Below, one piece after another: positions 1-64,000 of a DNA stretch of 64,000 nucleotides. The notes under the pieces are model-generated. The model made no database searches. It was given only the letters and a program-made list of their open reading frames with translations, and was not told the origin of the DNA. The stretch's first letter is position 1. Each line of letters opens with the position of its first letter. A program made the translations under genes and the position numbers. Origin of the DNA: Cetorhinus maximus (lineage: Eukaryota); contig NC_135901.1 in NCBI RefSeq assembly GCF_964194155.1, positions 36,580,001 through 36,644,000 of the forward strand, read 5' to 3'.

Positions 1-99
1 TTTAATTAGAGGAAATTTCAGCTTATCCAGTACTGGATGTGGGATAAGCAGTTTGATAATTTAGTAACAGTGGAGGAATGGAGAGGGATGGTGGTGAGG

Positions 100-286
100 T
101 TCCTTCACTGTCACTGGGTCAAAATCCTGGAACTCCCTCACTAACAGCACTGTGGGTGCACCTACACCACATGGACTGCAGCAATTCAAGAAGACAGCTC
201 ATCACCAACTTCTCAAGGGCAATTAAGGATGGGCAATAAATGCTGGCCCAGCCAGCGAAGCCCACATCCCGTGAATGAATAAAAAG
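100..286 (+). repeat. LINE 3'-end repeat with (TGAA)n/A tail; copies at 14570-14870 (-), 46438-46625 and 52165-52420
   Basis: Recurrent gggcaattagggatgggcaataaatgctggcc...gaatgaataaaaa. Confidence 0.7.
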
Positions 287-514
287 CAAGGAAGAGCTGG
301 ACATTGTCAGTGCACATGTGAAAACTAATGTGGAGCTTCAGGATGATGTTGCCTCGTGGCAACATGTAGATGAGAAATAGGAGGGGCCAAGGATAGATCC
401 TTGGGTTCACCAAGTTCAATGGCTTTGGAGAGGAAAGGGAGGTTGGCGATGGGGCAGTAGTTCTTTCTTCATCTTTCATGAAATCCACTTTTAAACCTGT
501 GTCCTCATTGGCAG

Positions 515-1348
515 TCTGTGGAAATTGTAACATTGAGGGTACATAATGTTCCCATGCTTGTTGTATAGGTTCCTGACTCGTAACAAGGGTGGGACCTTCT
601 TGTATTGGCTGTGATAGGGTCACCAGGTCAGTTCAAACATCAGTGAACCACAGTTTGGAGGCAGCCAGTTTCAGGGAGTCAGCCAGCAGGTGTGACAGAG
701 ACAGGCAGAGGTCCCAGTTAAGTTAAAGAAAGAGCCAAGCGGAGCAGATTTTAAAGAGGACCATTGGAGTAAAGATACCTCTTTGGAGCAGTGATGTTCT
801 GCTTGGCCTGGCCTAAGACCTGAAAGTGTGCTTGGAAGGTGAAACTTGAGGTTACTCGGCAATCCAGGGGAATCTCAGAAAGCAGGGTTGAAACCCTGTG
901 AGCTGAGTCATTGTTGAAGCTGACAGAGTTGGGAGTGACTTTGGAAAGAATTCCAAGGAGAAATCTTCAAAAGTGGTGATTTGAAACCCTCGTGACAAAG
1001 GCGAAGTTTCAGTGAGATTGGTTGGCTCACAATGTGGGCCATTGTGGGTTGTTGAGAAATCCATGGAATCTGTTTTGGTTGCATCTGTCATTTACTCTAT
1101 AGCATTGTGGGTCCGACTACAGGTCATGTTAATTCACACGTACCTCACACTTACACTGAATGTTAGAGTATAAGGTAGTTCTTGTAAACTATTTTATGTT
1201 TTTAGAACTTGTAAAATTTGCTTTGTTTTCTGTTTAAAAACCCTTGTAATCTTGTAGCTTTATTCTAAAAGCAGGTGTCTTGAATGTCAAACTTTTGACT
1301 AATACTTTAAGCAAAATGTTATTGGTCCCTAATGGATCCTACCATCAT
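515..1348 (+). mobile_element. Putative solo LTR; second copy at about 46858-47678
   Basis: About 830 bp of non-coding sequence between L2 remnants, beginning TGT, with LTR-like composition. No target-site duplication was confirmed. Confidence 0.35.
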
Positions 1349-1379
1349 CATCTTGGAGAGCGGTGGTGGGGGTGGGGGA

Positions 1380-2020
1380 GGGGGGTGCAGTGGGTGATGT
1401 GGAGGGGATTCTGGCTAAGGAAGGTAAAGACTTGTGAAAGCTAACACGGTGCTTTTGGATGATGCCACCGAGCGGCAGCATGCAGAGGAGAATGGGAGGG
1501 GCCAAGGATGGACCCTTGAGGGACTCCAAGTACAAGGGCTTTGGAGAGGAAACGGAGGTTGGTGATGGGGGGTCTAGCTTTCAAAGATGGTGGGGGTCAA
1601 GGATTGTCCATTTTTAGGATGGGTGCTCACAGTGGATTGCAAGGCAAGATGGACAGTGCCAGAAGAGAGAGAGAACTGTTAACAATATCAGCTAACAGGC
1701 AGAAGTTGGATGGTCAGCAGTTTAGTGAGAATAAGGTCAAGGGAGCAGAAGGTGGGTCTCATGGACAAGATGAGCACTGAGGGGACGTGAGGGGAGGTGG
1801 GATAGAAATTGGAGAAAGATGTAGGTTCAGGGCTCAGTCAAGGGGGAATTTTTGAGACTGTTTATCCCGGTGGGCTAGTGGAAGGGAGGGATGCAGCAGA
1901 GGCAGCTGATCGGATTGTCTAAATCTTAGTGACAAAGAAGCTCCATGAGCTCCTCACACTTGTTGGAGGTGAGGATGGAGGAGACAGAGGAGAAGGAGAG
2001 CCCTTCAAAAGTAACTAATT
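1380..2020 (-). mobile_element. L2 remnant behind ZNF 3' flank; equivalents at 33130-33630, 47720-48330 and 14480-14960
   Basis: Shared SWSFFVTKIETIRSAAS block immediately downstream of each subfamily-A ZNF. Confidence 0.75.
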
Positions 2021-2218
2021 GTGTTCAACATTAAAAGATTCAACACATCGTGTTGTTAAAAAGACTTAACATATTGTGTATTTAACACAAAGATGAATTA
2101 TTTCACTTTATCCAGAATATTAACATCTGTAACTGGGCTGGAGTTTAGTAACATCAGCAGAAACAGACCCCAATGAACATGGTTCAGTCCTCGATGTTAT
2201 TAACAGCAACACCTGTAG

Positions 2219-3329
2219 TTACTTGTGAACTCACTGGTGTTTCTGCAGAGTGGATAACTGAGTGCATCCCTTCCCTCATACAGAGCAGGTGAATGGTCTC
2301 TCCCCTGTGTGAATGCGCTGGTGTACAGTGAGGTTAGATGATGTCTTGACCTCAGTCCCACAGTAAGAGCACCTGAAAGTTTTCTCGTCAGTATGAACTC
2401 GCTGGTGTACAATGAGGTCAGCTGATCATCTGAACCGGGTCCCACAGTGAGAACACCTGAATGCTTTCTTGTCAGTGTGAACACGTTGATGGTATATCAG
2501 TTCCTGGGAACTTTTAAAACACTTCCCACAGTCGGGGGATTTAAAAAGTCTCTCACCAGTGTGAACCCGCTGGTGTGTCAGCAGGTGGGAAGACTGAGTG
2601 AATCTCTTCCTACACATAGAGCACCTGAATGGTCTCTCCCCAGTGTGTATTCGCTGATGTACAGAGAGTTGAGATAATTGCCTGAACCCAGTGCCGCAGT
2701 CAGAGCACCTGAACGGTCTCTCATCAGTGTGAGCACGTTGATGGAACGTCAGTTTGCTGGAGCTTTTATGGCACTTCCCGCAGTCTGGGCATTTAAAGAC
2801 TCTCGTCAGTGTGAACGAGCTGGTGTGTCAGCAGGTCAGTTGACTGAGAGAATCGCTTTCCACAATCGGCACATGTGAATGATCTCACCCCGGTGTGAGT
2901 TTCCATCAAGGCGGATGACTGAGTGAATCCCTTCCCACAGTCAGAACAGGTGAATGGTCTCTCCCCAGTGTGAACTCGCTGGTGTTTTAGCAGGTTGGAT
3001 GAATTAATGAATCCCTTCCCACACTCGGGGCAGGTGAATGGCCTCTCCCCGGTGTGAATTCGTTGGTGTGTGAGCAGGTCCATTGAATTAATGAATCCTT
3101 TCCTGCACTCGGAGCAGGTGAACGGCCTCTTCCCGATGTGACTGCCCCAATGTGTTTCCAGCTGAATTGGATTATTGAATCACTTCCCACAATCCCTACA
3201 TTTCCATGGATTCTCCCTGTTGTCCCTGCATTTATGTTTTGACAGGTCAGATGATCGGCTGAAGCCTCGTCCACACACAGAACACATGTACCGTTTCTCC
3301 CCACTGTGAACGGTGCTTTTTCCTTCCAT
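2219..3329 (-). pseudogene. C2H2 zinc-finger pseudogene, direct paralog of the gene at 48526-49731
   Basis: Finger fragments lie in several frames (ORFs 3180-3377, 2793-3083, 2426-2617) with a TGA after WKCRDCGK. The finger sequences nearly match the 48526 gene but carry deletions and frameshifts. The upstream acceptor AG is missing. Confidence 0.9.
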
Positions 3330-3789
3330 GTTCAAAATCCAATAATACTGAGTTAACGATAAATTGGGCGACTCCATCAGATCCTGATGTGACGTTTGGT
3401 TTGTTTCCTGACTGCAAATCCTCCCCTTCTAATCCCCGTCTCTGTCTCAAAAGGGAGACCTCTTACTCTTCTGGAAACTAACTCACCTGGTCCCACTCCC
3501 CTGCCTTTTCCCTGAAAACTTGCATTTTCTGTCCAATTCTCTTTTGAATCCGTGACTGAATCTGCCACATTCTCAGGTGGTGCATTCCAGATCCTAACCA
3601 CTTGCTGTGTAACAGAGAAACCCCTTTAGAATTGTACACTTTATCTGATGCTACCACTTTCTCCTCATTCTTCCGACCAAAATGAATCACTTCACACTCC
3701 CTTACATTAAATTCCAGGTACGTTTTCACAGTTTACAGGAGGATATTCCTGTGCATTGTGACAGTTCACACAGTGGTAAGAAAGAAGTT

Positions 3790-3860
3790 TTCTCCAAACG
3801 GGAATTGAATCAAGGCTGCGGCGGTGAAAGGAACAAATCGTAACATGAAACTCTCCACCT
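3790..3860 (-). pseudogene. Decayed tRNA-Glu(TTC)
   Basis: cgggaattgaatcaaggctgcggcggtgaaagg resembles the reverse complement of the vertebrate tRNA-Glu T arm and anticodon arm. The 5' half is degenerate. Confidence 0.6.
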
Positions 3861-4013
3861 TCCAGTGAAGCGGAGGCAGTTTCACTCAGAAACCAGCAGC
3901 TGTGACATTAACAAAGCCGGATGGAGAAAAACTCAGTTTGAGTGATGACACTGCCGGAGGAATGGAGAACGGGAGATCACCCATGAAAGCAGCAAAGCTT
4001 TAAAAGCAGACGA

Positions 4014-4086
4014 CACACAGCGTGGGGCTCGAACCCACGAGCCTGAGATTAAAAGTCTCATGCTCTACCGACTGAGCTAGCCGGGC
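4014..4086 (-). tRNA. tRNA-Lys gene or pseudogene: Lys-CTT-type body with TTT anticodon
   Basis: Reverse complement GCCCGGCTAGCTCAGTCGGTAGAGCATGAGACTTTTAATCTCAGGCTCGTGGGTTCGAGCCCCACGCTGTGTG. A and B boxes are intact and a TTTT run lies downstream, but the acceptor stem has a C3:T70 mismatch. Confidence 0.85.
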
Positions 4087-5786
4087 GTGCATGCACTTTA
4101 TTTCCTGTGCGAAAATTTAAGGAGATCAATATTGTTTTCTACCTGGAGCAACAGCTTGTTCTGAATTTCAAAGTGTGGAAGGTATTCAACCTCCAAAAGC
4201 CCCAAGGTTGCAAAACATTCATCTCAATCATCAATAACATCATTCACATCTTCCACTTCTCAGCTGCACCTCCTTCCAGCATTGCAAACTCCTCTTGCAT
4301 CCTGATATTTTTCTCTGTGACATTGTAATATGACGCTGCACAATTAATGTGAATAAAGTTTGTGATGGTGAAAATATGTGTTCATGTCTCAGGAACTGAA
4401 CTACATTGACACACACAGAGGAACATACACAGACATATGCTCCGAGCATGACGGGGGCCAAAGGTGAGACAAAACACCCAGAAATCAAGATGTCACCAAC
4501 TTGGCCAATTATTGTTCCATTTCAGAGACCAAATGTTGTGAATGTTTGCAGATGAACAGAAGTAAGAAACACGGGGGTGTTTGGGTAATTTTCTTTTTAA
4601 TTTGACTGAGAATTTATTCTGCAGACAGTTTGTGTCAATCAGGAATGAGAAGAAGGGGAGTTGGGAGGATTCGAGCCACGTGGAAAAACACCTGAGCCAC
4701 TCGGCCAGGACAACTGGGTAAAGGCTGCGTGTTGTTTGTTTAAAATGATAGAATGAATACAGGGAGTTCCAGTGAAAGAAGGTCTTCCAGTCCATGCCAT
4801 TGCCCCACCTTTTCCCAGTCACCCTGGGATTTACACTGTCTCTCCTCATTCTCCCAACTGAAATACAACACCGCACAGCTCAGCTGCTCCTTCACCACAC
4901 AGAGAATTTTTTGGAAGCGCCTCAAATAACAAAGCACCAGAAAGTTTGTCAGCGGTGAGAGTAAAGCCCAAATCACCAGAGAGATCGAAACCTGAACCAG
5001 CGGCTGAGCCCGCTCGGCCTCACTACCACATTCAGATTAGACACAAACATTGACACTGAATTAGGATATAAAAAATGATGATCAGGAATTGGCCATTCGG
5101 TCCCTCGAGCATTCTTAGCTACTTAATAAGATTATGTGAAAACTTCAAACATCATCCACTTTGTAACATCCTGAACAGTCTCCAATCAAAGAAAAGAGAG
5201 AAATGTCTTCTTGCATCTTTCAAAACTGATGGTTTTTTCCTCTCTGAATCATATGATATGAAGCCACAGAGCGAACATGAATAATGTTTGGGTGGTAAAA
5301 ATGGGAAACTGAACCACAATTGACAGACACAAAGAAACACAAATATGCATGTTAAGATTTGAAAGTGCATATTTTCACACTGTCTTTCAATGTGCAGAAA
5401 GTGGAGCTGTGATCAGCTTACAGCTCAGAAGATGTACAGCAAGAACAGCTCACATTGCCTGTTGGGACTCTGTGAGCTGCAGTTAATGATTGAGACCATT
5501 TAATTGTCGTTCAACAAGTCCGGTTCTAAATTCTGTGCTAGAAATGATAAGAAAACTCGCTGAATTTGCTCAATGTCTTGAATTCGAAGCATCACATGGA
5601 AGATAAGAAAGTTCACCTTAACCGTGGTGTGAGGAAAAATAAAATGACAGAAAGTTACAGCAAAGAAAGAGGCCATTCGGCCCTGTGTTCTGTTTTCAAT
5701 GAGCAATGTGATTCGTTGATCTGAATACTCAAAGATATTCGTCATTTCGAAAGAATGGGCAAAAAGGGAAACGAGGCGGAGTCGCG

Positions 5787-6310
5787 TTGTTAATGAGGAA
5801 TGAGATCGGTACATTAGTGAGAGAGGATCTCAGATTGAAGGATCAAGATGTAGAATCAGTTTGGGTGGAGCTTAGAAACAGCAAGAGGCAACAAACATTG
5901 GTGGGAGTTGTTTATAGGCCACAAAACTATAGTGGTAATGTTGGGCATGAGATAAATCAGGGAATTAGAGCTGCATGTGACATGGGTAATACAGGAATAA
6001 TATTCTGCCTCGCACCACTGCTCTATAGTCAGTGCTTTGTAACCTATCACGGCCCTTCTCTTTTATTTTCACTCCCTCACTCCGACTCTGGGTTTGTTCC
6101 TGAGTTTTGCCCTTGTGACATTTCCAGCTCTGATGTGAAACTTCCACACTGGCACTCCACTAGTTACAGGTTGCCATCCTGAAAAATGCCCCCCTTATCC
6201 CAACTCTCTGCCTTCTATTAGCCAATCCTCTATCCATACGAATATACTATTCCCAACACTCTAATCTTATTGAGTAGCCCTATGTGCAGTACCTTATCGA
6301 ACCTCTATTA
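5787..6310. mobile_element. CR1 fragments: endonuclease on +, RT piece on -
   Basis: VESVWVELRNSKRQQTLVGVVYRP at 5787-6000. An inverted RT-region piece lies at about 6160-6310. Confidence 0.75.
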
Positions 6311-6609
6311 AAATGAAATCTCTGAATTCTTCCAGTTTGGGTAAAAGGTCACCGACCTGAAACATTCACTCTGTTTCCCTCTCCACAGAAGCTGTTTGAC
6401 CTGCTGAATGTTTCTAACATTTTCTGTTTTGAAGTCGGATTTCCAGCATCATGTTTTTGGGTTCACAGTGGATTAGTTTTCTCTGACTTATCGTTCCCTG
6501 TTTAAAGGTGAAGAAAGAGCTTTTACAGAATGAGACAATAACTGTCCCCCTGTTCGACATGAAACTAAACTCACTGTTAATTCCTCCTCAGTAGCAATTG
6601 TAAACACAA

Positions 6610-6681
6610 AGCTTCCAGCCGGGATTGAACCGGGGACTTTCTCATGTAAAGTAAAGGTGATAATCAGTGCACTAGGGAAAT
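6610..6681 (-). pseudogene. Decayed tRNA-Val(TAC)
   Basis: Reverse complement ATTTCCCTAGTGCACTGATTATCACCTTTACTTTACATGAGAAAGTCCCCGGTTCAATCCCGGCTGGAAGC is colinear with vertebrate tRNA-Val. Confidence 0.7.
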
Positions 6682-6809
6682 GAGTGTGAATCCCCCCCGG
6701 ACAGAGGGGAACTGACCATCCATCTCTAGCTCTAATTCCCAAACAGAAAATGCTGCCAAGAATCAGCAAGTCAGGCTGAGTCTGTGGCCGCTCTCACCAT
6801 CTGAAACCG

Positions 6810-7235
6810 TCACAATGCCCGGTTGATTGACGGCAGCTCCAGGTCAATAGCAAGAGGGGGCGGGACTGGAGGACCGAGCGTGAGCGGCAGGTCCTCCAAC
6901 CAATCGGGGTGAATGAGGGGCGGGGCCCGAGGGAAGAGACATCGCGCAGGCGCAGGGTCGTTGTACCTGAAGCCCGGGGAGTGCGGGAGCTGAAGGAGGC
7001 GGGAAAGGGTGAGTAACAGCCGAGTACAGGAGAGAAATGGAGTCAGTGCGGACTGGGAGGTTTCATAAACACCCGGTGTAGGACTCAAGATCCGAATTGA
7101 AAATTCCCAGTCCCGCGTTTGCACCAAATCGGCAACAGCTGCGGCCTCATACCCGGGGTAACGGCCGCCATCTTTATGGGGCAATGTGCAGCAGGGCGCA
7201 TGCGCGGTCATCCTGGTCCAGGTAACAGGAGGAGA
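6810..7235 (+). promoter_or_regulatory. CpG-rich promoter and first exon of the 8563 gene
   Basis: CCAAT boxes, GC boxes (gggcggg), NRF1-type GCGCAGGCGC and GCGCATGCGC (7196-7205), YY1 GCCGCCATCTT (7164-7174), and a donor AAGG|GTGAGT at 7009. Confidence 0.75.
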
Positions 7236-8562
7236 GAATGTTGTGCATTTCTATCCTGGACTGACAGGGACGGATTTTGGAAACTCCTTTTACAGGGGGT
7301 TAGAAAGGGAGGATTTGCACACAACAAACTCAAACCTATTTGTCTCTTCTCAATTTCTGTCCTGGACTGACAGGGATGGATTTTGGAAACTCCTTTTATT
7401 GGGGATTAGGAGGGGAGGATTTACACACAGCAAACTCAAACCAAGAGAAATGTTTGTCTCTTCTCTATTTCTTTCCTGGCCTGACAGTAATGCCTTTGAA
7501 TACTTTTTTGCTGGATATTACATCAGGATTCTCAGACGGGACACTCACACTAAACATCACATCTAAGTGGCACTTAATCACTCCATTCATCAGGACTGGA
7601 TATTATCGGCCTCTGAGTGTAAGTGTTGATTTCCAGGTGATTACCACTCACTGTATAAAATTTCTTCTTCACATCCCCCCTCTAGATCTTGCACCAAATC
7701 TTAAAACTTTGTCTTGTAATCCTTTTACTATCAGCTACTGTGAATGGCTTTTCTTTAGCTACCTTATGTGAACCTATCATTAAGTTGCACACCTCCATCA
7801 AATCTCCGTTCAACCTAAGATAAAAGAAAAATACCACAGATGCTGGAAATTTGAAACAAAAACAGAGAGCAGAAGAGTCATCCAGACTCAAAATGTTAAC
7901 TCTGTCTTTCTCTCCACAGATGCTGTTAGACCTGCTGAGTTTTTCCAGCATTTGCTGTTTTTGCTCCCTTCAACCTACTTGGCTTCAAGGAGAACCACCC
8001 CAGTTTCTCCAACCAGGGTATGTGGAGTGTATACCATCGACAAGATGCAACACACCAGGGCTCCTTCAGCAGCACCTTCCAAACCCATAACCTCTAACAC
8101 TAAGGACAAGGGCAGCAGACACATGGGAACACCACCACCTGCAAGTTCCTCTCCAAGTCATACACCATCCTGACTAGGAACTATATCGCCGTATATCTCG
8201 GAGGGGAACTTGGAGGTGATGATATTCACGTGTACCAGCTACCCTGGTCCTGCTAAGTGGTGGAGGTTGAGGGTTCCCCCATCGTGCTGTCTCTCTTTCT
8301 CTCTCTCTCTCTCTCTCTCGCTCTCAGCTTTAACGTTCCACTTTCTCCTAGTGCCAACCTCACAAATTATTCATTAGTTTGGTTTCACAACCTGCCTTTG
8401 TGTTTTTGTGGGTTCTCTCTCACTCCCTTTTTTCTGTTTTAAATTAATTTCACAGGATGTTGGAAGGGGAGGATTTACAGTCAGGAAACTGAAACCAAAC
8501 ATCACATTAGGAGCTGACAATTGCCCAATGTATCGTAACCTGAATATCATTAGATTTTGAAC

Positions 8563-9768
8563 ATGGAAGGAAAAAGCACCGTTCCCACTGGGAAGAAACT
8601 GTGGAAATGTGGGGACTGTGGGAATGGATTCAGTTACCCATCCCAGTTGGAAACTCATCGGCGCACTCACACTGGTGAGAGACTGTTCACCTGCTCCGAG
8701 TGTGGGAAGGGATTCACTCGGTCATCCCACCTGCTGACACACCAGCGATTTCACACTGGTGAGAGGCCATTCACCTGTTCCAAGTGTGGGAAGGGATTTA
8801 CTGTTTCATCCACCCTGCAGAGACACCAGCGTGTTCACACTGACGAGAGACCTTTCAAATGCTCAGAGTGTGGAAAGTGTTATAAAAGTTCTCAGGAGCT
8901 CATGTCCCATCAACGTGTTCACACTGATGAGAGACCGTTCAGGTGCTCTCACTGCGGGACTGGGTTCAAGACATCATATTACCTCAATGTGCATCAGCGC
9001 AGTCACACTGGGGAGAGACCGTTCACCTGCTCCAAGTGTGGGATGGCATTCAGCCAGTCCTCCAGCCTTCTGAGACACCAGCAAGTTCACACAGGGGAGA
9101 GACCATTCGCCTGCTCCGAGTGTGGGAAGGGATTCAGTCAGTTATCAACCCTGCAGACACACCAGCGAGTTCACACTGGGGAGAAACCATTCTCCTGCTC
9201 CGAGTGTGGGATGCGATTCAGTAGTTCAACCACCCTGCTGATACACCAGCGAGTTCACACTGACGAGAGACCTTTTCAATGCCCAGACTGTGGGAAGAGC
9301 TTTAAACGTTCCCAGGAACTGATGTCCCATCAACGTGTTCACACGAATGAGAGACCATTCAGGTGCTCTCAGTGCGGGACTGGGTTCAGGTGGTCATCTC
9401 AACTCTTGGAACATCAGCGGGTTCACACTGGGGAGAGGCCGTTCACCTGCTCCAAATGTGGGAAGAGATTCACTCATTCATCCAACTTGCAGAGACACAA
9501 GCGAGTTCACACTGACAAGAGACCTTTTAAATGCCCAGACTGCGGGAAGTGCTATAAAAGTTCGAGGGAACTGATGTCCCATCAACGTATTCACACTGAT
9601 GAGAGACCATTCAAGTGCTCTGACTGTGGGACCGAATTCAGGCAATCATCTCAGCTCACTGTGCACCAGCGAATTCACACTGGGGAGAGGCCATTCACCT
9701 GCTCCGAGTGTGGGAAGAGATTCACTCAGTCATCCCACCTGCTGAGACACCAGCGAACTCACAAGTAA
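8563..9768 (+). CDS. Finger-only C2H2 zinc-finger protein, 14 fingers, 401 aa from MEGK
   Basis: Uninterrupted CxxC-x12-HxxxH repeats with TGERP/TDERP linkers. ATG at 8563. A polypyrimidine tract and acceptor AG lie at 8454-8455. Confidence 0.93.
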
Positions 9769-9959
9769 CTACAGTGATGGGATTTTGCTGTTAATCACAC
9801 CCAGGAATGAACCAGGTTCATTAGAGTCTGTTTCTGCTGATGTTAATCAACTCCAGCCCAGTTATAGGAGCTATTATTATCAGAAAAATAGCCAAATTCA
9901 TCAGCTTTGTGTTAAATCCATTCTGTCGAATATTTTTAATATCTCTAACGTAAGTTAGT

Positions 9960-11440
9960 TCCTTTTGAAGGACTCTCCCTCTCCCCTGTCTCCTCCATCC
10001 TCACCTCCAGCAAGTGTGAGGAGATCATGGAGCTTCTTTGTCACTAAGATTGAGACAATCCTATCAGCTGCCTCTGCTGCTTGCCTCTCTTTCATTAGCC
10101 CACCAGGACAAACTGTCTCTGAAGTTCCCCTTTGTCTGAGCCCTGAACCCACATCTTTCTCCAGTTTCTCTCCCACTTCCCTCATGCCCTCTTGATCCTA
10201 TTCTCACTAAACTGCTGACCATCCAACTTCTCCATCTTAGCTGATATTGTTAATGGTTCTCTCTCTCTTTTGGGACTGTCCCTCTCACCTTTAAATCCAC
10301 CATCCTCACCCATTCTAAAAAAAAGCAAATTTTGACCCAACCATCTCTGGAAACTACCGCCCCATCTCCAACCTTTTTTTCCTCTCCAAAGTCCTTGTAC
10401 TTGGTGTCCCCCAAGGATCTCTCTTTGGCCCCTCCTATTTCTCATCTACATGCTGCCACTCGGTGACATCATCCAAAAGCACCGTGTTAGTTTTCACATG
10501 TACACTGACAGCACCCAGCTCTACCTCACCACTATCCCTCTCCATTCCTCCACTGTTACTAAATTATCAAACTCCTTATCCCACACCCAGTACTGGATAA
10601 GCAGAAATTTCCTCCAATTAAAAATTGGGAAGACCAAAGCCATTGTCTTCGGTCACCACTATAAATTCTGTTCCCTAACTACCGAGTCCATCCCTCTCTC
10701 CGGGAACTGTCTGAGGCTGAACCACACTGTTCACAATCTCGGTGTCATATTTGACCCCAGGAGGGTGTTTCTGACCACATATCCACACCATCACTAACAC
10801 CGGGTATTTCAATCTCCATAACGTCGCCTGACTCCACCTAACCCCAGCTCATGTGCTGAAACTTTTATCCGTCTCCATGTTACCTTTAGACTTGATGATT
10901 CCATTACATTCCTGACCAGCTTCTCATATTCAAACTGTCCCCCACACTGAAACGTGAGATCATCTATGTCTATGAGCTTTCTCACGTCAAGTCCCCATCA
11001 CCCCTGTGCTCACTGACCTACATTGGCTCCTGGTCAAGCAGTGCCTTAATTTTAAAGCTCATAGCCTTGTTTACAAATCCCTCCATGGCCTCGTCTCTCC
11101 CTATCTCTGTAATCTCCAGTCACTCACCCTCTGAGGCATCTGCACTCCTCTCATTCTGGCCTCTTGAACATCCCTGATTTTAATTACTGCTCCATTGGTG
11201 GCTGTGCCTCAGTGTGATGCTCTGAAATTCCCTCCCTAAACCTCTCCACCCCCTCCAGCTCTCTCTCCTGATTAAAGATGCTGGTTAAAATCTGCCTCTC
11301 CAATCAAGATTTTGTCCATTTACCCTAATATCTCCATTTGTGACTCTGTGTCAATTTTTTTTCTTTATGAAACTCCTGTGAAGAATTTTGGAACATTTTA
11401 TTACATTAAACGTGTTTTATAAATACAAATTGTTTCTGTT
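9960..11440 (+). mobile_element. Decayed L2 LINE
   Basis: GVPQG and [23 protein letters not shown] (decayed YADD) RT motifs, with an L2-type 3' tail at about 11380-11435. Confidence 0.85.
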
Positions 11441-11799
11441 TCATGACAGTCAGTTTGTGCACAGTAAGATTCCACAAACAGCAATCAGACTAACTGATTA
11501 ATCCAGTTTTTTTTTTTGGTGGTGTTAGTTAAAGCACGAATGTTGGTCCCACTGCACCAGGAGAACTCCACTGTGGACAGCATGTGGAGTTGTTGAGCTC
11601 TCCTGAGCTGAGAGTAGAGCTGATTGAGCTGTGGGGCCTGTACTGTACCTTGAAGAACCGCTGTCTTTTACCTACATCTCACCCATTAGAAATCCATGAA
11701 GTTTATGGGTTCAAACAAAACAATAAATTATTTTCTCTTCATCAGTTCCATCGTGAGTGAAACAGGTGTAAATAAAATATCATTTTTTTCCCTTATTCC

Positions 11800-12721
11800 T
11801 GTGCGATGCTGCGAAGTAGGCTTGTGCGGACTGTGTGTAGGTTGTGTGTGTGTGTGACTAATTTAATTAGACTGACGACAGTCAGACTGCAAGATTTAAA
11901 TCATCGGAAGGATTAGGTGTAAAGCAGGTATTTTTGAAGTGGAGATGAGTGAGCTAAGATGGGATACCAGTAGATACAGCATGAATAGGAATTTGCATTA
12001 GGAGATAAATGAGGAGCTGAATTTTTAGCTATTGAATTTTAAAGAGAGAAAAAAGGAAGTTTTACAACTGGCAAAGAGCATAAATAAATAAAGCAAAGTT
12101 ATTAAGTTTATTTTTCCCTAAAGTAGTGGCCATAAAAGCAACATGAAAGTTTTTAGATTCTGGGAAAGGTAACCTTCAAAAGAAAGTTAAAAACATTTAT
12201 ATGGGGTTTGGCCATGTGATTTGAAGAGTGTGCTGTGTGAGCACAGTCCAATGAAGGAAGCAGCTTCTCACCACCCCAGAGAAGTGTCTGGTTGTTCCAG
12301 AAAGCAACGTTTTCTTACAAGACTTGGATTTCCATTGTTGACTGAGAGGGAGAGAGAAGCTTATGAAATACCTCCCTTATAGCAACAGTGGGTGCCTTGT
12401 AGTAATATTACTGGATGTTTTACTGTTGTCTGGAAATGGGTGTTTATTTGTGAATCTAGCTAAGTAGAAATCTTTTGGGAAATGATATAAAACGAAAGTT
12501 AACTGTGTAGCTGTAATCTTATGTGTTTAAGTTTTCTTTTCTTCTGTTAATAAATATTTTAATTTAATATCTCCAAAAGTGGTAGTGGAATCTTTACTTC
12601 TGACTTCAGTACACATACCTTCTCGAAATAAACACAAATTGCAAATTTGTTGTAATAGCCTGACCAAGTTTCCCTTTGGAATTTGGTCAGCCTGGCAAAT
12701 ACCACCTGCCATATCACAACA
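11800..12721 (+). mobile_element. Putative solo LTR
   Basis: TG...ACAACA ends and AATAAA near the 3' end (about 12549 and 12627). No target-site duplication was confirmed. Confidence 0.4.
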
Positions 12722-13373
12722 AAGGGGGAAGCAGAAAAGCAGCAATATTCCGGCCCCGCACTCTCCAATCACCCGCTGCCAGCAGAAAGCAGCGACTGCA
12801 GCTTCAATCAGCGGGTTACTGCCCATCCCTGGGACACAAGATACTCCAACCCGGGCCAAACCTCCCAATACACCGGGCACAGGCTCAGGAAGATGCAGGT
12901 AGATAATATCCCTGTCACTAAACCTCCAAGCAGCATTTACAGAATGCCCGAGTGAGTGAGTCACAAATAAAAGACACACCAACTTTCTAAATCTTTTCAC
13001 TGAAAAATTCCTTCAATTTATTGAAAATCTGACTGTTGTGAATCTGAAAATGAGCACCATGGGGTTTGTGTTACTAAATGACTGGCTGTCCATTGTTTGT
13101 CAGGTTTGCAATTCAATTTTTGTTGGATATTGAAGTGAATCTCATTTCAAAATGAGGGCACAAAGCAGGTAAATATTAAATCCAGGGACAAATCCTGAGG
13201 AAAATGGATCAGTGTTTGGAAGGAGGTGCAGCTAACCAGCAGAAGCTGTGAATGATGCTATTGAGTGGAGAGCATTGGACCCTTGGGCTTCTGCTGGTCA
13301 ATTTCCTTCTCTGCCATTTCATTCAGACAGTTAACTCACTGTGATAACAGATATGGATATAACATTGCCGATT

Positions 13374-13446
13374 GTCTGACTAACTCAGCTGGAGGAGCCC
13401 GAGTCATTTCATCTCAGGGTTGTGGGTTTGAGCCTCACATTGGGTG
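13374..13446 (+). pseudogene. Decayed tRNA-Lys
   Basis: GTCTGACTAACTCAGCTGG...ATCTCAGGGTTGTGGGTTTGAGCCTCACATTGGGTG is a CpG-decayed version of tRNA-Lys-CTT. A T run follows. Confidence 0.72.
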
Positions 13447-13719
13447 CTCTTTGTTTTTAAACTTTTCTCCTTTTCCAGGTGAACTCCAGCTCTCCATTCT
13501 TCCAGCAGTGTCACCCCTCAAAATGAGTCTTTCTCCATCCTGCTTTGTTACTATCACTGATTCAGAAACTGAAGGAGGGCACCATGACCACCCACCCCAG
13601 GGTCAGAAACGAGCTGTGCAGCTTTAGGGCCTGAATAAGATCCAACAGGGGGTCCCCTCCTGTGTTCCACTGGACGGCAGCTGGGGTCAGTCTGAGGACC
13701 CGAATAAGAGTCACAGGAG

Positions 13720-14010
13720 CTGGAGAACTGAACCCAGCCAGAGTAGAGGGAGGGAGAAAACTGGGAGTGGAGGAAGGAAATGGTGGAGATGGTGCGATGC
13801 GTTTGAATTTCAGCTCAGGGAAGACGGAGAGTGTGTGAGATGGGGATTTACAGCTTTGGGGAACAAGAGAGGAAAAAGTGTTCCATAGAAACTAGAACTC
13901 TCTGTTCTGAATTTCTATCCTGTACTGACAGCGATGCCCTTTGTAAACTCCATTTGCAGAATATTGGAGGGAGAGGATTTTCAGTCAGGAGATTCCAAAC
14001 AAAAACCTTG
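13720..14010 (+). pseudogene. Orphan ZNF intron/acceptor module with no finger array
   Basis: Similar to 59565-59830 (gaactgaacc...ctgggagtggagg...tgtaaactc...cag), then truncated. Confidence 0.55.
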
Positions 14011-15121
14011 GCCCAATTTTACAGCAGCGGATCTCAAACAGAGGGTCGCGATTCCCGGTGAGGTGGGGGGCTGAGGAATTGGGGCTGTGAGCTCCGAGGC
14101 AGCAATGGGGGATGTGGAGCAGAGACTCAGCCCAGACAGTCCTGCCATCGGGTTCGAGGCTCCAGGACACGTGCATTTCTTTTCCTGCCAGTGGTCCAGG
14201 TGTCGAGAGAATGAGGTTCGAGGCCCCATCACTGACTCCAGCATAAAGGTCAGTGAATAAATGACATCGCATCCCCCATTCTGTCTGTCACAACTCTTCC
14301 CCACCCCCTTCTTAGCCCTTCTCAATGCTTCCCTCCCCCCTCACAACTCTTACACCCCCTGTTCTCCCAATTACCCGGTCTCATTATGGGGTCTGTGTAC
14401 CTGGAGAGACAACAGGAAACCTGCCTGATGGGAGGTCACACAGCAACTTAGAGGAAGACTTGAGTTCAGGCGTAAGACAGTAGAACGTCAGTGATAGTTT
14501 GGCCTGGTGGGCTAGTGGAAGGAAGGGAAGCAGCAGAGGCAGCTGATTAGATTGTCTAAATTATTTTTATTCATTCATGGAATGTGGGCATCACTGACTA
14601 GGCCAGCATTTATTGCCCATCCCTAATTGCTCTTGAGAAGGTAGTGAACTGTCTTCTTGAGCAGCTGCAGTCCATGTGGTGTAGGTACACCCAAAGTGCT
14701 GTTAGAGAGGGAATACCAGGATTTTGACCCAGCGTTAGTGAAGGAACGGCAATATATTTCCAAGTCAGGATGGTGTGTGACTTGGAGGGGAACTTTCAGG
14801 TGCTGGTGTTCACATGGATCTGCTGCCCTTGTCCTTCTAGATGGTAGTGATCCTGGGTTTGGAAAGTTCTCTGAAAGAAGCACCATGAACTCCTCACACT
14901 TGTTGTTGGAGGTGAGGATGGAGGAGGCAGGGGCGAGGGAGAGCCCTTCAAATGGAACCAACAGAGATGTTTAAAAGATTCAACACACACTGTGTTTAAC
15001 AAAAAACTGATATATTTAACTTCATCCAGAATATTAGGAGTCGATGTACATCAGCAGAAACAGACCCCAAAGGACATGGTTCAGTCTGGATGTGATTAAC
15101 AGCAAAATCCAATCGCTACAG

Positions 15122-16327
15122 TTACTTGTGAACACGCTGGTGTCTCAGCAGATGGGATGAGGTAGTGAATCGCTTCCCACAATTAGAGCAGATGAACGGC
15201 CTCTCCCCAGTGTGAATTCGTTGGTGAACGGTGAGCTCAAATGATGTCTTGAATCCTGTCCCACACTGAGAGCACCTGAAGGGTCTCTCTTCAGTGTGAA
15301 CACGTTGATGGGACATCAGGTTCCCGGAACTTTTATAGCACGTCCCACAGTCTGGGCATTTATAAGGTCTCTCATCAGTCTGAACTCGCTGGTGAGTCAG
15401 CAATTGAGATGACTGAATGAATCCCTTCCCACACTGGGAGCAGGTGAACGGTTTCTCGTCAGTATGAACACGTTGATGGTACATCAGATTCCAAGAACTT
15501 TTATAGCACTTCCCACAGTCTGGGCATTTAAAAGGTCTCTCCCTCGTGTGAACTCACTGGTGTGACTGCAGGTGGGATGACTGAATGAATTCCATCCCAC
15601 ACTCAGAGCAGGTGAAGGGCCTCTCTCCAGTGTGAATTCGCTGGTGCACAGTGAGCTGAGATGATGTCTTGAACCCAGTCCCACAGTGAGAGCACCTGAA
15701 TGGTCTCTCGTCAGTGTGAACTCGTTGATGGCACATTAGTTCCCTGGAACTTTTATAGCACTTCCCACAACCTGGGCATTTGAAAAGTCTCTCCTCAGTG
15801 TGAACTTGCTGATGTGTCAGCAGATGGGATAACTGAATGAATCCCTTTCCACACTGGGAGCAGGTGAACGGCCTCTCCCCAGTGTGACTGTGCTGGTGTA
15901 CAGTGAGATCAGATGATGTCTTGAACCCAGTCTCACAGTGAGAGCACCTGAACGTCCTCTCATCAGTGTGAACACGTTGATGGAACATGAGTTCCCCAGA
16001 ACTTTTATAGCACTTCCCACAGTCTGGGCATTTAAAAGGCCTCTCATCGGTGTGAACTCGCTGGTGTTTCCGCAGGTTGGATGACTGAGTGAATCCATTA
16101 CCACATGTGGAGCAGGTGAATGGCCTCTCCCCAGTGTGACTGCACTGATGCTTTTCCAGGTCAGATGGGTGATTGAATCCCTTCCCACAGTCCCCACATT
16201 TCCATGGTTTCTCCCCATTGTGACTGCGTTTATGTTTAGACAGGCCAGATGTTTGGCTGAAGCCTCATCCACACAGAGAACATGTGTACGGTTTCTCCCC
16301 ACTGTGAACGGTGCTTTTTCCTTCCAT
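15122..16327 (-). pseudogene. 14-finger C2H2 ZNF with two nonsense codons and no frameshift
   Basis: 1206-nt frame from ATG (16327) to TAA (15122). In-frame TGA at 16265-16267 and 15554-15556, where paralogs have CGA (Arg). Confidence 0.88.
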
Positions 16328-16719
16328 GTTCAAAATCCGATGATATTCAGGTTACGATAAATTGGGCGACTCCGTCAGATCCTGATGTGATGTCTGGTTT
16401 CAGTTTCCCGACTGCAAATCCTCCCCTTCTAACACCCTGTAAAATTGATTTAAAACAGAAAAAAGGGAGTGAGAGAGAACCCACAAAAACACAAAGGCAG
16501 GTTGTGAAACTGAGCTGAATGAATCTGGTAATTTGTGGGGCTGGCACTAGGAAAAAGTTACCATGAAAACTGCTGGATTGTCATAAAAACCCAACTGGTT
16601 CACTAATGTCCTTCAGGAAAGGGAACCTGCCACCCCATCTGGGCCTACACAAGACTCTGGCCTCTAGGGGAGAAAATAGAGAGAGAGAGAGAGGGAGAGA
16701 GGGGGAGAGGTGGCAGAGT

Positions 16720-17470
16720 CGCTCTCCTTGATAACTGTCTGAGGCTGAACCAGGCTGTTCACAACCATGGTGAAATATTTCACCCCAAGATGAGCTTCCA
16801 ACCACATATCCACCTCATCACCTATTTCCACCTCAGTAACATCGCCCGACTCCAGCCCAGTCTCAGCTCATCTGCTGCTGAAACTCTCATCCATTCCTTT
16901 ATTCCCTCTAGACTTAACTATCCTAACACACTCCCGGCCGGTCTCCCACATTCAACCTCCCTGTAATCTTGAGGTCATCCAAAACTCTGCTGCCCATGTG
17001 CTTACTCGCACCAAGTCTTGTTCACCCATCACCCCTGTGCTCACTGACTTACAAATGCTCCGGGATAAGGAGAACCCCATTTTCAAAATTCTCATCCTTG
17101 TTTTCAAATTCATCCATGGTCTCTCCCTCCCTATCTCTGTAATCTCCTCCAGCCTCACAACCCTCCCAGATATCTACACTTCTCTAATTCCGACATTCTG
17201 AGCATTCCCAATTTTAATTCCTCCACCTTTAGTGGCCGCGTCTTCAGCTGCCAAGACCATGAATTCTGGAATTTCCTCCATAAACCTCTCCACCTCACTT
17301 TCTTCCTTTAAGATAATCCTTAAAATTTACCTTTTCAACTACACATTTGTTAATCTGCCCTGATATCTCTATCTGCGGTTCGTTCTCAAATGTTTCCTTA
17401 TAACATTCCGGTGAAACATCTTGGAACATTCTGTTACACAAAAGGTGCTACAGAAATACAAATTATTGTT
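16720..17470 (+). mobile_element. L2 3' fragment in ZNF intron; paralogs at 24050-24690 (-) and 50235-50730 (+)
   Basis: LRLNQ.VHN..IF.PKMSFQPHI..ITKTAYFHL.NIA, an L2 post-RT region. Confidence 0.75.
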
Positions 17471-18584
17471 GATTTGGACATATATCACTGTTCTTTCATC
17501 ATCACTGGGTGAATAACCTGTAACTCCTTACCTAACAGCATTGTGGGACCACCTTCACCACACGGACTGCAGCAGTTCAAGAAGGTCAAACATCATCTTC
17601 TCCACAGGTTACTGGGGATTGACAACATTTTCTGGTCTTGTTAGTGAAATGGCAGGGGAGTGGGACTGGCTGATTTGCTCTTGCAGAGAGCCAGCACAGA
17701 CACAACAGGCTGAATGGCCTCCGTCCATATCGCCATCATTCAATGATTCTGTGACTCGATTAAAAAGGACCAACACTGGAGGCCAGGAACCAACTTCTGT
17801 AACCAACACCCACCCTGATACAAACCGGCTCTTAATTGGTCCGTCTGTGTTTCTAGACTCGGTTCTGTGAGCAACGCCTGAAATAAAATAATAGCAAAAT
17901 ACTGCAGCTGCTGGAAATCTGAAATAAAAAGAGCAAATGCTGGAAATACTCAGCAGGTCAGGCAGTATCTGTGGAGTTAACATTTCAGGGTGTGCAGAAT
18001 GAATTAGGGGGAATAAAAATGGTGCAGAATTTGATGGTCAAAATAAGCTCAGAAGTGGAAGAGAAATGGACCATAGCGCAGGAAAAACAATTCCTGACTA
18101 TGGAAGATACTGTGGGAAGATAAAGCTGGTAAGACAGCAGCACATGGTCTGGGTTGGAGAGCAGTGGAAACCTCATTTAGACACATTTGATAGATGTAAC
18201 AGTAAAATACTAAACATAATTAAAATACACCCTGTACTAGAGACAGAGGAAGTTAGACAATGGCAGAGAGGTGATCAGGGAGGTAGAGGTGAAATAGATC
18301 AATAGATGGACATGGATTCAGATCCACAGTAAAGGAGCCACATCAGCCCCAGAGCCCTGGAGCCTCTCACAGAAAACAGAGCGCAACACTAAAAGCTCTA
18401 AATTGTAGATGAATGGTGAAAAATACTCAACTCTGAAACTATCTCACTGTTTTCAATCTGAAAATCTCCTGCTGGATCCTGCAGCTGGAAAGATATCAGA
18501 AGCACTGGAGTCAGAGAAAAATCTCCCAGTTGAGGAAATACCCGGGGAGTGGGGTGATGTCACCATGTAATTGTCAATGTATGA

Positions 18585-20305
18585 TTTAAACTAAACAAGA
18601 GGGGTGAGGGGGTCAATCTTGGGTAGAGGCAGCATTTCAAGGTGTAGAGTCAAGACAGGAGAGCAATAGAAATATGAGAAATGAGGGTCAGAGAATTGCA
18701 GGAAGGGACAGTGAAAAAGCCTGAGAACAGTCAAGACTAAATGTTACAAATGTAACAAAAAGACAACACTGAAGGCTCTCTATCTGAATGCGCATAGCAC
18801 TCATAACAAAGTAAATGAATTGACCCACATTGAAGTAAATAAATATGATCTGATCTTAATTATGGAGACATGGCTGCAGGATGACAATGGTTGGGTCCTT
18901 AATATTGAGGGGTACATGATGCTCAAGAAGAATAGGAAGCTAGGTAAAGGTGGAGGGGTAGCATTGTTAATCAGAGAGGGCATTGGTGCAATAGTTAGCG
19001 ATGACCTTGCTTCAGGAGATCGGGATGTAGAATCGGTTTGGGTGGAGATGAGGAATAGTAGAGGAAAAAGTAATTTGTGGGAATGGTCTACAGGCCTCCT
19101 AACACTAGCCACAGTGTAGGACAAAGTATTCAAGAGAAAATATTGTGTGCTTGTGATAAAGTGACGGCAATAATCATGGGTGATTCTAATCTGCATATAA
19201 ACAGGGAAAAATCAGATTGGCAGTAGTAGCCTGGATGAGGAGATCTTGGAATGCTTTCAAGATAGTTTCTTAGAGCAGCATGTTCAGGAACCAAGCAGAG
19301 AGCAGGTTATATTGGACTTGGTATTGTGTAACATGACAGGATTAATTAATGATCTCAGAGTAAAGGCACCCCAAGGTAGCAGCGAGCACAATATGATTGA
19401 ATTTTACATCCTGCTGCAAAGAGGACATGAGGGGGTTGCCGTTGGATATAGATAGGTTGAGTGAGTGGGAAAAGGTCTGGCAAATGGAGTTTAATGTGGG
19501 AAAATGTGAAGTTGTTCACTTTGGCAGGAAGAACAAAAGAACAAAAAAGTAGAATATTACTTAAATTCTGAGGTGCAGTGGGATCTAGGTGTTCTGGTAC
19601 ATGAGTCACAAAAAGTTAGTCTGCAGGTACAGAAAATAATTAAGCGGGCTAATGAAATGCTATCCTTTATTACGAGGGGGTTTGAACATAAAAATAAGGA
19701 TGTTATGCTTCAGTTATACAGGGCATTGATGAGACCGCACTTTAAATACTGTGTGCAGTTTTAGTCTCCTTATTTAAGGAAGGGTGTAAATACATTGGAG
19801 GTGGTTCAAAGGAGGTTTAGTAGATTGATACCTGGAATGAGTGGGTTGTTTAATGAGGAAAGGTTGGACAGACTGGGCTTGTTTCCACTGGAGTTTATAA
19901 GAGTGAAGGATGATTTGATTGAAGTATGTAAGACCCTAAATGGCCCTGACAAGGTGGACGTGGAAAGGATGTTTCCTCTTCTGGGTGAGTCCAGAACTAG
20001 GGGGTTCTGTTTTAAAATTAGGGGTCACACTTTTAGGACAGAGATGAGGAGATTTCTTTTCCTCTCAGAGGGTTGTGCAACTTTGGAACTCCCTGCCTCA
20101 GGAGGTGGTGGAGATGGGGTCAAGAATATTTTAAAGACAGAGGTAGACAGATTCTTGTTAGGCAAAGGGATCAAAGGTTATCAGTGTTAGATGGGAATTT
20201 GGGAATCAAAACACAAGAAGATCAGCCAGGGTCTTATTGAATGGTGGAGCAGGGTCAAGGGGCTGAATGGGCTACTCCTGTTCCTATTTCTTATGTTCTT
20301 ATGAT
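18585..20305 (+). mobile_element. Internally deleted CR1 LINE
   Basis: APE endonuclease motifs (YDLILIMETWL, VESVWVE, LDLVL), post-RT region (DLGVLV...LYRALMRPH, SRTRG) and a 3' tail ctactcctgttcctatttcttatgttcttatg. Confidence 0.9.
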
Positions 20306-20869
20306 GTCACACACACAAACACAGAACAACATCTAGGTGTGTGCAAACCAGTGATCACCAGACATTATGAAGGATGTGAGGGTTTCTGAAAGGGTGCAGA
20401 GGAGATTTACCAGAATGGTTAGGGGGAATGAGGGGTTTTAATTGCAAGTTCAGGTTGCAGAAACTGGAGTTGTTCTTGCAGCAAAGGAGAGTGAGGGGTA
20501 AGAGTAATAGAGATGTAGAGATTATGATCGGTTTAGATAAGGGAGATAGAGAAAAACTGTTCCCATTAATTGATTGTGAAAGGTTTATGGGACAGAGATT
20601 TCAGATTCTGGGCAAGGGATACAGTGGGGATGTGAGGAAGAACGTTTTTACACATCTGACAGTGACAGGTTTGGGAAACGGTTTGTATAGAGCATTAGAA
20701 AACGAGGATCCAGGTCCTGATGTATTGAGTGACTCTGTCAGATCTTAATGTGATGTTTGGCCTGACTTTACCATCTGTGAATCCTCCCCTTCTGACCCCC
20801 TGTAAAAGGAGTTTCCAAAATCCATCCCCATCAGTCCAGGACAGAAATTCACAATATTCTCTCCTCCTG

Positions 20870-21100
20870 CTACCTGGACTAGGATGACCGTGCATGCGCC
20901 CTGCTGCACATTGCCCCCTATAAAGATGGCGGCCATTACCCCGGGCCTGGCGAAGGGAGAAATCCAGACTTTTTCGGCCCGTTCTCTGCAAACACAAGAC
21001 CGGTACCTTGTTATTTGGGGTCTGTGGCCTGCACTGTGTCTTTATGAAGCCTCCCTGCCCACTCCGCTGGCTCCATTCCTCCTCACACACCCACTAACTC
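20870..21100 (-). promoter_or_regulatory. Truncated YY1/NRF1 promoter module, left palindrome arm
   Basis: AAGATGGCGGC at 20923-20933 and TGCATGCGC. Homologous to 36925-37150. Confidence 0.65.
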
Positions 21101-21104
21101 TGTT

Positions 21105-21690
21105 ACAAAAACAGAATTACCTGGAGAAACTCAGCAGGTCTGGCAGCATCGACGGAGAAGAAAAGAGTTGACGTTTCGAGTCCTCATGACCCTTCAGCAG
21201 AACTGAGTAAAGTTAGGAGAGAGGTGAAATATAAGCTGGTTTAAGGTGGGGGGTGGGGGGAGAGAAGTTGAGGGTGGGGTGGTTGTAAGGACAAGCAAGC
21301 AGTGATAGGAGCAGATAATCAAAAGATGTCACAGACAAAGGAACAAAGAGGTGTTGAAGGTGGTGATATTATCTAAGAAAAGTGCTAATTAAGAATGGAT
21401 GGCAGGACACTCAAGGTACAGCTCTAGTGGGGGTGGGGTGGAAAGACTGACAAGGTATTAGTTGTAGATTTTAAAATAATGGAAATAGGTGGGAAAAGAA
21501 AAATCTATATAAGTTATTCAAAAAAACAAAAGGGAGGGGGAAGAAACGGGGTGGGGATGGGGGGAGGGAGTTTAAGATCTAAAGTTGTTGAATTCAGTAT
21601 TCAGCCTGGAAGGCTGTAAAGTGCCTAGTCGGAAGATGAGGTGCTGTTCCTCCAGTTTGCGTTGGGCTTCACTGGAACAATGCAGCAAGC
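21105..21690 (-). mobile_element. Penelope-like element 3' end (GIY-YIG C-terminus plus terminal repeat), left arm
   Basis: Minus strand encodes EAQRKLEEQHLIFRLGTLQPSRLNTEFNNFRS, typical of the Penelope-like endonuclease end, followed by the hammerhead-containing terminus. Confidence 0.8.
21166..21204 (-). ncRNA. Minimal hammerhead ribozyme motif, variant core
   Basis: AGTT-CTGCTGA-A-GGGTC-ATGAG-GACTC-GAAA-CGTC-AACT, with a GUC cleavage triplet and a CUGCUGA core. Confidence 0.6.
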
Positions 21691-21702
21691 CAAGGACAGA
21701 CA

Positions 21703-22346
21703 TTGCTGTATTGTTCCAGTGAAGCCCAACGCAAACTGGAGGAACAGCACCTCATCTTCTGACTAGGCACTTTACAGCCTGAATATTGAATTCAACAACT
21801 TTAGATCTTGAACTCCCTCCTCCATCCCCACCCCCTTTCCGTTTCTTCCCCCTCCCTTTTGTTTTTTCCAATAATTTATATAGATTTTTCTTTTCCCACC
21901 TATTTCCATTATTTTTAAATCCAAACCTTTAATGCCCTGTTAGTCTTTCCACCCCACCCCCACTAGAGCTGTACCTTGCGTATCCTGCCATCCATTCTTA
22001 ATTAGCACATTCTCTTAGATAATATCACCACCTTCAACACCTCTTTGTTCCTTTGTCTGTGACATCTTTTGGTTATCTGCTCCTATCACTGCTTGCTTGT
22101 CCCTACAACCACCACCCACCCCCCCCACCCCCCAACTTCTCTCCACCCCCCCCCCACCCCCGCCGCCCCACCTTAAACCAGCTTATATTTCACCCCTCTC
22201 CTAATATTACTCAGTTCTGTTGAAGGGTCATGAGGACTTGAAACATCAACTCTTTTCTTCTCCGCCGATGCTGCCAGACCTGCTGAGTTTTTCCAGGTAA
22301 TTCTGTTTTTGTTTTGGATTTCCAGCATCTGCAGTTTTTTGTTTTT
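21703..22346 (+). mobile_element. Penelope-like element 3' end, right arm (inverted copy)
   Basis: Reverse complement of 21105-21690 with small indels. Encodes QRKLEEQHLIF*LGTLQP. Confidence 0.8.
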
Positions 22347-22349
22347 AAC

Positions 22350-22585
22350 AGAGTTAGTGGGTGTGTGAGGAGGAATGGAGCCAGCGGAGTGGACAAGGAG
22401 GCTTCATAAAGACACAGTGCAGGCCGCAGACCCCAAATAACAAGGCACCAGTCTTGTGTTTGCAGAAAACGGACCGAAAAACCTGGATTTCTCCCTTCGC
22501 CAGGCCCAGGGTAACGGCCGCCATCTTTATAGGGGGCAATGTGTAGCAGGGCGCATGCGTGGTCACCCTGGTCCAGGTAGCAGGA
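22350..22585 (+). promoter_or_regulatory. Truncated YY1/NRF1 promoter module, right palindrome arm
   Basis: GCCGCCATCTT and GCGCATGCGT. Inverted copy of 20870-21100. Confidence 0.65.
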
Positions 22586-25439
22586 GGAGAGAATATTGTG
22601 AATTTCTATCCTGGACAGACAGGGATGGATTTTGGAAACTCCTTTTACAGGGGGTTAGAAGGGAAGGATTTACACACAGCAAACTCAAACCAAGAGAAAT
22701 GTTTGTTCTTTCTGAATTTCAATCCTGGATTGACCATGATGGATTTTTTGAATTCCATTTCCAGATGTGAGAAGAGGAGGGGGAAAGGGATACTTGAGGG
22801 AGATGAAAAACTAAAACCAAACATCACGTCAAAATCTGAAAGTCACTTGATTCGCCAGGACCTGAATAACACCAGCCTTTGAATGTAAGCATTGAGTTCC
22901 AGGTCATTTTCAGTTACTGGGTAAAAAATCTCTTCCTCACGTTGTGGATCTTATCTAAAATCTTAAATCTCTGTTCCTTAATCCTTTCATAATCAGCTCA
23001 TGGGAACAGCTTTTATTTAACTACCTTTCATAATCCTGTACACCTCTGTCAAATCTTCCCACAATCTCCTTTACTCCGAGTAGAACAACCCCAGTTTCTC
23101 GAATTTAATCTTACAATTAAAATCCCTCATCCCTTGAACCATTCTGATAAATCTCCTCTGCCCCCTATCAAGGACCCTCACATCCTTCATAATGTGTGGT
23201 GATCACTGGTTTGTGCAGACCCAGATGTTCTGTGTTCGTGTCTATGACATCATCACACATTGACAATTACACTGTGACATCATCCCACTCCCCGGGTATT
23301 TCCTCAACTGGGAGATTTTTCTCTGACTCCACTGCTTCTGATATCTTTCCAGCTGCAGGCTCCAGCAGGAGATTTTAAATTTGAAAATGGTGAAGTTGTT
23401 TCAGAGCTGAGTATTTTTCACCATCCATCTACAATTTAGAGCTTTTAGTGCTGTGCTCTGTTTTCCGTGAGAGGTTCCCTGGCTCTTGGGCTCGTGTGAC
23501 TCCTTTACTGAGGATCTGAGTCCATGTCCATCTATTGCTCTGTTTCACCTCTAACCTCCCTGATCACCTCTCTGCCATTGTCCACCTTCCTCTGTCTCTA
23601 ATAATGGATCTATTTGAGTTATATTTAGTATTTTATTGTTACTTCTGCTGACCGTGCCTAAATGAAGTTTCCACTGCTGCCCATCCTCCGACCATGTGCT
23701 GCTGCCTTCCCAGCTTTATCTTCCCGCAGTATCTTTCATAGTCAGGAATTGTTTTTCCTGCGCTATAGTCCATTTCTATTCCACTTCTGAGCTTATATTT
23801 ATCATCAAATTCTGCAGCATTTTTACTCCCTGTAAATCATTCTGTGAACCCTGAAATGTTTACTCTGTTTCCCTCTCCACAGATACCAGCATGTATTGCC
23901 AATCCCCGGTCGCCTGTGGAGAAGATGATGTTTGACCTTCTTGAACCGCTGCAGTCCGTGTGGTAAAGGTGCTCCAACAATGCTGTTAGGTAAGGAGTTA
24001 CAGGTTATTCATCCAGTGATGATGAAGGAACAGTGATACATGTCCAAATCAACAACAATAATTTGTATTTATAAAGCACTTTTAATGTAAGACAATGTTC
24101 CAAAGCATTTCACAGAAATGTTACAAAGCAAGGTTTGACACTGAGCCACATGAGGAGATATTAGGGCAGGTGATCAAGCGTTTGGTCAAAGAAGTGGGTT
24201 TTACGGAGTATCTTAAAGGAGGAAAATGAGGTAGAGAATGGGAGAGATTTAGGGAGTGAATTCCAGAGCTTGGAGCCTTGGAAAGTGACAGAATGGGCAC
24301 GAATGTGGAACAATAGAAATCAGGAACGCTCAGTAGGCCAATTTAGAGGAGCACAAATATTTCCGAGGATTGTGATGCTGGAGGAGATTCCAGCAACAGG
24401 GAGCAGCCATGCAGGAATTTGAAAATAAGGGGTGGAGTCAGGCGATGTTACTGAGGTGGAAATAGGCGGTCTTGGTGATGATGTGGATATGTGGTTGGAA
24501 GCTCATCTTGGGGTGAAATATTTCACGATGGTTGTGAACAGTCTGGTTCAGTCTCAGATAGTTGTCAGGGAGAGGGACGGAGTCGGTGTCTAGGGAGTGG
24601 AGTTTGTAGTGGAGACTGAAGACAATGGCTTCAGTCTTCCCAATATTTAAATGGAGGAAATTTCTGTACATCCAGTACTGGATGTCAGACAAGTCAGGAT
24701 GGTGTAACTTGCAGGTTCACATACACCTGCTACCCTGGGCTTTCTAGGGGGTAGAGGTTGAAAGTTTTGGAGATTCTATCAAAGTTCTGGTTTATTTGTA
24801 GGTCTATGAAAAGCCCTCTCCTCACCCCCTGCCTCTCCCACTCCTCTCTCTGACTTTCTTTCTCTCCTTTTCTCCTTGTGTCACATAGAATTCTCCAGCC
24901 CAGCGGGTTGTGGATTCTCCATCATTGAATATATTTCAGGCTGAGATGGGGAGATTTTTGGTCTCTCAGGGAGTCGAGGGATATGGGGAGTGGGCGGGAA
25001 AGTGGAGTTGAAGCCCAAGATCAGCCACAATCATATTGAATGACGGAGCAGGCTCGAAGGGCCATGTGGTCTCCTGCTGCCCCTAACACTTGTTTTATTA
25101 TTGACACCAGAGTCTTGTGTAGGCCCAGACCGGGTGGCAGGTTCCCTTCCCTGAAGGACATTAATGAACCAGTTGGGTTTTTATGACAATCCAGCAGTTT
25201 TCATGGTCACTTTTTCCTCGTGCCGGCCCCACAAATTCCCAGATTCATTCAGCTCAATTTCACAACCTGCCTTTGTGTTTTTGTGGGTTCTCTCTCACTC
25301 CCTTTTTTCTGTTTTAAATCAATTCCACAGGGTGTTAGAAGGGGAGGATTTTTAGTCGGGAAACTGAAACCAAACATCACATCAGGATCTGACAGAGTCG
25401 CCCAATTTATCATAACCTGAATATCATCGGATTTTGAAT

Positions 25440-26306
<867 letters not shown>

Positions 26307-26464
26307 CTGCAGTGATTGGATTTTGCTGTTAATCACATCATGGACTGAACCATGTTGACTGGGGTCTGTTTCTACTAATGTTAATAACCTCCAACCCAGT
26401 TATAGCCGTTAATATTCTGAATAAAGTCAAATAAATCAGCTTTGTGTTAAACATACAAATTAGT

Positions 26465-27610
26465 TCCTTTTGAAGTGCTCTCTCTCTCCCCGTCTCCTCC
26501 ATCCTCACCTCCAACAACAAGTGTGTGGAGCTCATGGAGCTACTTTGTCACTAAGATTGAGACAATCTGATCAGCTGCCTCTGTTGCTTCCCTCCCTTCC
26601 ACTAGCCCACCAGGACAAACTGTCTCTAAAGATCCCCCTTGTCTGAACCCTGAACCCACATCTTTCTTTAGTTTCGCTCCCATTTCCTCTCATACCACCT
26701 TCATGCTCATCTTGTCCATGAGACCCAGCTCCTGCACAATTGAGCCTATTCCCACTAAACTGTTGGTCACCCAACCTCCCCATGTTCGCTGAGATTGTCA
26801 ATGGTTCTCTCTCTTCAGTTACTGTCCCTCTCTCCTTCAAATCTGACATCATCAAGCCCTCATCAATAAACAAACCTTTGGCCTTGTCCTTGCAAACTGC
26901 TGTCCCATCTCCAACCTTCCTTTCCTCTCCAAACTCCTCAAACATGTTCACACCTCCCAAATACGTGCCCATCTTTCCCAGAACTCCCTGTTTGAATTCC
27001 TCCAATCAGGTTTCTGCCCCTGCCACTGTACTGAAATAGCTCTGATCAAAGCCACTAATGACATCTTATGTGACTGTGACAAAGGTAAACTATCTCTTCT
27101 CATCCTTCTCGATCTGTCTGCAGCCTTTGACAAGGTTGACGACACCATTCTTCTCCAACACCTCTCCGCTGTCGTCCAGCTGGGTGGGGCTGCTCCCTCC
27201 TGGTTCCATTCTTCTCTATCTAACCATTGCCAGTGAATTACTTGTAATGTCTTCCCTTCCCACTCCCACAGTTACCTCTGGTATCCCCAAAGGATCCAGC
27301 CTTGGCCTCTTTTTATTTCTCATCAACATGCTCCCCACAACGACATCATCTGAAAACACAGCATCAGTTAACACATGTACACTGTCAGTGTCCAGCTCTA
27401 TCTCACCACCACCTCTCTCCACTTTTATTATATTATCAGACTGTTTGTCTGATTTTCAATGGTGAATGTGCAGAAATTTCCTCCAATTAAATATTGGGAA
27501 GACTGAAGCCATTGTTTTCATTCCCGAGATACCAACTCGATTCCTCTCCCTGGCAACTGTCTGAGACTAAACCAGACTTTTTGCACAAGTGATGTCAGGT
27601 TTGACCCCGA
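26465..27610 (+). mobile_element. Decayed L2 LINE
   Basis: LLDLSAAFD-like and GIPKGS RT motifs. Starts at the same junction behind the ZNF as at 9960. Confidence 0.85.
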
Positions 27611-27614
27611 CATA

Positions 27615-28020
27615 TGTTCTGACTCGGGTGTATGTGTCTTGGTGAGTTTCCAGTCAAATTATGATGTGAATCTTCCCCACAGGCAGAACAGACAAACATT
27701 TCTCCTTCCATAATCAAAGGCTGGTCATTTATGAATTCAGTGATTCTGTAAGATCTTGTTGAGATTTTTGGTTTGAGTTCCCCATCTGAAAATCCTCTCC
27801 CTCTAATCCCCTGTAAACACAGCTGACAAAAGTCATCACTGTCAGTACAGGATAGAAATTCAGAACAGACAATTCTAGTTCCTATGGAATATTGTTTCCT
27901 ATTTCATTCCCCCAAATCTATAAATCCCTGTCCCACACACTCCTCCCCCTCTCTGCTCATTGTTCCAGATTCAGTGTCCAGTCTCCTACTAATTATTTTC
28001 TCCTCTCCAGATTCTCTCTC
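27615..28020 (-). pseudogene. Truncated ZNF exon start (subfamily B)
   Basis: Similar to 43250-43700. Contains an EGEMFVCSACG-like first-finger remnant and the acceptor module, and ends against an L2 fragment. Confidence 0.55.
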
Positions 28021-28659
28021 TTCCTGTCCTTAAAGTGGTGACTTAGGCTGTGGGTCAATCCCACTCCACTCCAATCCAATGACTGTTTACAATACAGATT
28101 GAGGCCATTCACCCGTCCTGCCTGTGCTGGCTCTCTGCAAAAGCAAATGAGCCAGTCCCACTCCCCTGCCCTTTCACGAAGAAGACCAGCAAATATTGTC
28201 AATCCCCAGCTGCCTGTGGAGAAGATGACTTTTGACCTTCATGAACCGCTGCAGTCCGTGTGGTGAAGTTATGTTTCACCCTGTGAAATGGTGACCTCGG
28301 AAACAATTTCACTTTTCAATGATGAAATCTCCTGCTAGGGACTGTAGCAGGAAAAATATCAGAAACACTGGAGTCAGAGGTTTCAAAAATCGCACCTTTG
28401 AGGGAAAACTCCATTGAGTGGGGTGACGTCTTTGTGGAATTTCCAGTCAGTGATGGTGTCATCATCTCTTTGCTGCTGATTAATGGTGGCCACATTTCCC
28501 ACAATCCTCCACATCCCAGAAACTGCTCTGTCCAAAAGAGACTCCTACTGTTCACCATTTGTTAATTGGAGGAATGTTGTCACAATTTACAGGGTAGAGT
28601 TAAAATTGTGGAGTCCTGAATCAAAATACAGTGAGTACAGGTTGAGAAATCGTCTCAGA

Positions 28660-29060
28660 AAACATATCATATTCTGGGCTTTATAAATAGAGGCATGGTA
28701 TACATAAGTAAGGAAATTATGTTAAACCCATTAAAAAAAACAGTTTGGCCTCAACTGGACTATTGTGTCCAGTTCTGGGCACCAGACTTTAGGAAGGATG
28801 TGACACCAGATAAGATTCTCAAGAATAGTTCCAGGTTTGAGGAGCTGCACTTACGTGGATAGATTGGAGAAGTTGGGACTGTTGTCCCTGGAGAAGAGGT
28901 TAAGGGCTCTGGACAGAATCAATAGGAAGAAACTGTTCCCATTTGTGGAAGGATCGAGAACAAGAGGGCACAGGTTCAACTTAATTGGGAAAAGAAGCAA
29001 TGGTGACATGAGGAAATTTTTTTTACACAGTGAGTGGTTTGGATCTGGGACAGGTAGATA
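28660..29060 (+). mobile_element. CR1 3' fragment
   Basis: RLEKLGLLSLEKR...SRTRGHRF. An older similar piece lies at about 29975-30340. Confidence 0.75.
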
Positions 29061-30560
29061 TCAGATGAAATTAAACAAAAACATGGGGTGATGAATTTCA
29101 TAAGTTATAAAAGATAAAAAGTGGGAAAGATTTAGATGGCGCAGAGTAAGAGAATAGTAAAGAGATGGAAGATTTGACCAAATACCTTGCCTTATTCATT
29201 AGAAAGTTGTAGAGTCTGCTTTAAAACTTTATAAGAAATATAAACTGATCAGATTCCCTGTCGTCTATCGTATCTTATATTGATCCACCAATCAGAGTAA
29301 ACATGCAAGTCCCTTATGTCCACAGTCACTTACATGACGTCAACGTTCTGGTGATTCCAGTCCTGGCTGCCCCCTTACATCAGTATCCCCTCACTTTTAT
29401 ACCCTGTAGTGATCCAGCTCTGGCCCCTGACTCTTCTTTGTCTTCTCTGCTGGGTTTTGGCAGGAAGTGAGGAAAAGACAGCTGGAATTTCTCTAATCTG
29501 TGATTTACAAGGACACATTCCCTGGTTCCCAGCAGTTACTTTTCTTCAGGAATTTTCTCATTCTCCCTAAACTCCCCTGCCCACTGTTAATTCTGATAGT
29601 TTCACAATTATAGGTATAAACATCACACATTATAATCTGATCTATTCCATTCCTCACTCTGGTTTCAGTTTATATTGTGGTTAATAACAGACAAACTCTG
29701 TCCTTTTCCCTGATCTGACTCGAGTTTCCAATGAGCTGATTCTGTGCGATGGAATGTCTTATCAGTGTTGCCATGGTGACCTGTCTGCAGTGAAGAGCCT
29801 GTTTGCATTTGTAACTCAGGCTGAACTTCTCTATTGCATAATACTCATTATATCAGACATTTCACCTCAATGTATATTTAGCCATCTTTTGTCAATATCT
29901 CAAACACTCAAAAGGTATTCAGAGACACAGACCTTTAAAAATGGGAGAGAGGGGGAGTTATTAAGTGTTTAAGAAGCACATGGGATCCTAGGTTTTACAA
30001 TTCAGGGTGTAGATTTCAAAAGGACAAAGGTCATGTAAACCTGTACAAATCATCGGTTCAGCTGCAGATAGAATATTAGGTCAAGTTATGGGGATTTTAC
30101 ACCAGGAAGGATGTCGAGGCCATGGAGAGAGTGCAGTGGAGATTCACTGAGATGAATCCAGGGAAAAGAGGCTTTAATTATCAGGAGAGATTCCAGAAAC
30201 TGGGGAACTTTTCATGAGAACAAAGGGTCATTGGAGATCTGAGGGAGGGGTTCAAAATCCCATCAGGGAAATGAGGAAAAACTATTTCCACTAGTCGGTG
30301 AGTCAGTAACTGGAGGAGAACAAAGTGAAACCATTACTGAAAGGCTCAGGCCCAGGGGTGAAATATTGAGCAGACAGTACAACAATATTCAGGTCACTCA
30401 CTGTACCTTGGAGCTGTGGGCAGGGGATAAACTGCTGGCCTCTCTTATCTCTGGCTTAAATATTATTCTCCAAGAGGTGAAACAGGTCAGTGCTGGATAA
30501 TGGGGCATCCTGAGCATCAAGTGTCTGCTAAAATCATTCTCCAGTCAAATCCTGCATGGT

Positions 30561-31083
30561 TTAGTTACAGAGTAAAGCTCCCTCTACAATCTACACTGTC
30601 CCCATCAAACACCCTCAGGGCAGCAACAATGTGGGGTTAGTAAAAGAGTAAAGCTCCCTCTGCACTGTCCCCATCAAACACGTACAGGACTAGTACAACA
30701 CAGGGTTAGGTACAGAGTAAAGCTCCCTCTACACTGTCCCCATCAAACACGTACAGGACTAGTACAGCACAGGGTTAGGTAAGGAGTAAAGCTCCCTCTA
30801 CATAGTCCCCATCAAACACTCCCAGGACAGGTACAGCATGGCGTTAGATACTGAGTAAAGCTCCCTCTACACTGTCCACATCAATCACTCCCAGGACAGG
30901 TACAGCACGGGGTTAGATAGAGTAAAGCTCCCTCTACACCGTCCCTATAAAGCACTTCCTGGGCAGGTGCAGCACGGGGTTAGATACTGAGTAAAGCTCC
31001 CTCTACACTGTCCACATCAAACACTCCCAGGACAGGTGCAGCACGGGGTTAGATACAGAGTAAATCTCTCTCTGTACTGTCCA
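30561..31083 (+). repeat. 69-bp minisatellite, about 7.5 copies
   Basis: Unit agagtaaagctccctctacactgtccccatcaaacactcccaggacaggtacagcacggggttagatac. Confidence 0.95.
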
Positions 31084-31099
31084 ATGTTTGGCAGTCATA

Positions 31100-32720
31100 G
31101 ATTATGCACTAAGGGAGGTTATGATGTTGTCATTCTTAAGTAGATCATGAGGTAGAAAGTTGAAATATAACACATAAACTAAACAGATAGAAAGAGCACA
31201 CGACTCCTGGATTGTAAGAGCAGTTTACCGCTCCCAGAGGATGAACAAATGGGTGACACAGGCAGAATATTGGTCTCTGTTGCCAATGGGTGGGGGAAGC
31301 AGCCCCTCCTACTTTCTTAACTGAAGTGTTGGGAAGTTTTTCTCCAGTCGCCTTCTGTTTGACGGAGGCTGCCCAGCGTGGATCACTTCAAACATCTCTT
31401 TTCTGTCCCGAGTGATTGTTTTCCTCTTGAGAGCCTGTTTTTAACCTGTTCTCAGATGGTTAGTTTACGTGTGGGTTATGAGATTCTCTCAGGAATGTCT
31501 GTGCTGGAGATATGTGCTTGGCCTGTCCTGTGTTTTTCAATCTGTAAACTGCTGTTGGAATTTTCTTCACATGGAATATATTGAATATTAATGAGATCTT
31601 AAGATTTTAGACATCATTATAGAGCAATTTTCTTACAGATCTCCCCAGCTTGAGTGAGGAAAAATCCTGACTGAGTTTTCACAACTGATTTCTGACTAAT
31701 CTCGCTATTTCTAAGCTACAAGCTTGTTTTCCTCATTTCTTGTTGATATATCGTAGGTAACACAATAAAGTTCCCAGAATAATCTGATCGCCATCAACTT
31801 GAATTGGCATTCCTCACATACAGATCACCTCTTTCAATTATATTCCTTATCCTTTTGCAGCAGTGCTCCTGATTCTAAATTATTAAAGCAACAGATCCTG
31901 CATGGACTTAAAAGATTCTCCAGTTTTCCCTTCACCTGCATCCACCTTGTGGATAATTCTTATTAAGTATTATTTCTCCTTGGCCTTCAACCAACCCCAC
32001 CCAAATCCCCTTTACTTTCATGTTGCTCCTTCTGACAATTGCCAGTGTGTTTAGTTCTATCTTGATTGTTTTAGAGTCAGTTACTCCACAGTCTATGTGT
32101 CAATGCCTTAATGATTTAGAAATGTTGACTCACTCTGCTGCCCACGGTAATCACTTTATGTTAATATAAAAGCAAAAAACTGCGGCTGCTGGAAATCCAA
32201 AACAAAAATAAAAATATCTGGAAAAACTCAGCAGGTCTGATAGCATCTGCGGAGAGGAATACAGTTAATGTTTCGAGTCCGTATGACTCTTCAACTGAAC
32301 TGTACGTTGTTCTGTTGTCGAATAGCTGAGCATGTTTGAGACCCATTCTTTACTGCAGGTTCAACATGCATTTCCACACGTTAATTATTTCACACATGAC
32401 AAATCTGCATACTCACACCAGTACGCCAACATCATGGCACACACTCTATCTGATAAAAGCTGTTGTTAGTCTTTCAGGCGATCTTATCAGAAGGTCAAAC
32501 TGGGTCTTTGTCAAAATATCTTCACTTTACCCCCACTGCATTGGTCTGCAGTAGTGGCCAGACTATCAAATGCATCCACTAAAACAGTTCATAAACAAAG
32601 ATACAAATATCTCCAGAAGCTATCAAGTTAAGAGCCTCCACTGCACTTTCCGTTCACGAGAATGGACAGTGATACCAGCTTGATATATTCCATTGAACTA
32701 CATCAAAGGTGAAGGAAAAT
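31100..32720 (-). mobile_element. LTR-retroelement/ERV relic copy A: env-like 3' end plus putative 3' LTR
   Basis: Minus strand reads IILGTLLCYLRYINKK*GKQACSLEIARLVRNQL* (stop 31679-31681), then GGGGAGA and TGTAAG at 31637. Confidence 0.5.
32165..32302 (-). mobile_element. Short Penelope terminus inserted in the env-like relic
   Basis: Same terminal motif with a decayed hammerhead at 32263-32301. Absent from the paralogous position near 39775. Confidence 0.7.
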
Positions 32721-32887
32721 AGGGAGTGTGGGGAATTGTGAAGAGGACTGTGAGTGATTCAGTGTGAACACACAGGTTAGTAAATGGGGCAGATAGATGT
32801 CAGATTGAATTCAACACAGCTGAATATGAACATTCTGTAAGTTACAGTAAAATAAAATATACACCATACAATGAGTACAGCAGCAGG

Positions 32888-33130
32888 ACTGGGACATCCC
32901 ATCTCCAAACACATCCCACCCTGTTCACACTGAGAATCCCAGGGTGGAGAACTGGGACATCCCATCTCCAAACACACCCCACCCTGTTCACACTGAGAAT
33001 CCCAGGGTGGAGAACTGGGACATCCCATCTCCAAACACATCCCACCCTGCTCACACTGAGAATCCCAGGGTGGAGAACTGGGACATCCTGTCTCCAAACA
33101 CATCCCACCCTGTTCACACTGAGAATCCCA
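32888..33130 (+). repeat. 63-bp tandem repeat, about 3.9 copies
   Basis: Unit actgggacatcccatctccaaacacatcccaccctgttcacactgagaatcccagggtggaga. Confidence 0.95.
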
Positions 33131-33812
33131 GTATTTGGGAGGTGACAGCGTGTTCAAACAGTGTGGAGAGGAGAGGAAGGTTGGAGGTGGGGCAGTAGTT
33201 TGCAAGGACCGTGGGGGTCAAAGGTTTGTTTTTTGGTGGTGGGGGTGATAATGACAGATTTGAGGGAGAGAGGGACAGTACCTGGGAGAAAGAACTGTTT
33301 AAAATCTCAGTTGGTAGTTGGGTGATCAGCAGTTTAGTGGGAATAGGGTTGATAAAGGTGGGTCTCATGGACAAGGTGAGCACTGAGAGGGCATGAGGGG
33401 AGATGGGAGAGAAACTGTAGAAAGATGTGGGTTCAGGGCTCAGACAAGGGGGATCTTTAGAGATAGTTTGTCCCGGTGGGCTAGTGGAAGGGAGGGAAGC
33501 AACAGAGGCAGCTGATCGGATTGTCTCAATCTTAGTGACAAAGAAGCTCCATGAGCTCCTCACACTTGTTGTTGGAGGTGAGGATGGAGGAGAGAGGAGA
33601 GAGGGGAGCCCTTCAAAAGGAACTAACTTGTGTTAGAGATATTAGAAAGACTCAATAAAGTGTGCATTCAACACAAAGCTGATTGATTTGATTTTTAGCC
33701 AGATCATTAAGGTTTATAACTGAGTTGGGGTTTACTAACATCAGCAGAAACAAACCCCACTGAACACGGTTCAGTCCTGGATGTGATTAACAGCAAAACC
33801 CAATCACTGTCG

Positions 33813-34340
33813 TTACTCATGAACTTGCTGGTGTGTTAGCAGGGTGGAGGAATCAGTGAATCTCATCCCACACTGAGGGCAGGTGAACGGTCTCTCCCCA
33901 GTGTGAGTGCGCTGGTGTGCAGTGAGTTGAGATGACCACCTGAACCCAGTCCCACAATGAGAGCACCTGAACGGTCTCTCATCAGTGTGAACACGTTGAT
34001 GGGACATCAGATCCCAAGAGCTTTTACAGCACGTTGCACAGTCTGGGCATTTGAAAGGTCTCTCCCCAGTGTGAACTCGCTGGTGTTTCAGGAGTTTGGA
34101 TGAATGAGTGAATCCCTTCCCACACTCGGAGCAGGTGAACTCCCCAGTGTGACTGCGCTGATGAGTTTCCAGCTCAGACGGGGATCTGAATCCCTTTCCA
34201 CACTCCCCACATTTCCACGGACTCTCCCCGCTGTGACTGTGCTTGTGTCTCGACAGGCCAGATGATCGGCTGAAGCCTCGTCCACACACTGAACACGTGT
34301 ACGGTTTCTCCCCACTGTGAATGGTGCTTTTTCCTTCCAT
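33813..34340 (-). CDS. Short finger-only C2H2 ZNF, 6 fingers
   Basis: Intact ORF MEGKST...HQQVHE with one shortened linker (HTGEFTC). Same acceptor and 3' flank as the paralogs. Confidence 0.8.
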
Positions 34341-36338
34341 GTTCAAAATCCGATGATATTCAGGTTACGATAAATTGGGCGACTGTGTCAGATCCTGATA
34401 TGATGTTTAGTTTCAGTTTCCCGACTGCAAATCATCCCCTTCTAACACCCTGTGAAATTGATTTAAAACAGAAAAAAGGGAGTGAGAGAGAACCCACAAA
34501 AACACAAAGGCAGGTTGTGAAATTGAGCTGAATGAATCTGGGAATTTGTGGGGCTGGCACGAAGAAAAAGTGACCATGAAAACTGCTGGATTGTCATAAA
34601 AACCCAACTGGTTCACTAGTGTCCTTCAGGGAAGGGAACCTGCCACCCGTTCTGGGCCTACACAAGACTCTGGCCTCGATAAGAACTGAAGAAATAAGAA
34701 CAAGAGAAGACCTAACACCCCATCGAGCCTGCTCCACCATCTAATACGATCATGGCTGATCTTGGGATTCAACTCCACTTTCCCGCCCACTCCCCATATC
34801 CCTCAGCTCCCTGAGACACCAAAAATCTCTCCATCTCAGCCGGAAATATATTCAATGTTGGAGCATAAACAACTCGCTGGGCTAGAGAATTCTATGTGAC
34901 AGAGAGAGAGAGAGATAAAGAGAGAGGGGAGTGGGAGAGGCAGAGGGAGGAGGTTAATGAACAAAGCGCAGGATGTCAGTGAACAGAATTCGAGCACATG
35001 AGATTGGGTTAATATACTGCTATGGATTGACGATTGGTGAACAGACAGGAAACAGAGAGTAGGAATAAACGGGTCATTCTCAGGATGACAGGCTGTTACT
35101 TGTGGGGTACCCCAAGGATCAGTGCTTGGCCCACAGCCGTTCACAAGCTATAGAAATGATTTGAAGGCACCCATTTAAGAAGCACCTAAATTTTCATTTT
35201 CTCATCCTTGTTTTCATCCATGGTTGTGATCATTCCTATCTATGCAACCTCCTCCAGCCTCACAATCCCCCCCCCCCCGATATATCCACGCTCCTCGAAT
35301 TCTGAAGTCCCGAGAATTCCTGATTTTAATCACTCCATCCCTGATTGCCATTCTGTCAGTTTCTAAGGCCCAAGCTCTGGAATTCCCTCCCTGAACCTCT
35401 CCGCCTCTCTGCTTCATTTTCATCCTTTAAGATGCTCCTTCAAACCGACCTCTTTGACCAAATTATTGGTCACCTGCCCGAGTATCTCCTCATGTGGCTC
35501 AGGGTCAAACCTTGTTTTGCAACATTTCCATGAAATATCGCAGAAAACTGTATCACATTAAATGTGCGATATAAACACAAATTGTTGTTGTTGATTTGTT
35601 CCTTCATCATCACTGGGTGAATAACCTGTAACTCCTTACCTAACAGCATTGTGGGAGCAACTTCACCACACGGACTGCAGCGGTTCAAGAAGGTCAAACA
35701 TCATCTTCCTCAAAGGCAACTGGGGATTGGCAATATTTGCTGGTATCTGTGGAGAATTAAACAGAGTTAATGTCTCAGGGTGTGCAGAATGAATTACAGG
35801 GAATAAAAATCATGCCGAATCTCATGGTCAATATAAGCTAAGAAGTGGAAGAGAAATGGACTATAGCGCAGGAAAAACAATTCCTGACTATGGAAGATAC
35901 TGTGGGAAGATAAAGCTGGTAAGACAGCAGCACATGGACAGGAGATGGGCAGCGGAGGAAACCTCATTGAGACACAGTTGGTAGAAGTAGCAGTAAAATC
36001 CTAAACAGAGCTAAAATACACCCAGTATTAGAGACAGAGGCAGTTAGACAATGTCAGAGGGGTGATCAGGGAGGGAAGAGGTGAAACAGTGCAATAGATG
36101 GACATGGATTCAGATCCACAGTAAAGGAGTCACACCAGCCCCAGAGCCATGGAACCTCTCACAGATACAGAGCGTAGAACTAAAACCTAAACTAAAAGTT
36201 GTAGCTGAATGGTGAAAAATATTTACCTCTGAAACATTTTCAATTTTAAAATCTCCTGCTGGATCCTGCAGCTGGAAAGATATCAGAAGCACTGGAGTCA
36301 GAGAAAAATCTCCCAGTTGAGGAAATACCCGGGGAGTG

Positions 36339-36409
36339 GATGATGTCACCGTGTAATTGTCGATGTGTGATGATGTCACCGTGTAATTGTCGATGTGTGA
36401 TGATGTCAC
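36339..36409 (+). repeat. 30-bp tandem duplication
   Basis: gatgatgtcaccgtgtaattgtcgatgtgt twice. Single copy in the paralog at about 23250-23285. Confidence 0.85.
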
Positions 36410-36924
36410 ACACATGGACACAGAACATCTGGGTTTGTACAAACCAATGATCGCCACACATTATGAAGGATTGGAGGGTCCTGAGGTTTATATGAGGCAG
36501 ATAAAGAAAAACTATTTCCGTTAACTGATCGTAAATGGGTTATGAGAGGCAGTTTAAAGATTTTGTGAAGAACTACAAGGGGGATATGAGGAAAAATGTT
36601 TACACAGTGAGCGGTGATGACCTGGAAGTCAATGCTTACATTTCGAGACCGATAATGTCCAGGTCCAGATGAATCGAGTGATTCTTGCAGACTCTGAAGT
36701 GATGATTGGTTTGAATTTCCAATCTGCAAAACCTCATCTTCTAGTATCCGGCAAATGGAATTTACAAAATTCATCATTGTCAGAATTGAGAAGAGACAAA
36801 CATTTTCTTGGTCTGAGCTTACTTTGTATGAATCCTCCCCTTCTAACCCCCTGTAAAAGGAGTTTCCAAAATCCATCCCTGTCAGTCCAGGATAGAAATG
36901 CTCAACATTCTCTCCTCCTGCTAC

Positions 36925-37680
36925 CTGGACCAGGATGGCCGCGCATGCGCCCTGCTGCACATTGCCCCCTATAAAGATGGCGGCTGTTACCTTGGGCCTG
37001 GCGAAGGGAGAAATCCAGACATTTTTGGCCCGTTCTCTGTAAACACAAGACCGGTACCTTGTTATTTGGGTCCTGCGGTCTGCACTGTGTCTTTATGAAG
37101 CCTCCCTGCCCACTCCGCTGGCTCCATTCCTCCTCACACAACCACTAACTCTTCCTCCGCAGCTCCGAGCAAACCCGGAGCCAGTAGCTTCTTACTGAGG
37201 GTTTGGGGCCGGCACCGTGAGTTTATGAAGCTTCCAAACTTACCCAACAGCCCTATCTCTGTTCAGGGGTTTATTTTCGGCCCTGAATCCTCACTCGGTC
37301 TTTGTAAAACCCGTATTTTAAATCCGTTCGCTCGCGCTCTCTTCCCGTCTGTCTCCACGGACTGCGCATGTTCCGACTTCAAATGATTGGCGGAAGCTCC
37401 GGACCAATAGAAAGAGGGGCCGGGTCTGAAGGTCTGTGCAGGAGAGGCTGCTCCTCCAACCAATTGGAGTGAATGAAGGGCGGAGCCGGCTGGGAATGGA
37501 GCATGCGCAATGCGGGTGCGGGATCAGGATGAAGGGAGGTCAAGTTGAAAGTCCAGCGTGTGAGGAAGAGCGGAGTGCAGGAGTGGAATGGAGCCAGAGG
37601 GTGGACTGGGAGGGTTCACAAATACCTGGAGTAGGATTCCAAACCCGGATTAGAAACTCCCGGAGTCGAGTTTACACCGA
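36925..37680. promoter_or_regulatory. Probable bidirectional CpG promoter
   Basis: YY1 and NRF1 motifs plus several CCAAT/ATTGG boxes. The module points left toward the 33813 gene and right toward the 37790 fragment. Confidence 0.65.
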
Positions 37681-37789
37681 GTGGTTGGAAACTCCTTTTC
37701 CAGGGAGTTAGACAGGGAGGATTTACACACAGCAAACTCAAACCAAGAGAAATGTTTGTCTCTTTGGACTGACCTGCTGAAACACAGTG

Positions 37790-38856
37790 AATCCACACTG
37801 GCGAGAGGCCATTGAGTTGCTCACAGTGTGGTAAGAGGTTCAGCGCATCATCCCACCTGCTGGGACAACATTCACACTGGTGAGCGACCTTTTAAATGAC
37901 CAGGGTGTGAGAAGTGCTTTAAAAGGTGTGGAGAACCTTGCAGGGAGGTTTGCTAGTGCTGTTGTTGGGGGTTTAAACTAATTTGGCACCAGGGTGGGAT
38001 ACTGAGTCAAGGTATAGTAGGGGGTGATGTACAGACAGGTATATAAGAAAAAACAAGTCAGTCTGGAAGGCAGAGTGTACATCGTCAAGTTAAGGCACAA
38101 GGGAACATAGCATGGCTGGATGGCATTTATTTTAATGCAAGAAGTGTTGCGAGTAAGGCAGATGAATTGAGGATGTTGATTAACACATGAAGATATGATA
38201 TCATTGCTATCACGGAGACATGGCTGATGGAGGGGCAGCACTGGCAGCTCAATATTCCGGGGTATAGAATCTTCAGGCGAGAGAGGAGGGGATGCAGGTG
38301 GGGTGTTGTAAAAAAGGTGGTGGTGTGAAGAAAGACTAGACAGGCTGGGGTTGTTTTCCTTAGAGCAGAGAAGATGGAGGGGGGACCTGATAGAGGTGAA
38401 CCAAATTATGAGGAGCATAGATAGGGTGAATAGGAAGAAACCTTTCCCCTTAGTGGAGAGGTAAATAACTAGGGGGCATAGATTTAAGGTAAGGGGCAGG
38501 GCTTTTAGAGGGGATTTGAGGAAATTTTTTTCACCGAGAGGGTGGAGCTCTGGAAATCTCTGCCTGAAAGGGAATGAGAGGCAGGAACCCTCACAACATT
38601 TAAGAACTATTTAGATGAGCACTTGAAACGCCACAGCTTACAGGGCTATGGGCCAAGTGCTGGAAAATGGGATGAGGGTAGATCAGGGCTTGATGACCAG
38701 AGTGGATATGATGGGCCGAAGGTCCTCTTTCCGTGCTGTAAAACTCTGATGTCCCATCAACGTGTTCACACTGATGACAGACCATTCAGATGTTTTCACT
38801 GTGGGACCGGGTTCAGGCAATCAAGGGACCTTATTCGACACAAGTGCAGTCACTAG
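37790..38856 (+). pseudogene. Decayed ZNF fragment interrupted by a CR1 insertion
   Basis: Finger remnants at 37790-37925 end in ...EKCFK. The finger resumes at about 38745 ([36 protein letters not shown]). Confidence 0.75.
37927..38745 (+). mobile_element. CR1 LINE (deleted) inserted into a ZNF exon
   Basis: YDIIAITETWL endonuclease motif joined to the CR1 3' end (RRWRGDLIEV, TRGH). Confidence 0.85.
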
Positions 38857-39099
38857 GTGACATCATCCAAAAAGCACTGTGTTAGTTTTCACATGTAAAC
38901 TGACAACACCCAGCTCTACCTCACCACCATCCCTCTCCATTTCTCCACTGTTACTAAATTATCAAATTGCTTATCCAACATTCCATACAGGGTGAGCAGA
39001 AATTTGCTCCTTTTAAGAATTGGGAAGATCAAAGCCATTGTCTTTGGTCACCACTACAAATTCCGTTCCCTAACTACCCAGTCTATCCCTATGGGGTAA

Positions 39100-41010
39100 C
39101 ATTGGGATATGCTGTCCTATGTTTGACAAGCCAGGAATCTTTATTCCTAAGCAAGAGGGAGAGAGCTATTCCTATAATATTCAATACATTTCTACAGATT
39201 TTATAAGGTTATTAGACAGCGATTTCTTACGGATTTCCCCAGCTTGAGAAGGGAAAATCCTTATTGATTTCTCACAGCTGATTTCTGACTAACCTCACTA
39301 TTTCTAAACTCTGAGCTTGTTTTCCTAATTTCTTGATGACAAACCGTAGATAACATACTAAAGCTATGACAATTATCAGAATCAGCAACACAAACACTTG
39401 ACCTGCCACCAAGAATAATTGCAAAACATTTCCACTAAAATGTGATAACTATCGACTTCAATTCATCCTCCCCACCTGTTGATCATCTCACACAATTCTA
39501 AATTATTGGCATGTCGTAAATACATCTGGTTCAAACAAAAGTTCATGCATGGACTTTAAAGATTCCCCAGCTCTCTGTTCACTTGCATTCACCTTGTGGA
39601 TATTTTCTAAATCCAGATTCTATTTCCCTCTTCACTTTAATTTTAATCTCTCTGATAGATATGAGTGTGTTTAATTCAGTGCTGATTGTTTTATGGTTAG
39701 TTTCACGATGGAGTATATGTTAATGTCCTGATGATTTAAAATGCTTCATTCAATTTTCCACAATAATCACTTCATGTTGTTCTGTTGTCAAGTAGCTGAG
39801 CACATCTGGGACCTGCTCTTCAGTGCAGGGTCACCATGCATTTCCACATGTTAATTACACCACATGTAACATATCACATCTGCACATTCACACCAGTATC
39901 CCAATATCATGCATGTGCAAACCTGTGCAAGTCACTCTTGGCCTTTCAGGTGATCTTATCAAAATATCAATGGGGTGTCTGTCTGAAGATCTTTGCTGAT
40001 CTAACCCTGCATGGTTATGATGCCTTGGATAGTGGCCAGACTATCAAATTCAGTTTCTTTTAAATACAGAGGCAAGGACACAAACATCACTAAAAGAAAT
40101 CTCTGTTTACTGGTCTCAACTACACTTTCCTGACTTTCACTAGAATGTACAAGTATAACAGATTGAACTATTCCGCTGAACTATACCCAGGTGAATTATT
40201 CCATTTCCCAATCAGTGGTGTGATTTTCTCTATCTTTTATTCTAAATATGTCATTCCATGAATTACTATTCTATCTCATTCAGGAGAGCTGGAGGAACTT
40301 TACTGTCCCACTTAATACTCACATAATATGGTGTTTGTAGATCAGAGACAGAAGTACAGGTACTTGCAATCAGATTGCAAATCACTCCCATATCTTCCAT
40401 TCTCAGACACTTTGTCTTGAACAATAACAAATGGGATGAAGTCAAATCTTTAAAAAGCAAAGCCTTTTGTTTAAATTGTCACCGTGCTGTCAGTGGAAAG
40501 GGTTAACTTCTCAGCTTGTTAGCAAAGGGGCTGAAGAAACATTCTCAAAATGTGCACACTTTGTGTCAACTTTATGTAACTTCATTTTCAGATCAAGGAT
40601 GAACCAAAACCCATTTCAATCTTTGATTTTCCAATTGTATTTGTATTTTTCTCAGCTTTTCACAAATGTTTTTTTTCTTCTTTCTTCAGGCACCTTTCCA
40701 AATGACGGTAATAAAACTGAAGAAAAATAAAACTGAAAAAGTTCACTTTCACAGGCAAAAGGAGCTCCAGTCTTCCGAGACTGAAAAGAGTTAAAGAGGG
40801 TGGAGCTTCCCACAGCTTGTGAGCTCCAGATTATAACCTCAAGGCTGAAGCTTATCTTTAGGGAATCCAACTTTTCGATGCCTTTTACAATTGTATAAGT
40901 TCATTGTGATTCATACTTAAAGGTTTACTTTCACTCAGTCATTATAACCTTTCACTTTTCTCAGCACAGAAGCTGGCAGCATTTTAGATTAAATCCCAAT
41001 TGTACACTTC
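39100..41010 (-). mobile_element. LTR-retroelement/ERV relic copy B: env-like
   Basis: Decayed reading frame with FLLVMFVSLPLY and a TM segment LFLVAGQVFVLLILIIVIALVCYL followed by RFVIKKLGKQ...RNQL* (stop 39272-39274). Confidence 0.55.
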
Positions 41011-41011
41011 T

Positions 41012-41960
41012 CTTGTAGCTGGCGAATGGAGAAGATCATGTCCACTGTAGATCTGCCAGCACAGAAACCGCACTGTGCTTCTGGATACACTCGGTCTGCA
41101 AGTAGATGGAGTCTTTTAAGCCTGACCCTAGTGAAGGACATACCTGTGATGCTGAGGATTGAGATGTCCCTGTAGTTGTTGCAATCTCCTCTGTCACCTT
41201 TTTGTATATTGTGATCATTCTTCAGTCACACACGTGTCCTGTGGAAAGGATCCAACATCCCAACAGAGGATGTGGTGGTCATAAAGGTGTGACAGTAGAT
41301 GGGATTTTCCAGGCTTGAGCAGTTCAGCTGGAATTCCATCTTTGCTGGGTGTCTTTCTGCTTGCTAAGCAATTAATGGCCTTTTTGAGCTCAAGTGGTGA
41401 GGGTTCCTCATCCAATTCAACCATGACAGGAAGCTGCAGGAGAGAGTCAAACGGAGACTGGGAGATGTCTGTCTCATGGGAGTACAGCTCACAGTAAAGT
41501 TCAACCCAGTGGAACATCTGTTTACATCTGTCAATGAGAACTTCACCATCCATTTGGTGATGGTCGGACCAAGCGCCCTCCTGATCCCATCATACACAGC
41601 ACGTAGATTTCTGTTGTCACAGGCAGTTTGGATTTCTTGATGTGGGCTGATCCAGTGTTTATTTGCACAGTATCTCCCTGTCTTTTACACAAATGTGTCA
41701 GCTACTTTCAAGTTACACAGTGTTCCAGCTGTTGGGTTTATGTTGTAATCAGGTCGGCTTTGCTTTTTGTTTCAATGACAGATTCATCTCTGCTGACCAG
41801 TCTTTGTTGTGGGTTCCACCTTTACCAAATGTTGCTGCTGCTGTGTCAGAAATGATTGAACTCAGCAACTTCCAAGATTCAGCAATATCAATGTTGACTG
41901 ATGAAGCTTTTATTGATGAGCCTGTAAAATATTTTACTGTTTTGTTATCTTCCTTGATAA
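41012..41960 (-). mobile_element. RTE-clade LINE ORF2 fragment
   Basis: ELDEEPSPLELKKAINCLASRKTPSKDGIPAELLK is a LINE pre-RT motif. Inverted paralog of 61710-62696. Confidence 0.8.
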
Positions 41961-42363
41961 ATTAATTTCATCACGGAGGTGTCACTGTGAGTAATATGCA
42001 AGTCAGTAAGAATTGTCAGAACGGATTAATCAGCACTTTCTAATTGGAGATGTTAATCAGTGGAACCACTCAGACACTGAATTGGCGACTTTGCTCCAAA
42101 GGTCAATTTAGGATTGAAGTGAAAATTCATAATTTTATTGTAATCTATTTCCTGTTGAGAGTTCTTGAATTAAGAGGAAAGATCACAAATGGTGTTTTTA
42201 AAAAGGGACACTGCAGCTCAGATAATCAGTGACAGATCCAGAATATTAAACTCCAGCCAGTTATAGGGTTGTTAATATCAGCAGAATCAAAGGTAATACT
42301 ATCTGACTATCAGTCCTGGATGTGACTAACAGCAGCAATAACAGCGAAATCCAATCCTTGCAG

Positions 42364-43038
42364 TCACATGTGAATTTGCTGGTGTGACAGCAGGTTGGCT
42401 GACTGAGTGAATCCCTTCCCCCACACAGTGCAGGTGAATGGCCTCTCCCCAGTGTGAACTCTCTTGTGTACTTTAAGATTAGATGGAGACCTGAACCTCT
42501 TTCCACACGAAGTGCAGCTGAATGGCTTCTCCCCAGTGTGAATTTGCTGGTGTGACTGAATGCTGGCTGACTGAGTGAATCCCTTCGCACACACAGAGCA
42601 GGTGAATGGTTTCTCCCCCGTGTGAACTCGCTGGTGTGCAGTGAGGTTGGAGGAATGCCTGAACCTCTTTCCACAGGAACTGCAGCTGAACGGCCTCTCC
42701 TCAGTGTGAATTTACTGGTGTTTTAGCAGGTTGGAGGACACAGTGAATCCCTTCCCACACACGGAGCAGGCGAATGGCCTCTCCCCAGTGTGAAATCGCT
42801 GGTGTCCACTCAGGTGGGATGAAGACCTGAACCTCTTACCACAGTAAGTGCAGCTGAAGGGCCTCTCCCCAGTGTGACCTCGCTGATGTGTCAGCAGAGT
42901 GGATGACTGAGTAAATCCCTTGCCACACACGGAGCAGGTGAACGGCTTCTTTCCAGTCTGAATACGTCGATTGCTTCTCAGCAGAGATGGATAATTGAAT
43001 CCTTTCCCACAGTCCCCACATTTCCACGGTTTCACCAT
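42364..43038 (-). pseudogene. C2H2 ZNF (subfamily B), about 8 fingers, one internal stop
   Basis: ORFs 42712-43038 and 42364-42594 share a frame and are separated by TAA at 42712-42714. The first finger lacks its His residues. More decayed fingers lie upstream at 43040-43340. Confidence 0.82.
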
Positions 43039-43879
43039 GGTGCTGGCCCCAATGTGAGTGCGTCAATGAATTTCCAGCTGGGGTGGATGACTGAATAGCT
43101 TCACACCATTCTCACATTTTCTCATCCACACACAGAACACGTGTACAGTTTCTCCCCACTGTGAATGATGCAATGTTTCTTCAGGCTGTGTAACTGGTTA
43201 AAGCTCTTTCTGCAGTGAGTTCACTGGAACACTCTCACTCAGGTGTGTGTGCGTCTCAGTGCTTTCCCAGTCACACTGATGTTTGAAATCTTTTCCCACA
43301 GACAGAACAGTCAAACATTTCTCCTTCCACATTCAAAGGCCGATGATGTTCAGGTCCTGATGAATCGAGTGACTGTCCGATCTTGATGTGATGTTTGGTT
43401 TGAGTTTCCCATCTACAAATCTTAGTACATCATGATGTTTGGATCTGAAAATCCTTCCCTTCTAATACCCTGTAAAAGAGGTTAACAAAAGTAATCACTG
43501 TCAGTCCAGCATGGAAATTAATAATTGACAAATCCAGTTACTATGGCATATTTCTTCCTCTCGTCTTCCCTCCCCACCCCCCTCCCGCCCCAAGCTGTAA
43601 ATCACAGTGTCACAAACTCTCTCTCCTCCGTGTGATGAAATCCAAACCCATCATACAATCTCCACCAATTCTTTGTTCCTCCTAGTTTTCTATCTCCCTC
43701 TGTTCTGGCTGGGTTCAGTTCTACAACCCCCCTGTAAAAGGAGTTTAAAAGCCATCACTGTCAGTCCAAGATTAGAAATTGAGAACAGACAAACATTTCT
43801 CTTGGTTTGAGTTTGAGCTGGATTCCAAAATCCATCCCTGTCAGTCCAGGATAGAAATTCACAACATTCTCTCCTCCTG

Positions 43880-44235
43880 CTACCTGTACCAGGATGACCG
43901 CGCATGCGCCCTGCTGCCCATTGCCCCTATAAAGATGGCGGATACACATGAGCACTGCCGCCCATTGTCCCTGATTATTAAAAGATGGCGGCTGTTAATC
44001 TGGGGCTGAAATCGGGAGAAATGATGCAGCCGCCAAATTTGTGCAGATGTTGGACTGGAAACTTCTTATTCGCGTCTTGAGGCCTCCAGCAAGTGTTTAT
44101 GAAAACCCTCCACTCACTTGGCGGCTCGATACCTCTGCTCTCCTCGTTGATCCGACACGGCCGCCTCTATCCTTCCAGCACCGGACTGCGCATGCTCCAT
44201 TTGGAGACCCGGCTGCGCCTGCGCGAGGACCACCC
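43880..44235 (-). promoter_or_regulatory. CpG promoter module of the 42364 gene
   Basis: Two AAGATGGCGG (YY1) motifs and three NRF1-like GCGCATGC/GCGCCTGCGC motifs. Confidence 0.65.
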
Positions 44236-44249
44236 AAGGTGAAGATCGA

Positions 44250-44460
44250 AAATAAAAGCAAAATCCTGCAGATGCTGGAAATCTGAAACAAAACCAGAAA
44301 ATGCTGCAAAAACTCAGCAGGTCTGACATCATCTGTGGAGAGAGAAACAAAGTTAACGTTTCGAGTCTGAAGAACGGTTATATGGACTCGAAACGTTAAC
44401 ATTTTTTCTCTCTCCACAGATGCTGTCAGAGCTGCTGAGTTTTTCTCGTCTTTTTTTGTT
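44250..44460. mobile_element. Inverted pair of Penelope termini forming a hairpin
   Basis: GTTAACGTTTCGAGTC ... GACTCGAAACGTTAAC, flanked by complementary ctcagcaggtctgacatcatctgtggagagaga and tctctctccacagatgctgtcagagctgctgag. Confidence 0.7.
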
Positions 44461-47400
44461 GAAGATAGAGCATGTTCATGGTCTCGGTGCATGCTGGGTA
44501 ATGTTACCGCCATTGAGGGGAAACACAGTTGAATACAGAATCACATTTTGTGATCCGATTTGGATTGGAGGCGCAGAGGTAAAATCATTAAGTTAATTTA
44601 TACAGCAGCCAAGTGCACGGGAGGGGAACCTGTCCCCTGGTCCGTGTCCCAATGTGATGAGTGAGAGGAATGGGCAGGGTGATGAAGAACGTTTTTACAC
44701 ATCTGTTCCCTCTCTTCCCTTCATCCGTTACACTGGGTGTCACTATCACATGGGCGATTGCAGTATTTTCCCAATCTTCCTTAACACCGGGGTCTTTGCT
44801 ACTGGGTGTTCATTGTCCATCCATGTCACTCCCCATTTTCCGACCCATTAAATTTATACCATTGTATGGATTAAAGAGGATCGACCAAAACCTGCTATAT
44901 GTGCCAATCGCGTAGATATAAATAAACAATTTCCTCTGGTGGGGGAATCGAGAAAAAGGGGCCATCAACCTAAAGTTAGAACTTGTCCACTCACCAGTGC
45001 AATCAAACAGAAATCCTTCACACAATGTGGAGTAGAAATGTGGAACTCTCTCCAACAAAATGCGATGGATGGTGAGGGTCAATTGGAGTTTACAAGACTG
45101 AGATAGATAGATTTTTGTTCACTAAGTGTTTCACGGGATATGGAATGAAGGCGGGTAAATGAAGTTCTGATACAAATTAGCCCTCATCTATCTGAGTGGT
45201 GGAGCAGCTTTCAGGGGCGAATGCCCTCCTCCTGTTCCTAACAGTCCTGTGATTCACACAGAAATGTCCCAGAAGAGTGAAATCCCACTAGATCCCAGCA
45301 CATACTCAGCAGGAAGTCCAGATCAAGGACAAACCCAGTGTGTCCACTGAGTCCAGTTTGCTGCTCCCTCTGTGACCAGCACCATCTGCAGCACCTGCAC
45401 ACGGAAGTGGGATTTCAAAGGAAGGAAGGAACCTGTCAGCATTTGTAACATATTGACAAAGAATCCAAGGGCATCACGAGAGTTGGGATCTTTCTTTATT
45501 CTCGGGGATTTGGACATCAGACTTTGTCCTGCATGGTAGAGTTGGTATTATCTTTGAAAGAGCTGCCAATTAGTCCCACTCCCCTGCCCTTTTCCTCAGA
45601 ACCCTGCAAACTTTACCTTTTCATTAGAGATCCAATTTTATAAAGTTGCTGATGAATCTGCTTCCACATTTCAGGTAGTACATTCCAGATCATAACTCAC
45701 TGAGTAAATATTGTTTTCTCTTCTCCTCTCTGTATTTTTGCCAATTACTTGACATGATCTGTTTACTTTTCACCTTTTGTTAAACACATTTACTGAGTAG
45801 ATTCAGATTTAAACTTGAACCAGTTTTATAGGCATGATGTCCTATTTACACATCGAAGGTGGGAGAGAAGCTGTGGGGAACACACGATGGACATTTTAAA
45901 GAAATTAAGGAAATGCCACACTGTGTGTTTGAAACAAAGCTGATTTATTTGACACATATCACAACATGAAATTCCCACCATTATGTGGGCGGTCTTTGTT
46001 TTCTGCCACTCAGTCAGCTTTTCAGGCTGGAGGAAGGTTTGTAGTGGAGTTCCCCAGTGGTCAGTGTTGGGTCCCGTGCTTTTCCTGATGTATATTAATT
46101 ACCTAGATCTTGGTGTAAAGAGAAAAAGTCTAAAGGTAGCAAAGGAATGGTTTAAGCAGCAGATGAGCTGGGCTGGGTTGTAGCCAGGTGACATTGTGGA
46201 GATTGAAATATCTGGTATTAGTTATGGTGTGGATATGTGGTCAGAAACTCATCTTGTTGCGGGCAGTGTGATTCAGACTCAGACACTTCCCGGAGAGAGG
46301 GATGGACTCGGTAGTTAGGGAGCTGAATTTGTAGTGGTGACCGAAGACAATGGCTTTGGTCTTCCCAGTACTGGATGTGGGATAAGCAGTTTGATAATTT
46401 AGTAACAGTGGAGGAATGGAGAGGGATAGTGGTGAGGTTCCTTCACTGTCACTGGGTCAAACTCCTGGAACTCCCTCACTAACAGCATTGTGGGTGCACC
46501 TACACCACATGGACTGCAGCGGTTCAAGAAGGCAGCTCACCACCAGCTTCTCAAGGGCAATTAGGGATGGGCAATAAATGCTGGCCCAGCCAGACAAGCC
46601 CACATCCCATGAATGAATAAAAAGCAAGGTAGAGCTGGACATTGTCAGTGTACATGTGAAAACTAATGTGGAGCTTTAGGACGATGTCGCCTCGTGGCAA
46701 CATGTAGGTGAGAAATAGGAGGGGCCAAGGGTAGAACCTTGGGTTCACCAAGTTCAATGATTTTGGAGAGGGAGGTTGGCGATGGGGCAGTAGTTCTTTT
46801 TCGTCATCTATCATGAAATCCACTTTTAAACCTATGGCCCTGTGTCCTCAATTGGCAGTCTGTGGAAATTATAACATTGAGGGTACATAATGTTCCCATG
46901 CTTGTTGTATAGGTTCCTGACTCATAACAAGGGTGGGACCTTCTTGAATTGGCTGTGATAGGGTCACCAGGTCAGTTCAAACATCAGTGAACCACAGTTT
47001 GGAGGCTGCCAGTTTCAGGGAGTGAGTCAGCAGGTGTGACAGAGACAGGCAGAGGTCCCAGTTAAGTTAAAGAAAGATCCACGTGCAGCAGATTTTAAAG
47101 AGGGCCATTGGAGTAAAGGTACCTCTTTGGAGCAGTGATGTTCTGCTTGGCCTGGCCTAAGACCTGAAAGTGTGCTTGGAAGGTGAAGCTTGAGGTTACT
47201 CGGCAATCCAGGGGAATCTCAGAAAGCAGGGTTGAAACCCTGTGAGCTGAGTCATTGTTGAAGCTGTCCGAGTAGAGAGTGACTTTTCGAAAGAATTCCA
47301 AGGAGAAATCTTCAAAAGTGATGATTTGAAACCCTCGTGACAAAGCGAAGTTTCAGTGAGAAATGTGGGCCATTGTGGGTTGTTGAGAAATCCATGGAAT

Positions 47401-48525
47401 CTGTTTTGGTTGCATCTGTCATTTATTCTATAGCATTGTGGGTCCGACTACAGGTCACGTTAATTCACATGTACCTCACACTTACCCTGAATGTTAGAGT
47501 ATAAGGTAGTTCTTGTCAACTATTTTATGTTTTTAGAAGTTGTAAAATTTGCTTTTTTTTCTGTTTAAAAACCCTTGTAATCTTGTAGCTTTATTCTAAA
47601 AGCAGGTGTCTTGAATATCAAACTTATGACTTATACTTTAAGCAAAACGTTTTTGGTCCCTAAGTGGATCCTACCATCATCTCGGAGAGCGGGGGTGGGG
47701 AGGGGGGTGCGGTGGGTGATGTGGAGGGGGTTCTCACTAAGGAAGGTAAAGATTTGTGAAAGCTAACACGGTGCTTTTGGATGATGCCACCGAGCGGCAG
47801 CATGCAGAGGAGAATGGGAGGGGCCAAGGATAGATCCTTGAGGGACTCCAAGTACAAGGGCTTTGGAGAGGAAACGGAGGTTGGAGATGGGGGAGCGAGT
47901 TTGCAAAGATGGTGGGGGTCAAGGATTGTCCATTTTTAGGATGGGTGCTCACAGTGGATTTCAAGGCAAGAGGGACAGTGCCAGAAGAGAGAGAGAACCG
48001 TTAACAATATAAGCTAACAGGCAGAAGTTGGATGGTCAGCAGTTTAGTGAGAATCAGGTCAAGGGAGCAGAAGGTGGGTCTCATGGACAAGATGAGCACT
48101 GAGAGGAAGAGAAATTGGAGAAAGATGTAGGTTCAGGACTCAGACAAGGGGGAATTTTAGAGACAGTTTGCCCCGGTGGGCGAGTGGAAGGGAGGGAAGC
48201 AGCAGAGGCAGCTGATCGGATTGTCTCAATCTTAGTGACAGAGAAGCTCCATGAACTCCCCACACTTGTTGGGGGTGAGAATGGAGGAGACAGAGGAGAA
48301 GGAGAGCCCTTCAAAAGGAACTAACTTGTGTTAGACATTAAAAGATTCAACACATTGTGTTGTTAAAAAGACTTGACATACTGTGTGTTTAATATGAAGA
48401 TTATTTATTTGACTTTATCCAGAATATTAACATTTGTAACTGGGCTGGAGTTTAGTAACATCAGCAGAAACAGACCCCAGTGAACATGGTTCAGTCCTCG
48501 ATGTTACTAACAGCAACACCTGTAG

Positions 48526-49731
48526 TTACTTGTGAACCCGCTGGTGTTTCTGCAGAGTGGATAACTGAGTGCATCCCTTCCCACATACAGAGCAGGTGAA
48601 TGGTCTCTCCCCTGTGTGAATGCGCTGGTGTACAGTGAGGTTAGATGATGTCTTGAACCCAGTCCCACAGTGAGAACATCTGAACGGTTTCTCATCAGTG
48701 TGAACTCGCTGGTGTACAATGAGGTCAGCTGATCGCCTGAACCGGGTCCCGCAGTGAGAACACCTGAATGCTTTCTTGTCAGTGTGAACACGTTGATGGT
48801 ATTTCAGTTCCTGAGAACTTTTAAAACACTTCCCACAGTCGGGGCATTTAAAAAGTCTCTCATCAGTGTGAACCCGCTGGTGTGTCAGCAGGTGGGAAGA
48901 CTGAGTGAATCTCTTCATACACACAGAGCAGGTGAATGGTCTCTCCCCAGTGTGTATTCGCTGATGTACAGAGAGTTGAGATGATTGCCTGAACCCAGTC
49001 CCACAGTCAGAGCACCTGAACGGTCTCTCATCAGTGTGAATACGTTGATGGAACATCAGTTTGCTGGAACTTTTATAGCACTTCCCGCAGTCTGGGCATT
49101 TAAAAAGACTCTCGTCAGTGTGAACAAGCTGATGTGTCAGCAGGTCAGTTGACCGAGAGAATCGTTTTCCACAATCGGCACATGCGAATGATCTCACCCC
49201 GGTGTGAGTTTGCTGGTGTCTCATCAAGGTGGATGACTGAGTGAATCCCTTCCCACAGTCAGAACAGTTGAACGGTCTCTCCCCAGTGTGAACTCGCTGG
49301 TGTCTCAGCAGGTGGGGTGACTGTGTGAATCCTTTCCCACACTCAGGGCAGGAGAATGGTCTCTCCCCAGTGTGAACTCGCTGGTGTTTTAGCAAGTTGG
49401 ATGAATTAATGAACCCCTTCCCACACTCGAGGCAGGTGAATGGCCTCTCCCCGGTGTGAATTCGTTGGTGTGTGAGCAGGTCTGTTGAATTAATGAATCC
49501 CTTCCCACACTCGAGGCAGGTGAACGGCCTCGCCCCAGTGTGACTGCCCTGATGAGTTTCCAGCTGAATTGGATTATTGAATCCCTTCCCACAATCCTCA
49601 CATTTCCATGGTTTCTCCCTGTTGTCCCTGCATTTATGTTTTGACAGGCCAGATGATCGGCTGAAGCAGCGTCCACACACTGGACACGTGTACGGTTTCT
49701 CTCCACAGTGAACGGTGCTTTTTCCTTCCAT
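48526..49731 (-). CDS. Finger-only C2H2 zinc-finger protein, 14 fingers, 401 aa from MEGK
   Basis: Uninterrupted finger array. Acceptor module at about 49840-49900 and a CpG promoter at about 51060-51420. Confidence 0.93.
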
Positions 49732-51059
49732 GTTCAAAATCCGATGATATTCAGGTTACGATAAATTGGGTGACTCTGTCAGATCCTGATATGATGTTTG
49801 GTTTGAGTTTCCTGACTGCAAATCCTCCCCTTCTAACACCCTGTGAAATTGATTTAAAACAGAAAAAAGGGAGTGAGAGAGAACCCACAAAAACACAAAG
49901 GCAGGTTGTGAAATTGAGCTGAATGAATCTGGGAATTTGTGGGGCCGGCACTAGGAAAAAGTGACCATGAAAACTGCTGGATTGTCATAAAAACCCAACT
50001 GGTTCACTAATGTCCTTCAGGGAAGGGAACCTGCCACCCAGTCTGGCCGACACAAGACTCTGGCCTGTATTGATGGAGAGATAGAGAGAGGTAGGGGGAG
50101 AGATAGAGAGATAGGTGTAGCAGGTGGTGAAAGAGAGAGATTATATGTATGTATGTATATGCCATCCAGAAGGACCAGGGAAGCAGGTGTATATGAACAG
50201 AATCCCCCTCCAAGTCATATACCATCCTGACATCCAATACTGGATGAACCAGAAATTTCCTCTATTTAAATATTGGGAAGACTGAAGCCATTGTCTTCAG
50301 TCCCCACTACAAACTCCACTCCCTATCCACCGACTGAATCCCTCTCCCTGGCAACTGTTTGAGATTGATCCAGGCTGTTCACAACCATGGGGAAATATTT
50401 CACGCCAAGATGAACTTCCAACCACATATCCACATCATCACCAAAACTGCCTATTTCCACCTCAGTAACATCGCCTGACTCCAGCCCAGTCTCAGTTCAT
50501 GTTTCTAAAGCTCTAATCCATTCCTTTATTACTCCTAGAATTCTATCACACTTCTGGCTAGCCTCCCACATTCAACCCGTCAGGTAATTGAGGTTATCCA
50601 AATCTCTGCTGCCTAATGCCCACTGCGCTAAGTCCCATTCACTCACCTATCACCCTGTCCTCACTGACCTACACAGGCTCCGATTAAAAGGCAAATCAAT
50701 TGAATATTCTAATTCTTGTTTTTAAATCTTGCTCTGCCTTATTTCCCGTCACACAGATGTTTGAATCTTCAGGCAGAGATAACACAGACAAACATACTTT
50801 CAAGTTCTGATGAATCGAACAGCTCTGCCAGGTTTTGACCTGATGTTTAGTTTGAGTTTCCAACCTTCTTCTGCTCTTCTAATATCCTGTAAAAAAAAAA
50901 ATCCATCACTGTCAGTCCAGCAGAGAAATTAAGAGACGAACATTTCTCTTGGTTTGAGTTTGCTGTGTGTAAATCCTCCCCTTCTGACCCCCTGTAAAAG
51001 GAGTTTCCAAAATCCATCCCTGTCAGTCCAAGGTAGAAATTCACAATATTCTCTCCTCC

Positions 51060-51430
51060 TGCTACCTGGACCAGGATGACCGCGCATGCGCCCTGCTGCA
51101 CATTCGCTCCCTAAAGATGGCGGCCGCTAACCTGGGCCTCCAGGCGGGAGACGCGCGAACCGCAGTTTTGGTGAAACTGCCGAAACGGTAGCTTCTTATT
51201 CCGCGTTGTCGTCATCCACTGGGTGTTTATAAAGCCTCCCCACCCACTCTGCCCACTCCATTACCCTTCTACAATCGGCCGTTTATACCTGTTTGCAGAG
51301 CCGTGATCACCACTTCCCTGCGGCTGCAGTACCCACACTGCGCATGTTCCAGTCGGATACCTCCACTGCGCATGCTCAGTTCACCACCGGTCACTGCGCC
51401 TGCGCAGTGCACGCCTGCAGTGAGGGTAGG
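51060..51430 (-). promoter_or_regulatory. CpG promoter module of the 48526 gene
   Basis: YY1 AAGATGGCGGCCGC, NRF1 GCGCATGCGC, and three clustered ACTGCGC(A/C)TG motifs at 51337-51410. Confidence 0.72.
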
Positions 51431-52749
51431 GCACATTCTGTCTCGCTGCGAATGCTGGGTCAGAGCCCCGCCATTGAAACCTGATACTGTTGAATTTACA
51501 ATTATATTTTGCGATCTAATTACGATTGGAAGCATAGTGCTAAGATATAAAATTATTAAAGTAACGAACACAACAACCAAAGTGCAGAAGCACCATATTT
51601 CTTTCCAGCAGAACAAGACCTGATAGCTAGATATGAACTCACTGGAATCTCAGTGGCTGTGATGAACAGGCGATTGTTTTTTTCCTCATACATGGAACTT
51701 TTAAACTGTGACCTGCCAGTAAGAAAGTGCCGATTGTGGATCAAATGCTTTCAACTTTTAAAGCTGCAGTGTTAACAAGTGGTGAAACTGAATAAACCCG
51801 ATCGCACAAATGAAGTATCTGAATGGTCTCTCTCTGCTGTGACTGTGCTGCTGTGTCAATAAATAGTATGACCGCGTGAATCCATTTCCACTTTCACCTG
51901 GTGAACTTCCTGTTCACGATGAGATTTCCAACTTTGAAGTAGATCTCAAATACTTCTGGCAATGAGTTCCAGATCCACAACACCCTTCAGTTAAGTATCC
52001 GCAAAATACTGCAGATTCTTGATATCTGAAATAAAAACAGAAAATGCTGGAACTCCCATCAGACCTGGTAGTGTCTGGAGAGAGAAAAACATAGTTTACA
52101 TTTCAGGTCTTTGATCTTGCATCAGACTGCACTGTATCAGTGCACAGTCAAGGATATCATACACATGGGAACAGCACCACCTGGAAGTTCCCCTCTAAGC
52201 CACTCACAATCCGGACTTGGAAGTATATCACCGGTCCTTCAGTGTTGCTGGTTCAAAATTCTGGAACTCCCTTCCAAACAGCACTGTGGGTGTACCTACA
52301 TCACATGGACTGCAGCAGTTGAAGAAGGCAGCTCACAACCACCTTCTCAAGGGCAATTCGGGATGGGTAATCAATGCTGGCCTAGCCAACGACATGCACA
52401 TCCCATCAATGAATAAAGAAAAAGGCTTGAAATATTATTTACGTTTATCAATCTACAGATGCTGCCAGATATGCTGAGTACTTGATGCATTTTAGTTATT
52501 ATCTCTGGTTGTTCCTGATTTTACATTAGATTTATCAATGACTGACATATTTAATCCCACCCATCCACACTTGAAAATATCTCTATCTTGTCTACCCTGT
52601 TAAACCGTTTCATAGTCTTTAAGACCTCGATCAAGTCATCCCTCACTCTCTTTTTCAGAGAAACCATGTTCAGCCTGTTCAGTCTTTCTTGATGGGAATT
52701 AACATTCCAGTTCTGGCGTAATTCCAGTCAACTTCTGTGCAAACACAGA

Positions 52750-53160
52750 AGTTGCAGCACCCGCCCTTTCACCTCCTCCCTTTCCAAGTTCCAGGGCTCA
52801 CTTTCTGAATGACACAGGACATACTTATACTTCTTGAAATTTGTTATTGTGTACTAGTTGCTCCCGATGTGATCTCTACACTGAGAAAACCAAATCCAGA
52901 TCGTTTGCCTGCTTTGTGGGAGGTGGTCCTATCACAAGACTATTTGTTCTTGCCTCCTCTCCCCCTCTCCTTTCCCTGACTCTGTACTTGTTTGTAAATT
53001 ATTAAATCTCTAAATTATTCCAACTTGGATAAAAGATCACCGACTTGAAACATTCACTCTGTTCCCCTCTCCATCGGAGCTGTTTGACCTACTGAATGTT
53101 TCCAACATTTTCTGTTTTGCGTTTGGATTCCAGCACCTGCAGAATCTTGTTTTTGTGTCA
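52750..53160 (+). mobile_element. Old Penelope-like fragment with terminus
   Basis: Decayed similarity to the 53675 element, plus the terminal motif gaaacattcactctgttcccctctcc...gacctactga. Confidence 0.5.
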
Positions 53161-53674
53161 CAGTCAGAGATGTAACAGGTGGAAAACAAGTCCAGAGGCG
53201 GAGGAAGGGGAGTAAAAGGACAAAATGGAAGGAATGATAAGTTACAAGGCATGAGAGAGAAACTGACTAAATCGATGATGGTTCAAGGCAAAATGTGAGT
53301 GGGAATGGGACAAATTTTTCTTCCTAGTGTTTAAACTGACACAAATGTGACTCCTTATCAACCAATCGCAACTGTTTTTTCAAAGCAGCACGCTGGGCCG
53401 AATGGCCTCTTTCTGTGCTGTCGCTTTGTATCGTTTCATTTCCATCCCCACTGCTGCTATCTTCATAATCATTCCATCATCTTACAACCCATCACCAGAT
53501 AAAAGTTTCTCCTACAAAAACTGCACGTTTAGATAGAACACAACCGACTTCTTCAGCCAATGAAAACAATGATTGCTGTGAGCTGGAACATGAAATTGAC
53601 AGTGAGATGAAATAGTCTCACAAGCTGCTCATGTGTAACTTTCAATTTGCAAAACCCGGCAACCCAATCAAACC

Positions 53675-54210
53675 CGGCAAAGCGGTCACTCAGTCTGCGT
53701 TTGGTCCCTCCAGTGTAGAGGAAACCGCATTGGGAGCAGCGAATGCGATAGACTAAATTGAGGGAAGTGCAAGTGAAATGCTGCTTCACTTGAAAGGAGC
53801 TGCATTTGGACAGTGAGCAGAGGGGAAGTAAAGGGGCAAGTGTTGCACCTTCTGCGGTTGCATGGGAAGGTGCTGTGGGAGGGGGTTGAGGGGAAGGGAG
53901 TGATGGAAGAGTGGACCAGGGTGTCCCAGAGGGAACGATCCCTGCGGAATGCCGCCAGAGGGGTGAAGGGAAGATGTGTTTGGTGGTGGCATCATGCTGG
54001 AGTTGGAGGAAATGGCGGAGGATGATCCTTTGAATGCGGAGGCTGGTGGGGTGATAAGTGAGGACAAGGGGGACCCTATCATGGTTCTGGGAGGGAGATG
54101 AAGATGTGAGGGTGGATGCACGGGAGATGGGCCGCACACAGTTGAGGGCCCTGTCAACCACCGTGGGTGGAAAACCTCGGTTAAGGAAGAAGGAAGACGT
54201 GTCAGAGGAA
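53675..54210 (-). mobile_element. Penelope-like element fragment (linker plus GIY-YIG endonuclease)
   Basis: DRVPLVLTYHP...FTCTSLNLVYRIRCSQCGFLYTGGTKRRLSDRF, with the VY..Y.G.T.R.L..R GIY-YIG signature. Confidence 0.85.
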
Positions 54211-54211
54211 C

Positions 54212-54760
54212 CTGTGTGCTGTTTTTATCTCCACATTCGTAAAATAATAGACTTGCATTGGGAACGGTGCAGAGAAGGTTCATTAAATTGGTCTCTGGAA
54301 TGAGATGGTTGTCCTATGATGAGAGGCTGAATAAACTGGGCTTTTATTCTCTGGAGTTTAGAAGAATGAAAGGCAATCTCATTGAAACCTACAAAATCTG
54401 AGGGGGCTTGATAGGGTGGACACAGACATTGTTTCCACTGGTCAAGGGGTCTAAAACACTGGAGCACAGAGTCAGGGTAACGGGCCGATAATTTAGAGCT
54501 GAGATGAGGAGAAATTACTTCGCCCAAAGGGTTGTGAATCTTTGAATTCTCTACCCAGAGGGTTGTGGATGCTCCATCATTGAATACATTTAAGGCCGGG
54601 ATGGACAGATGTTTGGTCTCTTGGGGAACTAAGGGATATGGGGAACGGGCAGGATAATGGAGTTGAAGCCCAAGATCAGCCATGATTGAACTGAATGATG
54701 GACCAGGTTCAATGGGCCATATGGTCTATTCCTGCTCCTAGTTCTTGTGTTCATGTGTAT
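54212..54760 (+). mobile_element. CR1 3' fragment
   Basis: Similar to the other CR1 3' ends (YDERLNKLGFYSLEFRRMKGNLIETYK) with the tail. Confidence 0.8.
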
Positions 54761-54920
54761 GATAAAGACAGTAATTCATGTTATAACTAAAACAGAAACT
54801 GTTGGAAGTTCTCAGCAGGTCTGACAGCAAATGTGAAGGGAGAAACAGAGTGAAGGTTTCAAGTTTAATATGACTCATTTTCAAACCATGAGTTGAGTGC
54901 TAGTTACGACATCTTGCACA

Positions 54921-54980
54921 ACATCGAGACAGGGAATGGAACCCAGGCGTGAAAGCACAGAATCTGAACCATTAGGGTGT
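54921..54980 (-). pseudogene. Heavily decayed tRNA-Glu-like remnant
   Basis: agggaatggaacccaggcgtgaaagcacagaatctgaaccattag resembles the reverse complement of tRNA-Glu with an internal deletion. Confidence 0.45.
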
Positions 54981-55362
54981 TTCTATAACATACTGTTTGA
55001 ACGAAATTAGCTTCCAACTGAAGGTTTAATGGTTTAAGGCCACCAAGGGTAAAGTAGACTCCCTGTCTTCCTGCTTCTACTTATATTACTGACATCGTTC
55101 TGTTTTGTGTGCTTTGGCTACCAAGGAAATCTTGCCCAAACTTTGCCAGTTCTGCTGTTATTCAGTAAGTTTCCACACAAATAGATTTATGAATATTAAT
55201 TTCAAAAAAGCGAGAAAATTGAGGAAACATGTGCATAATATCCAACCGATTAGAAAGATTGGGTTCAAAGCAACGAATAGAAATTGATTCTCTAATTGCA
55301 TATACCGAACTAGAACACACCGTCACACCAAGTGAATCCACTGTCTGTTTAAATGTTGCTCA

Positions 55363-55808
55363 GTGGTGGGATTGACATATGAGGGTAGATTGAGTTGGTT
55401 AGGATTATATCCACTGGAGTTCAGAAGAATGAGGGGGGATCTCATAGAAACCTATAAAATTCTAACAGGACTAGACAGGGTCGATGCAGGAAGGATGATC
55501 CCAATGGTGGGGGAGTCCAGAACCAGGGGTCACTGTCTGAGGATACAGGGTAGACCATTTAGGACAGAGATGAGGAGAATTTTCTTTACCCAGAGATTGG
55601 TGAGCCTGTGGAATTCGCTACCACATAAAGTAGTTGACGCAAAAACATTATATGCTTTCAAGAAGGAATTAGATACAGCTCTTGGGGCGAAAGGGATCAA
55701 AGGATATGGGGGGAAAGTGGGAGCAGGCTATTGAGTTGGATTATTAGCCATGATCATAACGAATGGCTGAATGGCCTACTCCTGCTCCTATTTTCTATGT
55801 TTCTATGT
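55363..55808 (+). mobile_element. CR1 3' fragment
   Basis: YEGRLSWLGLYPLEFRRMRGDLIETYKI...SRTRGH, tail ctactcctgctcctattttctatgtttctatg. Confidence 0.9.
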
Positions 55809-56575
55809 AAACTTCAATCTTCCTCCACTGTGTAACGTGTGGGAACTGAATCAATAAACAGTCTCCAATTAAATAAACACAGAAAGTTTCAATCCCCTCT
55901 TGCAACTTATCAACCTGTTGTTATTTTCTGTACCATTTACCATGCGGATATATAATGAAAGTAAATAAAGTTTGCAATGGTAAAAATGTGATTTCAGTGA
56001 ACTGAACCACATTGACACACACAGACGTATAAACCAAGAGTGATAGAGGGCAAGTTTTTCTCTAAGGAGAGGCAAACTTTCAGAAAGCAAGGATGCCACT
56101 AATTGGCATGGCTTTGTTCCATTTCTGACTGCAAATTCTGTGATTGCTTATGGATGAACAGAAACGAAGGAACATAGAAGTAAAAGAGGAAAAACAGACA
56201 GGAGTGTCTGGAAGGTCTTGACTCCATTTAGCCAATAATTAATTCTGGAGGCACCAAAAGGAAGGAACACTGAGCAGCGCAGTTGGCAGGATGCAAACCT
56301 GTGTGGGCAGATCCCAGCGGAGTTAGAATTCATCGCCTTAATCAGTCAACCATGACTGGAGACCGTACACTTGGTGTAAATGTTGTTCATGTAAAATCAT
56401 GGAATCGTTACAGCAGAGAATGAGAGCATTCAGCCCCACCTATTCCCAGTCATCCTGCAATCCCTACAGCCTCCCTTGTTCTTATTACCAAGACTACCAC
56501 GTCATATGTCAAATGCCCCAAGTCTATCCTAAGGGATTTGATGAAATGTCTGAAAGGACAAAGCAACTGAAATTT

Positions 56576-56657
56576 TGGCAGTGATGAGATTCAAATCCAC
56601 GACTCGATAAAAGCTGCAGCCTAAATCCAGCGCCTTCAACCACTCAAACACGCTGCT
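56576..56657 (-). pseudogene. Decayed tRNA-Leu(TAG)
   Basis: 82 nt colinear with the reverse complement of tRNA-Leu-TAG; gcctaaatccagcgcctt is exact. The B box and variable arm are mutated. Confidence 0.75.
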
Positions 56658-57989
56658 GCTGGCAATATGATAGTAACCATTGCCTTGTGTAGATCAAAAC
56701 AAATAGGAACAGGTATAGAAAATTTTGTTGCTCAATCCCTCTCACAGTACCATAAAATCAGAACCAAGGCAACACCACATATAGAGGTCATTCAGTCCAG
56801 GTGAGGAGAATATCGGCCATTCAGCTCCTTGATCCTGCTCTGCCATTCAATAAGATCATGGCTGATCTGGTTATGGTCTCAACTCCTCTTTCCTGTCTGT
56901 CCATTCCCATGTCCAACGCCCCCCACCACCACGCTGCCCCCCATAACCCTCGACTCGCTTGTCTATCAAAAATCTGTTTAATTCTGCCTTGAATAAATTT
57001 AATGACCCAGCCTCCACTGCTTTCCAGGGAACATTCCTCAGACTAACGACCCTCTCAGAAAAAAAAAAAATCTCTTCATCTCTGTCTGAAAAGGGAGACC
57101 TATTACTCTTCTGGAAACTAACTCACCTGGTCCTACTCCCCGCCTTTTCCCTGGACATGCTGCAGGTTTTGGTCCAATTCCCTTTTGAAAACCACGACTG
57201 AATCTGCCTCTGCCACACTCTATCTAACCCAGCCACCGGCTTCATCCCTCCCTGCTCACCGGGTAGTTTCTCACCCAATAAACAGCCACCGCACGACTTG
57301 GTGCGACCCTGGGAGTTTCTTATTGAGAGTTTGCGGACTCCACTGGGTATTTGTGAAGCCTCACCTCCACTCAGCCACCGCCATTCCTCCCCATTTACTC
57401 TGCCCCTCTATTCCTCTCCTAGCACTCGGCCTCTCCAGTCGTCCTCACTCACTCGGCCCCTTCAATCCTCCCCACCCACCGGCTCCATTCACTCGCCTCG
57501 AAAACCTGCTGCTCAGCTCAATTTAGAGCCCGCAATGCCTATGCTCCTGGCAGAGTCCTGTACTGTGCCTGGACGGGGAAATCCTGCAGTGAGGATAGGG
57601 CACATTCTAACCCGCAGTGAAGGCTGGGTAGGATCACCGCCGTTGAAAGGCCAGGTGGTTGAATAGAAAATTATGTCTTGTGATCCGAACACAATGAAGC
57701 CATTAGGCCAAGACACACAATGATTTTTTAAAGTCACTTGTTCATTCCAGCTGCTGAGACTCCAATGGGTTCACATCCAACGGTTGGGGTTTATTCTGCT
57801 GTTGATTACTCCCAGAATAGAAGTGGAGGTTTCATGCACTTTGGTTGCTGGAACAAATTATTCAGTAATTCTACATATTATCTCCATGGCTCCAATTGTA
57901 TTCGGAGTGGAAAACATAATTCTCTATTTAACCCATTACCCTTTTCATGGCTGGGGTCTTACCCAACATTCGCGGCGGGATAGAATGTG

Positions 57990-58570
57990 CCCAATCTTCA
58001 TCACTGCGCAGGCGCAGTGGGGTGTTGGGAATAGAGCATGCGCAGAAGGTCCAGGCTAGCGCACGCGCAATCTGGATGCTGCAGTTGCGGGGAGGCGGTT
58101 ATCTCCACTCGGTAACTCGAGAGAAACGGCCGATTGTAGGAGGAATGAAGGTGGCCTAGCGGGTGGGGAAGATTCACAAACACCCAGTGAAGCCGCCAAA
58201 CTCCAAAGGAAAATCCCGGTCCCGCGGTTACACCGAGCGGGTCGGCGGTTGTTTATCGGGTGAGAAGCTGCCTGGTGAGCGGGGAGGGTTGAAGCCGGCG
58301 GCTGGGTTAGACAGGAGGGTTCACAAACACCCGGTGGAGACCCCAAACCCCCAGTAAGAAGATCCCGGGTCCGGGTTTGAACTGGCAGCAGCTGCTCGAA
58401 GTTTTTCCGCTGACAGGCCCAGGGGTCAACGGCCGCCATCTTTATAGGGGCCAGTGTGCGGCGGAGCGCATGCGCGATCACGGAGGACTCAGCCCCGCCC
58501 CTCATTCACTCCGATTGGCTGGAGGACCAGCCGCTGCCGCTCGGTCCTCCAGCCCCGCCCCCTTCCTAAA
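57990..58570 (+). promoter_or_regulatory. CpG promoter module upstream of the 60137 gene
   Basis: TGCGCAGGCGCA, GCATGCGCA, YY1 GCCGCCATCTT near 58432, GC boxes and ATTGG. A further partial module lies at 59320-59500. Confidence 0.7.
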
Positions 58571-58623
58571 CAAAAATAGCTGGAAAAACTCTGCAGGTCT
58601 GACAGCATCTGCGGAGAGGAAAC

Positions 58624-58662
58624 AGTTAACGCTTCGAGTCCGTGTGACTCTTCATCAGAACT
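58624..58662 (-). ncRNA. Minimal hammerhead ribozyme motif in a Penelope terminus
   Basis: AGTT-CTGATGA-A-GAGTC-ACACG-GACTC-GAAG-CGTT-AACT: stem I AGTT/AACT, intact CUGAUGA core, 5-bp stem II. GAAA is changed to GAAG. Confidence 0.65.
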
Positions 58663-58759
58663 AAAGAAAAATAGAAGAGGTGAAATATAAGCTGGTTTAA
58701 TGACGGATGGATGGGTGGGACATGTAGAGCTGGATAGAGGGCCAGTGATAGGTCACAGA

Positions 58760-59237
58760 GAGAAACAGCACAGAAACAAGCCCTTCGGCCCATCGTGTCC
58801 GTCACTGCCAAAGCCCCGATCTATTCTAATCCCATTTTCCAGCACTTGGCCCCTAACCCTGTAAGCTGTGGCGTTTCAGGTGTTCATCTAAATCTTCTTA
58901 AATGTTGTTGCCTCTACCACCCCCTCAGGCAGTGAGTTCCAGACTCCAGACTCCAACCACCCTTTGGGTGAAGAAAACTTCCTCAAATCCCCTCTAAACC
59001 TCCTGCCCCTTACCTTAAATCGATGACCCCCTGGTTATTGACACCCCTGCTAAGGGAAAATGCTACTTCACTTCCACCCTATCTATGCCCCTCATAATTT
59101 TGTATACCTCTATCAGGTCCCTCCTCAGCCTTCTCTGGTCTTAGTAAAACAACCCCAGCCTATCCAGTCTCTGTTCACAGCTGAAACTCTCCAGCCCAGG
59201 CTATATCCTGGTGAATCTCCTATGCACCTCTCCAGTG
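58760..59237 (-). mobile_element. CR1 3' fragment
   Basis: Reverse complement of the 38330-38740 type CR1 end. Confidence 0.75.
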
Positions 59238-60136
59238 CGGCCGGAGCTGGAGCCAGAGATGCTGTCAATCACTCCCCAGTCATTTTGAGCTCGAGCAAGA
59301 GCAGTGCGGAAACTCTGGGAGGTGGGTGGGGAGGATTCAGAAACACCCGCTGGAGGCAGGAAACTCCCAATAAGAACCTGCAGCTCTGGGGCTTTTCACC
59401 ATGAACAGGCCCAGGTTAACAGCTGCCATCTTGATTCAGCAGCGAGCTTTGCGCATGCCCGACTATCCTGGTGAAACGAGAGTAGGCGGGGCTTTAGGGA
59501 CCCAGTGACCAGGAGAAAAAATTATTGATTCATTGATTTTATTCTCACTCTGCACATGGGTTTGAGAACTGAACTGAACCAGTGCAGATAGAGGGAGAAA
59601 ACTGGGAGTGGAGGAAATATATGGGGGAGAAGGTATGATGGGTTTGGAATTTAGCACAGGAAATGGGAGAGTGTTTGGGCCGAGGGTTTGCAGCTTTGGG
59701 AAACGAGAAAATAAAAACTAGAATTGACTGCTCTGAATTCCTATTCTGTACTTACAGTGATTATTTTTGTAAACTCTCTTTACAGGTCTTAGAAGGGAAG
59801 GATTTGGAGATGCGCACTGAAACTAAACATGTTGGTTGAGTCAATCGGTTATCCAGAACCTGAATACCATCGACCTCTGAAGGTGGAAGGGAAAACGTTC
59901 GTCCGTTTTGTCTCCAAGAAAATAATTGAAACATAAATGTGACTGGACAAGCATCGAGACACGTATACCCGAGTGAGAGTGTTTCAGTGCACAGACTGTG
60001 GAAGGAGCTTTAACTAGTTACACAGCCTGGACAAACATCATACCATTCACAGCAGAGAGAAACTGTCACCTGTTCTGTGTGTGGATAAGGTTCCAATTGA
60101 TTGGATCACCTGTAGAAACACAAAGACATTGGCACC

Positions 60137-61147
60137 ATGGAAAAACCTTGGAAATGTGAGGACTGTGGTAAAGGATTCATTTACCCATCCCGGCTGGAAT
60201 ACCATCGACGCAGTCACACTGGGGAGAGGCCGTTCACCTGCTCCAAGTGTGGGAAGGGATTCACTCAGAAAACCTCCCTGATGTTACACCAGAGAATTCA
60301 CACTGAGGAGAGGCCCTTCAGCTGCACTTACTGTGGGAAGAGGTTCAGGTATTCATCCACCCTCACTACACACCAGCGAGTTCACACTGGGGAGCGACCG
60401 TTCACCTGCTCCATGTGTGGGAAGGGATTCACTCAGTCAGCCAGCCTGCTGAATCACCAGCGAATTCACACTGGGGAAAAGCCGTTCACCTGCTCTGTGT
60501 GTGGGGAGGGTTTCACTCGGTCATCCAGTCTTTGGTCACACCAGCAAATTCATACTGAGGAGAAGCCTTTCAGCTGCACCTCCTGTGGAAAGAGTTTCGG
60601 GCATTCATCCACACTCGCTGTACACCAACGTACTCACACTGGGGAGAGACCGTTCACCTGTTCTGTGTGTGGGAAGGGATTTACTCAGTCATTTGACCTG
60701 GTTAGACACCAGCGGCTTCACACTGGGGAGAGACCATTCACCTGCTCCGTTTGTGGGAAGGGATTTGCTCGATTATTCAGCCTCCAGTTACACCAGCGAA
60801 TTCATACTGAGGAGAGTCCATTCAAGTGCAGTACCTGTGGAAAGAGTTTCAGACAGTCATCTGTCCTCATTGAACACCAGCGAATTCACACTGAGGAGAA
60901 GCCATTCAGCTGCACTTCCTGTGGAAAGAGGTTCAGACATTCTTCTGCCCTCACTGTACACCAGCGCACTCACACTGGGGAGAGGCCGTTCACCTGCTCC
61001 GTGTGTGGGAAAAAATTTGCTCAGTCATTTGATCTGGTGAGACACCAGCGAATTCACACTGGGGAGAGACCGTTCACCTGCTCCGTGTGTGGGAAGGGAT
61101 TTGCTCGGTTATCTGGCCTTCAGTCACACCAGCAAACTCACACTTAG
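60137..61147 (+). CDS. Finger-only C2H2 ZNF (subfamily B), 12 intact fingers
   Basis: 336-aa ORF of canonical fingers. Two further stop-containing fingers follow the TAG (61148-61315), and decayed fingers precede the ATG (59890-60130). Confidence 0.88.
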   Translation: MEKPWKCEDCGKGFIYPSRLEYHRRSHTGERPFTCSKCGKGFTQKTSLMLHQRIHTEERPFSCTYCGKRFRYSSTLTTHQRVHTGERPFTCSMCGKGFTQSASLLNHQRIHTGEKPFTCSVCGEGFTRSSSLWSHQQIHTEEKPFSCTSCGKSFGHSSTLAVHQRTHTGERPFTCSVCGKGFTQSFDLVRHQRLHTGERPFTCSVCGKGFARLFSLQLHQRIHTEESPFKCSTCGKSFRQSSVLIEHQRIHTEEKPFSCTSCGKRFRHSSALTVHQRTHTGERPFTCSVCGKKFAQSFDLVRHQRIHTGERPFTCSVCGKGFARLSGLQSHQQTHT

Positions 61148-61709
61148 AAGAGCCCATTCAGCTGAAATATCTGTGGAAAGAATTTCAGACAGTCATCTAA
61201 GCTGACTGTACACCAGTGAATTCACATTGAGGAGAGACCATTCACCTGTTCCGTGTGTGGAAAGGGATTCACAAGGTCCTCCAACCTGCGGACTCACCGG
61301 TGAATTCATAAATGACTGTGGAGTTGGATTCTGCTTCTGTTAATCACATCCAGGATTGATAGTCTGACAATAATTAGGTTTGTTCCTGCTGATGTTAACA
61401 GCCGTATAACTGGCTGGAGTTTAATATCCTGGATCTGTCACTGATTTTCTGGACTGCAGTGTCCCTTTTTAAAAGCACCATCTGTGATCTTTTCCTTAAT
61501 TCAATAACCCATGACAGGGAACGCATTTATAATAAAATTATTAACTTTTACTTTATCCTAAATTTATCTTTGGTACGAACTCTACAATTCAGTGTCTGAG
61601 AGGTTCCACTGATTAACATCTCCAATTAGAAAGTGCTGATTAATCCTTGCTGACAATTCTTACTGACTTGTACATTACTCACAGTGACACCTCCGTATTG
61701 TAATTAAAT

Positions 61710-62696
61710 TATCAAGGAAGATAAACAAAATAGTGAAGTATTTTACAGGTAGATCAATGAAAGCTTCATCAGTCAATGTTGATGTTGCTGAATCTTGGAA
61801 GTCACTGAGTTCAATCATTTCTGACCCAGCAGCAGCAACATTTGGTAAAGGTGGAACTCACAACAAAGACTGGTTTGAGACCTACTCAGCAGAGATGAAT
61901 CTGTCATTGAAACAAAAAGCAAACCCAACCCGATTACAATATAAACCCAACAGCTAGAACACTGTGTAACTTGAAAGTAGCTGAGACAGTTGTGTAAAAG
62001 ACAGGGAGATACTTTGCAAATAAACACTGGATCAGCCCATGTCAAGAAACCCAAACTGCCTGTGACAATGGAAATCTACGTGCTGTGTATGATGGGATCA
62101 GGAGGGCGCTTGGTCCGACCATCACCAAAGTTACCCCCTGAAATCAGCAGATGGTGAAGTTATCACCCACGGAAGTAAGCAGATGTCCCACAGGGTTGAA
62201 CTTTACTGTGAGCTGGACTCCCATGAGAAAGACATATCCCAGTCTCCGTTGACTCTCTCCTGCAGCTTTCTGTCATGGTTGAGTTGGATGATGACCCTCA
62301 TCACTTGAGCTCAAAAAGGCCATTAATTGCTTAGCAAGCAGATAGGCACCCGGCAAGGATGGAATTCCAGCTGAACTGCTCAAGCCCAGAAAGTCCCATC
62401 TACTGTCGCACCTTCATGAGCTCCTCCTTCTCCTTTGGGATGTAGGATCCTTTCCACACGACACGTGTGATTGAAGAATGATCACAATGTACAAAAAGAA
62501 AGGTGACAGAGGAGATTGCAACAACTACAGAGACATCTCACTCCTCAGCATCACAGGGACGACCTTCACTAGGGTCATGCTTAAAAGACTTCATCTACTT
62601 GCAGACCGAGTGTATCCAGAAGCACAGTGCGGTTTCTGTGCTGGCAGATCTACAGTGGACATGATCTTCTCCATACACCAGCTACAAGAGAAGTGA
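61710..62696 (+). mobile_element. RTE-clade LINE ORF2 fragment
   Basis: YKKKGDRGDCNNYRDISLLS...PEAQCGFCAGRSTVDMIFSIHQLQEK, the RT N-terminal motifs typical of RTE elements. Confidence 0.85.
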
Positions 62697-64000
62697 ACAA
62701 TTGGGATTGAATCTAAAATGCTGCCAGCTTCTGTGCTGAGAAAAGTGAAAGGTTATAATTACTGAGTGAAAGTGAACCTTTAAGTATGAATTACAATGAA
62801 CTTGTACAATTGTAAAAGACATCGAAAAGTTTGATTCCCTAAAGCTAAGCTTCAGCCTTGAGGTTATGATCTGGAGCTCACAAGCTGTGGGAAGCTCCAC
62901 CCTCTTTAACTCTTTTCAGTCTTGGAAGGTTGAAGCTCCTTTTGCCTGTGAAAGTGAACTTTCTCAGTTCTATTTTTCTTCAGTTTTATTACCGTCATTT
63001 GGAAAGGAAGAAAGAAGAAAATAATAACATTTTGGAAAAGCTGAGAAAAATAACAAGAGACTTGGAAAAATAAAGATTGAAATGGGGTTTGGTTCATCCT
63101 TGCTCTGAAAATGAAGTTATATAAAGTTGACACAAGTGTGCACATTTGAGAATATTTCTTCAGCCCCTTTGCTAACAAGCTGAGAAGTTAACCCTTTCCA
63201 CTGAAGCATGGTGACAATTTAAACAAAAGGCTTTTCTTTATAAACATTTGGCTTCATCCCATTTGTTATTGTTCAGGACAAAGTGCCTGAGAACAGGAGA
63301 TATAGGAGTGATCTACAATCTGATTGCAAGTATCTGTACTTCTGTCTGTGATCTACAAACACCATATTATGTGAGTATTAAATGGGACAATATAGTTCCT
63401 CCAGCGCTCCTGAATGAGATAGAATAGTAATTCATGGAATGATGCATATAGAATAAAATATAGAGAAAATCACACCACCAGTTGGGAATTGGAATAATTC
63501 ACCTGGGTATAGTTCAATGGAATAGTTCAATCTAATGTACATGTACATTCTAGTTAAAGTCAGGAAAGAGTAGATGAGAACAGTAAACAGAGATTTCTCT
63601 TGGTGATGTTTGTGTCCTTGCCTCTGTATTTAAAAGAAACAGAATTTCATAGTCTGGCCACTATCCAAGGCATCAAAACAGTGCAGGGTTAGATCAGCAA
63701 AGATCTTCAGACAGACACCCCATTGATATTTTGATAAGATCACCTGAAAGGCCAAGAGTAGATTGCATAGGTTCGCACATGATATTGGGATACAGCGTGA
63801 GTGTGCAGATGTGATATGTTCCATGTGGTGTAATTAACATGTGGAAATGCATGGTGACCCTGTACTGAAGAACAGGTCCCAGACATGCTCAGCTACTTGA
63901 CAACAGAACAACATGAAGTGATTATTGTGGAAAATTGAATGAGACATTTAAATCATCAAGACATTAACACACACTCCATAGTGAAACTAATTATAAAGCA
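62697..64000 (+). mobile_element. LTR-retroelement/ERV relic copy C: env-like, runs off the window
   Basis: Inverted paralog of about 39690-41010 with the same peptide blocks. Confidence 0.55.

What the first reader, a model, noticed from the sequence alone, without database searches (positions are those of the whole stretch)
39100..41010. Hidden envelope/fusion-glycoprotein-like relic, three copies, with an LTR-like end
Seen: manual minus-strand translation gives a decayed frame of about 1.7 kb. It ends in a hydrophobic run (LFLVAGQVFVLLILIIVIALVCYL), a basic tail (RFVIKKLGKQAQSLEIVRLVRNQL*) and a short purine tract. The more diverged copy at 31679-32720 ends with the same RLVRNQL* followed by GGGGAGA-TC-TGTAAG. 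Upstream are scattered Cys, N-x-S/T sites and FLLVMFVSLPLY. Known: TM, tail, PPT and TG in that order is the 3' end of env-bearing retroelements, and lokiretrovirus Env is related to paramyxo/pneumovirus F proteins. Inference: LVMFVSLPLY recalls the pneumovirus F motif YVVQLPLY, so this may be a loki-like, foamy-like or env-carrying Gypsy element. The family is not established.
Basis: partly seen in the sequence, partly recalled or inferred. Interest (0 to 1): 0.75.

Follow-up and report, generated by a model that had tools for sequence, protein, structure and literature searches.

The report
Dead shark retrovirus with swapped envelope
This is the broken tail end of an old retrovirus relic repeated many times in a large, likely shark, genome; its family lacks the copying enzymes, likely borrowed them from a sister family, and carries a dead stretch that likely came from the envelope gene of a different virus group (lokiretroviruses) not yet reported in sharks.

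Summary
Real, and retroviral. Window 41003-39098 (-) is the 3' part of an old LTR element: env-like stretch, membrane anchor, tail, purine tract, LTR stub. Dispersed copies show LTR (TGTAAG..CTTACA, 782 bp), tRNA-Leu primer site, gag, protease, RT stub, this stretch, LTR; solo LTRs show 4-bp target duplications; LTR pairs differ by K2P 0.16-0.21. Gag was open in the amplifying ancestor; this stretch was already closed in all frames. A sister subfamily has full pol (RT, tether, second RNase H, integrase); its RT is class III-like (foamy best in PDB; snakehead retrovirus by eye) and it carries a different, F-like env. The window stretch shares only its last ~140 nt with that env and is AT-richer (37% vs 44-49% GC). 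No Pfam, PDB, database or fold search tied the stretch to a fusion protein; by eye it follows a collinear motif chain of published lokiretrovirus Env. Best reading: non-autonomous class III ERV whose pol and env were replaced by a dead, likely loki-type env piece. Two of the three window copies come from zinc-finger cluster duplication. The scan had not noted this before.

The parts
39375..41003 (-). AT-rich (36.8% GC) env-like stretch specific to the pol-less subfamily A; broken in all frames; likely foreign, loki-type env relic (its 5' few hundred bases may lie upstream of env)
   Evidence: motif comparison by eye
39272..39418 (-). Membrane anchor (39418-39347), basic tail and stop; 39374-39236 is shared at 68-73% with pol-bearing sister copies
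39234..39240 (-). Polypurine tract
39098..39231 (-). First ~130 bp of the 782-bp 3' LTR; the rest is lost at another repeat (39090-38845)
41004..41990 (-). LINE reverse-transcriptase fragment (RTE-like; label recalled, not tested) that cuts off gag/pro of this copy
31602..32713 (-). Copy 2: 76% identical, interrupted by a short repeat at 32162-32302; likely an independent insertion
62697..64000 (+). Copy 3: 92.6% identical, part of an inverted duplication 39687-42962 / 64000-60717 that also carries the LINE piece and a zinc-finger exon
42364..43062 (-). C2H2 zinc-finger array duplicated together with the relic

Best explanation
The stretch is the 3' remnant of an old, pol-less endogenous retrovirus family that likely spread by using the enzymes of a sister class III family, and whose own pol and env were likely replaced by a dead envelope piece from a lokiretrovirus-type virus. 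Shown: family anatomy (LTR, tRNA-Leu primer site, gag, protease, about 25 codons of RT, the stretch, anchor, tail, purine tract, LTR); gag open and the stretch closed in the common ancestor of the dispersed copies; a sister subfamily with full pol and another env; homology between the two breaks off after the RT start and resumes only in the anchor. Inferred: mobilisation in trans; capture by template switching with a crossover in the anchor-coding region; loki origin of the stretch. Later this copy lost its 5' part to a LINE and was multiplied with the zinc-finger cluster. It would have no present function.
For: Dispersed copies on many contigs at about 65-80% identity; 1550 LTR candidates, 40 scored. 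LTR ends and primer site; the primer site matches the 3' end of host tRNA genes with anticodon CAA. 4-bp target duplication exact in 3 of 9 solo LTRs, 3 of 4 bases in 4 more, poor in 2. LTR pairs K2P 0.161-0.205 in 5 of 5 measured. Shared-stop test: gag has a phase with 0 shared stops in 565 columns and 1 in 621; the env core has 13, 19 and 12 in 647. Of 20 loci, 7 continue into RT and 7 others carry the window-type core; none has both. Sister pol: RVT_1, RT_RNaseH, RNase_H (9e-11), Integrase_H2C2, rve; PDB best hits foamy Pol 81 bits, MLV 67, Ty3 64, HIV 33. Hand count on 56 printed RT residues: 30 identical with SnRV, 25 with Loki-Lca. Sister env links to L117 (3e-18) and L057 (1e-10); L057 hits PF00523 at 9e-5, below the curated cut-off. 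The window matches pol-bearing copies essentially only at 39374-39209 (6 of 11 copies; one 32-nt hit elsewhere); GC 0.37 vs 0.44-0.49. By eye, pieces of the stretch follow the order of motifs in lamprey and coelacanth loki Env, e.g. FN-x6-IHV with the same spacing, then IAF..LP, TPL, CG, LV(S/T)V..RG and NLD (against 91).
Against: No statistical match of the stretch to any fusion protein: Pfam, PDB (15, 35, 57), 5.8-billion set (36), 1.84-billion set (64, 68, 69: one same-family fragment and 12 hits to repeats, of which 2 were read), low-confidence fold (pTM 0.29). No match to the sister or younger env profiles beyond controls (top 3.7 bits vs 5.0 antisense and 4.2 shuffled; hhalign E 0.44-0.78). 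The longest run free of shared stops (156 nt) is about what AT-rich non-coding DNA would give (my estimate), so coding ancestry is not shown by that test. The motif chain was picked by eye after seeing the sequences. No RT tree could be built. Copy L047 holds 1.5 kb of sister-type env inside the stretch, so the history is more tangled than one swap. Trans-mobilisation is untested.
Confidence: 0.55

Rival explanations
1. Same non-autonomous class III element, but the stretch is this lineage's own env, diverged beyond detection from the sister's env; no capture from another virus group.
For: Right position between pol stub and anchor; anchor and tail shared; env diverges faster than gag, which is already only 64% identical between subfamilies; several weak best hits of the sister profile fall on the same profile region (positions 59-62 onward in 7 of 20 copies).
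Against: No blastn, tblastx or profile link over 1.6 kb while gag, protease and anchor align at 64-75%; sharp GC step; motif order fits loki Env better by eye.
Confidence: 0.2
2. Same element, but the stretch is captured non-coding AT-rich DNA and only the anchor and tail are envelope-derived.
For: Stop density and open runs like shuffled DNA; no database match at all.
Against: About nine collinear motif matches to loki Env with similar spacing, ending just before the anchor (by eye).
Confidence: 0.15
3. The whole family is a lokiretrovirus derivative like zebrafish Bhikhari (gag-only, non-autonomous).
For: Gag with N-terminal coiled coil (weak hits) and a capsid motif NFKSL(F/L)L also in Loki-Oja; dual RNase H; integrase end like loki.
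Against: Sister RT has the PQG motif and is closer to SnRV than to any printed loki RT, all of which have PFG-type motifs; Gag has a CCHC knuckle, whereas Bik-1 is described with a glycine-rich patch.
Confidence: 0.08
4. Env-carrying Ty3/Gypsy element (errantivirus-like).
For: 4-bp target duplication and F-type env also occur in such elements (for F-type env; target duplication recalled).
Against: Tether plus second RNase H; RT closer to foamy than to Ty3.
Confidence: 0.02

Closest known systems
SnRV-related class III ERVs (clade Huo, PMC6001957 passages; CmiERV lineage I of elephant shark, PMC4422223 part 1 of 2)
   Same: RT motifs of the sister subfamily, dual RNase H, gag-pro-pol-env order, cartilaginous-fish host (host inferred here)
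   Different: The window's subfamily lacks pol; its env-like stretch is unrelated to the sister env; an F-type env in this clade was not found in the papers seen
Lokiretroviruses (PMC7947760; main text parts 1-3 of 4, supplement parts 1, 67, 68 and searched passages)
   Same: Env motif order by eye; coiled-coil Gag with a shared capsid motif; dual RNase H
   Different: RT motif differs; their RT-based screen scored 0 of 6 chondrichthyan genomes
Bhikhari bik-1/bik-2 of zebrafish (PMC12067270, passages)
   Same: Non-autonomous LTR family that keeps only a working gag
   Different: Backbone here is class III-like, keeps protease, an RT stub and a dead env piece, is old and has no intact copy seen
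Foamy virus Env related to paramyxo/pneumovirus F (PMC11468914, search listing only)
   Same: F-type fusogens occur in spuma-related retroviruses, so an F-like env in a class III ERV is plausible
   Different: No foamy-specific feature was tested or seen here

Membership tests
LTR retroelement / ERV | Paired LTRs with TG..CA, primer site, purine tract, target duplication | tested here: met
Retroviridae-like (not Metaviridae) | Pol with tether plus second RNase H | tested here: met
   sister subfamily; the window's subfamily has lost pol
Class III, SnRV-related | RT groups with SnRV in a phylogeny | tested here: inconclusive
   PDB ranking and hand count agree; no labelled reference RTs were available for a tree
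Lokiretrovirus | RT in the loki clade | tested here: not met
   PQG motif and lower identity to loki RTs by eye; not a tree
Lokiretrovirus | Env similar to PF00523 / loki Env | tested here: inconclusive
   no Pfam hit for the stretch; by-eye motif chain only
Lokiretrovirus | Signal peptide, RxKR site, fusion peptide in Env | tested here: inconclusive
   not identified with confidence in the window-type stretch; a basic cleavage site and hydrophobic peptide are visible in the sister-type env
Env-carrying Ty3/Gypsy | Single RNase H, Ty3-like RT | tested here: not met
Class I F-type fusion protein | Fold match to paramyxo/pneumovirus F | tested here: inconclusive
   model pTM 0.29, not searched; profile searches negative
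Non-autonomous ERV | Many independent insertions share the same loss of pol | tested here: met
   two-LTR copies L060, L058+L059, L050, L047 show no pol
Host membrane protein gene | Conserved open frame, host database match | tested here: not met

The most novel reading that the evidence does not exclude
A lokiretrovirus-type virus once infected sharks, where RT screens found none, and left its F-type envelope gene inside a snakehead-retrovirus-like ERV: an envelope swap between the two deepest retroviral lineages, kept as a dead passenger in a gag-only family. The same genome also shows that SnRV-like ERVs carry their own F-type env.
Probability: 0.4. Interest if true: 0.7.

Novelty: new variant of a known kind. 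Interest (0 to 1): 0.45.

Why it matters
The loki paper leaves open how F-type env is distributed between lokiretroviruses and true retroviruses. An element joining a class III backbone to a loki-type env piece, beside a sister family with a different F-like env, would be direct evidence of env exchange across that divide and would extend loki-type env to cartilaginous fish. It also shows why RT-based screens miss such relics. The locus itself is dead DNA, which limits the interest.

Tried and rejected
Pfam on single frames of the window and of copies: nothing. PDB sequence searches with env profiles and the capsid profile: nothing. Protein database searches with env and gag alignments and with L057: nothing. 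Representative search: one same-family fragment. AlphaFold of the env piece (pTM 0.29) and capsid piece (pLDDT 48; fold search no match): uninformative. PF00523 genome search used a stricter first look and gave only L057. Alignments A2, A4-A7 were partly misaligned; A8 was used, while A1, A2 and A4 had been used. Phase tracking was noisy and was replaced. ARAGORN missed the intron-bearing tRNAs; Rfam found them. The Atlas search did not complete. My early recalled likeness to measles F was dropped as untested. Literature searches for a loki element or F-type ERV env in sharks found no report; subscription journals and bioRxiv supplements were not visible, and the loki supplement was cut at 300 of 318 pages.

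Full report
Setting. The window is G000:C24:36580001-36644000 in a 3.99-Gb genome and is a cluster of C2H2 zinc-finger arrays with many repeats.

Observation. The anchor, tail, purine tract and LTR-like start are present at the stated places, and the hydrophobic run exceeds 200 of 200 shuffles. There is no long frame: stop counts and open runs are like shuffled DNA. Copy 3 (92.6%) belongs to an inverted duplication that includes a LINE piece and a zinc-finger exon; copy 2 is 76% identical and likely separate. Of 40 scored DNA matches (1143 candidates), 36 are on C24, at 85-95% apart from the query itself, so the close copies are cluster duplicates.

Family. A protein search scored 150 of 799 candidates, spread over many contigs. 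Fetched copies give the order LTR, primer site, gag, protease, RT stub, window-type stretch, purine tract, LTR. The LTR is 782 bp with TGTAAG..CTTACA ends; the primer site matches the 3' end of three host tRNA genes with anticodon CAA. Solo LTRs show 4-bp duplications (3 of 9 exact, 4 with one mismatch, 2 poor). Five LTR pairs differ by K2P 0.161-0.205: 36-47 My at the mammalian rate, about ten times older at the shark rate assumed in PMC4422223; the age is uncalibrated. Gag shows weak coiled-coil and CCHC hits below cut-off.

What was alive when it spread. Counting stops shared by at least half of the aligned copies, gag has one phase with 0 in 565 columns (11 rows) and 1 in 621 columns (18 rows; likely the gag stop), while the env core has 13, 19 and 12 in 647 columns (21 rows). 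The amplifying element thus had an open gag and a dead env-like stretch, and no pol.

Sister subfamily. Of 20 further loci found through gag and protease, 7 run on into RT and 7 others carry the window-type core; none has both. Their pol has RT, an RNase H-like tether, a second RNase H and integrase domains. Their gag is 64% identical to that of the pol-less copies, and the LTR end and primer site are the same. The RT profile ranks foamy Pol first in the PDB (81 bits; caulimovirus-type 8r0s 73, label recalled; MLV 67; Ty3 64; HIV 33). Among the RTs printed in the loki supplement it is closest by eye to SnRV (30 of 56 identical in one stretch, against 25 for Loki-Lca). SnRV-like ERVs are known from elephant shark and across vertebrates. 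These copies have their own env of about 2.3 kb, which links to a younger ERV family and to L057; L057 hits PF00523 at 9e-5, below the curated cut-off. The sister env pieces themselves did not hit PF00523, so 'F-like' rests on this chain.

The stretch. It matches pol-bearing copies essentially only over its last ~140 bases, has 37% GC against 44-49% for the backbone, and shows no tblastx or profile link to the sister env. All database and fold tests were negative (see Tried and rejected). Read against loki Env proteins printed in the supplement, natural pieces of the copies show motifs in the same order and similar spacing, best with the lamprey protein; this is by eye, post hoc and without a statistic. 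One copy, L047, holds 1.5 kb of sister-type env inside the stretch, which shows that the two subfamilies recombined but complicates the history.

Mechanism. Likely: a class III provirus lost pol and most of its env in a recombination that brought in a foreign env piece, with the downstream crossover in the anchor-coding region; the piece decayed; the element kept gag and its cis signals and was copied in trans by the sister family, as described for gag-only Bhikhari and for complementation in trans generally. The window copy was later cut by a LINE and another repeat and multiplied with the zinc-finger cluster. The anatomy is shown; capture, donor and helper are inferred.

Comparison and novelty. 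It works like a non-autonomous ERV. It is not filed as a lokiretrovirus, since the RT feature was not met; the loki screen scored 0 of 6 chondrichthyan genomes by RT. Seven literature searches found no report of such an element. Papers seen: PMC7947760 (main text parts 1-3 of 4; supplement parts 1, 67, 68 and searched passages), PMC4422223 (part 1 of 2), passages of PMC13524379, PMC12067270, PMC11089739, 10.1101/2021.11.23.469661, PMC10435555, PMC13709493 and PMC6001957; PMC11468914 only as a search listing. Earlier scan look-ups showed nothing on this family.

Verdict. Real ERV relic, new variant of a known kind; interest 0.45, rising to 0.7 if the loki-type origin of the stretch is confirmed (probability about 0.4).

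Noticed in passing
L101-L108, L117-L120 (e.g. L117:6536-8482): A younger, high-copy ERV family (RT about 49% identical to the sister RT) with long open pol and env frames; its env links to the sister env and to L057, so it is likely F-like.
   Followed up: partly
L057:1498-2289 (G000:C20): 263-aa open env piece with a PF00523 hit (E 9e-5, below cut-off); a third related env type.
   Followed up: partly
L107:2950-4037 (G000:C27): Another ERV family with pol and an env ending in a similar Trp-rich region and anchor.
   Followed up: no
L088 and L090 (pol-bearing copies): Full pol but most of env deleted; L088 also has a short tandem repeat at the env start.
   Followed up: partly
L047:3830-5357: Pol-less copy carrying 1.5 kb of sister-type env inside the window-type stretch: a mosaic.
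   Followed up: partly
L050:3109: A TGA shared by 15 of 17 copies lies in frame between gag and protease, suggesting readthrough-type expression.
   Followed up: no
L021:8297-9245: An unrelated gamma-type env-like frame near one copy (label by eye).
   Followed up: no
window 27-3194 / 46365-49512 and other pairs: Repeated direct and inverted duplications of zinc-finger units across the window (up to 92% identity).
   Followed up: no
P0005: A 144-aa fragment of this same family sits in a metagenome protein set, likely host DNA.
   Followed up: no
L078-L080: Intron-containing tRNA genes with anticodon CAA, missed by ARAGORN and found by Rfam.
   Followed up: yes
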